Positions 1 to 64,000 of a stretch of 64,000 nucleotides of DNA are shown here, piece after piece (within the stretch, counting starts at the first letter, position 1; each line of letters begins with the position of its first letter). The stretch comes from Macrostomum lignano. Lineage: Eukaryota. The notes under the pieces are model-generated. The model was not told the origin of the DNA. It searched no databases and saw nothing but the letters and a program-made list of their open reading frames with translations. A program made the position numbers and the translations under genes. The stretch covers positions 1-64,000 of the forward strand of contig NIVC01001403.1 of assembly GCA_002269645.1 (NCBI GenBank), written 5' to 3'.

Positions 1-3000
1 CGGTTTACCTACCAGGCGATGCTGCGGTCGTCCCCAGAGCCCTCGCTACGCTGGTAGAGCTCTGCTCTGCCAAAACTACGAGCTCTGGTTGCCGGCGACA
101 TCAACGCCCACCACACTCACTGGGGCAGCACTGGCATTAATCAGAGAGGCGAAGACCTCCTAGCCTACGTTGCCTCTACGACCCTCGAGTTCTGCAACTC
201 TGGGTCCACCCCTACCTTTGACAACGGACGGTGGTCGGAGGTGATCGACGCTACGCTCGCAACGCCCAGACTCTACCAGAGTATTGGGCATGGCGGGTGC
301 TTCCAGTGTCCTCACTATCGGATCACAAGTTCATCTCCTTCAACCTAATGGCCCCGCGTAGCGCAACTCGTGTTATGTGGAGACGGAACGCCAGAAATAC
401 GGATTGGGAAACCTTCGGGCTCGCCCTGAAGGAATTCCATCGGTCTCCTGGCCAACCATCCACGATCACGTCGTGCCGAGAGGCGGATGAGTGCGCGACT
501 GTTTTGACAGAGACGCTAACGCCGCCTTTGAGGCGTCCTGCCCTTTAAAAGCCTATAAAGGGAAAAAATCGGCGCCGTGGTGGAATCCGAGCTTGGCAAC
601 CTCCGTCGCAGGGCTAAGAGACTCCACCGCAGAGCAACTAAAACTAAGAGCCCTGCAGACCAAACCACCTATCATGAAGCAATTCATGAGTTTAAAAGGC
701 AGGTTAGGAATGCAAAGGCTCAAAAATGGCGACAATACTGTGAGGAGCTAGAGGGCTCACGGCCCACCTCCAGAGTTGTGAAAGCGCTCACGCTGGACAA
801 AATGTCTAAGCTCTCCTCGGTCAAACGCACCGACGGTACGTCCACGGACAACCCAGGGGAAACGCTTGATGTAATGCTCACTGCGTTTTTCCCTAACGAG
901 CCAGCTAACCAGACCACTCCGGATCACTCGGAGGGAGGTCACGCGCTGGCTGCATCTATCATCACGGAGGACCGCATTGTGAGAGCGGCAAATTCCTTCA
1001 AGCCTTTCAAAGCCTCAGGACCCGACGGCATTGTACCGGCCCTTCTAAGAGAGGCGGTTAAATGCCCAGGCTTCCTGCGCAAACTTTGCAGCCTTCTTCG
1101 GGCATGCATCACGCTTGGTTATGTCCCGCAGGCATGGACCGAGGCAAAGGTGATCTTTATCCCTAAGCCAGGCCGCCCGGACTACCATTCTATCAAATCC
1201 TTCAGACCGATCAGCTTGACCTCCTCCCTGGTCAAGCTGATGGAGAGACTGGTGCTTTGGCGCCTTCTCTCTGTTGAGCTGAAGAACAAACCTCTCAGCA
1301 AGAACCAGCATGCTTTTCGGGCGGGTCGCTCCACTGAAAGCGCGCTGCACGTCCTGGTTGATAAACTCGAGAAGGCCGTGCTTGGTAGTGGCTTTGCTCT
1401 GGGGATCTTCCTGGACATCATTGGCGCCTTTGATAACGTCCTCTTTGAGGCGTTCCGAAGAGCTCTTTGTGAGAGGCTAACGCACTCACATCTCACCAGA
1501 TGGATCATGTACATGATCAGCCATCGCACGGCCACCGCCAGTCTGCTGGGCTACCAGAGGACGGTCCCCGTCTGCAAAGGTAGCCCGCAAGGTGGGGTGC
1601 TGTCTCCAGTTCTCTGGAATATGGTCATCGATGAGCTCCTCCGGGATGTTCGGCCTGACCCCATTCTGAAAGTTGGATATGCGGACGATGTCACCGCGGT
1701 GGCATCTGGTCCGTCCCCTGATACCCTCAGGGACCTTCTTCAGAACTTCATCTACGCTGCTGAGCAATGGGCGGACTGCTGTGGTTTAAGGCTCTCTGAG
1801 ACTAAGACCGCAGCGATCATGTTCACCAGCAGGACCAAGTGGCAGATTCGGCCGCTCACGCTTTACGGAAGGGAAATCCCCTTCTGCAAGCAGACTAAAT
1901 GTCTGGGTATTACCCTGGACCACAGGCTGAACTGGTCTCCCCACGTTCAAACAAAAGCCAAAAAGGCCTTCGCAGTCCTCGCGCAATTGCGCAGGGCTGT
2001 CGGCACCACCTGGGGGCTCACCCCCAAGCGCCTCTGGTGGATCTACACTGCAATGGTTAGGCCCGCTATCTCGTATGGCAGCCTGATCTGGGCTAGCGCC
2101 CTGCAGATAAAGACCTGTCTAGAGGCTCTCAGGAGAGCGCAAGGGCGCGCTTGTCGCACGATCATGAGCGCCCCTCCGTCTGCTCCCTACGATGGCCTCA
2201 ACGCCTTCCTCAACATTCCTCCGCTGGACATCTTTGTCCGCAGGGAAGCGGCTAAGACTGCCCGCCGTCTAGCTGATGCTGGCATTCGAATCCAGCCCCA
2301 TAGGGCCATGGCTAAGCGCAAGCTTCTGCCCCACGCTGACCTCTGCCTCAAGGACTTGAGAGACAGCGGCGGGCTCCACGTCCTATCTGACGGCGAACCC
2401 CGCACTCTCAACACCTCTTTCAGCGCTACAAGGTCACCATCCCCTCTAGGGATGCTGCCAATGACCACTGGAATTTCCAGGAGGTCCATTGCTACACGGA
2501 CGGATCCATCAAAGACGGTCGCGCCGGCTTTGGGGTCTGCATCATCATCAACGGCCGCGTAATTGCCACGCATGCCCAGCACACTGGTAGATTCTCCACA
2601 GTCTTCCAGAACGAAGTCCTTGCCATCAGCTCTTGCGCTGCAGAGCTGAACGCCAAGGTTACAAGAGGAAAGACTATTGTCATCCACTCCGACAGCCAAG
2701 CGGCCTTACAGGCCCTTTGCCACACCACAACGAACTCCCGGACAGTCGCCGACTGCGCCCGGCAGCTCAACCTCCTGGCCAGAAGCAATACTGTCAGGCT
2801 GAAGTGGATCCCAGGGCACGCAGGGTTTCCGGGGAACGAGCTGGCAGACACCCTCGCCAAGAGGGGCGGCTCTGGCTCTTTTTTGGCCCTGCCCCCCTGG
2901 TCCCTATGCCCTTGACAGTCATCAATCGTCAGATCGACGACTAGGCTGACTCCCTCCACAGGGACAGATGGGCGGGCACCCAAAACTGCCGGCAATCTTG

Positions 3001-3479
3001 TGCCGCGGTTCCTTGCCCGTCTCACAGGCTCAGAAACATCCTTCTGAACCAGAATCGGAAGGATATTCGAGCCCTTGTCATGACCCTTACCGGCCATGGC
3101 TACCTCGCCAGGCACTGCTTCCTCCGAGGCGACCTCGAGAGCGAAATTTGCCCCTTTTGCGAGTGCGACAATGAAGATGCTCAGCACTTTGTCTGTCACT
3201 GCCCCTTCTTTAACAGAGACCGGCTACGCTACCTCGGGCTGAACCCATCCATTGATGAGGTTTGCCAGCCCGACAGCATCCCACGGCTCATCCAGTTCCT
3301 TCGGGCGACTAGACGAGCCAGTTTTTTCCCAACGGAAGATCACGCTGCAGGACGGACCGGCGGACCACCCTGACCGGCCCCACGCCTCTGCCTGTCTGCG
3401 GGCCTTCAGGGGCTAGCGGAATGGGCGACCCTCGCCTCCCCGCTGTGTCTACGGACCACCCTGCAGCTAAGTCAAGTCA
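1..3479 (+). mobile_element. Non-LTR retrotransposon, LOA/R1-like clade (APE endonuclease, RT, RNase H, CCHC knuckle); 5' end outside window; several frameshifts
   Basis: GDINAHH..WGS / VIDATL endonuclease motifs at about 90-260. RT with GSPQGGVLSP and YADD (about 1678). RNase H CYTDGS..EVLAI..SDSQAA..WIPGHAG..GNELAD at about 2490-2865 in a shifted frame. [18 protein letters not shown] at about 3150. 3' tail ctgcagctaagtcaagtcag. Confidence 0.93.
577..2562 (+). CDS. Reverse transcriptase ORF segment of the LOA-like LINE (frameshifted out of the RNase H frame near 2420)
   Basis: 661-aa ORF with KASGPDGI, FRPISLTS, QHAFRAGRST, LDIIGAFDNV, PQGGVLSP, YADD and LGITLDHRLNW motifs. Confidence 0.9.
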   Translation: MVESELGNLRRRAKRLHRRATKTKSPADQTTYHEAIHEFKRQVRNAKAQKWRQYCEELEGSRPTSRVVKALTLDKMSKLSSVKRTDGTSTDNPGETLDVMLTAFFPNEPANQTTPDHSEGGHALAASIITEDRIVRAANSFKPFKASGPDGIVPALLREAVKCPGFLRKLCSLLRACITLGYVPQAWTEAKVIFIPKPGRPDYHSIKSFRPISLTSSLVKLMERLVLWRLLSVELKNKPLSKNQHAFRAGRSTESALHVLVDKLEKAVLGSGFALGIFLDIIGAFDNVLFEAFRRALCERLTHSHLTRWIMYMISHRTATASLLGYQRTVPVCKGSPQGGVLSPVLWNMVIDELLRDVRPDPILKVGYADDVTAVASGPSPDTLRDLLQNFIYAAEQWADCCGLRLSETKTAAIMFTSRTKWQIRPLTLYGREIPFCKQTKCLGITLDHRLNWSPHVQTKAKKAFAVLAQLRRAVGTTWGLTPKRLWWIYTAMVRPAISYGSLIWASALQIKTCLEALRRAQGRACRTIMSAPPSAPYDGLNAFLNIPPLDIFVRREAAKTARRLADAGIRIQPHRAMAKRKLLPHADLCLKDLRDSGGLHVLSDGEPRTLNTSFSATRSPSPLGMLPMTTGISRRSIATRTDPSKTVAPALGSASSSTAA

Positions 3480-4471
3480 GACGGATCCTCCAAAGACGGC
3501 TTATCTGGCTTTGGAGTCTGTATCCTTATCAATGGCCACGTGATTGCTACTCAGGCCCAACACACTGGCAGACTCTCCAGCGTCTTCCAGAACAAAGTCC
3601 TTGCCATCAGCTCCTGTGCAGCTGAGCTCCACTGCAGGGACTTCAAGGACAGAAGAATCTTCTTCCACTCTGACAGCCAGGCCGCTTTACAGGCCCTGTG
3701 TCACACCACTACGAACTCCCGAACAGTCCGCGACTGTTTCGGGCAGCTCAACAAGCTGGCTTGGAGGAACACTGTCCGACTTACATGAATCCCAGGACAC
3801 GCCGGCTTCAAAGGCAACGAGCTTGCGGATTCCTTCACTAAGGTGGGCTATTCCAGCTTGCCCCTTGGCCCCGTGCCCTGGCCCCCATCCTAGCCACACT
3901 CATTAATTGTCAGATTAACAACTGGGCAGACATACTGCACTTGCGCAGATGGGATGGTATCTCTAACTGTCGCCAATCTTGTACGGCAGTGCCCAATCCG
4001 TCCCTCAAGCTGCGGAGAATCCTTTTGAACCAAAATTGAAAAGATATCCACGCTCTCACTATGGCCTTCACAGGTCACAGTTGCTTTGCCAGGCACTGTT
4101 TCCTCTGAAGTGCCCGCCAGAATGAACTCTGCCCTTTCTGCAACCTTGAGAATGAAGATGCCAAGCACTTTGTCTGCTACTGCCCGGCTTTCAACCAAGA
4201 CCGGCTCAACCACCTTGGGCCCAACTTGTCCCTGGACAACGTTTGTTGGCCCGAGAACATCCCACGGCTCATCTGGTTCCTACAGGCCACCAAGCGAGCC
4301 TCCGTCTTCCCCATAGAAGACAATGCTGCAGACAGGATCAGCAGACCTCCCTGACCGGCCCTGCACACTAGCCTATGCAGGTCTTTCAGGGATTAGCAGA
4401 ATGGGCAACGCTCGCCTCCCCACTGCGTCTTTGGACTGCCCTGCAGCTAAGTCAAGTAAGTCAAGTCAAGT
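3480..4471 (+). mobile_element. Second, 5'-truncated and decayed LOA-like LINE copy (RNase H, zinc knuckle, 3' UTR)
   Basis: Starts at DGS of RNase H (acggatcc). SDSQAALQALCHTTTNSRTV is identical to copy 1 at protein level. CPFCNLENEDAKHFVCYC knuckle. Same 3' UTR and aagtc tail. Stops and frameshifts present. Confidence 0.9.
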
Positions 4472-4504
4472 GTATAGGAGAATTGCAAGTGCAACTGCAT
4501 ACAT

Positions 4505-4659
4505 GCGCAACCTTGGAATCACTCGGCCGTTTCTATTGGCAGCACACACATGTAAGTCGCTATTGGCTGAGAGAAGTCACATGATTACTATTCTGTCCAA
4601 TAGCAACTTACATGTGTGTGTTGCCAATAGAAATGGCTGGGTGAATCCCTAGGTTGCGC
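4505..4659. repeat. Imperfect inverted repeat (about 62-bp arms, 30-bp spacer); MITE-like or hairpin
   Basis: 4505-4566 gcgcaaccttggaatc...gtaagtcgctattgg is the reverse complement of 4597-4659 ccaatagcaacttac...cctaggttgcgc, with a few mismatches. Confidence 0.85.
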
Positions 4660-4793
4660 CCAAGCATGTGCAACTGTATATTTGTCATTCTTATAGTCTC
4701 TCATTTACAATGTGATGAAGCTGTAAATAGATTTTTCTATACTTTAAGCAGTTACAAAAAATGACTACACTTAGCTAGCTATATGTATTATTT

Positions 4794-5095
4794 ATGGGTG
4801 AGTGGCTGGGTAAAAGTGAATTAAGTGGGTGAGTGGCTGGGTGAAAGTGAATTAAGCGGGTATGGCTGGGTGAAAGTGAATTAAGTAGGGGAGTGGCTAG
4901 GTGAAAGTGAATTAAGTGGGTGAGTAGCTAGGTAAAAGTGAATTAAGTGGGTGTGGCTAGGTGAAGGTGAATTAAGTGGGTAAGTGGCTAGGTAAAAGTG
5001 AATTAAGTGGGTGGGTGACTGGGTGAAAGTGAATTAAATGGGTGAGTGGCTGGGTAAAAGTGAATTAAGTGGGTGAGTGACTAGGTGATTAAGCA
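4794..5095. repeat. 31-bp minisatellite (gggtgagtggctgggtaaaagtgaattaagt), about 9-10 copies
   Basis: Periodicity read directly. Confidence 0.9.
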
Positions 5096-5917
5096 GCAAT
5101 CTTTGCATAGTACATAGCTAAACTTACTGGAATAAAGCTGCATAAAGGGTCTTATCACAGTGTAGAATATGCCATCTAGAAACCATGTTTCTGTGTTGGC
5201 CAGGATTTCAAGCTGCTTATCCGTGGTAAAAAGCAGATGGCACTTCTGTGTTCTGGCGACATGGAGATCTGACTTACATGTAAGAAAGTTGGATGGAAGA
5301 GCCGCATCTTGCAGTTCAAATTTGAGATTTCTTGGATGCTGGGGCTGACTTCCAGCTCAAAATCTATTTGTGTTTCTAGCTTGCTGCTTAACAGTTGGAG
5401 GATTTATTCCTAAATCATCGCACAGAGAGTGGGCAATCAGAGCACCTTCAGCTATTTCTGCAGCTGGCTTGAATTGGCATTGCTTTGTCTCCAAGAAATT
5501 TTGAATGAGAATAACTATTTGCCAATTTTATCTTCATGTGCTAGCATTGTGTTTTTGTAATATATGAAACCTATTTTTTGTATGTTGTTCATTATTGCCT
5601 TGAAATCATTCTTAGTCTTATTCATTAGTTGCCTTAATATATATTTTTGTTTGTTTTCAATATAAAATCACTATTTTTCTTATCACTATTTTAGACACTT
5701 TAAAAAGTAAGTATAAATGAATCAGTAACTCATTTTAGTACTGTATGTTTGCTATTATTCTTTTGTTTGATGTAACTTTGTTTAAAATAGTCTGCCATAT
5801 TTATTAGAACTCATATATATATATATATATAGGTAGAAAATATACGGTAAATAAATCATCTTCCAATCCTGCATCTTCCAATCCTCCAAGACTTCCCTAA
5901 TTAGCCTAGCTAGACCC

Positions 5918-8390
5918 ATGAAAGCTAAAGACCTGACCTATTGGCAAACCCAACCCCCCAGCTCCCAACCCCTTGCAAAAGTTAACCAGACCCAATATAC
6001 AGAAGATTCATGGATTAATGAAGTGAGCCTTGGCCCTGAATCATCAAATGAACAGTATAAAGCCATCATTGATCTTATGAAAGAAAACCATGAAGCTTTT
6101 TCCTAGAATAAACTTGACATGGGCCTGACACACTTAGTAACCCATAAAATCGCCATCAAAGACCCCACCCCCATTAGAATCCCAGCTAGACATATCTCCC
6201 CGCACTTGCAAAAGCAAGTTGATGCCCAATTAGACGATATGTTAGCTAAAAACCTAATTAGACCCTGTTATTCAACTTACTCTACCCCCTAGTAATTGTC
6301 CACAAGGAAGATGGTTCCATTAGAATAGTTAGCGATTTCCGCATGCTCAACTCAAGAGTTAAGTATTACTCCTACCCCCTCCCCAACATCCAAGAGACCT
6401 TCTCCCACTTAACTAGTAGCCAATACTTTAGCAGTTTAGATCTTAATTCAGGATACTGGCAAGTCCCCATCAAAGAAGAAGACAAGCATAGAACCGCCTT
6501 CTCTACCCTAACTAGAGGCCAATTTGAATATCAAGTAATGGCCCAAAGACTTTCCAATGCCCTCGGAACCTTCCAATGTCTAATGAATTTAGTCCTATTA
6601 GGAATTCAACACAAGTACACCATGTTCTATATAGACGATATAATAACCTATTCCCAATCCTTTGCCAAATATTTAGATCACTTAAGAGAAGTGTTCAAGC
6701 GACTAATTGCCACAGGTCTAAAGCTGATACCCAAAAAGTGCAATCTTTTTCATCGCAAGTTAAAATATTTAGGACACGCGATTGGCCAACAAGGCATTCA
6801 AACAGACAAGACGAAAATTGAAGCTATCCAAACTTGGCCCCATCTCAAAGACGTAAATGAATTATGCAGTTTTCTTGGCCTATGCAATTATTATTACCGA
6901 TTTGTGAAGAATTATGCTGAAGTGGCTAATGATCATCCCCTATTTCAATTGACTTGAAAAGGAGTCCAGAATTTTTAATCTAAATGGAGCAAAGTGCATG
7001 ATGAAGCCTTTGAAGCCTTAAAGCAGCGAATGATGTCTACCAAAGTGTTAGCCTACCCAAAATATGTCAAAGATGAAAATGTGAAGATGGTGCTCGACAC
7101 AGATGCCAGTGATGACAGGATTGGTGCATGTCTTGGCCAAATCCAAAGTGATGGCATAGAGCAACCAATAGCCTATTTTAGTAGAGCAATGAAGGAATCA
7201 GAGAAGCGATACCCTGGAAAGAATTATTAGCCCTTGTCGATGCTATGAGGCATTTCATATTTTATCTGATCGGCAAGAAATTCTTAGCCCAAACTGACCA
7301 CAAAGCAATTATTTGGCTCATGAGACAGATAGAAACAACTGGAATCTTAGGTAGATGGATAGAGCGCCTAAATTAATTCAGGTTCAACATTGAACACAGA
7401 AGTAGTGCAAAGCATTCCAATGCCAATGGATTGTTGCAACGACCAGCTGAGACAGCTGAAGCCCCTGAAGTATTCCCTAAAGCAGCACCTGAACTTGATA
7501 AAGCAACTCCTGAAGTTTCTGAAGTCCCTGAAGCAGCCCCTGAGCCTGCTGAAGCAATCTTTGAAGCCCCTGAAGCATCTGAATAATTTCTGAGAACCCT
7601 GAGCCAATCCTTGAGAAAATTGAGAAGTAACCCCTGTTCCCCTGAGAAGTAAAAAAGCTCTTGCTGAAACTAAGGACAGCCCCATGTCTTAGTCACCTGA
7701 AGCTCTGACAGAAAGTGAGACCCAGCCTGAATGTCCCCAATCTAGGCCAAAGCTAAATGTCTTATGTAGAGAAGTAGAAGAAAGAGAAGAAGAAGAGACA
7801 GGAAAGTGTGAAAAGTTGCTAACAGATTATCTTCCCAGCCCCCTGAAGAAAGAACAGATTCAAGAAGCCCAATCTGCTGACCCCATCATTAGAGCTCTAC
7901 TAGAAGCCAAGAATCAGAAACTGAGCCAATTTCCCAAAACACCAGATGTGCCAGAAAAGATAAGTAGAAATTTCGAAGCCATGAGAATTGACAATAATTT
8001 ACTGACCATATCTGAAGATGGAAAGAACAAAGTCATTTTGCCCCTATCCCTAGACAAAGCAGTCTTTTTGACCTACACTATAGCCCCCTCGCAGGATATC
8101 TAGGAAGAGATAAGACAATCCAAAGAATAAGAGACAGATTTTGGTGACCTGGACTGAGCACCTCAGTTGAGCAGTTAATTGCTGAGTGTATCCCTTGCCT
8201 TGAAAGTAAGAAAGGTCACTTTGTGCAAGCCCCTATTTAATCATTCCCCATTGGTGAAGCTTTCAACCATCTGCATATAGACATTATTGGCCCAATTTCT
8301 AAAGAAAGCAAGCGAGGTCACAAATACATTTTAACAGTTTCACATATGTTTTAACAGTTGTGGATAGCACTACTTGATACCCCTTCTCTT
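5918..8390 (+). mobile_element. Degenerate Ty3/Gypsy pol (RT, RNase H, integrase N-terminus and start of core); gag/protease and LTRs not recognised
   Basis: FSSLDLNSGYWQV, HRTAF, YIDDII, FLGLCNYY (RT). LDTDASDDRIGACL and TDHK (RNase H). H(Y)SPLAG(Y)LG..FW*PG..CIPC and HIDIIGP..HKYILTV (integrase). Many stops and frameshifts. Confidence 0.92.
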
Positions 8391-8882
8391 TTTTTTAGAA
8401 AGCAAAGCATTGAATGAGGAAATTCCTCAACCCCTACCTCCCTCTCCTGCCTGCTGGATCCCAAGCCCGCGCACACCCTCCCCTACAATCTAAGGTGCCC
8501 AACCCAAGCCAAACACAGATACAACTGTCATCTAAAGCGCTTAATAACAGCCCTCAGTCTGTTGCGCAACCTCCAATTTTAATCTTCCTACCCTTCTTTT
8601 GCCATCCCCAATTGCACAATAGACCCCAAATTTTACACAAAGAACTCCTCACGGGCAATGCCAATGTACAAGACCCCCTAGAAAAAATTGACCCAAAATG
8701 GAACTAGAGCCTAAAGAAGACGAAAAATAGAATGAGTCACAAAAATGAGGAATCTAAAAAAATCCAGGAACAAAGGGAATGATGAATAAACACTTCAACT
8801 GAGATTGCACAACTAAAAAACTTGCTCCCCACTGTTATCTGTCTCCCACAACAGCTATCTTGAATTCTTTGCATCATTCCCA

Positions 8883-9772
8883 ATGGCTAGTGAAGATGAG
8901 TTAAAAAGGCTGCAAGATAAGTTAAGCCTCAGTCCTAGTGAAGGAGAACTATTTGACAGTGATACTGAGAACAAGCTTCCAGTCCCTAAATGCCAACAGA
9001 CCCAGCCCAAACCCACCAGCACTAAGCCACAACCATTATCCGTAGTTGTGTGCCCTCCATCCTCATTGGTGTCTGGCAATCGAGTCCATCTAATGAAACA
9101 GCAGGCTGAAGCCCGGATCCCTGTCTCCCCTGCCATAGCTCAACGCCAACCCAAAGGCAGTAAACCCACTATTGCGCTTCCGCTAAGCGAAATTCCAAAA
9201 TCAAGCACTAATCATCACCTAGGACCACGCCAGTCCACACCTTTGGCTTTGCCATATTGCAACCCTGATTGCCAGCCAAGAGATCCCCCATCAGGCAACT
9301 GCTACCACCCCCTATGGCTACACTGCTGCAGCATCAAGCTATTGCAAGGTCAGAATCCCTGATGGCTGAAGTTCCGCCTTTGATGCATGGAGTGGCTAAA
9401 TCAAATTTGATCAAAGACATTAGGAGCAAATACAACAAGCTTATCTCGAAAATGACTGAGCCAAGTTGCAGCAAGTACCGCCACCTAGTTGCTAATCTGC
9501 AGCGCTATCTAGTGCACGTAGGGCACTTTCGCCTTGACAGCTATCCCTTCCCAGTGCGAGAAGACTTGCACGCCACTATTCAGGCCTTACAATGAATTTC
9601 AATTGCCCACACTGTTACAGCCTAGCAGCGCGTGGTTGCATACTCGCTGCTCGAGTTAAACCACAGATGGGCCAATCAGGCCAACGTTTGCACCGAGATG
9701 CAGTGGCTTGGTCTAGAGTGCAGCTGGCCAGCTGCTGACCGGCTCCCGACGGAGTTGGTCCGCTACCTGTGA
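8883..9772 (+). pseudogene. Unrecognised ORF A downstream of the Gypsy pol (P/S/Q-rich N-terminus plus globular C-terminal domain), disrupted
   Basis: ORFs 8883-9362 and 9269-9595 join by a frameshift. The frame continues past TGA and TAG to 9772. Shares YLxxxxHxRLD and ExxWLxxxxxWPxxxxLP with ORF B. Confidence 0.55.
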
Positions 9773-10156
9773 ATTGACTCTGAAGTTTAATTTTTCTTTT
9801 TCAAACTGTACTACTAGTATTATTGCATGATGAAAAATACTCACTTATAAATTGTATTCCTATTTTTCATTAAGGAAGGCCAGATGTGCCAGCATTGTTT
9901 TTTTATAGTATTATGAAACCTATTTTTTGTATGTTGTTATGTATTGTTCGAAACTTGTTCCACATAAAAATCCTAGCAATGCTTAGTAACAGTGCGAACC
10001 AATGAGCGAGCCCACTAAACCCCCTCTCGGGCAAACACGAAGATGCGGTCCAGTTTCTCAGATATGTAATCAAGCCCCCTGCAGCTCCATAGACCCATCA
10101 ATCACATCCCGCCTAGCTAAGAGCAATCATTCACAAGCAATTATCAAGTATAAGCC

Positions 10157-11073
10157 ATGGAAGATGACCATTTAGACAACTTTATTAAAGATTTGTTAGG
10201 ACTAGATGAAACCATGGAAAATCTAGAGCCAGCCGCAGATCAAGCCGCCAAGCAAGCTGCCGAGCAAGCAGCTCCGGCAGAGCAACCACCAGCAGCTTTG
10301 GCAGAGCGACAGTCAGCAGCCTTGGCAGGACAGCAGTCAGTCGCCAGGTCAACTCAGCAGTCAGCAGCCGTGGCTCTTGATCTCAGTGAGGCTCCACTAT
10401 GCAACCCGACTAGGCCACAAGCCGTGGCGGGAACCTCAAAGAGGCCGTTGTCAGATGAGCCACCAGGATAGGAGACAGTGCCGGTGAAACGGCCCAGGCA
10501 AAGGCCCCAGTGAAATTGATTGTCATCAAAATGTGCGCTGCCGAAGGATGGCACACAGTGCAACTGGCAGAACTGCCAGCAGGCCAACCACCGTGATGCC
10601 AAGCTTCACCGCAGCGACATCAGCCGTCAGCACCGAGTCAGCTACCTGCCCTGCAGCATCAGCCATCACTGCCACACTAGTCCACGCCACAGCCACAGCC
10701 GCCCCCGGCGCCGCAGCAGCCAACAAGGTCTCACCGAGATGTGGTGCAGCAGCTGATGGCCATGCATGGCACCCTGTTGGAAAGAGTGATGCACGGCATT
10801 CGCACGTACTTGATGCGTATTGCCCACCTAAGACTCGATCAAGTGCTGCCCCAGCGAGCATACATCTGGCCGGGACTTCAACAGCTGCGCACCCACTATC
10901 AGAGTGGCAAATTGTTCGCTATTCTGCAGTACGTGGCTGACCAAGTCTGAGGCAACATTGATGCCAGCTGAGAGCCTTTCCAGCGTCAACTGGTAAATAT
11001 TGAGCTGAGGTGGCTCTTCACACAGATAGGCTGGCCAGAATTCTGAAACCTTCCCAGAAACTGCAATTTCTAA
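10157..11073 (+). pseudogene. Unrecognised ORF B, paralogue of ORF A, disrupted
   Basis: A/Q/E/T-rich N-terminus (10157-10740, frameshifted). C-terminal frame 10741-11073 reads YLMRIAHLRLD...ELRWLFTQIGWPEF*NLP through three TGA stops. Confidence 0.55.
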
Positions 11074-14000
11074 ATGGTAATATACGAAATTAACTGACAT
11101 GTTTTTATTTTAGTGCCTATATTGTTGTGCTGCTTTCATAGTTTGTCTTTTTATAAATTCTGCATACTATTAACTATTTTGAATATTGCATTGCTACAAT
11201 TATATTGCTTCCATTTCACCTTTTATATACTATTATTAGTAGTTATAGTTGCTGTATATTTTTGACTATTGCTTTGATACATTGCTTCTATAAAATCTTT
11301 TTTCACATGCCATTACCAGTAGTATTTGCTGTTCACTTTGCTACCTTTCTTCTATAACTCACATTTTTTTAACTTTGTTGTCTGCATATTACTAGCATTT
11401 TTCTTCATATTTGTGCTACTCATTGCCTTGTTTATTACAAATTTATGTGTGAATACAACTTATTTTGCCTGACAATTATTGCCTTTACTTTACTTATGCA
11501 TTTTGAGCAATTTACTCACGCCAAAAATTTCATATTTATGTTTGTAAAATTTTTGTTTTTTGTAACTTGCTGTCAGGGAAAGCAGCTGAAACAGTGCATT
11601 AATAATAGTATGATACTGTACGATAGTTCTAATAGTTACTCATTTTTCTTAGAAAACTCTAGTTCAAATCCGCGCTAAAAATGAATCTTTTGTTTAAATG
11701 TTGTAAGTTGCAAAAATATTTTTCACAATTATTATTTGTTTGAAATGATGAGAGGCTTTGGTATAAATAAAAGCCCCAAGTAGGCCAAGAAGACAACTTG
11801 CTTGTTTGTATGCTTTAGCAGCAAAGCTTTCAATAGCTAAAACTTAATAGGAAAATTGTTCAAGTGACTTATTCATTTCTATAGTAAAAACCCCTATATT
11901 GGGAGAGTTCAAGACCACTAAAAGTGAGAATTCGCCTCAAGGCAGTAATTATAAATTCGCCTCAATGCAGAAGAATCGCCTCATAGCGAGAGAAAACCAC
12001 CTCAGGGCAGGAAAAATATAAAGCTATGACCCTCTGATCTTGGGAATGCTAGGACTGAGAGAATAATATCTTTAGAAGGGTATAGGAATAGGATAAATAG
12101 TGCCTAAAGACCACTCAGGCCAGAAAGTACAATAGAAGTATAGACACTACCAATAAAAGTACATACACTACCAATAGAAGTACAGACGCTACCAATAGAA
12201 GTATATGCGCTATTAGTAAAAGGCAAGTATTAACCAGCAATATTAACAAGAAGGAATAAGCCCTGTTATAACTTTGGTGGCATTGTAGAATTATTTATAA
12301 GGACAGAAGTAAACCCTAGGACATGTCAAATAATGAAAAATTTGATTTTGGAAGTGGGTCAAATTTGAATATTTACTTTAAAAAACAATATTTTTCAATG
12401 CTTTCAATACTGACAATAGGCATTCTACTTGAAATCTAAATCTTGGACTTCTTAGTCTAAATGCCCATCATCATCATGGAGGCTTAGTAAGCCTATAGGC
12501 CTAGAATTTTAAACAATGAAAAATTTGATTTCAAAGTGGGTCAAATTCAAAAAGGCCTACAAATGTCAAATATTTGAAAAACAATGTTTTTTTTAATAGG
12601 CCTACTTTTATTTTTTTTTTTTGAATTTGAATATCCCATATGTGGGTATAATGTACTAATATATAATAATAATATTATCAAAAAAATATTAATACTAGGC
12701 CCTAAAAGTTTTTTTTATAATAAACTAAAAAATCAATAAAACATAGGCCTAGCAATAACATAATTTTTTGGCTTTAGGCCCAATTGTTAATTAAGGCTAG
12801 GGATCCATGGCCCAATTGCCTATACCATACCCTTAGCCTTAGGCTACAACTCTAAGGGTCAGACAAGATCTCAATCTAAATAGGCCTAGGCCTAATCTCA
12901 ATTTTCAAGATCTTGGCACTTTTCTCAATCTCAATCTAATATCTAAGTTTTAAAATCTCGAAAAAATGCAAGATTTGTGACAACGTGACTAGGCCTATAC
13001 TCTACCGCCCGCCCCCACCACCACCCCACCTGGATCTGTTACACCACTGAGTCTGACTAAGCCCCTACTAAATTAAAACAGTAATTCCAGGACCCAGGCC
13101 TAACCGAATGTATTGTGCTTGTACGTCGTAGTTGTAGGCCTGACTTACTTACCATTACCAATACAAGACTGACCAGCATTGTAAACTGTGCATCGCATGA
13201 CGCATCGCCTGTTATTGCCATTGGCAAAGCAGGTTGTCATGTTTAACAGTTAACTGGTCAATCAACTACCTAAGATAGTTAGCCAAAAATACAAAGCAGT
13301 ATAACTCGTCCGTCCGTCTATTTGTCGGCGCTACCTGTATGGCTGTATTGGGTTACGCGTTTTTTATATAAACAACACGAAAACAGTCAAAAGTACTTTT
13401 CTGGCACTTTTACGGTTTACAACCATGTTTGAAACAAAATTTACATATTTTTAAATTGCAAAGATTAATAAAAGTAACTTTACTTAAAAATGTTAGTGAA
13501 AATTGCGTTTTTAAGTGTTGCATTAATTAAAAAATAAGCCAGACAAATCTTGTTTTAGCTTCACTAGCAATATTCGGAAAGTAAGGTCAAGCAATTTTTT
13601 AACGAATTGTCGAACTTCAATTTCGTTTACAAATTCAACTGCAATGCAGTAATTTCGTCTGATTTAAATCTTTTTGCCCTAAGCTTTATTCTCAAACATT
13701 TCCAAACACTTGGTTTATTTTTGGATAGTTATAGATTTAATTTACAATCCATTCTTTAAAATGTATCATTGAGTGTTTTGTAAAATTCAAGCTACCTGCC
13801 TACATCAACTACAAATTACACCAGTGCTGTATCAGGCTTTGGATTTAGAGACTTACGGAGAAAAAATTGTACTGATTTACATACCACAAAAAATAAGCAC
13901 ACATTGTATTAGTAAAAACTAAAGGCAAATAAAGGCAAGGCAAGGGCAGGCAATTATAAGGCAATAAGAAGAATATTTGCACCTCTAGCATTTGTGATTG

Positions 14001-14595
14001 TGAAACAAACCAATAAAGATATTTGGCCTTAAGTTGCGATAGGATTTATAAAATTATTTAATGCATATGGTATCATTTTACAGCCTAAAATGCTTTCATG
14101 CTAGATAAGACACTACCATATAAGCGTGGTCCAATGCAATATGCATAATTGCAGAACTTTCAGGATCAAATTTTTTTTTTCATTGGAAGTTAATTTTTTT
14201 TAAAAAAAAGAAAATTTCACTACTACAGTTCGCGCATGCACAATAATACTTGAATTTCTTCTCACTAAGGACACTTTGCACGAGCCTATTGTTCATGCTT
14301 ATTCACTAAATTATGAATGATATACCTCAAAATGGGTTTGAGTGACACTTTAAAATATTTTTATTAGTAAAAGCTTTGTTCAATAGTATAGCCGCATGGC
14401 ACTTAATATTTCCTCTAAAAGCTTCAGTTTTCTTACGTTACTTTCTGCTTTAAGAGCATGCAATTAGCCTTTATTGCACATTTTAACTTCCTGTTCTATC
14501 CAAAAACTTTCGCTATGTTAAGCATGCTGCATATAATAATCGTTTTTTGTTCATAACAGCGAACAACTGAGTAAGTGCCGAGAGCGAAGGTTCCC

Positions 14596-15444
14596 ATGTC
14601 GTCAAGATCCGGTCACCGGCACTCCCCAGCCTGCAGCCCAGAAGTGCTTCTGGCCCTCAAATCGCAGTCGCGCAGTCTCTCGCTCAACCGGAAGCGTCTG
14701 CTCGAAGCTCCACCGGAAGCCAGCAGGCTGACCTTCCTGGCCCGCCTGGACCTGTCCTGCAACCAGCTCCGCGACCTGCCGCTGGTCCTGGAAAGCCTCG
14801 AGCTGCTGCAGCACCTCAACCTGTCAGCCAATCAGTTCTCCGACCTTCCCCTCGTGCTGGCGTCCTTCTCCCGGCTGCAGTACCTCAACTTGTTCAACAA
14901 CCGACTCTGCCGCCTGGAACCGGCCGTGCTGGGCTGCCTGACGAGCCTGCGGACCCTCAATCTGAACTCGAACTCGCTCGCCTCGCTGCCCGCCGAGATT
15001 TGTCGCCTACAGCGGCTCACAACTTTGGCGGCGAATCGAAATCAGCTGACCAGCCTCCCCGTGGAGCTGTGCGCACTCGAGCACCTGCAAGTCCTGCACC
15101 TGGCCTACAATCAGCTCACCGCCTTGCCGCTGGAGTTCGGCTGCCTGGCATCGCTGCGAGTTCTGCAGCTGCAGCGAAACTGCCTGACTGAACTGCCGGA
15201 ATCTGCGGCCCGCCTGCACCACCTGGAGTATCTGGACGTCGCCTGCAACCAGCTGCAACTGCTGCCGGCCAGGTTTGGCGAGCTCAACCTCAGAGAGTTT
15301 TATTACGAGAGAAACCCGCTAATCCGGCGGGACCCAGTGCACAGCACCCAAGAGCAGGAGGCGCTCGGCCTCAAGGAGCTCTGCGCTCGGGCTGTCATGC
15401 AGGAGCTGCGAAGTCGCGCCTCACCTTTGCGCGATCAACTCAAG
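14596..15444 (+). CDS. LRRC69: Leucine-rich repeat protein LRRC69-like, exon 1
   Basis: ATG at 14596. About 8 LxxLxLxxNxL repeats, then LKELCARAV. Donor AAG|GTTGGC at 15445, phase 0. Confidence 0.85.
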
Positions 15445-15491
15445 GTTGGCGTTTGGGTCAATTCTTCACTTGAGTTTTATCAACATCTCTG

Positions 15492-16810
15492 CCGTAGCCT
15501 TCACCACACCTGTATTCTTCGTTAAGTCCCTACCGTAGCCTTAACCACACCTGTACCATCGATAAGTCCCTACCGTAGCCTTAACCACACCTGTACCATC
15601 GTTAAGTCCCTACCGTAGCCTTAACCACACCTGTACCTTCGTTAACGTCTCTAGCGTAGCCTTAACCACACCTGTACTTTTGTTAACGTCTCTAGCGTAG
15701 TTTTAACCACACCTGTACCTTCGCTAACGTCTCTAGCGTAGCCTTAACCACACCTGTACCTTCGTTAACGTCTCTAGCGTAGCCTTAACCACACCTGTAC
15801 TTTTGTTAACGTCTCTAGCGTAGCCTTAACCACACCTGTACCTTCGCTAACTTCTCTACCGTAGCCTTAACCACACCTGTACTTTTGTTAACGTCTCTAG
15901 CGTAGCCTTAACCACACCTGTACCTTCGCTAACTTCTCTACCGTAGCCTTAACCACACCTGTACCTTCGTTAACGTCTCTAGCGTAGCCTTAACCACAGC
16001 TGTACCTTTGTTAACGTCTCTAGCGTAGCCTTAACCACGCCTGTACCTTCGTTAACGTCTCTAGCGTAGCCTTAACCACACCTGTACCTTCGTTAACGTC
16101 TCTAGCGTAGCCTTAACCACACCTGTACCTTCGTTAACGTCTCTAGCGTAGCCTTAACCACACCTGTACCTTCGTTAACGTCTCTAGCGTAGCCTTAACC
16201 ACACCTGTACCTTCGTTAACGTCTCTAGCGTAGCCTTAACCACACCTGTACCTTCGTTAACGTCTCTAGCGTAGCCTTAACCACACCTGTACCTTCGTTA
16301 ACGTCTCTAGCGTAGCCTTAACCACACCTGTACCTTCGTTAACGTCTCTAGCGTAGCCTTAACCACACCTGTACCTTCGTTAACGTCTCTAGCGTAGCCT
16401 TAACCACACCTGTACCTTCGTTAACGTCTCTAGCGTAGCCTTAACCACACCTGTACCTTCGTTAACGTCTCTAGCGTAGCCTTAACCACGCCTGTACCTT
16501 CGTTAACGTCTCTAGCGTAGCCTTAACCACACCTGTACCTTCGTTAACGTCTCTAGCGTAGCCTTAACCACACCTGTACCTTCGTTAACGTCTCTAGCGT
16601 AGCCTTAACCACACCTGTACCTTCGTTAACGTCTCTAGCGTAGCCTTAACCACACCTGTACCTTCGTTAACGTCTCTAGCGTAGCCTTAACCACACCTGT
16701 ACCTTCGTTAACGTCTCTAGCGTAGCCTTAACCACGCCTGTACCTTCGTTAACGTCTCTAGCGTAGCCTTAACCACCCCTGTACTTTCTTAACGTCTCTA
16801 CCGTAGCCTT
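15492..16810. repeat. 41-bp intronic minisatellite (cgtagccttaaccacacctgtaccttcgttaacgtctctag), about 32 copies
   Basis: Near-perfect 41-bp period inside the LRRC69 intron; no unique spacers. Confidence 0.95.
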
Positions 16811-17060
16811 GATAACGTTACACGCTACATGTTTGTCGTAGCCTTAATAACACGTACTCTGCACCCTTGGAGACATCACAACCGTTACCACAATCACACT
16901 TTTAAACTAAAATTCTTAATAATAAAATTTACCGCTTCCCGCGACGTAACTTTGTGACGTTTACGCGACGTTGCCGCGACGAAGTGTGTTACTAGGGAAC
17001 AGGCTCATTAATCCACAAAACCATTTAAAACAAGCTCCCAAAATCCCGGCTCTCCCCCAG

Positions 17061-17354
17061 GCTTACCCGCAGCTCCGGGAGCAGCTGTCCCAGTGCAGTC
17101 GCTGCGCGGTGTGCGGCGGCGCCTTCCTCAACACTTGGCTGGAGTGCGTCCGCTTCGAGCCGTTCAGCCCGTCCGGTCGGATGAGCAAAGCCGGCGAAGA
17201 TGTCGGCGACGGAGAGTTCGGAGGCAGCGACGACGGTGAGCAGCGGCAGCAGCAGCAGCAGCAGCCAATTCGCTGGCTCCCCATCCGGGCTCTGGTTTGC
17301 AGCTACAAGTGCTTCAATGCTCAGTCTGAGTTCTATGGACTCGCTTTTCTGTGA
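17061..17354 (+). CDS. LRRC69: LRRC69-like, exon 2 (Cys-rich C-terminus)
   Basis: Acceptor ctcccccag|GCT, phase 0. CAVCGGAFLNTWLECVRF...LVCSYKCF matches the LRRC69 C-terminus as I recall it. Stop TGA at 17352-17354. Confidence 0.85.
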   Translation, partial: AYPQLREQLSQCSRCAVCGGAFLNTWLECVRFEPFSPSGRMSKAGEDVGDGEFGGSDDGEQRQQQQQQPIRWLPIRALVCSYKCFNAQSEFYGLAFL

Positions 17355-17419
17355 GAGAACTGCTTAAGCTGGGACTGTTAGGACTGGTCTGGGAGACTCT
17401 GCAGGCCTCGAAGTGATAG

Positions 17420-18062
17420 CAAGGAAGCACCAGGTGGAAATACCTGCCCACTAACAAGGGAAGTCTTCCGTGAAGCACCAGGTGGAAATACCTGCCCACT
17501 AACAGGGGAAGTCTTCCGTGAAGCACCAAGTGAAAACACCTGTCCACTAACAGGGGAAGTCTTCCGTGAAGCACCAGGTGAAAACACCTGTCCACTAACA
17601 GGGGAAGTCTTCCGTGAAGCACCAGGTGAAAACAACTGTCCACTAACAGGGGAAGTCTTCCGTGTGAAGCACCAGGTGAAAACAACTGTCCATCAACAGA
17701 GAAAGTCTTCCGTGAAGCACCAAGTGAAAACACCTGTCCACTAACAAGGGAAGTCTTCCGTGAAGCACCAGGTGAAAATACCTGTCCACTAACAGGGGAA
17801 GTCTTCCGTGAAGCACCAGATGAAAACACCTGTCCACTAACAGGGGAAGTCTTCCGTGAAGCACCAGATGAAAACACCTGTCCACTAACAGGGGAAGTCT
17901 TCCGTGAAGCACGAGGTGAAAACACCTGTCCACTAACAGGGGAAGTCTTCCGTGAAGCACCAGGTGAAAACACCTGTCCATTAACAGGGGAAGTCTTCCG
18001 TGAAGCACCAAGTGAAAACACCTGTCCATTAACAGGGAAAGTCTTCCGTGAAGCACCAGGTG
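17420..18062. repeat. 48-bp minisatellite with internal palindromes, about 13 copies
   Basis: Unit gaagcaccaggtgaaaacacctgtccactaacaggggaagtcttccgt, containing CAGGTG-aaaa-CACCTG and GGAAG-t-CTTCC. Confidence 0.92.
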
Positions 18063-18703
18063 ACGAACCCTATTCGTAAATTTAGCCACTGGAAGCGGAA
18101 AAATGTCCAAACAGATTTTCAAAACACTTTTTTGCGATTTTTATAGCACCATGATATTTAACGAGTCCAATCATTCTGTGATTTTGACTTGCAAAACGAT
18201 AGAGAGAAACTTTTTAATGCCCTGGCATATAGCTACTGACAGTAGAAAATATTATCTTTAGACTTTATTACTTAAATAAAGTTTATTGTTTTCATATCGG
18301 CATTCGAAAAGCAGTTTTACACGAACAAAGTACTTTAATAAAACTGACGGAATACAACAAGCTTTAATTGATATCAAGACTCAATTTATATATATTTCTA
18401 AAAAAAACAGCTTGTAAAAATAAATGCTTCTTTTTTAAATTTACTATTCTCGGCTTCAGATGTCTTTTTTGCTTTTTTATTACAACAGTGGGAAAATATT
18501 TTTTTCAAAAAAAATTCGTTTAATCGAGACCAGCTGGGACTCAATGTTTTGCAATGCTCAATCAAGATATTTTTTTAATGCTACTCAAAGTAGTCTGTTT
18601 AAACTTTGTGTATTTTTTTGAAATTCAATCTTAAAAAATTCAGGTCCTCAGGTGTAGTCCGGTGTCTGTTTTGAGTAGTCACGAAGGCCGGTGCAGTTTG
18701 AGT

Positions 18704-18887
18704 TCAAGGAATTCGAACTGCCAGTTGCTCGCCGCGCTGCTGCTGGTCAGAGGCGGCGTGAACCCTGCTCAGATTGGCCTTGATGAGGCTGAGAATCTGA
18801 GGTTTTAAGGAGATGGCTCGATGGATTAAAGGAAGTGACAAATGGCAGGCATAAACAGACAGACAGACAGGCAAACAGACAGACAGG

Positions 18888-18924
<37 letters not shown>

Positions 18925-18944
18925 GGACAGGCAGACAGACAGGA

Positions 18945-18977
<33 letters not shown>

Positions 18978-19044
18978 CACAGACAGACAGACAGACAGGC
19001 AAACAGACAGACAGACAGACAGACGGACAGGCAGACAGACAGGA

Positions 19045-19081
<37 letters not shown>

Positions 19082-22000
19082 CACAGACAGACACACAGAC
19101 AGACAGACACACAGACACACAGACAGACAGACAGACAGACAGACACACAGACAGACAGACAGACAGACAGACAGACCTTGGTGCCATAGACAGTCAGCAG
19201 TGTCGCAGTGGAGCCCACAAGGTTGTGCGGCAGGAGGAAGCGCAGGCAGACGGCCAGAGAGCCCAGGACCATGGTGTTGTACACGCTGATGCCAATCTGC
19301 TTGCTGTCGTTCAGAGCCTCGATGTGCACCGAGCGAGTTTCCCAAGCGAAGAAAATTCCAAACAGAAGCACCACGCCTGGAATTGCCGGGGCTCGGGGGG
19401 GGGGGAGTTATCAGAGTTTCTGGAAAGTCTCTGAAAGCCAGTTTCAGACACGAGTTGCTGGGCTGCCTGATGCCTCATGGGGGATTGCTGAGATGCCTGA
19501 TGCCTCATGGGGGATTGCTGAGATGCCTGATGCCTCATGGGGGATTGCTGAGATGCCTGATGCCTCATGGGGGATTGCTGAGATGCCTGATGCCTCATGG
19601 GGGGATTGCTGAGATGCCATGATGACTCATGGGGGGAATTGCTGAGATGCCATGGCTCCACATGGGGGATAGCAAAGATGCCTGGCTCACAGGGGGAATT
19701 GCTGAGATGCCATGATGACTCATTGGGGGAATTGCTGAGACAATTGATGCCTCATGAGGGGATTGCTGAGATGCCATGGCCCATGGCTCACAGGGGGGAA
19801 TTGCTGAGATAATTGATGCCTCATGAGGGGATTGCTGAGATGCCATGGCTCACAGGGGGGAATTGCTGAGATGCCATATGGCTCACAGGGGGGAATTGCG
19901 GAGACGCCATGGTGACTGATGGGGGAATTTCTGAGACGCCATGATGACTCATTGGGGGAATTGCTGAGATTTCAAGCGCACGTGCACCTACACCAACTTA
20001 TCCTACCTTTAATTCCGATGAGAATGCTAACCCAGATGCTGAAGTGTTCCGAGTGGCATTCCACTACTGTGTGCGAGTATACCACGCCTTTGACTCTGTC
20101 ATCGTCCTTTGGAGCAGAGGCGTTCGCGGCAAGCTGGGTATATTTTGTTTAGCTATATAATTACTTCAGAGAGCTGCGATCATGGTTACCTCAGAGCCAG
20201 CGTCGAGTATGACTTCCTTGAGGGGATCCAGGAGCATCCAGGCTGTCAGGATGATCAGGTCCATCAGCAGTAGAAGAGCAACGGGAAGCATCAAATGCCA
20301 GTCCTTGATCACCTGGCCAATGGAGCATCATTAAATGTGAATTGTTATGCTGTCCCCCTCACACTCACCCATCATTTTTTCATCCTAACCTATCATCATT
20401 TTGTCATCCTCAGTGATCAGTTTTTCATCCTCAGTCATCAGTTTGTCATCCTCACTCATAATCAGTTTGTCATCCTCAGTCATCAGTTTGTCATCCTCAG
20501 TCATCAGTTTGTCATCCTCAGTCATCAGCTTGTCAACCTCACTCATAATCAGTTTGTCATCCTCAGTCATCAGTTTGTCATCCTCAGTCATCAGTTTGTC
20601 ATCCTCAGTCATCAGTTTGTCATCCTCAGTCATCAGTTTGTCATCCTCAGTCATCAGTTTGTCAACCTCAGTCATCAGTTTGTCATCCTTAGTCATCAGT
20701 TTGTCATCCTCAGTCATCAGTTTGTCATCCTCAGTCATCAGTTTGTCATCCTCAGTCATGAGTTTGTCATCCTCAGTCATCAGTTTGTCAACCTCACTCT
20801 CTAACCAGGCCATCTGCGCCCGAGTTCAGATAAAACTGCAGCCCCAGCGCACCACAGATTTGCTCCTCCTGTTGGTGAACACCGCGTGCACTCGCCAGGT
20901 TTTGGCGAACATCGCGCCGAACGCGGCAGAGTAGCCGAGCGCCAGACAGTAGGCGATGGAGCCGCACTGGGCGACCCGGCTGCTTCCATCCGAGGAACTC
21001 GGTAGCCGAGCACGCAGCCCAGCGCGATGCACAGGTTCACGTTTGGCGAGCTCATTTTGATCAGCTTGACGTGGCGATAGCGGAGGCTCACACAGACGGA
21101 GGCGGCGGTCAGGCCGATGCCGACAGAGGCCAAGCCGACGACGGAGTGGGCCGCCGTGACAGACACGGTCTTCAGCAGCTGCACCTTCACCGCCGAGTCC
21201 ACTGGGGGCGAATTGCCTGCAATCATTTTCAGACAAAACTCGTCTTAACAGAAATGTGGAGCTGAGTGGGTTTGGAATTGAGGGGAATTTGGAATTGAGA
21301 GGAATGTGGAGTTGAGGGGAATGTAGAGTTGAGGGGAATATAAAGTTGAAGGGGAATGTGGAGTTAAGGGGAATGTGGAGTTGAGGGGAATATAGAGTTG
21401 AGGGGAATGTGGAGTTGAAGGGGAATGTGGAGTTGAAGGGGAATGTGGAGTTGAAGGGGAATGTGGAGTTAAGGGGAATGTGGAGTTGAGGGGAATGTAG
21501 AGTTGAGGGGAATGTAGAGTTGAAGGGGAATGTGGAGTTAAGGGGAATGTGGAGTTGAGGGGAATGTAGAGTTGAGGGGAATGTAAAGTTGAGGGGAATG
21601 TAGAGTTGAGGGGAATGTAAAGTTGAGAGGAATGTAGAGTTGAGGGGAATGTAGAGTTGAGGGGAATGTAAAGTTGAGGGGAATGTGGAGTTGAAGGGGA
21701 ATGTGGAGTTGAAAGGGGAATGTGGAGTTGAAGGGGAATGTAGAGTTGAGGGGAATGTGGAGTTGAGGGGAATGTGGAGTTGAAGGGGAATGTGGAGTTG
21801 AAGGGGAATGTGGAGTTGAAGGGGAATGTAGAGTTGAGGGGAATGTGGAGTTGAAGGGGAATGTGGAGTTGAAGGGGAATGTAGAGTTGAGGGGAATGTA
21901 GAGTTGAGGGGAATGTAGAGTTGAAGGGGAATGTGGAGTTGAGGGGAATGTGAAGTTGAGGGGAATGTAGAGTTGAGGGGAATGTGGAGTTGAAGGGGAA

Positions 22001-25000
22001 TGTAGAGTTGAGGGGAATGTAGAGTTGAGGGGAATGTAGAGTTGAGGGGAATGTAGAGTTGAAGGGGAATGTGGAGTTGAGGGGAATGTGGAGTTGAAGG
22101 GGAATGTGGAGTTGAGGGGAATGTAGAGTTGAAGGGGAATGTGGAGTTGAGGGGAATGTCAAGAAGGAACGACTTGGAGAATTAGAAAAGTCACTGATAC
22201 CAGTAGCTACGCTCGTAGTTAGGGCCTACGCTCGTACCTGTGGGACGGGGCGGATGAGGGCAGCAACACCTGTGTTTTTTCATAGCAGAGAAGATATCCC
22301 ACCTGGGCGGTCCGTGGGAGGCTTGTGGGCGGTCCGTGGGAGGCCCGTGGGCGGTCCGTGGGAGGCCCGTGGGTGGCCCGCAGTCGGGGTTCCTTCGATT
22401 CGGAGCGTCACCTGCCTAACAGATGCTGGCAGCTGCTGGCTTGTTTGGATAAATTGAACCTGCATCTGCTTATTGCAAGTGATTTTCTTGAATAATATTT
22501 CCATCTAGCTGACAGGTGTCTGCTTCACCTTGGAACTGCAGTTCTCTGTTCCACACAGACTCTAGCCGGTCCGAACAAAAGCTGCCTACTCGAACCGGTT
22601 TGTTGCCTGTTTAAAAGTTGCATAAATTTGTTTTAATAAAGCGGATTATTTGAAAATATACAACAATCGCATTGATTGTCTCACCTATCAGCTGGTAGAT
22701 TTTCACCAGACCGATTCTATCACCATTTTTGTCAAACATCACGGGACCCTGCGTTAGAATTGGTGGTTGGTGTGTACAACCACCTAATTGGGCCAGATGT
22801 GCAACCGACAGATCAGCCGCAGCACCTGAGGGCCACACACACCCTCAATTACCCCAGCTAATGCTGGCACCCATTTTACAGTAGCTGGATGAACTGAAGC
22901 AATGCAGAGTTAAGTGTCTTACTCAAAGACAAATTTTTCAAAGTGGGATCGGGAATCGAACCCCAGACCTTTCAGTCGTGAGTCCGACGCTCTAGCCACT
23001 AGGCTACAACCCCACCACTAGGCTATAGAACCTCAATACAATATATTGCGCTCAAGTGCGCAGGCAAAACTGCAGCAATTTTGTTCGCGGCTTCAACCTC
23101 AACTCCGTTAAATTTCTGGCCTCGAATATTTCGCAGCAGCAGCGATTGGAAAGCGGAGTTGCCAAGCGGTACCGCGGGATCATAGTCCACGGACGGCAGG
23201 GTGTCATTTATTGCCAGTGCCGCCGTGGTCAGGGTGTCGAACATTCTCTCCAGAGTCTTCGGGGTGTCATTGCGGCCCGGATGAGCCGACAGAAATATGT
23301 CAGTGAGATCCGCCTTGGCCTGGAATTCGAGTTCGAGAGACAGCCAAGTTACTGGCTGCTGCTGCTACGATGGAAACTGCTGCTGCTATGGAAACTGCTG
23401 CTGCTGCTACTATGGAAACTGCTGCTGCTGCTATGGAAACTGCTGCTGCTGCTATGGAAACTGCTGCTGCTGCTACGATGGAAACTGCTGCTGCTATGGA
23501 AACTGCTGCTGCTGCTACTATGGAAACTGCTGCTGCTGCTATGGAAACTGCTGCTGCTGCTATGGAAACTGCTGCTGCTGCTATGGAAACTGCTGCTGCT
23601 ATGGAAACTGCTGCTGCTATGGAAACTGCTGCTACTATGGAAACTGCTGCTGCTGCTATGGAAACTGCTGCCGCTACTATGGAAACTGCTGCTGCTATGG
23701 AAACTGCTGCTGCTACTATGGAAACTGCTGCTGCTGCTATGGAAACTGCTGCTGCTACTATGGAAACTGCAGCTGCTGCTATGGGAACTGCTGCTGCTGC
23801 TATGGAAACTGCTGCTGCTGCTATGGAAACTGCTGCTGCTGCTACTATGGAAACTGCTGCTGCTGCTATGGAAACTGCTGCTGCTGCTATGGAAACTGCT
23901 GCTGCTGCTATGGAAACTGCTGCTGCTATGGAAACTGCTGCTGCTGCTATGGAAACTGCTGCTGCTGCTATGGAAACTGCTGCTGCTATGGAAACTGCTG
24001 CTGCTATGGAAACTGCTGCTACTATGGAAACTGCTGCTGCTGCTATGGAAACTGCTGCCGCTACTATGGAAACTGCTGCTGCTATGGAAACTGCTGCTGC
24101 TACTATGGAAACTGCTGCTGCTGCTATGGAAACTGCTGCTGCTGCTATGAAAACTGCTGCTGCTGCTATGGGAACTGCTGCTGCTGCTATGGAAACTGCT
24201 GCTGCTGCTATGGAAACTGCTGCTGCTATGGAAACTGCTGCTGCTGCTATGGAAACTGCTGCTGCTGCTATGGAAACTGCTGCTGCTGCTATGGAAACTG
24301 CTGCTGCTGCTATGGAAACTGCTGCTGCTGCTATGGAAACTGCTGCTGCTGCTATGGAAACTGCTGCTGCTGCTATGGAAACTGCTGCTGCTATGGAAAC
24401 TGCTGCTGCTATGGAAACTGCTGCTACTATGGAAACTGCTGCTGCTATGGAAACTGCTGCCGCTACTATGGAAACTGCTGCTGCTATGGAAACTGCTGCT
24501 GCTACTATGGAAACTGCTGCTGCTGCTATGGAAACTGCTGCTGCTGCTATGGAAACTGCTGCTGCTGCTATGGAAACTGCTGCTGCTGCTATGGAAACTG
24601 CTGCTGCTGCTATGGAAACTGCTGCTGCTGCTATGGAAACTGCTGCTACTATGGAAACTGCTGCTGCTGCTATGGAAACTGCTGCTACTATGGAAACTGC
24701 TGCTGCTGCTATGGAAACTGCTGCTGCTATGGAAACTGCTGCTGCTACTATGGAAACTATCAGTGCCTAACAATTAGAAAGTCAAAGGGCCGATGTACAC
24801 CCTGCATGAGCGCGTGTACGAGTGCGCGTGTACGAAATTGGCAAAATTGCCGTCAGCGCTCACTAGGCCTGTTAGACTCTCCGGAGGCTGGTAATCTTCA
24901 TCATCGATTTCGTCCCTAAAAATGATGGCTCCTTCCGTTGCCCTGATCTGGCTGACGAGCGGGCAATGCTCTCTAGCCGGCACACCTGCGACAAGCGTCA

Positions 25001-28000
25001 GCCACGAGATTCCGTTGAAAATCCATTGGTACTTGGCGCCATGCAGCTGGAACTCGTGGATCTGCGAGTTATTATGTTCTAGCATAAGATATTTTTCATT
25101 TTTTCCCTGGATGACTTCTTGACAGAATTATTTACAGAGTCAGGATGCATGAAAATAAGCTCAGGCAATTTAATAAGCAATTTGCGTCATTTTCTTGACA
25201 CCCAACTGTCTTCCCTGACACCCAACTGTCTTTCCTGACACCCAGCTGCCTTTCCTGACACTCAACTGCCTCCCCTGACATCCAACTGCCTCCCCTGACA
25301 CCCAACTGTCTCCGCTGACACCCAACTGACACCCAACTGTCTCCCCTGACACCCAACTGTCTTCCCTGACACCCAACTGTCTTCCCTGACACCCAACTGC
25401 CTTTTCTGACACTGAACTGCCTCCCCTGACACCCAACTGCCTCCCCTGACACCCAACTGTCTCCCCTGACACCCAACTGTCTTCCCTGACACCCAACTGC
25501 CTTTCCTGACACTCAACTGCCTCCCCTGACACCCAACTGCCTCCCCTGACACCCAACTGTCTCCGCTGACACCCAACTGACACCCAACTGTCTCCCCTGA
25601 CACCCAACTGTCTTCCCTGACACCCAACTGCCTTTTCTGACACTCATCTGCCTCCCCTGACACCCAACTGCCTCCCCTGACACCCAACTGTCTCCCCTGA
25701 CACCCAACTGTCTTCCCTGACACCCAACTGTCTTCCCTGACACCCAACTGTCTTCCCTGACACCCAGCTGCCTTTCCTGACACTCAACTGCCTCCCCTGA
25801 CACCCAACTGCCTCCCCTGACACCCAACTGTCTCCGCTGACACCCAACTGACACCCAACTGTCTCCGCTGACACCCAACTGACACCCAACTGTCTCCCCT
25901 GACACCCAACTGTCTCCCCTGACACCCAACTGTCTCCCCTGACACCCAACTGTCTCCCCTGACACCCAACTGGCACCAACTGACTCCCCTGACACCTAAC
26001 TGCCTCGCCTGACACCCAACTGCCTTAACTGACACCCAATTGTCTTCCCTGACACCCAATTGTCTTACCTGACACCCAACTGCCTTCCCTGACACCCAAC
26101 TGCCTCCCCTGACACCCAACTGCCTTTCCTGACACCCAACTGCCTTCCCTGACACCCTGCCTTCTCCTTTTCTCTCTCTGAATTGAGCTGTCGGGGGCGC
26201 ATATCGCAAATTGAGGCCTAACGGTAAAGCGCAACGGAATCGAACCCGGGAGCTTTGGTTTTATACGTTTACATAAAGCACCATCGCACGCACTACTTAA
26301 CAGACACGGCAGCCACTCGCTCTCGATTGCCGCATGGTTGAAAACCACGAAAATTCTGATATCTTGCGACTGTTGTGTTGATGTTTAATGGGGGGAATTC
26401 ATGCTTGCAGAAACTTATGAATATACTGCATCGTTTGTTAGGGCTTCCATCGTTTCTGGTCGGCTTTCGTTTAAGCAGGGTCATCGGTTAATTTGGGAGT
26501 GCGTTGAGCTCTGTCCTCTCCCCCCTGGCTAGCCCCCTTGCCCCCCTGGCTAGCCCCCTTGCCCCCCTGGCTAGCCCCCCTTGCCCCCTGGCTAGCCCCC
26601 TTGCACCTTGGCTAGCCCCCTTGCACCTTGGCTAGCCCCCCTTGCCCCCTGGCTAGCCCCTTGCCCCCTGGCTAGCCCCCCTTGCCCCCTGGCTAGCCCC
26701 CCTTGCACCTTGGCTAGCCCCCCTTGCACCTTGGCTAGCCCCCCTTGCACCTTGGCTAGCCCCCCTTGCACCTTGGCTAGCCCCCCTTGCACCTTGGCTA
26801 GCCCCCCTTGCCCCCTGGCTAGCCCCCTTGCCCCCCTGGCTAGCCCCCCTTGCCCCCCTGGCTAGCCCCCCTTGCACCTTGGCTAGCCCCCTTGCCCCCC
26901 TTGCCCCTGGCTTGCCCACCCCTGGCTTGACCCCCTCTGCCTCCCCTGGCTAGGCATCTGTTGTTTAGACAGCTGTTGTTCAATCGCGTAAACTCAACAT
27001 AAGATTAACAAGTGTTATGACAGCTAATTCAGGGGGAGAGGATTTAAAGAAATTCGAGCTCAATCGTGCATTTTTCTAGCATTGCATTCAAACCGGACAA
27101 GACTTGAAGTAGTGGTTAATATAAGCAGCTGACTGTTTAACTTACAGCCCCAACTGTAACAACTTGTCGCATAGACGTTAGCTCAGATTGTAGTCCGGGT
27201 GCCAGAGTCCACTGGCTGCCAGTTTGGCGAGGTTCTTGCCACGGAATGTGAATGAGACGTGATGATGGAAGATGATCCTTTGCAAGTATCAGATTAAATC
27301 GGCCAGAATAATCTTGGCTTTGCAGACTTTGAGTGCGCACTTTACCGTGAGGGGCCCCATTGGCTTGCGGCTATAATATGTTGGAGATTCGAGCCTCCAG
27401 ATCCCGTTGGTATTAAGCCAGGAGCGCTCGACGTCAGACCGCATACCGGGCCACCAACAAGATACAGTCATGTAGTTTTGGGTCGCCATGTACCCAGAGT
27501 GGGTTGTGTGCGCGATCTGGATGGCATCCGCCCTAAGTCGAATTGGAATGATAAAGCTGAAGACGAAACTTTGCTGAAAAGAAGTCCATTTCGATGTTGA
27601 ACTTGTCAGAGACCTTTGCAGAAGGCTGCTCGGATTGAGAGCACGACTTCCAGTTACCAGACCGAACCTTTTCCACGATGTGCTGGTGGAATCGATTTGT
27701 TGGGATCCCGCGAGAGTCGTTAAACTCGTAGACGCCCGTATCAACGTCTGGTGATCAGTGGCGATGGTGAACTTCCGACCAACGAGATGGTGCTTTAGAC
27801 GATAGGCTACAGATTGCTACAGACCCACGGGTCTCGTGACTGGTACTCCCCACGACAAAGATCATGTACTGGGCCGTCTTTTTGGCAAAGTTTGACACCA
27901 ATTAGCCAAAAACATTTACCAAAATCAAAGAAACGCTCGAGCTCCTTCTTGTTCTTCAGAGCAGCAATGTATGTGATGTTTTCCCCCGACGCATTTGTTC

Positions 28001-31000
28001 TCGTTGATTGTAACATTCATTTCGGTCAAGCGCGTTTCTTGCAGTCGCTTTTGCAGCTGTGATGAATTTTCGAAAACATTTAGAAATCGTCTTGGTTATA
28101 TATAAGAACGCCTTTTAAAAAAGGCGTAAGATGTTCTTCATCACTGTCTGGAAAATAAAGTACAAAAAATTCTTCATGTCCATTTGAAGGCGTTTAACGC
28201 GGATATAGTCTTTTGGATGGGGTACGAGCTAATAGTTGATAAGGCAAAGACCCTAGAAGTTACCTCTAGTAACATGCGTCAGCGATACGAGTATTCAACG
28301 CGGGTGACTCCATAAAGTCTTGTACAGCTAGAATTCCATGCAAGACAAATACACGACCGAGCTCGTATGTTTCTTTTAAAGTCGAACTGAATTAATACTG
28401 AGTAGTATTATTGAAGAATTAAACAAAATCAATAAATAGAAATTAGGACCTGCCTTCATCTTGACTAGCGCCTCCCTAGCCGAGCTCTTGTAAATTGCTT
28501 TGTAGGCAACGGTGACGTTCAACCTATGAGCATGCCTGAGCAGGACTGACTCGAAGTGCACGCTTAGCTGGAGTTGTAAAATAGGATATTTTCATGACTG
28601 CTGGTTCATTTTGAGTGCATTCGGGAATGTAGTTTTGTGTCAGGGAAGGCAGCTGGGTGTCAGGGGAGGCAGTTGGGTGTCAGAGGAGGCAGTTGGGTGT
28701 CAAAGAAGGCAGTTGGGTGTCAGAGGAGGCAGTTGGGTGTCAGGGAAGGCAGTTGGGTGTCAGGGAAGGCAGTTGGGTGTCAGAGGAGGCAGTTGGGTGT
28801 CAGCTAAGGCGGGTTGGGTGTCAGGGAAGGCAGTTGGGTGTCAGAGGAGGCAGTTGGGTGTCCTCTAAGGCGGGTTGGGTGCCAGGAAAGGCAGTTGGGT
28901 GTCAGGGAAGGCAGTTGAGTGCCAGGGAAGGCAGTTGGGTGTCAGCTAAGGCGGATTGGGTGTCAGGGAAGGCAGTTGGGTGTCAGGGAAGGCAGTTGGG
29001 TGCCAGGAAAAGAATTTGGGTGTCAGGGAAGGCAGTTGGGTGTCAGCTAAGGCGGGTTGGGTGCCAGGAAAGGCAGTTGGGTGTCAGGGAAAGCAGTTGG
29101 GTGTCAGGGAAGGCAGTTGGGTGTCAGGGAAGGCAGTTGGGTGTCAGGGAAGGCAGTTGGGTGTCAGAGAAGGCAGTTGGTTGCCAGGGAAGGCAGTTGG
29201 GTGTCAGGGAAGGCATTTGGGGGCCAGGGAAGGCAGTTGGGTGTCAGCTAAGGCGGGTTGGGTGTCAGGGAAGGCAGTTGAGTGCCAGGGAAGGCAGTTG
29301 GGTGTCAGGGAAGGCAGTTGGGTGTCAGCTAAGGAGGTTGGGTGCCAGGGAAGGCAGTTGGGTGCCAGGAAAGGCAGTTGGGTGTCAGGGAAGGCAGTTG
29401 GGTGTCAGCTAAGGAGGTTGGGTGCCAGGGAAGGCAGTTGGGTGTCAGCTAAGGAGGTTGGGTGCCAGGGAAGGCAGTTGGGTGTCAGCTAAGGCGGGTT
29501 GGGTGTCAGGGAAGGCAGTTGGGTGTCAGGGAAGGCAGTTGGGTGTCAGCTAAGGAGGTTGGGTGCCAGGGAAGGCAGTTGGGTGTCAGCTAAGGAGGTT
29601 GGGTGCCAGGGAAGGCAGTTGGGTGTCAGCTAAGGAGGTTGGGTGCCAGGGAAGGCAGTTGGGTGTCAGCTAAGGAGGTTGGGTGCCAGGGAAGGCAGTT
29701 GGGTGCCAGGAAAGGCAGTTGGGTGTCAGGGAAGGCAGTTGGGTGTCAGCTAAGGCGGGTTGGGTGTCAGGGAAGGCTCAGACGCAGGAATCAGAGCATA
29801 CTGAATACGCAGGTTCTTTGTCCAAAGCCAGAATTCCAACTCGGCGCCAGCTGTATCGCTTGAGAACCTCCAAGATGGCCTTGTTGAACCCTGCCTGGGT
29901 GAGCTGCAGCCTGCTGTAGCTGCCGTGGACAGCCTTGTTGGACAGGCTGGGAGACGAGTTCCCAAATGCCAGCTGAAATTGTTTATTCATTTTTTCAAGT
30001 ATTTAGTGCCCATATTGACGCCCGTCCTTGAATGCCATTTAGTGACACCTAACTGTCTTTTAGCTGACACCATCCAGCACTTAAAACCGACACTCTAAGC
30101 CACATTCCCTAATATGGTCAACAGCTGTTCCTAAAGAGCCAGCATTCACTGTGTGCAGCATTCACTGTGTGCAGCATTCACTGTGTGCAGCATTCACTGT
30201 GTGCAGCATTCACTGTGTGCAGCATTCACTGTGTGCAGCATTCACTGTGTGCAGCATTCACTGTGTGCAGCATTCACTGTGTGCAGCATTCACTGTGTGC
30301 AGCATTCACTGTGTGCAGCATTCACTGTGTGCAGCATTCACTGTGTGCAGCATTCACTGTGTGCAGCATTCACTGTGTGCAGCATTCACTGTGTACAGCA
30401 TTCACTGTGTGCAGCATTCACTGTGTGCAGCATTCACTGTGTGCAGCATTCACTGTGTGCAGCATTCACTGTGTGCAGCATTCACTGTGTGCAGCATTCA
30501 CTGTGTGCAGCATTCACTGTGTGCAGCATTCACTGTGTGCAGCATTCACTGTGTGCAGCATTCACTGTGTGCAGCATTCACTGTGTGCAGCATTCACTGT
30601 GTGCAGCATTCACTGTGTGCAGCATTCACTGTGTGCAGCATTCACTGTGTGCAGCATTCACTGTGTGCAGCATTCACTGTGTGCAGCATTCACTGTGTGC
30701 AGAATTCACTGTGTGCAGCATTCTGTGCTCAGCGTTCATTGTGCTCAGCCCCAGCTCACCATGGGCACACGGTACAGGCTGGCAACAGCTGAGACCTCCT
30801 CAGACTGACGCGAGTTGCTCATTCCGACTATCAATGCTTTCGCTGGCTGGCTGAAGTACCCTTCAATGAATGCTTTGGTCGCTACACCTTCGGAAGTCTG
30901 TAATAATACACAAAAGATGTAAAAATCTAGTTTCAAAATTTTTAATGTTTGCCGTACCAGGGAGGTCATGACCTGGGGCGTCGCCATGGATTTTATGGTG

Positions 31001-32283
31001 GGGGACAAAGCCCAGAATACTACGTGTACGAGCTACATGACTATATTTCTATATGTACATTATTTTCAGAATCGGTGTTGTCAGCACTCCTTTTAGCGCC
31101 TTAGGCACTCATTTTAGCGCCGCAGGCACTCATTTTGGCGCCGCAGGAACTCATTTTAGCGCCGCAAGCACTCATTTTAGCGCTGCAGGCACTCATTTTA
31201 GCGCCGCAGGCACTCATTTTAGCGCCGCAGGCACTCATTTTAGCGCCTCAGGCACTCATTTTAGCGCCGAAGGCACTCATTTTGGCGCCGCAGGCACCCA
31301 TTTTAGCGCCGAAGGCACTCATTTTAGCGCCGAAGGCACTCATTTTAGCGCCGAAGGCACTCATTTTAGCGCCGCAGGCACTCATTTTTAGCGCCGCAGG
31401 CACTCATTTTAGCGCCGCAAGCACTCACTTTAGCGCCGCAAGCACTCATTTTAGCGCCGCAGGCACTCATTTTAGCGCCGCAAGAACTCATTTTAGCGCC
31501 GCAAGCACTCATTTTAGCGCCGCAGGCACTCATTTTAGCGCCGCAGGCACTCATTTTAGCGCCGCAGGCACTCATTTTAGCGCCGCAGGCACTCACTTTA
31601 GCGCCGCAGGCACTCATTTTAGCGCCGCAGGCACTCACTTTAGCGCCGCAGGCACTCATTTTAGCGCCGCAGGCACTCACTTTAGCGCCGCAGGCACTCA
31701 TTTTAGCGCCGCAGGAACTCGTTTTAGCGCCGCAAGCACTCATTTTAGCGCCCACAAGCACTCATTTAGGTGCCGCAGGCACTGTGTTTTGTCGCCCTGA
31801 AGCAAAATTATTGATTTCCATATCGGGTCACAAGGTGGGGTGGGGGGACGAAGCATTGGCATGTCCCACCTGTATCTTTTACTGGGGGGGGACACATGTC
31901 CTCTCTGTCCCCCCCCCGCGGTGGCGACGCCCCAGGTCATAACCTCCAGTATCTATTGCGTAGCATTTCTACAGATTTTGAATCAAATTCCAGCAAAAGC
32001 GCAAGCTCGACTTTCTCACATTGTCAACGCAGAAATAATAGATTTTAATTCGGAAATCGGGGAACAGGTCCGTCAGGCTGTTAATGACCGGCTCCAGGGC
32101 CTGCAGCGCTGGTGCCTCGTCAGCCCAGCTGGACGATTCTTCAACGCACAAGCTCAGCAGAGCGACTTCAAAACGACTGTCTGACTTGATTGACTGGTTT
32201 TGAGCAGCTGCACTGCAGATCGTGATGGTTGGCAGCAGCAGCAGCAGCAGGCTGTACAGAAGCCAGCAGTTGACCCAGCGCAT
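18704..32283 (-). CDS. Class C GPCR, GABA-B receptor-like (signal peptide, Venus flytrap, 7TM), 14 exons, about 740 aa; frameshift in exon 10 in this sequence
   Basis: Exons (-): 32283-32020, 30897-30760, 29972-29802, 28567-28454, 26369-26301, 25061-24864, 23319-23098, 22748-22685, 22606-22529, 21216-20853, 20312-20190, 20133-20007, 19376-19177, 18796-18704. Motifs: [86 protein letters not shown]. Intron phases are consistent. Confidence 0.9.
18853..19176. repeat. (GACA)n microsatellite, GPCR intron 13
   Basis: Direct reading; the array begins at the donor itself (AAG|GTCTGTCTGT on -). Confidence 0.95.
19465..19970. repeat. About 30-bp minisatellite (ggggattgctgagatgcctgatgcctcatg and variants), GPCR intron 12
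   Basis: Five near-perfect units followed by degenerate units. Confidence 0.9.
20375..20800. repeat. 21-bp minisatellite (tcatcagtttgtcatcctcag), GPCR intron 10
   Basis: Direct periodicity. Confidence 0.92.
21275..22158. repeat. 17-18-bp G-rich minisatellite (ga(a)ggggaatgtggagtt), GPCR intron 9
   Basis: Direct periodicity. Confidence 0.92.
22860..23025 (-). mobile_element. tRNA-derived SINE with CORE (MIR-like) domain, GPCR intron 7
   Basis: Minus strand: A box tagcctagtgg, B box ggttcgattccc, then tttgagtaagacacttaactct...cttcagtt...ctgtaaaatggg, resembling the CORE consensus. Confidence 0.7.
23355..24760. repeat. 15-24-bp minisatellite ATGGAAACT(GCT)n, roughly 70 units, GPCR intron 6
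   Basis: Direct reading; unit length varies by whole GCT triplets. Confidence 0.95.
25195..26157. repeat. 20-bp minisatellite (ctgacacccaactgccttcc), GPCR intron 5; reverse complement of the intron 3 array
   Basis: Direct reading. Confidence 0.92.
26520..26950. repeat. 20-22-bp C-rich minisatellite (ggctagcccccttgccccct), GPCR intron 4
   Basis: Direct reading; variable C runs. Confidence 0.9.
27140..28020 (-). mobile_element. Internally deleted Gypsy pol remnant in GPCR intron 4
   Basis: Minus strand: [10 protein letters not shown] (degenerate RT tail), [17 protein letters not shown] (RNase H), [16 protein letters not shown] (integrase zinc finger), compressed into about 0.9 kb. Confidence 0.75.
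28635..29776. repeat. 20-bp minisatellite (ggaaggcagttgggtgtcag), GPCR intron 3
   Basis: Direct reading; same family as 25195-26157, inverted. Confidence 0.92.
30142..30722. repeat. 16-bp near-perfect minisatellite (gcagcattcactgtgt), about 36 copies, GPCR intron 2
   Basis: Direct reading. Confidence 0.95.
31090..31760. repeat. 21-bp minisatellite (tttagcgccgcaggcactcat), GPCR intron 1
   Basis: Direct reading. Confidence 0.93.
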
Positions 32284-33290
32284 GCTGTGTCAGCAATCTC
32301 TGTTGAAGGCGATGTTGAAAATTATTTAAAGTGAAAATTTATCCAATTACTTTATTACTGACGAAGTGCGCGCATAGGCGCATAGGAGAACAAATTGCTT
32401 CTCTGCAATTAATTGCTTCTTTATATTTTATATCGTCTCAAAGGACACGGTCAAAACACGTGACTCCTTTGCAGTTACGAGTCTAAGGGCCAATCAGACC
32501 GATTTTAGATTGACGCAGGTTCCACTTTGAATAGTCCGTGTGTTGGACGAGAGAAAATGATCGACTGCAGGCAGACACTGTTGCATGCAAGCTGGAGCAG
32601 CTGGAGATCTTGCACTACGCTCGGATATATAGATCGAATATGTCATGGGCGGTGGTATTTAGGTGTTTCTTCTGCCACTCCCTGACGATGAGGCAACTAT
32701 ATTATTGCTCGAAATACAGTTGTAATAGTCTTAATTGCTTTTTGCGAAGCGCCAAATACACTTGTACATGTACATATGTACGTGCAGGGTTCGGCCATTA
32801 AACAATTCGAAAAAACTGCATGAATGAAAAATACCGATAAGTCTAAAAAACATGCATAATAAAGCGATATAGGAACAAATGAAATTTCGCTTGATGAAAC
32901 TTTGCTTACCGGCCTCAGATAGCATTTAAATATATTGAAAAATTATAAGGCTTGATAATTATGAATGCCCCTAATTAATTGATGGGATCAATGCGTACAT
33001 ACTGTATGCAATCCACTATTATTCAAAATTCTTCCTTTACGAATCCTAGCTATTCTGTTGTCTGTATAGAAGAATCAGTAATAAGTGTCTCAGGCAAAAC
33101 AGCATGTTTGCTTAATACGAAAAAATTAATTGAAGCTAGCGGTGTAAAATATTTTAATACTAAGTCAAACAAATTTATATTACCCATCAAATTCCTAAAC
33201 AGTAATTTTAAAAACCTAGAGCAACCAAATTTTTTATAAGAAAAATACATATTTTCCCGACTTAGCTAAATTATTTAAAAAAACGGTGTC

Positions 33291-33304
33291 GTTGCTATGG
33301 CTGA
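33291..33304. promoter_or_regulatory. Candidate RFX X-box (one perfect half-site) about 210 bp upstream of the RPGR ATG
   Basis: GTTGCTATGGCTGA; the reverse strand has ATAGCAAC. RPGR is an established ciliary gene. Confidence 0.4.
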
Positions 33305-33511
33305 GGGCTCATTTACGCCTTTTAATTCAAAGCAAACATACATTGTATTTCATATAATTAAAGAATAAGATACACGTAGCCCGTAGGTCGTACTCGTAGA
33401 TAGTTATATAATATTTTTTGTAAATTAAACGCCTTTTTTAGGAGTACTTGGATATAGCTAATACCTTCTTAGTTGTGTTTCACTATCAACAAAGGCATTT
33501 AATTCTTTCAA

Positions 33512-36500
33512 ATGGATGCAAGCGAACTGAACTTTGATATTCCAGGTAAGAAATGAAAATAGTGCGCGTTTTGAGTGAAAAATTTCTATTAAACTCCTGT
33601 GACACTTGCAGAAAATGTAGCTCTCTAAGAATATATTATAAAGTACATTGATAAAATATCTCATAAGAAACTGACATTTGAAATTTTTTTGAGCCATTTT
33701 CATTTTGGTTAATTTATTTTGTATTTGTTTCTTAAAAATCAACGAATTAAAGGAATTTTTCGTGATTATAGGAACTTAACGATGTTTCTTTATTGAAACT
33801 AAAAACACTTCATACACATGCTCATGACATGAAGTATAAAAAATCCATTGAAAGAACATAGGGCCTAATTTATTTATAACTGAAAATTTTTAAATTGAAT
33901 CATAAGTAAATACCAGTATATATTTCATTTTTTTCTAGTTCAAAACGAATATCACAATGGAATCTCAGCAAACTGATGACCATCTATTTTTTGCAGACTC
34001 CGGCGCAATCTTCGCATTCGGCAAAAACGTGCCAAACCGATTTTACGTCAAAAATGACAAAATCGTCTCCATGGACTGCGGCGAAGGCCACGCGGTGATG
34101 GTGGCCGCCTCCGGCCGGGTGTTTGGCTTCGGCCTGAACGACTACGGCCAGCTGGGGTTGGGCAGCAAGGCCACCCAGGCCAAGCCCTCAGTGGTCAAAC
34201 AGCTGAAAGAAGACGGCGTCAAAGCTGTGAAAGTTGCCTGCGGCCCAACGCACACGCTGGTGCTGGCAGACGACGGCATTGTCTATGGCTACGGGAACAA
34301 CTCGGACGGTCAGATCACTGGCGACGAAGCCGACTTCACGCGGCCGGTGGAGGTGGAGCAGCTGGAGAATGTTGAAGTTCGTGACCTGGCGGCGGGGCGA
34401 GCCTTCAGCTTGGCCGTTTCTAAGAAAGGTAAGTTCAAATTGCCGCAAAAATGAGCTCGAGGATTAGTTCAGAAAAACATTCAGGGGAACCCATGAATTC
34501 AGCAATACACATGAGTAATTATTGGTGGCACTTCAGGAGAGGAGATGAATCCTTCAAGAAAAGAAAGAGACACCTCGGGTAAAAATGAAGACCTCAGTAT
34601 AAGCAATGAGACCTCAGGATAATCTCTGAGCCCTCAAAATCAACTATGAGACGTCAAGATAAACTGTGAAACCTCAGCGCGTGAACTGAGACTTCAGGAT
34701 AACCAATGAGACTTCAGGATAAACTATGAGACTTTAGGATAAACTATGAGACCTCAGGATAAACAATGGGACTTCAGGATAATTATCTGAGCCCTCAGGA
34801 TCAAGTATGAGACGTCAAGATAATCGATGAGCCCTCAGGATAATTATCTGAGCCCTCAGGATAAACTATGAGACCTCAGGATAAACAATGAGACCTCAGG
34901 ATAAACAATGAGACCTCAGGATAATTATCTGAGCCCTCAGGATAAACAATGAGACCTCAGGATAAACAATGAGACCTCAGGATAAACTATGAGACCTGAG
35001 GATAAACTATGAGAACACAAGAAAAAGCCCAAGACAACTCAGGCTGATCCTCATTGATCTTCTCTCTTCCTCTGCCAGGCGAGCTGCTGGCCTGGGGCGG
35101 CAACACTGAAGGCTGTTTGGGCCAGGAAGACCCGGACCTGCCGGGCAGCCCGGACCCCATGCCGGTGCACCTGCCAGGCCGAGTGGCGGCCGTGTCTGCC
35201 GGCAGCTACCACTGCGCCTGCGTGCTGACTGACGGCCGGCTGTACGCCTGGGGCGAGACGGAGCGCGGCAAGCTGGGGATCCGCAACGCCGAGGACCAGG
35301 AATTTCTGTTCAGCCCGCAGCCGGTGCCGGTGCCCGGACGGGTGCAGATGGTGAGACTGATTGGAGCCGTTATATCAAGATTTTAAATGAGATTTTACTC
35401 TTCAAATCTTTATTCGTCTACTTTTCTCAGTAGTGTAAATTGAATCACAAAATTGAAAATAAAAATCGGTTATTTTATTTTGTTTATTTTCACAGGTGTC
35501 CTGCGGCCTTGAGCACACTCTGGTGCTGACTGAGAACGGTCGAGTGTACGTCTGCGGCAGCGGCGAGTCCGGGCAGCTGGGCCTCGGCACCGGCTGCACC
35601 TACGCGCCGACTGTGAAAGTCGTGTCCGGACTGGAGAAGCTCAAAGTAGCCTGTGAGTTGATTTAGGAATGATTGAGAGACTTCAGGAATGATTGTGAGA
35701 CTTCAGGAATGATTGTGAGACTTCAGGAATGATTGTGAGACTTCAGGAATGATCGAGAGACTTCAGGAATGATTGTGAGACTTCAGGAATGATTGAAAGA
35801 CTTCAAAAATGATTGTGAGGCTTTAGGAATGATTGTGAGACTTCAGGAATGATTGTGAGACTTCAGGAAAGATTGTGAGACTTCAGGAATGATTGTGAGA
35901 CTTCAGGAATTATTTGAGACTTCAGGAAAGATTGTGAGACTTCAGGAAAGATTGTGAGACTTCAGGAATGATTGTGAGACTTCAGGAATTATTTGAGACT
36001 TCAGGAAAGATTGTGAGACTTCAGGAATGATTTTGAGACTTCAGGAATGATTTGAGACTTCAGAGAAGACTGCGAGACTTCAGGAATGATTGTGAGACTT
36101 CAGGAATTATTTGAGACTTCAGGAAAGATTGTGAGACTTCAGGAATGATTTTGAGACTTCAGGAATGATTTGAGACTTCAGAGAAGACTGCGAGACTTCA
36201 GGAATGATTGTGAGACTTTATGAGAGAATATCTCAAACCGATAACCCCATATCGACTCTGCATCTCTGAATCACCAATCTCCAGGCGTGGCCGCAGGCGA
36301 GCGGCACTCGATGTGTGTCTGCAGCCGCACCGGCCAGCTGTACGCTTTCGGCGATCCCCAGCACGGCAAGCTGGGATTCAAGCCCGCGACCTCAGGCGGC
36401 GGGGGCGGCGGCAGTCGATACTCTTCCTCAGCTTCTGGCGGCTGCCTGTTCGAGCCCACGCTGGTGACCGCCCTGCGCCCGATCAGCGTCCAGCAGGTGG

Positions 36501-38721
36501 TCTGCGGCACCCTCCTGACCGCCGTGCTTGCCGTGCCCGCCAAGGACGCCGGCGGCGGCAGCGGGCGGAGCTCCTCGCTGGCCAGGCCGGGCTCGAGCAG
36601 CGACAACGAGGCCGACGACAAGCTGCCGGCGCTGCGCGGCCGAGCGAGCTCCCTCGGCAGGCGGGGCAGCTTCCAGGAGCTCAACAATAACAATAGCGGC
36701 ATCGGCACCTCGGCGTCTCTGGCCGACAGGCGGGTCGGCGGCGGCCGGCTGGCGCCGTTGTCGTTGAACGGCGCGGAAAGACCGGCGCCGAGCGGCTCTC
36801 TGGATCGGAGCGGCAGATTCTCGCCGTTGGCGCTGCGGGGCAGCTCAAGTCCGAGTGGGTTGGGGCGTTTCTGTGGGGTTGGCGGGTCAAGGTGGGTCAA
36901 TCTGTGGGAAGTGAAGCTTAGGGATCTGTGGGAAGAGAAGCTTAGGGATCTGTGGGAAGAGAAGCTTAGGGATCTGTGGGAAGGGAAGCTTAGGGATCTG
37001 TGGGAAGAGAAGTTTTCCAGAGCATCTTTTACGCATCCACGCATCCTAATTTCAGGGTATGGCTCCGACTCAGACGCTCTGAAGCCCTCAAAGGTAAACA
37101 CGTTTGCACACTGTATATCTCAATTAACTGCTTTTGCAGTTTTGTGCAATTGGCCAAACGGAAATTTTAGAAACTGGATCCCATCAAACAGCGAGACGGA
37201 GACCTAGCTGGCTCCAGCAGAAGACCCAGAAACTCCACAGCAGCAACCAAGGTGAGTCCACAGGGGCTCACTTTCACTCTGCCTCTCATGGCGGTTTTAA
37301 TCCCAGTTTTCCTCCATGTAGACTCCTTAAACTCCTCATCCCTTATTATTCTCCCAGTCTCCCTCCCAGTCTCCCTCCCAGTCTACCACCCAGTCTCCCT
37401 CTGAATCTCCCTCTGAATCTCCCTCTCAATCTCCCTCCCAGTCTCCCTCCCAGTCTCCCTCCCAGTCTCCCTCCCAGTCTACCACCCAGTCTCCCTCTGA
37501 ATCTCCCTCTGAATCTCCCTCTCAATCTCCCTCCCAGTCTCCCTCCCAGTCTCCCTCCCAGTCTCCCTCCCAGTCTCCCTCTGAATCTCCCTCTCAGTCT
37601 CCTTCTCAATCTCCCTCTCAGTCTCCTTCTCAGTCTCCTTCTCAGTCTCCCTCCCAGTCTCCCTCTCAGTCTCCCTCTCAGTCTCCCTCCCAGTCTCCCT
37701 CTCAGTCTGCCTCCTAGTCTCCCTCTCAGTCCGCCTCCCAGTCTCCCTCTCAGTCTCCCTCCCAGTCTCCCTCTCAGTCTCCCTCTCAGTCTCCCTCCCA
37801 GTCTCCCTCTCAGTCTGCCTCCTAGTCTCCCTCTCAGTCCGCCTCCCAGTCTCCCTCCCAGTCTCCCTCCCAGTCTCCCTCCCAGTCTCCCTCCCAGTCT
37901 CCCTCCCAGTCTTCCTCTCAGTCCGCCTCCCAGTCTGCCTCCCAGTCTCCCTCTGAGCGCCCTGCTCCTCCATCTCTCATACTTTACAGTTTGACAGTCT
38001 CCTAATGGGTCCGTCTGACTCTCAGGACTCTCAGAGCGACAATGAAGACGAAAAACGACTGAAAGGGTCCGGCAGTCGGCAGGTGAGTTATAGTTTTTGA
38101 AACCGCTCACTCAAAATAGATGCAAGCTATTCTACTGACAGTAGAAAGTAAGAAACATTAGTTTTTTCCAAAAGCGTAAAAATTGTTTGATATATCAAAA
38201 TAGGCTACTCTTAGTAGAAAGTAAGTAATATAAGCGAAATTTTCCTTTCAAAACTGCAGCGCGGCAAGCCCTCGGGTCGGCTGGGTCGCGACCAATCGCC
38301 GCCGCCTTCAAGCCGCGCCGCCGGCCGTTCCGGTGGCCGCGGCGGATCGAAGCCACTGAAGCCGATCGGCCACTCGGATGAAGACGAGGAGAACAGCGAC
38401 AAAGACTTTGGCAGAGGCCGAGCCGGCCGAGGCGGCCGCAAAGACGGCAACAACAAGATCAAAGACGCCGCCGACAGTCGACGAAAGACGCGCGGCCGCG
38501 CACTGTCAAGGTCAGAGGATGAGGATGACGAGACAGATGAAGAGAACGACCGGCGGCTGACTTCGCCCTCGCGACGGCGTCGAATGTCCAGCGAAGGCAA
38601 GGAGCCGGCTGGTCGGAGGGACAGCAGAGAAGGCGACAGCGGTGTTGCCAAGGGCATCGGCTGCGGTCGCGGAGGCAGGTCGGGCGGCGATGGCAAAACC
38701 AGATCGTGCCAGGTCCTGTGA
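33512..38721 (+). CDS. RPGR: RPGR orthologue (RCC1-like propeller, low-complexity tail, CaaX), 9 exons
   Basis: Exons: 33512-33545, 33997-34428, 35079-35350, 35496-35652, 36285-36854, 37056-37093, 37171-37251, 37990-38082, 38260-38721. N-terminus MDASELNFDIPDSGAIFAFGK..FYVKND..CGEGH..GLNDYGQLGLGSK matches RPGR. Ends SCQVL* (prenylation motif). Exons 6-8 are less certain. Confidence 0.88.
34590..35015. repeat. 20-bp minisatellite (gagacctcaggataaacaat), RPGR intron 2
   Basis: Direct reading. Confidence 0.88.
35660..36220. repeat. 20-bp minisatellite (gagacttcaggaatgattgt), RPGR intron 4
   Basis: Direct reading. Confidence 0.9.
36913..37010. repeat. 24-bp repeat (gaagcttagggatctgtgggaaga) x4, RPGR intron 5
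   Basis: Direct reading. Confidence 0.85.
37352..37955. repeat. 12-bp pyrimidine-rich repeat (cagtctccctc[c/t]), RPGR intron 7
   Basis: Direct reading. Confidence 0.92.
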
Positions 38722-39674
38722 CTGAGTGCAGTTTAAAATGGGACTGGGAAGGCCAGATGCCCAGGGCAGCCTGTAGCCCGGCGCTCCGAGCGTTTCTGTT
38801 CCAAGTTTGACCCGACGCGAGTTCGAATCCTGGCAGCTTAGTAATAGTAGAAACCATGGGATTAATTTGAATTATTTGATTGCCCTACTAATAGTAGCTT
38901 ATTAGTAGACGCGAGTTTGAATCTCAATAGCAATCAAAAAATTGAAAAGATAATCATTTCAAATGCTCGATTGCCTTACTAATAGTAGTTTTCCGAAATT
39001 AGTAGATTTGGATTGTAAAAACCTTAAAGGAAATGAAAATATCTACTTTGAAGCAGTGTGCAGACACAGATTTAAATTTAAATTATTCAAATCCCCAAGC
39101 CTAAAGGCGAACTCTGGTTGCAATATTTTACATTTATAACTTTCTTATATGCATATTCTAATCTTTCCGCTACCAGTAGGCAGTTTTGCGTTTTGCAAAA
39201 AATCCACTATAACCCGCGACTCTCTTTAAGTAGCTCTGCCTACCTATTCAAACTTGACGATGAATTTTTTATGATTTCAGATTTCAGTGCAAAAAAGTCA
39301 CGCCAGACTCGAGCAATTTTGATTTAGATTTATATTTTTGTTTCTTACGACAATTACTCGCTGACTTCCTTGGTCTGACATATATTGTTGTTCGACACAA
39401 GTTTCACTCGCAATATTTTGGTGAGGCGGCCTGCCGACCTGCGATATCCAATGCCTCTAGTCGTGCCCTCTTTAAAGCTGCCACGTCTGTTTACTCAGTC
39501 GATAATCTTTTCGCAATATTTAATTTTAAAACGAGACTTTGTCATATGATTGAATATTTTTAATATATTATCATTATATAATTGTTGAGACAGCAGAGAT
39601 GCTGCCGTATACACCTCTACCTGCCTGCCTTCTGGCACCTGCAACTGAGAAAGCTGTGTTTCATTCAGCTTATT

Positions 39675-40808
39675 TTTGCATTGCAGTGTGTGGGGTTTGC
39701 ATTGCAGTGTGTGGGGTTTTCATTGCAGTGTGTGGGGTTTTCATTGCAGTGTGTGGGGTTTGTGTTGCAGTGTGTGGGGTTTGTGTTGCAGTGTGTGGGG
39801 TTTGTGTTGCAGTGTGTGGGGTTTGTGTTGCAGTGTGTGGGGTTTTCATTGCAGTGTGTGGGGTTTTCATTGCAGTGTGTGGGGTTTGTGTTGCAGTGTG
39901 TGGGGTTTGTGTTGCAGTTTGTGGGGTTTGTGTTGCAGTGTGTGGGGTTTGTGTTGCAGTGTGTGGGGTTTGTGTTGCAGTGTGTGGGGTTTGTATTGCA
40001 GTGTGGGGTTTGTGTTGCAGTGTGTGGGGTTTGCATTGCAGGGTGTGGGGTTTGTGTTGCAGTGTGTGGGGTTTGTGTTGCAGTTTGTGGGGCTTGAGTT
40101 GCAGTGTGTGGGGTTTGTGTTGCAGTGTGTGGGGTTTGTGTTGCAGTGTGTGGGGTTTGTATTGCAGTGTGGGGTTTGTGTTGCAGTGTGTGGGGTTTGC
40201 ATTGCAGTGTGTGGGGTTTGAGTTGCAGTGTGTGGGGTTTGTGTTGCAGTGTGTGGGGTTTGTGTTGCAGTGTGTGGGGTTTGTGTTGCAGTGTGTGGGG
40301 TTTGTGTTGCAGTGTGTGGGGTTTGTGTTGCAGTGTGTGGGGTTTGTGTTGCAGTGTGTGGGGTTTGCATTGCAGTGTGTGGGGTTTGTGTTGCAGTGTG
40401 TGGGGTTTGTGTTGCAGTGTGTGGGGTTTGTGTTGCAGTGTGTGGGGTTTGCATTGCAGTGTGTGGGGTTTTCATTGCAGTGTGTGGGGTTTGCATTGCA
40501 GTGTGTGGGGTTTGTGTTGCAGTGTGTGGGGTTTGTGTTGCAGGGTGTGGGGTTTGTGTTGCAGTGTGTGGGGTTTGTGTTGCAGTGTGTGGGGTTTGTG
40601 TTGCAGTGTGTGGGGTTTGTGTTGCAGTGTGTGGGGTTTGTGTTGCAGTGTGTGGGGTTTGAGTTGCAGTGTGTGGGGTTTGTGTTGCAGGGTGTGGTGT
40701 TTGAGTTGCAGTGTGTGGGGTTTGTATTGCAGTGTGTGGGGTTTTGTGTTGCAGTGTGTGGGGTTTGTGTTGCAGTGTGTGGGGTTTGTGTTGCAGTGTG
40801 TGGGGTTT
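39675..40808. repeat. 21-bp minisatellite (tgtgttgcagtgtgtggggtt)
   Basis: Direct reading; source of the LQCVGFV-type ORFs. Confidence 0.94.
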
Positions 40809-41101
40809 TACATATAGATCCAATATTCATAATCAACTTGGGTTTGTACTAAAGTAAACGGAAGTGGTTTCAGGAAGATATGCCACAGAGACCCTGTGCA
40901 ATCAGAAAGCACTCTGACCAATTTAAAGCGGCAATGTGGAACCCATTCCAGGTTAGCGGACCCATTCCACTAGCATTCGTGCTCCTCTTATCGCGCTTTA
41001 ACGAGTAGTCCTCTCGCTAGATGCCAGGCACATTTTCAGTGAGCACATCAGTCGCATAAACCCTGTACAACCCCATATAGCTACTGACTGTTTTTTTTTT
41101 C

Positions 41102-41115
41102 GTTTCCATGGAAAC
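41102..41115. promoter_or_regulatory. Perfect palindromic RFX X-box GTTTCCATGGAAAC
   Basis: Exact match to the GTHNYY-AT-RRNAAC consensus; followed by a GGG|GTAAGG donor at 41192. Confidence 0.55.
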
Positions 41116-41359
41116 ACGCAGCATCAATTTATTTGAACGAGTCAGCAGACAATTACCCGATGCAGTTTCGCAAGAGTGATTGGCACATGGGGTAAGGAAA
41201 TCTGATCTTTCATCGCATTGCAAATGCTTTGCAGTTGCAGTTTCCAGAAATAGAAAGCACCATTCATGTCAGCTCTCTCAGTCCCGTTAATCCGTTCGGT
41301 GCATGCAGCGTCGCATAAATTTGTTCAGGCCTGCCTCTGCTGCCTCTCGATTATATTGA

Positions 41360-41905
<546 letters not shown>

Positions 41906-42179
41906 GTTAAGAATTCGTGCACTTCTGCACGTCAGTGTCAAAGCATCTGCTCACTTCCCGGCTTAGTGCAGATCTTGCCTCAGCTCAGCGCGGCACTGAG
42001 TTTACAAACCCAAGCACAGAACCCGACACCTTCAATTAAACACAAATCGACCTGAATTTTGCTTTTTTAGTGAGACAGAAGTTTCTAAAAGGCTGCATCG
42101 TCATTTCAATCGATAGCGTTGACTGCCCCTCTGCATCTCTCTCTCTCTGGCATCCCCATCATTCACTTTCTCTACTATC

Positions 42180-42865
42180 TCCCACCTCCCTCTCCCATCC
42201 CTCTCTCCCACTACCCTCTCCCATCCCTCTCTCCCATCTCCCTCTCCCATCTCTCTCTCCCACCTCCCTCTCCCATCTCTCTCTCCCATCTCCCTCTCCC
42301 ATCTTCCATCTCCCTCTCCCATCTCCCATCTCCCTCTCCCATCTCACTCTCCCACCTCCCTCTCCCATCTCACTCTCCCACCTCCCTCTCCCATCTCTCT
42401 CTCCATCTCTCTCTCCCATCCCTCTCTCTCATCTCCCTCTCCCATCTCTCTCTCCCATCTCTCTCTCCCATCTCCCTCTCCCACCTCCCTCTCCCTCTCC
42501 CATCTCCCATCTCCCTCTCCCATCTTCCATCTCCCTCTCCCATCTCCCATCGCCCTCTCCCATCTCCCAACTCCCTCTTCCACCTCCCTCTCCCATCTCT
42601 TATCTCCCTCTCCCACCTCCCTCTCCCATCTCCCATCTCCCTCTCCCATCTCCCATCTCCCACTCCCATCTCCCATCTCCCACTCCCATCTCCCATCTCC
42701 CTCTCCCATCTCCCATCTCCCTCTCCCATCTCCCACCTCCCTCTCCCATCTCCCATCTCCCTCTCCCATCTCCCATCTCCCTCTCCCATTTCTCACCTCC
42801 CTCTCCCATCTCCCTCTCCCATCTCCCATCTCCCTCAATCTCTTATCTCCCTCTCCCATCTCTCT
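42180..42865. repeat. Polypyrimidine low-complexity repeat (ctccctctcccat variants)
   Basis: Direct reading. Confidence 0.9.
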
Positions 42866-43399
42866 CATTGCGGGGCTTTATTTTGTCCTACTTCTGCGCA
42901 TCAGTGCTGGCACAGAGCTCAGTGCATCGCTGCAAGCATCGGGACACTCTCATCTTCTGCTCAGCGTACAGCTCAGACTGAGACAGACAGTGCGAAAAGA
43001 AGCTGGGGAGGGGAGATGGGGCAAGAGGAATGGAATCAAACAGATTCGAGCTCTCTTCGAGTTCGCGGGCTCTGATCCCCCCGACCCTGCCATCCGGTTT
43101 GGAAAACGAGGAAGAAAAACAAGGGGGAGAGAGAGACAGGTGAGAACCTGGCCCGCACGACTCGAATCTAACTGGGATTGGCTAGACTGAGGTGAGCTGC
43201 AGCCGCATACAGCACAGGTGGTAGTATATATCACTATTTAACAGTGCAGTCTCATCATATTATTAAGCCTGCCGAATACTACAAGAGATCATCTATAATT
43301 CATTTATAATTCATTTCATATCTATTCGAATCGGTAAGCTTAATTACATTTTTATTACTTAGGTGCCTTTTTGCAATTATACGAGTTCACAATGGGAAT

Positions 43400-44265
43400 T
43401 GTGAAGCTGGGGATTGTGAATCTGGGGGATTGTGAATCTGAGGGCATTGTGAATCTGGGAATTGTAAATCTGGGAGATTGTGAATCTGAGGGCATTGTGA
43501 ATCTGGAGGATTGTGAATCTGGGGATTGTGAATCTGGGGGATTGTGAATCTGGGGGATTGTGAATCTGGGAATTGTGAATCTGGGGCATTGTGAATCTGG
43601 AGGCATGGTGAATCTGGAGGCATGGTGAATCTGGGGGAATTGTGAATCTTGGGGATTGTGAATCTGGGGCATTGTGAATCTGGAGGGATAGTGAATCTAG
43701 GGCATTGTGAATCTGGGGGGTGTGAATCTGGGGCATTGCGAATCTGGAGGGATAGTGAATCTAGGGCATTGTGATCCTGGGGGTGTGAATCTGGGGCATT
43801 GTGAATCTGGAGGGATAGTGAATCTAGGGCATTGTGAAACTGGGGGTGTGAATCTGGGGGACTGTGAATCTGGGGCATTGTGAATCTGGGGACATTGTGA
43901 ATCTGGGGGATTGTGAATCTGGGGGGATTGTGAATCTGGTGGATTGTGAATCTGAGGGCATTGTGAATCTGGGGGGGTTGTGAATCTGGGGGGGGTTGTG
44001 AATCTGTGGGATTGTGAATCTGGGGGATTGTAAAGCTGGGGATTGTGAATATGGGGGATTGTGAATCTAGGAGATTGTGAATCCGGTGGGATTGTGAATC
44101 TAGGGGGATTGTGAATCTGGGGGATTGTGAATCTGGGGGGGATTGTGAATCTGGGGGGATTGTGAATCTGGGGGGATTGTGAATCTGGGGGATTGTGAAT
44201 CTTGGGGGATTGTGAATCTGATGATTGTGAAGCTGAGGGATTGTGAAGCTTGGGGATTGTGAAGA
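43400..44265. repeat. 15-16-bp minisatellite (ggggattgtgaatct), PLAC8 unit 1 5' intron
   Basis: Direct reading. Confidence 0.92.
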
Positions 44266-44464
44266 TTTAAGGAATATTTAAATTATAAGAAGACAATCTA
44301 ACCGTCTTTCTAATCTCAGTATATCTGATACTCGGTACGTAGGATCTTCTTTGGGAAGTAAACGGTTGCATTTCTTCAGTCGCATTAGTCAGCCGAAGCA
44401 GCTAAGTCAAAAAGATTTTCCAACCTAAATATGCTGCCTCCTACCCGGCTGTCAGTCCGCAGTG

Positions 44465-44914
44465 ATGCAGCCTCAAGGGGTGCACCCGGTGATGTCCCAG
44501 CCGCAGCCGTACGCCATGTACCCGTCTGCGCCACCCGCCGCCCCGGTGGTTGGCCAGCAGCCGGTGCCACTGCAGCATCCGCCGCAGCAGCGCCAGTGGA
44601 ACTCCGGCCTGTGCAGCTGCTTTGAAGACGTTGGCGGCTGCTGCCTGACCTACTTCTGCGGCCCCTGCGAGCTCTGCTGCTGCGTCTCGGAGCGCATGGG
44701 CGAGCAGTGCTGCACCCCGATCTGTCTGGGCTGCCTGGGCAGCTCCGTGACTCTCATCGCCTACCGAGTGAAGCTGAGGGCCAGGTACAACATCCAGGGC
44801 AGCATCTTGGACGACTGTTGCACCACGGTGTGCTGCGCCAGCTGCATGCAGTGTCAGCTCAAGAGGGAGCTGAACTACATTGAGAACCAGCTGGGTTACA
44901 AGCCGGCTTTTTGA
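44465..44914 (+). CDS. PLAC8/cornifelin-like cysteine-rich protein, copy 1 (149 aa, single coding exon)
   Basis: P/Q/Y-rich N-terminus, QWNSGLCSCFEDVGGCCLTYFCGPC, RAR YNIQGSILDDCC..CCASC..CQLKREL (PLAC8 domain). Confidence 0.92.
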   Translation: MQPQGVHPVMSQPQPYAMYPSAPPAAPVVGQQPVPLQHPPQQRQWNSGLCSCFEDVGGCCLTYFCGPCELCCCVSERMGEQCCTPICLGCLGSSVTLIAYRVKLRARYNIQGSILDDCCTTVCCASCMQCQLKRELNYIENQLGYKPAF

Positions 44915-45029
44915 GAACTGAGAACTTGAGAACTTGAGACCTTGGGAACTTGAGAACTTGAGAACTAGGGATTTATTGGCGACTGGGGTGGCACGCGCTT
45001 TGGAGTGTGGGCGTCTGTGGTAGGGAGCT

Positions 45030-45735
45030 GTGGGTGTCTATGGTAGGGAGCTGCTGGTGTCTATGGTAGGGAGCTACTGGTGTCTATGGTAGGGAGCTGC
45101 TGGTGTCTATGGTAGAGAGCTGCGGGTGTCTATGGTAGGGAGCTACTGGTGTCTATGGTAGGGAGCTACTGGTGTCTATGGTAGGGAGCTACTGGTGTCT
45201 ATGGTAGGGAGCTACTGGTGTTTATGGTAGGGAGCTACTGGTGTTTATGGTAGGGAGCTACTGGTGTCTATGGTAGGGAGCTGCTGGTGTCTATGGTAGG
45301 GAGCTACTGGTGTTTATGGTAGGGAGCTACTGGTGTCTATGGTAGGGAGCTACTGGTGTTTATGGTAGGGAGCTACTGGTGTCTATGGTAGGGAGCTACT
45401 GGTGTTTATGGTAGGGAGCTACTGGTGTCTATGGTAGGGAGCTACTGGTGTCTATGGTAGGGAGCTGCTGGTGTCTATGGTAGAGAGCTGCGGGTGTCTA
45501 TGGTAGGGAGCTACTGGTGTTTATGGTAGGGAGCTACTGGTGTTTATGGTAGGGAGCTACTGGTGTCTATGGTAGGGAGCTGCTGGTGTCTATGGTAGGG
45601 AGCTACTGGTGTCTATGGTAGGGAGCTACTGGTGTCTATGGTAGGGAGCTACTGGTGTTTATGGTAGGGAGCTACTGGTGTTTATGGTAGGGAGCTACTG
45701 GTGTCTATGGTAGGGAGCTGTGGGGTGTCTATGGT
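45030..45735. repeat. 23-bp minisatellite (gtctatggtagggagctactggt), 3' of copy 1
   Basis: Direct reading. Confidence 0.92.
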
Positions 45736-46227
45736 AGAGATTTCATCTATGTGAATTTTAATTTTGCATCCCGTGAAGTGAAAGCTATTGCTCTCGAAAC
45801 TATTTAATATTGATGTCGTTCCCTTGATACTACTAACAGCTTTATGTTCTTAACGCTGTCACCTTCATGTAAGTTAAGATAGAGTTTAGTAATTTTTTTA
45901 TACATGTGCACGAAACATTTCTTCTTAACTTGTATACTATCTTGCCTTTATCTGAAATTGTTTATCGAAAACTCTCCCTTCTTTGAAACCGGATCTAAAC
46001 GTCATTTGTTTAATACCTTTCAAGCTACAAAGCAACTCTTTAAATTTGAAGGAATACTTTTTCTAATTTTCTACTTTCTCTTCTATCGTAATACAAGATA
46101 AAAAGGAATTGATATTCAACTTTAAGTTATTCTTTTAATTCAGCAAGTAAAGCACAATAAAACGCACTATCTGAGCATATTTCCACCTAATACTGAATGT
46201 CGAATATTTTTTTTTTCAGCTACAAGT

Positions 46228-46500
46228 ATTCCGTTCGAGACTGAGGTGTGGGGTTCGGGACTGAGGTGTGGGGTTCGGGACTGAGGTGTGGGGTTCGGGA
46301 CTGAGGTTTCGGATTAGGTACTGAGGGTTGGGATTCGGTACTGAGGTTTCGGATTTGGTACTGAGGGGTGAGATTCGGTACTGAGGGGTGAGATTCGGGA
46401 CTGGGGTGTGGGAATCGGGACTAAGGTGTGGGAATCGGGACTGGGGTGTGGGAATCGGGACTGGGGTGTGCGAATCGGGACTGAGGTGTGGGATTTGGTA
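46228..46500. repeat. 20-bp minisatellite (gggactgaggtgtggggttc), unit 1
   Basis: Direct reading. Confidence 0.88.
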
Positions 46501-47649
46501 CTTTTTTTGCAGCTCCATATCCTGCATATGGTAAAAGAATGTAGTTCATTTACGAGGCCTGCCCTACACAGGATTTGGTACTGAGGGGTTGCGAACAGGT
46601 TAGCTGTCCTTATCCGTCCTCTCTAAAACGGTTAGGAGAGAGAAGAAGAAAGGTAGATGTACACAGAGAGAGAAAGAAGAGCGGTCACGGCGTATTTAGT
46701 AAATAGGCTACCAGTTTCAAGCCTGTGGGCTCTTCGTCAGGCCAAAAAAGTGTGTGTGTGAGTGTGTGAATGTGTGTGTGTGTGTGTGTGTTGAAGTCTA
46801 AGAGAGACAAATAATTCATTAAACATTTCGTCAGTCTGCGGGTGCAGAGCTTCGAGAATAGCACTACATATTGCTACTGATAGCTATTTATATTCTCCTG
46901 TCATCTTCAGTTCACATAAGAGAAAGAATTTCAAACACAATGGCCTCTAAAGAGCCTAATATGAATACGAGGCTCACATCTCAGTACTCGCAGTACCGAG
47001 TATTATCTAAAGGCAGTGTTTTTTTATTTTGAGAACTAAAACGCATAGGCACAACACGGGTTTGAGGGGTTTGGGGTTTTGTGGGGTTTACGCTGTGCAG
47101 CTTCTCTCTGTTCTGTATCCTTACTAGGCAACCATCAGCAACCCCAAAACATTCTGTGCCACGTGTTGTCAAGCTACTGGCTTGGCCCTCAAACCTTAGC
47201 TTTAGCTATATTTTCATTCGGGCATTGAGATCGGCTATAGTCTAGAGCTGGTCTGCTTGCGTAGCTGCGGTCGAGACGCGTAGAGGTCGTTGTTTTTTCT
47301 GCTCTGATGTTTTCGCAGATTGGCCAGACTGAGATGGGCTGCAGCCGCATAACAGGGCGGGTGGAGTATGTCTCACACTTGACTATTTACACTGCAGCTG
47401 CTTCATTTCTTAAAGGCTGCCGCAGCTTAAGAGAGACTTGAATAAATTCATTCATATTCGATTTGGTAAGTTAACTGCATTTTAATAAACTCGTAGTTCC
47501 GGTACATCTTGTTAGTCTGTGGGTTCAGCGCTATTAATAGAATAAATAGCACTACATATTGGGTACTTTCATAAACCCGAACATGTCACATTTCCTAGGT
47601 CGAATTGCTATTCACAATCATCTAACTCACGTAACTATGTGAACGAAAA

Positions 47650-48520
47650 GCTTGGAGATTGTGAAGCTTGTGGATTGTGAAGCTTGTGGATTGTGAAGCT
47701 TGTGGATTGTGAAGATTGGGGATTGTGAAGCTTGGGGATTGTGAAGATTGGGGATTGTGAAGCTTGTGGATTGTGAAGCTTGTGGATTGTGAGGCTTGGG
47801 GATTGTGAAGATTGGGGATTGTGAAGCTTGTGGATTGTGAGGCTTGGGGATTGTGAGGCTTGGGGATTGTGAAGATTGGGGATTGTGAAGCTTGGAGATT
47901 GTGAAGCTTGGGGATTGTGAAGATTGAGGATTGTGAAGCTTGTGGATTTTGAAGCTTGGGGATTGTGAAGCTTGGGGATTGTGAAGCTTGGGGATTGTGA
48001 AGATTGGGGATTGTGAAGCTTGTGGATTTTGAAGCTTGGGGATTGTGAAGCTTGTGGATTGTGAAGCTTGGAGATTGTGAAGCTTGTGGATTGTGAAGAT
48101 TGTGGATTGTGAAGCTTGTGGATTTTCAAGCTTGGGGATTGTGAAGCTTGTGGATTGTGAAGCTTGGGGATTGTGAGGCTTGGGGATTGTGAAGCTTGGG
48201 GATTGTGAGGCTTGGGGATTGTGAAGCTTGGGGATTCTGAGGCTTGGGGATTGTGAAGCTTGAGGATTGTGAAGCTTGGGGATTGTGAGGCTTGGGGATT
48301 GTGAGGCTTGAGGATTGTGAAGCTTGGGGATTGTGAGGCTTGGGGATTGTGAGGCTTGAGGATTGTGAGGCTTGAGGATTGTGAAGCTTGGGGATTGTGA
48401 AGCTTGGGGATTGTGAGGCTTGGGGATTGTGAAGCTTGGGGATTGTGAAGCTTGGGGATTGTGAAGCTTGGGGATTGTGAAGCTTGTGGATTGTGAAGCT
48501 TGGGGATTCTGAGGCTTGGG
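47650..48520. repeat. 16-bp minisatellite (ggggattgtgaagctt), unit 2 5' intron
   Basis: Direct reading. Confidence 0.92.
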
Positions 48521-48768
48521 CAACGTATAGTAAATTCAGGGACTGTGAAATTTCAGCCAAATAAAGTAAGTAGATGGAATTTTAAATTTAAGGAAAGTTA
48601 AATTATAGGAAAATCTTTCTTTCTAATCTATGTAAATTTCATAACACTGTTGGATTTTTGTTAGAAATTGAAAGATTGCATTTTTCACTCATTTGAATTC
48701 TGAGGTGTATAAATTTGAATTTTCCTACCTAAATATGCTGCCTCCTACCCTGCCGTCAGTCCGCAGTG

Positions 48769-49176
48769 ATGCAGCCTCAAACAGTGCACCCGGTGACCTC
48801 ACAGCCGCAGGCGTACCCGATTGCTGTGGTTGGCCAGCAGCCGCCGCAGCAGCGCCAGTGGAATTCCGGCGTGTGCGGCTGCTTTGAAGACATCTGCGGC
48901 TGCTGCCTGACCTACTGGTGCGGCCCCTGCGAGCTCTGCTGCTGCGTCTCGGAGCGTATGGGCGAGCAGTGCTGCACCCCGATCTGTCTGGGCTGCCTGG
49001 GCAGCTCCGTGACTCTCATCGCCTACCGAGTGAAGCTGAGGGCCAGGTACAACATCCGGGGCAGCATCATAAGCGACTGTTGCACCACTGTGTTCTGCGG
49101 CAGCTGCGTGCAGTGCCAGATCAAGAGGGAGATGGATTACATTGAGAACCAGCTGGGCTGCAAGCCGGCTTTTTGA
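48769..49176 (+). CDS. PLAC8/cornifelin-like protein, copy 2 (135 aa)
   Basis: Intact ORF; the core CELCCCVSERMGEQCCTPICLGCLGSSVTLIAYRVKLRARYNI is identical to copy 1. Confidence 0.92.
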   Translation: MQPQTVHPVTSQPQAYPIAVVGQQPPQQRQWNSGVCGCFEDICGCCLTYWCGPCELCCCVSERMGEQCCTPICLGCLGSSVTLIAYRVKLRARYNIRGSIISDCCTTVFCGSCVQCQIKREMDYIENQLGCKPAF

Positions 49177-49214
49177 GAACTCCTTGGATAAAAACTCCTT
49201 GACGACTGTGGGTT

Positions 49215-50250
49215 GTCTATGGTAGGGAGGTGTAGCGTGTCTACTGTCTATGGTAGGGAGGTGTAGCGTGTCTACTGTCTATGGTAGGGAGGTGTAGCGT
49301 GTCTACTGTCTATGGTAGGGAGGTGTAGCGTGTCTACTGTCTATGGTAGGGAGGTGTAGCGTGTCTACTGTCTATGGTAGGGAGCTGTAGCGTGTCTACT
49401 GTCTATGGTAGGGAGCTGTAGCGTGTCTACTGTCTATGGTAGGGAGCTGTGGAGTGTCTACTGTCTATGGTAGGGAGCTGTAGCGTGTCTACTGTCTATG
49501 GTAGGGAGCTGTGGAGTGTCTACTGTCTATGGTAGGGAGCTGTGGAGTGTCTACTGTCTATGGTAAGGAGCTGTGGAGTGTCTACTGTCTATGGTAGGGA
49601 GCTGTGGAGTGTCTACTGTCTATGGTAGGGAGCTGTGGAGTGTCTACTGTCTATGGTAAGGAGCTGTGGAGTGTCTACTGTCTATGGTAAGGAGCTGTGG
49701 AGTGTCTACTGTCTATGGTAAGGAGCTGTGGAGTGTCTACTGTCTATGGTAGGGAGCTGTGGAGTGTCTAATGTCTATGGTAAGGAGCTGTGGAGTGTCT
49801 ACTGTCTATGGTAAGGAGCTGTGGAGTGTCTACTGTCTATGGTAAGGAGCTGTGGAGTGTCTACTGTCTATGGTAGGGAGCTGTGGAGTGTCTACTGTCT
49901 ATGGTAGGGAGCTGTGGAGTGTCTACTGTCTATGGTAGGGAGCTGTGGAGTGTCTACTGTCTATGGTAGGGAGCTGTGGAGTGTCTACTGTCTATGGTAG
50001 GGAGCTGTGGAGTGTCTACTGTCTATGGTAGGGAGCTGTGGAGTGTCTACTGTCTATGGTAAGGAGCTGTGGAGTGTCTACTGTCTATGGTAGGGAGCTG
50101 TGGAGTGTCTACTGTCTATGGTAGGGAGCTGTGGAGTGTCTACTGTCTATGGTAGGGAGCTGTAGCGTGTCTACTGTCTATGGTAGGGAGCTGTAGCGTA
50201 TCTACTGTCTATGGTAGGGAGCTGTAGCGTGTCTACTGTCTATGGTAGGT
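49215..50250. repeat. 31-bp minisatellite (gtctactgtctatggtagggagctgtggagt), 3' of copy 2
   Basis: Direct reading. Confidence 0.93.
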
Positions 50251-50869
50251 AGAAGTGGGTTGTCTATGGTAGGGAGCCGTGGGTAGTCTATGATAGGGTA
50301 GATGTTGGGTGTCTATTTTATTGAGCTGTAGGTAGTTTATGCAATGGAAACGACTTTTATGTCTAGGATAAGGAGATATGTGGGCTGTCTAGTGGTGAGC
50401 TGTACGTGGGTGGGGTGTCGATGGCAGTAAACACCTTGACCTTTTTATTGCATCCGGCAAAAAGTTGACTCTATTGCAAGAACAAAAATTCTCAGATATA
50501 TCATTACACTCAAAACTCTGTTTAAGATTGACGTGCTTCACTTGATACTACTATAATAGCTATATGCAGTGAAAATTTTCTTTTTCATTTGTATTCTGTC
50601 AGCAGGTCTTTATCTACGATGTCCTTATCTACGTAAAACACTTAATCAAAAGCTCTCCCTTCTTAATTTTATTTTTAACACTTTTCAAGCAAAAGCAACT
50701 TTTAATTATAGTTTCACCGTAAAGAATAAAATAAAATGTATCCTAAACATTAAATATTTAGACCAGCAAGAAAAGCACATAAAAAAATTCATTTAGCTTT
50801 TTTCACTTAACTGTATGTCTAATACTGTGTTCATTGTTATTTTTCTTTTAGCTACAAAAATGCGGTTCG

Positions 50870-51165
50870 AGACTGGACTGTGGGGTTCCGGACTGAGGTT
50901 TGGGGTTCGTGACTGAGGTGTGGGGTTTGTGACTGAGGTGTGGGGTTCGGGACTGAGGTGTGGGGTTCCGGACTGAGGTTTGGGGTTCGTGACTGAGGTG
51001 TGGGGTTCGTGACTGAGGTGTGGGGTTCGGGACTGAGGTGTGGGGTTCGTGACTGAGGTGTGGGAATCGGGACTGAGGTGTGGGGTTCATGACTGAGGTG
51101 TGGGGTTCGTGACTGAGGTGTGGGGTTCGTGACTGAGGTGTGGGGTTCGTGACAGAGGTGTGGGG
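50870..51165. repeat. 20-bp minisatellite (gactgaggtgtggggttc family), unit 2
   Basis: Direct reading. Confidence 0.9.
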
Positions 51166-51562
51166 TCAGAGAAGTGTACAGTTCGATGGCACGCAATGTT
51201 GTCTTTTGAGTGGCTGATGCGAGTAACAAATGGTGAAACAAATAATAGACAAGTTAATTGCGCAACGCGAGCAGATGTGCAGATTATTCGGGAGAAACCG
51301 TTTCACCAAACCAATAATAAAATATATCTTCAAATGGGAATGGCGCTGGGACTACGCAATGTAGGATCTTCGGAGACAGCTATAACTGGAGGAAATAACG
51401 CTACAAAAATAATAATAAATCATAATTCAGCAAGCCTCCAACCTCAGGCAACTGCAGTTGAGTAATTTACAACAATTCGAACAGGTTAGCTGCTCTAATC
51501 TGTCCTCTCTGAAGCGGTTAGTAGAGAGAAGAAAAATAGAGAGATAACCGAGTCAGATAACC

Positions 51563-52558
<996 letters not shown>

Positions 52559-53344
52559 CCTCTAATCCCGAAGGCGCTGACACAGCAAAGCAACAAGACA
52601 AACAAAAAAGTTAAGAAGTGTTAGTTGCCGATATTTCGAATTCGAGTAATATCTCGTACTTCCATTTTTATAGCAGCGCAGAAAATCGTTGGATAGAGAA
52701 CTCATGCAGAGAGATTTTTAATAATTCATTCAACATTTCTGTCTGTCTGCGGGTTCAGCGCTCCTAGAATAGCATTACATATTGCTACTAAAAGCTATTT
52801 ATATTCTTTTGTCATCTTCTGCTCACATGACCGAAAGACTTTTAAACACCAACACTCGCCTCGAAAAGCCCCTATTGTGAATGCGAGGCTCACATCTCAA
52901 AACTCGCAGTATTATCAAAGGCAGCGCTTTTTACTGCCAACTAAAACGCAAGCTCGGACCACGAACCTTAGCTTTTGTTATTGTCCTTTGGGCATTGAGA
53001 TCGGCTATAGTCTAGAGCTGGTCTGCTTGAGGTCCTTGTTTTCTGCTGTTTTTCCGGATTGGCCAGACTAAGGTGGGCTGCAGCCGCATACTCGTGTTTT
53101 CATTTTTAAAAGGCTGCCGAAGCTTAAGAAACTTGAATTATTTCAATCATATTCGATTCGGTAAGTTAACTGCCTTTTCTTTAGCTCGTAGTTTAGGTAG
53201 TTTAGCTCTTTTAGAGTTGCAATACATACATGTACCGGTATTGGGTACTTTCATAATCCCAAAAATATTCGAATATAACACTTCCTAAGTCGTCTAGCTA
53301 TTCAAAATCATCTCACTGACGTACCCTAACATGAACGAAGATTG

Positions 53345-53918
53345 AAGATTGTGAAGCTTGGCGATTGCGAAGCTTGTGGATTGTGAAGCTTGGGGATTGT
53401 GAAGCTTATGGATTTTGAGGCTTGAGGATTGTGAAGCTTGTGGATTTTCAAGCTTGGGGATTGTGAAGCTTGGGGATTGTTAAGCTTATGGATTTTGAGG
53501 CTTGAGGATTGTGAAGCTTGTGGATTTTCAAGCTTGGGGATTTTGAAGCTTGGGGATTGTGAAGATTGGGGATTGTGAAGCTTGGGGATTGTGAAGCTGG
53601 GGATTGTGAAGCTTGGGGATTGTGAAGCTTGGGGAGTGTGAAGCTTGGGGATTGTGAAGCTTGGGGATTGTGAAGCTGGGGGATTGTGAAGCTTGGGGAG
53701 TGTGAAGCTTGGGGATTGTGAAGCTTGGGGATTGTGAAGCTTGGGGATTGTGAAGCTTGGGGATTGTGAAGCTGGGGGATTGTGAAGATTGGGGATTGTG
53801 AAGCTTGAGGATAGTGTAACTTGGAGGTTGTGAAGCTTGGGGATTGTGAAGCTTGGGGATTGTGAAGCTTGGGGATTGTGAAGCTGGGGGATTGTGAAGA
53901 TTGGGGATTGTGAAGCTT
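53345..53918. repeat. 16-bp minisatellite (ggggattgtgaagctt), unit 3
   Basis: Direct reading. Confidence 0.92.
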
Positions 53919-54247
53919 ATGTTAAATTACGTTACATTAGGCGCGCAGCCCAGCCCTACCATTAAATAAACCTTCTGCTCTGCCAGCGCTCGGCAATTAG
54001 CGCTACATCAGAGATTGTGAAATTTGAGCAATTAAAAATTCAATTAAAGATTCAGTTGGAAATTTAATGAAAGTTGAATTATAGAAAAATCTGTCTTTCT
54101 AATCTATGTAAATTTCATAACACTGTTGGATCTTTATTAGAAACTGAGCGATTGCATTCTTCACCTTGACTTCCGAACCGATTAGATTTATAAATTGATT
54201 TTACAACCTAAATATGCTGCCTCCTACCCGGCTGTCAGTTCGCAGAG

Positions 54248-54745
54248 ATGCAGCCTCAAACGGTGTACACGGTGATGTCCCAGCCGCAGCCGTACCCGTC
54301 TGCGTTTGTTGGCCAGGAGCCGTTGCCACAGCATCCGCCGCAGCCGTACCCGTCTGCGGTTGTTAGCAAGCAGCCGAGGCCACAGCATCCGCCGCAGCAG
54401 TGCCAGTCGAACTCCGACCAGTGCAGTTGCTTTGATGACGACTGCAACTGCTGCCTGACCGATTGCGGCTTCTGCGAGCTCTGCTGCTGCATCTCGGATT
54501 GTATGGATTAATAGTGCTGCACCCCGATCTGTCTTGACTGCCTCGGCAGCTCAGTGACTCTCATCGAAAAACTCAAAAAAAAAACGAAAAACTGTTATCG
54601 TGTAACCCAGGTACAATATCCAAGGCAGCATCATAAACGACTGTTGCACCACTGTGTTCTGCGCCAGCTGCGTGCAGTGTCAGATCAAGAGGGAGATGGA
54701 TTACATTGAGAACCATGAAGTTGGGCTGCAAGCCGGCTTTTTTGA
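54248..54745 (+). pseudogene. PLAC8-like copy 3, pseudogene
   Basis: TAA TAG replace GAG CAG at 54509-54514. An A-rich segment replaces AYRVKLRA. Lost W and C residues. 3' part still aligns to copies 1 and 2. Confidence 0.88.
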
Positions 54746-54774
54746 GAAATCGCTGGATAAAAACTCATTGACGA

Positions 54775-56065
54775 CTGTTGGGTGTCTATGGTAGGGAGCT
54801 GTTGGGTGTCTATGGTAGGGAGCTGTTGGGTGTCTATGGTAGGGAGCTGTTGGGTGTCTATGGTATGGAGCTGTTGGGTGTCTATGGTAGGGAGCTGTTG
54901 GGTGTCTATGGTAGGGAGCTGTTGGGTGTCTATGGTAGGGAGCTGTTGGGTGTCTATGGTAGGGAGCTGTTGGGTGTCTATGGTAGGGAGCTGTTGGGTG
55001 TCTATGGTAGGGAGCTGTTGGGTGTCTATGGTAGGGAGCTGTTGGGTGTCTATGGTAGGGAGCTGTTGGGTGTCTATGGTAGGGAGCTGTTGGGTGTCTA
55101 TGGTAGGGAGCTGTTGGGTGTCTATGGTAACGAGCTGTTGGGTGTCTATGGTAGGGAGCTGTTGGGTGTCTATGGTAGGGAGCTGTTGGCTGTCTATGGT
55201 AGGGAGCTGTTGGGTGTCTATGGTAGGGAGCTGTTGAGTGTCTATGGTATGGAGCTGTTGGGTGTCTATGGTAGGGAGCTGTTGGGTGTCTATGGTAGGG
55301 AGCTGTTGGGTGTCTATGGTAGGGAGCTGTTGGGTGTCTATGGTAGGGAGCTGTTGGGTGTCTATGGTAGGGAGCTGTTGGGTGTCTATGGTAACGAGCT
55401 GTTGGGTGTCTATGGTAGGGAGCTGTTGGGTGTCTATGGTAGGGAGCTGTTGGCTGTCTATGATAGGGAGCTGTTGGGTGTCTATGGTAGGGAGCTGTTG
55501 GGTGTCTATGGTAGGGAGCTGTTGGGTGTCTATGGTAGGGAGCTGTTGGCTGTCTATGGTAGGGAGCTGTTGGGTGTCTATGGTAGGGAGCTGTTGGCTG
55601 TCTATGGTAGGGAGCTGTTGGGTGTCTATGGTAGGGAGCTGTTGGGTGTCTATGATAGGGAGCTGTTGGGTGTCTATGGTAGGGAGCTGTTGGGTGTCTA
55701 TGGTAGGGAGCTGTTGGGTGTCTATGGTAACGAGCTGTTGAGTGTCTATGGTAGGGAGCTGTTGAGTGTCTATGGTAGGGAGCTGTTGGCTGTCTATGGT
55801 AGGGAGCTGTTGGCTGTCTATGGTAGGGAGCTGTTGGGTGTCTATGGTAGGGAGCTGTTGGGTGTCTATGATAGGGAGCTGTTGGGTGTCTATGGTAGGG
55901 AGCTGTTGGGTGTCTATGGTAGGGAGCTGTTGGGTGTCTATGGTAACGAGCTGTTGAGTGTCTATGGTAGGGAGCTGTTGAGTGTCTATGGTAGGGAGCT
56001 GTTGAGTGTCTATGGTAGGGAGCTGTTGAGTGTCTATGGTAGGGAGCTGTTGAGTGTCTATGGTA
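54775..56065. repeat. 24-bp minisatellite (gtctatggtagggagctgttgggt), 3' of copy 3
   Basis: Direct reading. Confidence 0.94.
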
Positions 56066-56439
56066 GATAGACGTGGGGTGTCTATAGTAGGCTGCGCAGA
56101 AAAGTTTCTTGTTTATTTGTATTCTTTCTGGGCTTTATCTACAGTGAGGTCCTTATCCAAGTAAAATACTTTATCAAAAGCTCTCCCCTCTGAAACCCGA
56201 TCTAAATTTTATTACTTTACTTATTTATCAACTATTTACTTTACAAGGTAAACAGCAATTGTTTAAGTTTTAACGCATGTTTTTAATTGTCTTATTGTAA
56301 AAGATAAAAAAAATTGATCTTAAACATTATTTTTAGAAGAAAAGCACATAAAACATATATTTTAGTTTTTTCACCTGACTGAATGTCTAATATTGCGTTC
56401 ATAGTTATTTCTCCTTTATCTACAAATATGCGGTTCGAG

Positions 56440-57300
56440 GCTGGACTGTGGGGTTAGGGACTGAGGTGCGGGAATCGGGACTGGGGTGTGGGAATCGGGA
56501 CTGGGGTGTGGGAATCGGGACTGGGGTGTGGGATTCGGGACTGAGGTGTGGGAATCGGGAATCGGGGCTGGGGTGTGGGAATAGGGAATCGGTACTGAGG
56601 TGTGGGATTCGGGAATCGGGGCTGGGGTGTGGGAATCGGGAATCGGGGCTGGGGTGTGGGAATCGGGAATCGGGGCTGGGGTGTGGGAATCGGGAATCGG
56701 GCTGGGGTGTGGGAATCGGGAATCGGGGCTGGGGTGTGGGAATCGGGAATCGGGGCTGGGGTGTGGGAATCGGGAATCGGGACTGGGGTGTGGGAATCGG
56801 GGCTGGGGTGTGGGAATCGGGAATCGGGGCTGGGGTGTGGGAATCGGGAATCGGGGCTGGGGTGTGGGAATCGGGAATCGGGACTGGGGTGTGGGAATCG
56901 GGAATCGGGACTGGGGTGTGGGAATCGGGAATCGGGACTGGGGTGTGGGAATCGGGAATCGGACTGGGGTGTGGGAATCGGGAATCGGGGCTGGGGTGTG
57001 GGAATCGGGAATCGGGGCTGGGGTGTGGGAATCGGGACTGGGGTGTGGGAATCGGGGCTGGGGTGTGGGAATCGGGAATCGGGGCTGGGGTGTGGGAATC
57101 GGGAATCGGGGCTGGGGTGTGGGAATCGGGAATCGGGGCTGGGTGTGGGGTTCGGTACTGAGGTGTGGGGTTCGGTACTGAGGTGTGGGATTCGGGACTG
57201 AGGTGTGGGGTTCGGTACTGAGGTGTGGGATTCGGGACTGAGGTGTGGGGTTCGGTACTAAGGTGTGGGGTTCGGGACTGAGGTGTGGGGTTCGGGACTG
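56440..57300. repeat. 20/27-bp G-rich minisatellite (gggaatcgggaatcggggctggggtgt), unit 3
   Basis: Direct reading. Confidence 0.92.
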
Positions 57301-57800
57301 AGGGGCGGGGTCCGAAAAGTGTGCAGTTCCATTGCACGCAATCGTGTCTGAGTGTCTGCTGCGATTAGCAATGGATAAATAATCAGCGGTCGCAGTGCGT
57401 GACAACGATTGTCTATGGATCGCGCCTAGACAATCCATTACTACAGACAATGCATTGTTTGTAGTAGTGGATTGTTCTGCATTAAAAATGTGAATAATGA
57501 TCGTCAAATTGCTAAACAATGGTTAAATAAATAATTGACAAGTTGCGCTACGCGAGCAGATGTCCAGATTACTCGGGAGAAACCGTTTTACCAAACCAAT
57601 TATCAAATATACTCAGCAACATTGAAAAGTCGCCAGCCTTTGCCCCAGTGAGCAGTGTGTCTTTCGACCTGCGTCTATCACCTTGCCAACCAATTTGATA
57701 TTAAAAAATGCTTGAAAAAACTCTAAACTGGCCAACCAGCCTACCCCGATGTGCGCTGCTCTGTGTACATTCTCTCTCTCTCTCTTGACATGACAATATT

Positions 57801-58818
57801 GGGAGCACCCCAACTGCCAGCCGGAAAACTGCCAGCCGACAACTGCCAGTCGACAACTGCCAGCCGACAATTGCCAGCCGAGAAAACTGCCAGCCGACAA
57901 GTTCTAGCTAATTGAATCTACTGTAGCCTACTTATTAGCTAAGTAAAAAGCACGAAACTGTTTGGCTAGCAAAAGGCTTGTGGGGTAGCCTTAAATGTCG
58001 CCCTTCCCTTCCCTAATTTTTTAAGATTTCCATTAGTTAGAAGTATATACTCAGCAACATTGAAAAGTCGCCATCATGGAAGATTCCGTCTGTGGTCGCC
58101 ACTTTTGAGAGTGCAAGTCAATTTTGCGAGTGACGTAACTTAGCTACGTAACGCGGCAGACTTGGGTTGAGGAATGAAGTGGTCGATCGGTGTGCGAGGG
58201 TTGGACGGATTTAAGATACCCGATCAGTTTTCTCGATCTTTTATTTCAGAATGGTCCCAGAGAAATTGCTCACTGGTGCACAGAGTGGCGACTTTTCAAT
58301 GTTGCTGAGTATATTTGCGAAGGAGAAAGCATTCAAATTTCGTATTTTAGGTAGCCTTTGCTCTTTCTTTGAAAGCTTTATTTAAGTAAAGTAATTTAAT
58401 AGACTTATCTAGGATTGCGTCATATAGCAATCGCAATCGCAAATTAAATAATAAAGTAAATAAACTTTCAATACAGAAATATTTACAATAGGCATTACAG
58501 AATGCCTTCTCCTTCACATATATACTTCTAATGGAAATCTGAAAAATTTAGGGTAGGGAAGGGCGACATTTAAGGCTACCCCACAAGCCTTTTGCTAGTC
58601 AAACAGTTTCGTGCTTTTTACTTAGCTAATAAGTAGGCTACAGTAGATTCAATTAGCTAGAACTTGTCGGCTGGCAGTTGTCGGCTGGCAGTTGTCGGCT
58701 GGCAGTTGTCGGCTGGCAGTTGTCGGCTGGCAGTTGTCGGCTGGCAGTTGTCGGCTGGCAGTTTTCCGGCTGGCAGTTGTCGGCTGGCAGTTTTCCGGCT
58801 GGCAGTTGGGGTGGACCC
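57801..58818. mobile_element. Non-autonomous Mutator-like (MULE/foldback) DNA transposon with about 250-290-bp TIRs and 9-bp TSD
   Basis: TSD gacaatatt at 57792-57800 and 58819-58827. Termini GGGAGCACCCC / GGGGTGGACCC. Arms 57801-58047 and about 58518-58818 are reverse complements and carry 14-bp ctgccagccgacaa subrepeats. Confidence 0.88.
58046..58313. mobile_element. MITE (about 265 bp, TA-flanked, about 26-bp TIR) nested in the MULE
   Basis: tatactcagcaacattgaaaagtcgcca at 58046-58073 and its exact reverse complement at 58286-58313. Confidence 0.82.
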
Positions 58819-59979
58819 GACAATATTCAGTAGTGATCGATTCTAAGTTTTAAGCCCACTCACTTGCCTGTCTTTTAAGCCTATATATTGGCCTCGCCAC
58901 CTATCGCACAATCGTTGCAATATTTCGCTCGTCTAAAATATTCAACTTCGTACTTGACTCAAACCAAGCCTTGTCATCGTTTACTGAGAGCGAATTGACA
59001 TAGAGTGAAGAAGAAAACAGAGAGAGAGAGCAAGAGAGAGGGGGAGAGAGAGGAGAGCCTCCAATCCCGGGCACTGACACGGTAAAAAGACCATGAGGAG
59101 CAAAAGGTTTGAATTGTTATAGTTGGCGATATTTCGAAATTATTATATTTCTTTGTCAGGGCAAGTGAAACGTTTACTGAGAGCGTTTACCATGCAGAGA
59201 GACTGGAAATAATTCAGTAAATTTTTGTCAGCCTGCGGGTTCAGCGCCTCTAGAATAGCACTACGTAATGGGTACTTGTGACAGTTCACATGATCTGCTC
59301 ACATGGCAAAAAGACTTTCAAACATTACCGAGTATTCATTATCTAAGGCAGTGTATTTTATTATCAACTAAAACCCATAGGCACAACACGGGTTGTAGCA
59401 GTGTGGGGTTTGCGCTGCGCAGCTTCTCTCTGGGTCGTTGCTAGGCAACCATCAAGCCACCCCAAAGCATTTTCTGCGAGTCTTCTGTGCCACGTATTCT
59501 TAAGTTACTGGCTTGGCCCTCGAACCTCAGCTTTGTTATTTTCTTTCGGGCATTGAGATTGGCTAGTCTAGAGCTAGCCTGCTTGGGTAGCTGCGGTCGA
59601 GAGGCGTAGAGAGATCCTTGTTTTTCTGCTGTTTTTTCGGATTGGTCAGACTGAGGTGGGCTGCAGCCGCATACAGGGCAGGCGGAGTATGTCTCACACT
59701 TCATTATTTAGCAGTGCAACTTATTCATTTCTTAAAGCCTGTCAAAGCTTAAGAGAGACTTGAATAAATTCATTCATATTCGATTTGGTAATTTAGTTAC
59801 CTTTTCATTAGCTCATAGTTTCGGTACATTTTGTTAGTCTGTGGTTTCAGCGCTTCTAGCTCCTACAGGTGCACTACATACATGTATTGGGTACTTTCAT
59901 AACCCCAAAAATGTCACATTTCCTAGGTCGAATAGCTATTCACAGTCATCTAACTGACGTACCCTAACATGAAGGAGAA

Positions 59980-61480
59980 GCTTGGGGATTGTGAAGTGAT
60001 ATACTATGGCTAGCGATTCCCAGCAGCTAAGCATTATCGTAATGATTGCGAATTGTCTATGTGCCAACCTGCAGCTTCTCCCCCGCGTCTCTACTTGTCC
60101 TCTGAGTGTTATCGCCACTGGATCCCATCTTAAATTCGTTAGGCCCAAGGCTCTCGACTCCTAGTAAATACATGCCTAAATACACGGTCAATACAACGTC
60201 TCGTCATGAACTTTGTGGATTGTGAAGCTTGTCGAATGTGAAGCTTGTGCAATGTGAAGCTTGTGGATTGTGAAGCTTGTCGAATGTGAAGCTTGTGGAA
60301 TGTGAAGCTTGTGGAATGTAAAGCTTGTCGATTGTGAAGATTGTGCAATGTGAAGCTTGTCGATTGTGAAGCTTGTGCAATGTGAAGCTTGTGGATTGTG
60401 AAGCTTGGGGATTGTGAAGCTGGTGGATTGTGAAGCTTGTGGATTGTGAAAAGCTTGTGGATTGTGAAGCTTGTAGATTGTGAAGCTTGAGGATTGTGAA
60501 GCTTGGGAATTGTGAAGCTTGTGGATTGTGAATTTTGAAGCTTGGGGATTGTGAAGCTTGTGGATGTGAAGCTTGTGCAATGTGAAGCTTGAGGATTGTG
60601 AAGCTTGTCGAATGTGAAGCTTGCGGCTTGTGAAGCTTGTGGAATGTGGATTGTGAAGCTCGGGGATTGTGAAGCTTGTGGATTGTGAAGCTCGGGGATT
60701 GTGAAGCTTGTGGATTGTGAAGCTCGGGGATTGTGAAGCTTGTGGATTGTGAAGCTCGGGGATTGTGAAGCTTGTGGATTGTGAAGCTCGGGGATTGTGA
60801 AGCTTGTGGATTGTGAAGCTTGGGGATTGTGAAGCTTGTGGATTGTGAAGCTTGGGGATTGTGAAGCTGGTGGATTGTGAAAAGCTTGTGGATTGTGAAG
60901 CTTGTAGATTGTGAAGCTTGAGGATTGTGAAGCTTGGGAATTGTGAAGCTTGTGGATTGTTAATTGTGAAGCTTGGGAATTGTGAAGCTTGTGGAATGTG
61001 AATTGTGAAGCTTGTGAAATGTGGATTCTGAAGCTTGTGGAATGTGAAGCTTGTGGATTTAGAAGCCTTTGGGTTGTTAAGCTCGGGGATTGTGAAGCTC
61101 GGGGATTGTGAAGCTTGTGGATTGTGAAGCTCGGGGATTGTGAAGCTCGGGGATTGTGAAGCTTGTGGATTGTGAAGCTTGTGGATTGTGAAAAGCTTGT
61201 GGATTGTGAAGCTTGTGGATTGTGAAGCTTGTGGATTGTGAAGCTCGGGGATTGTGAAGCTTGTGGATTGTGAAGCTTGGGGATTGTGAAGCTTGTGGAT
61301 TGTGAAGCTTGTGGATTGTGAAAAGCTTGTGGATTGTGAAGCTTGTAGATTTAGAAGCTTTTGGGTTGTGAAGCTTGGGGAATGTGAAGCTTGTGGATTG
61401 TGAAAAGCTTTTGGGTTGTGAAGCTTGGGGAATGTGAAGCTTGTGGATTGTGAAAAGCTTTTGGGTTGTGAAGCTCGGGG
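59980..61480. repeat. 16-bp minisatellite (g[g/t]ggattgtgaagctt), unit 4, interrupted near its start by about 210 bp of unique DNA
   Basis: Direct reading. Confidence 0.92.
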
Positions 61481-61736
61481 AACGTACAGTAAATTCAGGG
61501 ATTGTGAAATTTGAGCAATTTAAAATTACTCGTAGTTTGAAATTTAAGGAAATTTAAATTATACATGTAGGAAAATCTCTTTCTAATCTGAGTAAATTTC
61601 TTAACACTTGTTGGATATTTATTAGAAACTGAGCGATTGCATTTTTTCACGCATTTGACTTCCGAATCGATTAGATGTATCAAATCATTTTCCAACCTAA
61701 ATATGCTGCCTCCTACCCGGCTGTCAGTTCGCAGAG

Positions 61737-61822
61737 ATGCAGTCTCAAACGCTATACACGGTTATGTCTCAGCCGCAGCCGTACCCGTCTGCGGTGGTTG
61801 GCCGGCAGCCGGTGCCACAGAG
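61737..61822 (+). pseudogene. PLAC8-like copy 4, truncated after about 29 codons
   Basis: MQSQTLYTVMSQPQPYPSAVVGRQPVPQ aligns to copies 1 and 3, then runs directly into the 3' satellite; the PLAC8 domain is deleted. Confidence 0.85.
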
Positions 61823-62118
61823 TGTCTATGCTAGAGAGACGTGGAGTGTCTATGGTAGAGAGACGTGGAGTGTCTATGCTAGAGAGACGTGGGGTGTCTA
61901 TGCTAGAGAGACATGGAGTGTCTATGGTAGAGAGACGTGGAGTGTCTATGCTAGAGAGACGTGGGGTGTCTATGCTAGAGAGACATGGAGTGTCTATGCT
62001 AGAGAGACGTGGAGTGTCTATGGTAGAGAGACGTGGGGTGTCTATGCTAGAGAGACATGGAGTGTCTATGCTAGAGAGACGTGGGGTGCCTATGCTAGAG
62101 AGACGTCGGGTGTCTATG
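61823..62118. repeat. 24-bp minisatellite (gtctatgctagagagacgtggagt), unit 4
   Basis: Direct reading. Confidence 0.9.
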
Positions 62119-62157
62119 GTTGGTTGCGCGGAAAAGTTTCTTTTTTAAATTTGTATT

Positions 62158-62690
62158 CTGAGGTGTGGGAATCGGGACTGGGGTGTGGGAATCGGGACTG
62201 GGGTGTGGGAATCGGGACTGGGGTGTGGGAATCGGGACTGAGGTGTGGGAATCGGGACTGAGGTGTGGGAATCGGGGCTGGGGTGTGGGAATCGGGACTG
62301 AGGTTTGGGAATCGGGGCTGGGGTGTGGGAATCGGGACTGAGGTTTGGGAATCGGGACTGAGGTTTGGGAATCGGGACTGAGGTGTGGGAATCGGGACTG
62401 GGGTGTGGGAATCGGGACTGAGGTGTGGGAATCGGGACTGAGGTGTGGGAATCGGGGCTGGGGTGTGGGAATCGGGACTGAGGTTTGGGAATCGGGACTG
62501 AGGTGTGGGAATCGGGACTGGGGTGTGGGAATCGGGACTGAGGTGTGGGAATCGGGACTGAGGTGTGGGAATCGGGACTGAGGTTTGGGAATCGGGACTG
62601 AGGTGTGGGAATCGGGACTGGGGTGTGGGAATCGGGACTGAGGTTTGGGAATCGGGACTGAGGTGTGGGAATCGGGACTGGGGTGTGAGG
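62158..62690. repeat. 20-bp minisatellite (gggaatcgggactgaggtgt), unit 4
   Basis: Direct reading. Confidence 0.92.
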
Positions 62691-63309
62691 TCAGAGAAGT
62701 GTGCACATCGATGACTCGCAATCGTGTCGGAGTGTCTGATGCGATTAACAATGGTTAAACAAAAAATTGACAAGTTAATTGCCCTGCGTGAGCACGTCAG
62801 AGCAATTAATATTAGTATATTAGTAAAGACAATTAATTTCGGTATAATTAAAACCACATCTGGGCCAGTCGAATGTCCAGATTAATGGGGAAAAACTTTT
62901 TCCTCTAAACTAACAATTAAAAAAAAATCTTCCGCAGCACTGGGAACTACGCAATCTAGGAACTACAGACACATACATGTATCTATATCTCGCGGAAATT
63001 AAGCTACAAAAATATTAATATATCATAATTCAGTAAACCTGCCAGTTGAGTAATTTACAACAAGCGAACAGTATAGAGTATAGGTGTTAGCGACATGCTG
63101 AGGATTACGTGATCAAGTGATTAAATAATTAAGCAGGACACCGAGAGGTGCAGTCTCCTTGAGCGTAACACTTTCACTTTGGCAACGGGGGACGTAATTG
63201 ACCTGACACCCATCTAATTTGCAATTAAAATAAATAATGGTATTCATTATATCAGAAAAATAGTGATTTCTTATAACGCATCAAGAAAGAGGTGGCCACT
63301 CTCTAGAAA

Positions 63310-63615
63310 CAATGACGTCATAGTTGAGTTCAAGGTCAGTTTGAAAGCACAGAGTACTTTAAACAATGCTGTTACTTTGATTTTTTAACGACTACGCAAC
63401 CCCTTAAGGTCATTCTACACGATGACGTCATATTTCAAATAGTTTAACCCGATGAAGTCATCTTCGAATATTTTAACCCAATGATGTCATCCTTCAAATA
63501 TTTTAACCCGATGACGTCATCTTTCTTTCAAATATTTTAACACGATGACGTCATCTTTTAAATGTTTCAACTCGATGACGTCATCTTTCAAATATTTTAC
63601 CACGATGGCGTCATA
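63310..63615. repeat. Degenerate about 30-bp repeat carrying TGACGTCA (CRE-like) palindromes
   Basis: Five perfect TGACGTCA (about 63313, 63423, 63512, 63546, 63576) and three 1-mismatch variants. Confidence 0.75.
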
Positions 63616-64000
63616 TTTCAAATATTTTTTAACCTGATCACGTCACAGGGCTGTAGCGACGTTACTAATCGTTATAATCAAGGTCGTTATGCCGTATAAA
63701 ACTGACAAGGATCATTCATGAACGGTCATTGATAATGCCGTCATAATTTCCAGAAGCAGTGAGCACACCCAGACCCTCATCTATAGCTAAAAATTGGCAA
63801 GGAAACCTTATTGAGGCGGCACCAGGCGCGATTTCTCGCCGTCGGTTTGTTTCGCGTTGCGACATTTTCGCACCTGTCGATAAATAAGCAAGCTGCATAC
63901 GGGCACCACGCACAGGACGCACACTATAGCCATTACCAAGGCTGTTATGAACAGGATCTCGTAGTTCTGATTGGCCTGAAAGTAGGCGCAATCCCAGGCG

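Follow-up and report, generated by a model that had tools for sequence, protein, structure and literature searches.

A decayed pair of paralogous genes with an unclassified, predicted helical domain behind a Ty3/Gypsy pol fragment of Macrostomum lignano

Introduction

Do two related reading frames that follow a broken Ty3/Gypsy pol gene in the flatworm Macrostomum lignano belong to the retrotransposon, and what might their products have done for it? Extra open reading frames (ORFs) are a route by which LTR retrotransposons come to new abilities such as cell entry, RNA export and host manipulation, and most of them are found only by reading the region behind pol. The locus considered here lies in a 64,000-nucleotide stretch of contig NIVC01001403.1 (assembly GCA_002269645.1), which we call the window and whose positions we use throughout. 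An initial annotation had picked out a tandem pair of ORFs, here A and B, as possible accessory genes of a large LTR retrotransposon. The window runs from two LINE pieces (1-4460) through a 155-bp inverted repeat, a minisatellite and a T-rich stretch to the Gypsy pol, A and B, and then through an AT-rich region and a leucine-rich repeat (LRR) gene into mostly minisatellite-filled sequence. The features of the locus are these:

5500..5830, plus strand: T-rich stretch upstream of pol, with the second copy of a 62-bp motif (5536-5597)
5857..5885, no strand: 15-bp stretch duplicated in tandem where pol breaks off at its 5′ end, perhaps the scar of a rearrangement
5885..8392, plus strand: decayed Ty3/Gypsy pol fragment (Pfam RVT_1, RT_RNaseH, Integrase_H2C2)
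8393..8582, plus strand: perhaps what is left of the C-terminal tail of pol past an internal deletion (YNLR at 8484; weak)
8583..8882, plus strand: A-rich spacer, 39% A, with no recognised LTR and no purine run of at least 11
8883..9772, plus strand: ORF A, about 296 codons, with an acidic, then P/S/T/Q-rich N-terminal half followed by the core
9461..9769, plus strand: shared domain, copy A; AlphaFold model all helix (pLDDT 64), with a cullin-repeat alignment
9773..10001, plus strand: T-rich intergenic spacer between A and B, 229 bp, 41% T, containing the 62-bp motif (9884-9946)
10002..11073, plus strand: ORF B, start ATG at 10002 or 10157; decayed, with the shared domain last
10762..11067, plus strand: shared domain, copy B; AlphaFold model of four helices (pLDDT 71), with a cullin-repeat alignment
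11074..11560, plus strand: T-rich tail behind ORF B, 48% T, resembling a 3′ untranslated region

Results

A and B are decayed genes with a common C-terminal domain

ORF A is open in its N-terminal frame from 8883 to 9359 and is interrupted by one frameshift, which falls somewhere within 9269-9359, and by two internal stops (9593 and 9623, one of them TAG). ORF B encodes, in order, an acidic helix, an Ala/Gln-rich linker, a basic motif resembling a nuclear localisation signal (NLS; 10439-10498), an Ala/Thr-rich linker and the shared domain; it contains four internal stops (10469, 10948, 10969 and 11044) and two frameshifts when read from the ATG at 10157, or three from the ATG at 10002. The initial annotation had described both frames as readable through stops, and the stops are there, but these frameshifts must be bridged as well. 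The domain common to A and B is C-terminal and about 100 residues long, colinear in the two copies and free of introns, and both ORFs terminate directly behind it. Across the pair, ATG starts, GC-rich bodies and T-rich spacers alternate in a gene-like manner; one other plus-strand frame across the B core is as open as the frame chosen here.

The two cores are homologous at the protein level. Smith-Waterman alignment of A with B gives a score of 64 over 83 aligned columns with 21 identities, which is attained by none of 5000 residue shuffles (mean 26.8, maximum 57) and none of 1000 codon shuffles (maximum 49), and composition-adjusted BLASTP gives an E-value of 6e-05. Among the 36 frame pairs compared, this pair alone scores 64 and the second best scores 43; among 2130 six-frame windows spanning the entire stretch, the best non-self windows of each core lie inside the other core. 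The two motifs that had first suggested a paralogous pair are present on the plus strand where they had been placed, at near-equal spacings of 52 and 54 residues, and the paralogy itself withstands the shuffled controls. DNA-level similarity is not significant (score 45 against a shuffle maximum of 55) and third codon positions of the core alignment match at only 25%, so the duplication must be old. We rejected identity by codon position (39/47/25% in the cores) as independent proof of selection, since long shuffled alignments give a like pattern (39/51/30%). The N-terminal halves are of low complexity, as had been noted for both, but share no homology, their alignment scores being attained by 745, 114 and 103 of 1000 shuffles. 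A third copy of the domain, sought at 5090-5535 and 8393-8882 with frameshifts allowed, was not found (scores of 27 and 29 against null means of 29). A and B are a real, ancient gene duplication of an unclassified, predicted helical domain, since decayed, on the pol strand.

Chromodomains have a β-rich fold; neither ORF has a Pfam match and the predicted models are all helix, in keeping with the early view that no chromodomain is present. The accompanying view, that A and B do not resemble env, also holds: in a hydropathy scan, which is not a dedicated predictor, the maximum 19-residue value is at most 1.11 in six of six A/B segments, none of which contains a transmembrane segment. Glycine, as in an N-myristoylation motif, is absent from position 2 at all candidate starts (8883, 10002 and 10157). 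The bipartite NLS-like pattern of B, which spans a stop and was noticed after the fact, recurs in 6 of 10,000 shuffles. SEGEL, at 8937 in ORF A, recurs in 2 of 10,000 under a pattern widened after SEGEL had been seen; we rejected it as an ARS2-binding motif, given as [ED][ED]GE[ILV] in the accessible text of PMC9402713, because serine occupies position 1. Of 206 YAG sites, 13 are acceptor-like, so that such sites are common; those close to the A and B starts do not fit the trans-splice motif in the available part of PMC8629364.

Searches return only the locus itself

A and B match a single database protein, UniRef A0A1I8IGM7 (P0003) of Macrostomum lignano, which is a mis-joined gene model of this locus or of a near-identical copy. 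It fuses LINE sequence (171-4303) with parts of both A and B, with the LRR gene (starting at 14623) and with the antisense strand of the receptor region described below, and one of its A/B parts uses a frame other than that read here. When A was searched among 1,835,955,588 protein representatives, the one search that covered near-length proteins, and for A alone, the single match was this model. Word searches spanning longer proteins only (274-2000 residues for A, 210-2000 for B) yielded one match among 149 candidates for A and one among 32 for B, each again the locus's own model.

Family databases agree. Pfam returns nothing for P0001 or P0002, and the trimmed A domain reaches a best E-value of 0.14; NCBIfam gives three rows at E 0.037-0.11, far below its cut-off; PHROGs gives 0 matches for A or B; PDB sequence searches give best E-values of 0.12, none and 0.61, none of them credible; and Atlas gives no usable match for the stop-free stretch of B, for which the recognition score is low (1592). 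With three protein searches returning only its own gene model, the domain deserves the description of an unrecognised family that it had been given. Three short DNA probes are absent from five supplementary files of PMC12801592, with long alignment rows searched to 400 characters, and these ORFs are not described in the literature that was searched, which lay outside subscription journals and repeat databases.

The domain is predicted to be a helical bundle

AlphaFold predicts both domains as all-helical bundles, with a pLDDT of 71 for B (two of five models near 70) and 64 for A; the input was a two-sequence alignment common to A and B, with X at the breaks, so the models are not independent. 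Foldseek returned nothing from the PDB at E ≤0.001 for either model and no match among viral models for B, the one model compared with them, and its 266 candidates for A, when re-examined, yielded ferritin-like bundles at Z of at most 6.7. Structure prediction, which the initial annotation had suggested as a check, in this way gives helical bundles with no significant Foldseek match to a known family.

In an exhaustive structural alignment against 48,161 chains, the first cullin repeat of CUL3 ranks first for both models, with Z 7.6, rmsd 3.0 and 97 aligned residues for B and Z 8.2, rmsd 3.2 and 98 aligned residues for A, values within the noise that the tool states for helical bundles (Z up to about 13). 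The alignments pair residues 54-156 of the A model and 17-118 of the B model with CUL3 residues 25-147/151. Runner-up folds score 7.5 for B, an unrelated fold tied with CUL3, and 7.2 for A. Judged by title and residue range, cullin chains make up 5 of 50 and 6 of 50 of the matches listed; CUL2 and CUL4B repeats occur in both lists and CUL5 in that of A only. Identity between the models and cullin repeats is 7-12%, and cullins are absent from the Pfam matches and from PDB sequence matches up to E = 10, for which a two-sequence profile is a weak query. Full cullins carry cullin-homology and Nedd8 domains C-terminal of the repeats, according to the accessible text of PMC2785787; both are absent here, where each ORF ends right behind the 100-residue domain. 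The cullin-repeat resemblance of the models, lying within helical-bundle noise, may serve as a lead and permits no assignment. With moderate confidence, each product is predicted to be a disordered, low-complexity N-terminal half joined to a compact helical bundle of about 100 residues.

The pol fragment is broken at both ends

The pol fragment comprises, in order, a pre-RT region, reverse transcriptase (RT), RNase H, a linker, the integrase zinc-binding domain and the start of the integrase core, and its best PDB matches are Ty3 RT. The closest relative of its RT is the M. lignano protein BOX15_Mlig011037g1 (P0004; 1358 aa, standing for 10 database sequences), 77% identical to it in RT. The fragment covers P0004 residues 166-970 and is cut at both ends: P0004 residues 1-165 have no match anywhere in the window, about 390 C-terminal pol residues, protease and gag are missing from this copy, and the three plus-strand frames of 5101-5522, upstream of RT, give no credible Pfam match. 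Its scored parts contain seven stops and four frameshifts (the linker, 7451-7807, was left unscored). The proposal that A and B lie directly downstream of a Gypsy pol is correct as to strand and order; pol itself, however, is incomplete and ends in the integrase core at 8392, so that what A and B follow is a break in pol.

YNLR/YNFR-type motifs can stand at the end of Gypsy pol proteins. The YNLR at 8484, which 18 of 5000 shuffles also contain, recalls a YNFR in P0004 that lies 30 residues from the C-terminus; a YN[LF]R-type motif occurs in only 1 of 21 pol relatives, a literature search for it came back empty, and the P0004 tail shows no significant similarity to 8393-8882 (258 to 952 of 2000 shuffles attain the score). 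These observations give a weak hint that an internal deletion may have removed the integrase core and that A may begin about 300 bp past the natural end of pol. A 97-codon open plus-strand frame (8414-8704), overlapping the possible tail, continues through stops to 8860 with a charged stretch; it has no credible Pfam match, and its Atlas matches are at chance level.

Evidence on whether A and B belong to the element

A, B and pol lie on the same strand, and ORF A starts 490 bp from the pol break. Lesions per kb amount to 5.1 in pol (n=11), 3.4 in A (n=3) and 6.6 in B (n=6), all small counts, while long open frames persist nearby in the host LRR exon (316 codons) and the LINE RT (667 codons). 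Nearby host genes are split by introns, unlike the A and B domains. The two copies of the 62-bp motif, one in the A/B spacer and one 5′ of pol, are 87% identical (E 1e-14), so that A/B-type DNA flanks the pol fragment on both sides, an arrangement that fits an interrupted gene array equally well. Third-position GC is higher in the cores (164/275, 0.60) than in pol (285/702, 0.41; p 1e-7) and nearer to that of the LINE and the host exon; the N-terminal halves (114/256) show no difference from pol.

No LTR pair was found in the window: 4461-5885 and 8393-14560 have only the 62-bp repeat in common. As for a polypurine tract, the single purine run of at least 11 in 8393-14500 lies at 14202. Decay or deletion could have erased both LTRs and tract. 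No relative of A or B from another locus appears in the protein sets, though P0004 represents 10 sequences; the missing relatives are a weak point, because A and B are too diverged to find each other in so large a search, and A/B-like genes of other loci may be unannotated or too diverged. On this circumstantial evidence, we put the probability that A and B belong to the Ty3/Gypsy element at about 0.55. Accessory genes of an LTR retrotransposon, as first proposed, are the likeliest reading; a complete element around them, with pol cut and no LTR pair, is not what the window holds.

Other features of the window

Positions 1-4460 hold a non-LTR retrotransposon that encodes endonuclease, RT (in the 667-codon open frame) and RNase H and has a Cys/His-rich end; behind it lies a second LINE 3′ piece, 72% identical over 988 bp. 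Similar 61-bp tails end both. At 4505-4659 lies a 155-bp imperfect inverted repeat, 81% self-complementary and resembling a miniature inverted-repeat element, and all five sub-threshold microRNA matches from Rfam fall on this hairpin. No tRNA genes were found. Positions 5090-5520 are of moderate GC and CpG-poor, and the 62-bp motif lies in the T-rich tail behind them; they may be a third decayed gene unit, with no similarity to A or B. Downstream of B, 11930-12550 contains short repeated motifs, including a tandem repeat of 21 bp at 12130-12203 and a direct repeat of 38 bp with copies at 12328-12365 and 12511-12547, which could mark the end of a decayed element; no partner was found upstream of pol.

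An intact host gene (14575-15447 and 17058-17351) encodes leucine-rich repeats and a Cys-containing C-terminal exon, and its product presumably resembles LRRC58/LRRC69-type proteins. On the minus strand, 19177-20315 contains exons of a class C G-protein-coupled receptor (Pfam 7tm_3) with minisatellite-filled introns. Dozens of distinct minisatellite arrays with periods of 2-64 bp occupy 15482-63645, and several related units recur kilobases apart.

Discussion

Because pol is broken at both ends, its adjacency to A and B could stem from rearrangement, and the two ORFs could instead be a decayed, lineage-specific host gene pair, or retrocopies, in a tandem or operon-like cluster at which the pol fragment arrived by insertion and deletion or by repair capture. 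We give this explanation a real but modest share of belief. It would account for core third-position GC nearer to host-like sequence than to pol, for the cuts at both ends of pol with a 15-bp duplication at one of them, and for T-rich stretches and the 62-bp motif on both sides, which the arrival of pol inside a gene array would produce; M. lignano is, moreover, rich in non-conserved genes and short-spacer operons, according to the available part of PMC8629364. It sits poorly with the lack of a second family member among predicted proteins, with A and B having decayed about as much as pol, with their lack of introns and of a third domain copy upstream of pol even when frameshifts are allowed, and with the mismatch of the nearest acceptor-like sites to the published trans-splice motif (PMC8629364).

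The missing ends of pol are also what one would see if another mobile element or endogenous virus, such as a capture-prone DNA transposon, had carried A and B as cargo and also taken up pol, making the 5.1-11.6 kb block a composite. The block does lie among repeats (two LINE pieces, the 155-bp inverted repeat and minisatellites), and codon composition differs between pol and the cores; yet in the frames scanned neither a transposase nor a helicase nor a viral gene was recognised, the block is without terminal repeats on its flanks and the B model matches no viral fold, so that we consider such an origin unlikely. Very improbable, in our judgement, is that the similarity of A and B arose by chance and neither stretch was ever a gene. 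Identity is low (21/83), the E-value of 6e-05 applies to a pair picked by eye, long shuffled alignments reproduce the codon-position pattern, the Atlas score of the stop-free B stretch is low and another plus-strand frame over the B core is equally open; against this, no residue or codon shuffle attains the observed score, the two models are similar helical bundles with a common top match, and starts, bodies and spacers alternate as in genes.

We therefore favour, at somewhat better than even odds, an element-borne pair: A and B would be two anciently duplicated, intronless genes in the 3′ region of an M. lignano Ty3/Gypsy element, whose copy here would be dead and rearranged, with gag, protease, most of integrase and the LTRs missing or unrecognisable. 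The repeated layout of start codon, disordered arm, helical bundle and T-rich spacer suggests two separately translated, soluble binding proteins. A tentative picture is that these products would be non-enzymatic, would act on host control, probably in the nucleus, and would each have a subgenomic RNA of its own, with the T-rich spacers as boundaries; the nuclear host-control role is suggested by the architecture, the NLS-like motif of B and the precedent of the Burro elements discussed below. With no membrane segment, roles like those of env and sORF2/FAST-like proteins are excluded, and if the genes are element-borne, the most probable role would be regulation of, or defence against, nuclear host control, not packaging or cell entry.

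CACUL1 is a cullin-domain protein. It associates with CUL3-KEAP1 and stabilises the substrate of that complex, according to the accessible text of PMC4523873. By a decidedly speculative extension of the structural models, which we think improbable, A and B would be stand-alone mimics of the first cullin repeat on a disordered nuclear arm, carried by a lineage of flatworm Ty3/Gypsy elements as decoys that titrate cullin adaptors and so shield element proteins or RNA from host ubiquitin-ligase control; no account of a cullin mimic in a retrotransposon turned up in the literature searches, and the resemblance, if true, would point to a new counter-defence strategy. Among the first cullin repeats of CUL2, CUL3, CUL4B and CUL5, the one in CUL3 is the top structural neighbour of both predicted models. 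Identity is only 7-12%, Z is in the noise range, Foldseek and sequence searches give no support, and the cullin-homology and Nedd8 domains are missing from A and B.

Membrane fusion glycoproteins with a signal peptide and a transmembrane anchor are the products of env/ORF3. Insect Ty3/Gypsy elements carry env/ORF3 and sORF2 (FAST-like) as accessory ORFs in pol orientation, sometimes downstream of it, in the available text of bioRxiv 10.1101/2025.03.14.642691; the sORF2/FAST-like proteins described there are membrane proteins, whereas A and B have neither a transmembrane segment nor a glycine after the start methionine. In plant Retand elements a long region separates pol from the 3′ LTR, and its ORFs, whose function is unknown, have been proposed to be regulatory (PMC11963269, accessible part); those ORFs are antisense and contain a TRP28 domain, whereas A and B are on the sense strand and have no Pfam match.

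The giant Ty3/Gypsy Burro elements of planarians have accessory ORFs, several of which contain ubiquitination or apoptosis domains (MATH, BIR, BCL2-like and SUMO-like) in the accessible text of PMC6431247. Like the present locus, Burro is a flatworm Gypsy with extra coding capacity and accessory ORFs. Its extras, however, are recognisable domains, most of them within a single polyprotein some 5000 residues long, and homology to env is among them (PMC6431247); A and B, by contrast, are short paralogues encoded separately behind pol, and neither matches Pfam or resembles env. Within M. lignano itself, P0004 is colinear with the window pol through RNase H and the start of integrase and, unlike it, is intact through integrase. 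The available text on M. lignano LTR elements catalogues 137 families by RT, with consensus sequences for six only, and the word 'ORF' has no occurrence in its main text (PMC12801592). Accessory ORFs are familiar in Ty3/Gypsy elements, and the orphan A/B pair with its predicted helical domain, seen in a single broken copy, is most likely a further example; in a regeneration model with LTR elements catalogued by RT, a duplicated soluble domain without relatives among the protein representatives searched would constitute a new accessory family.
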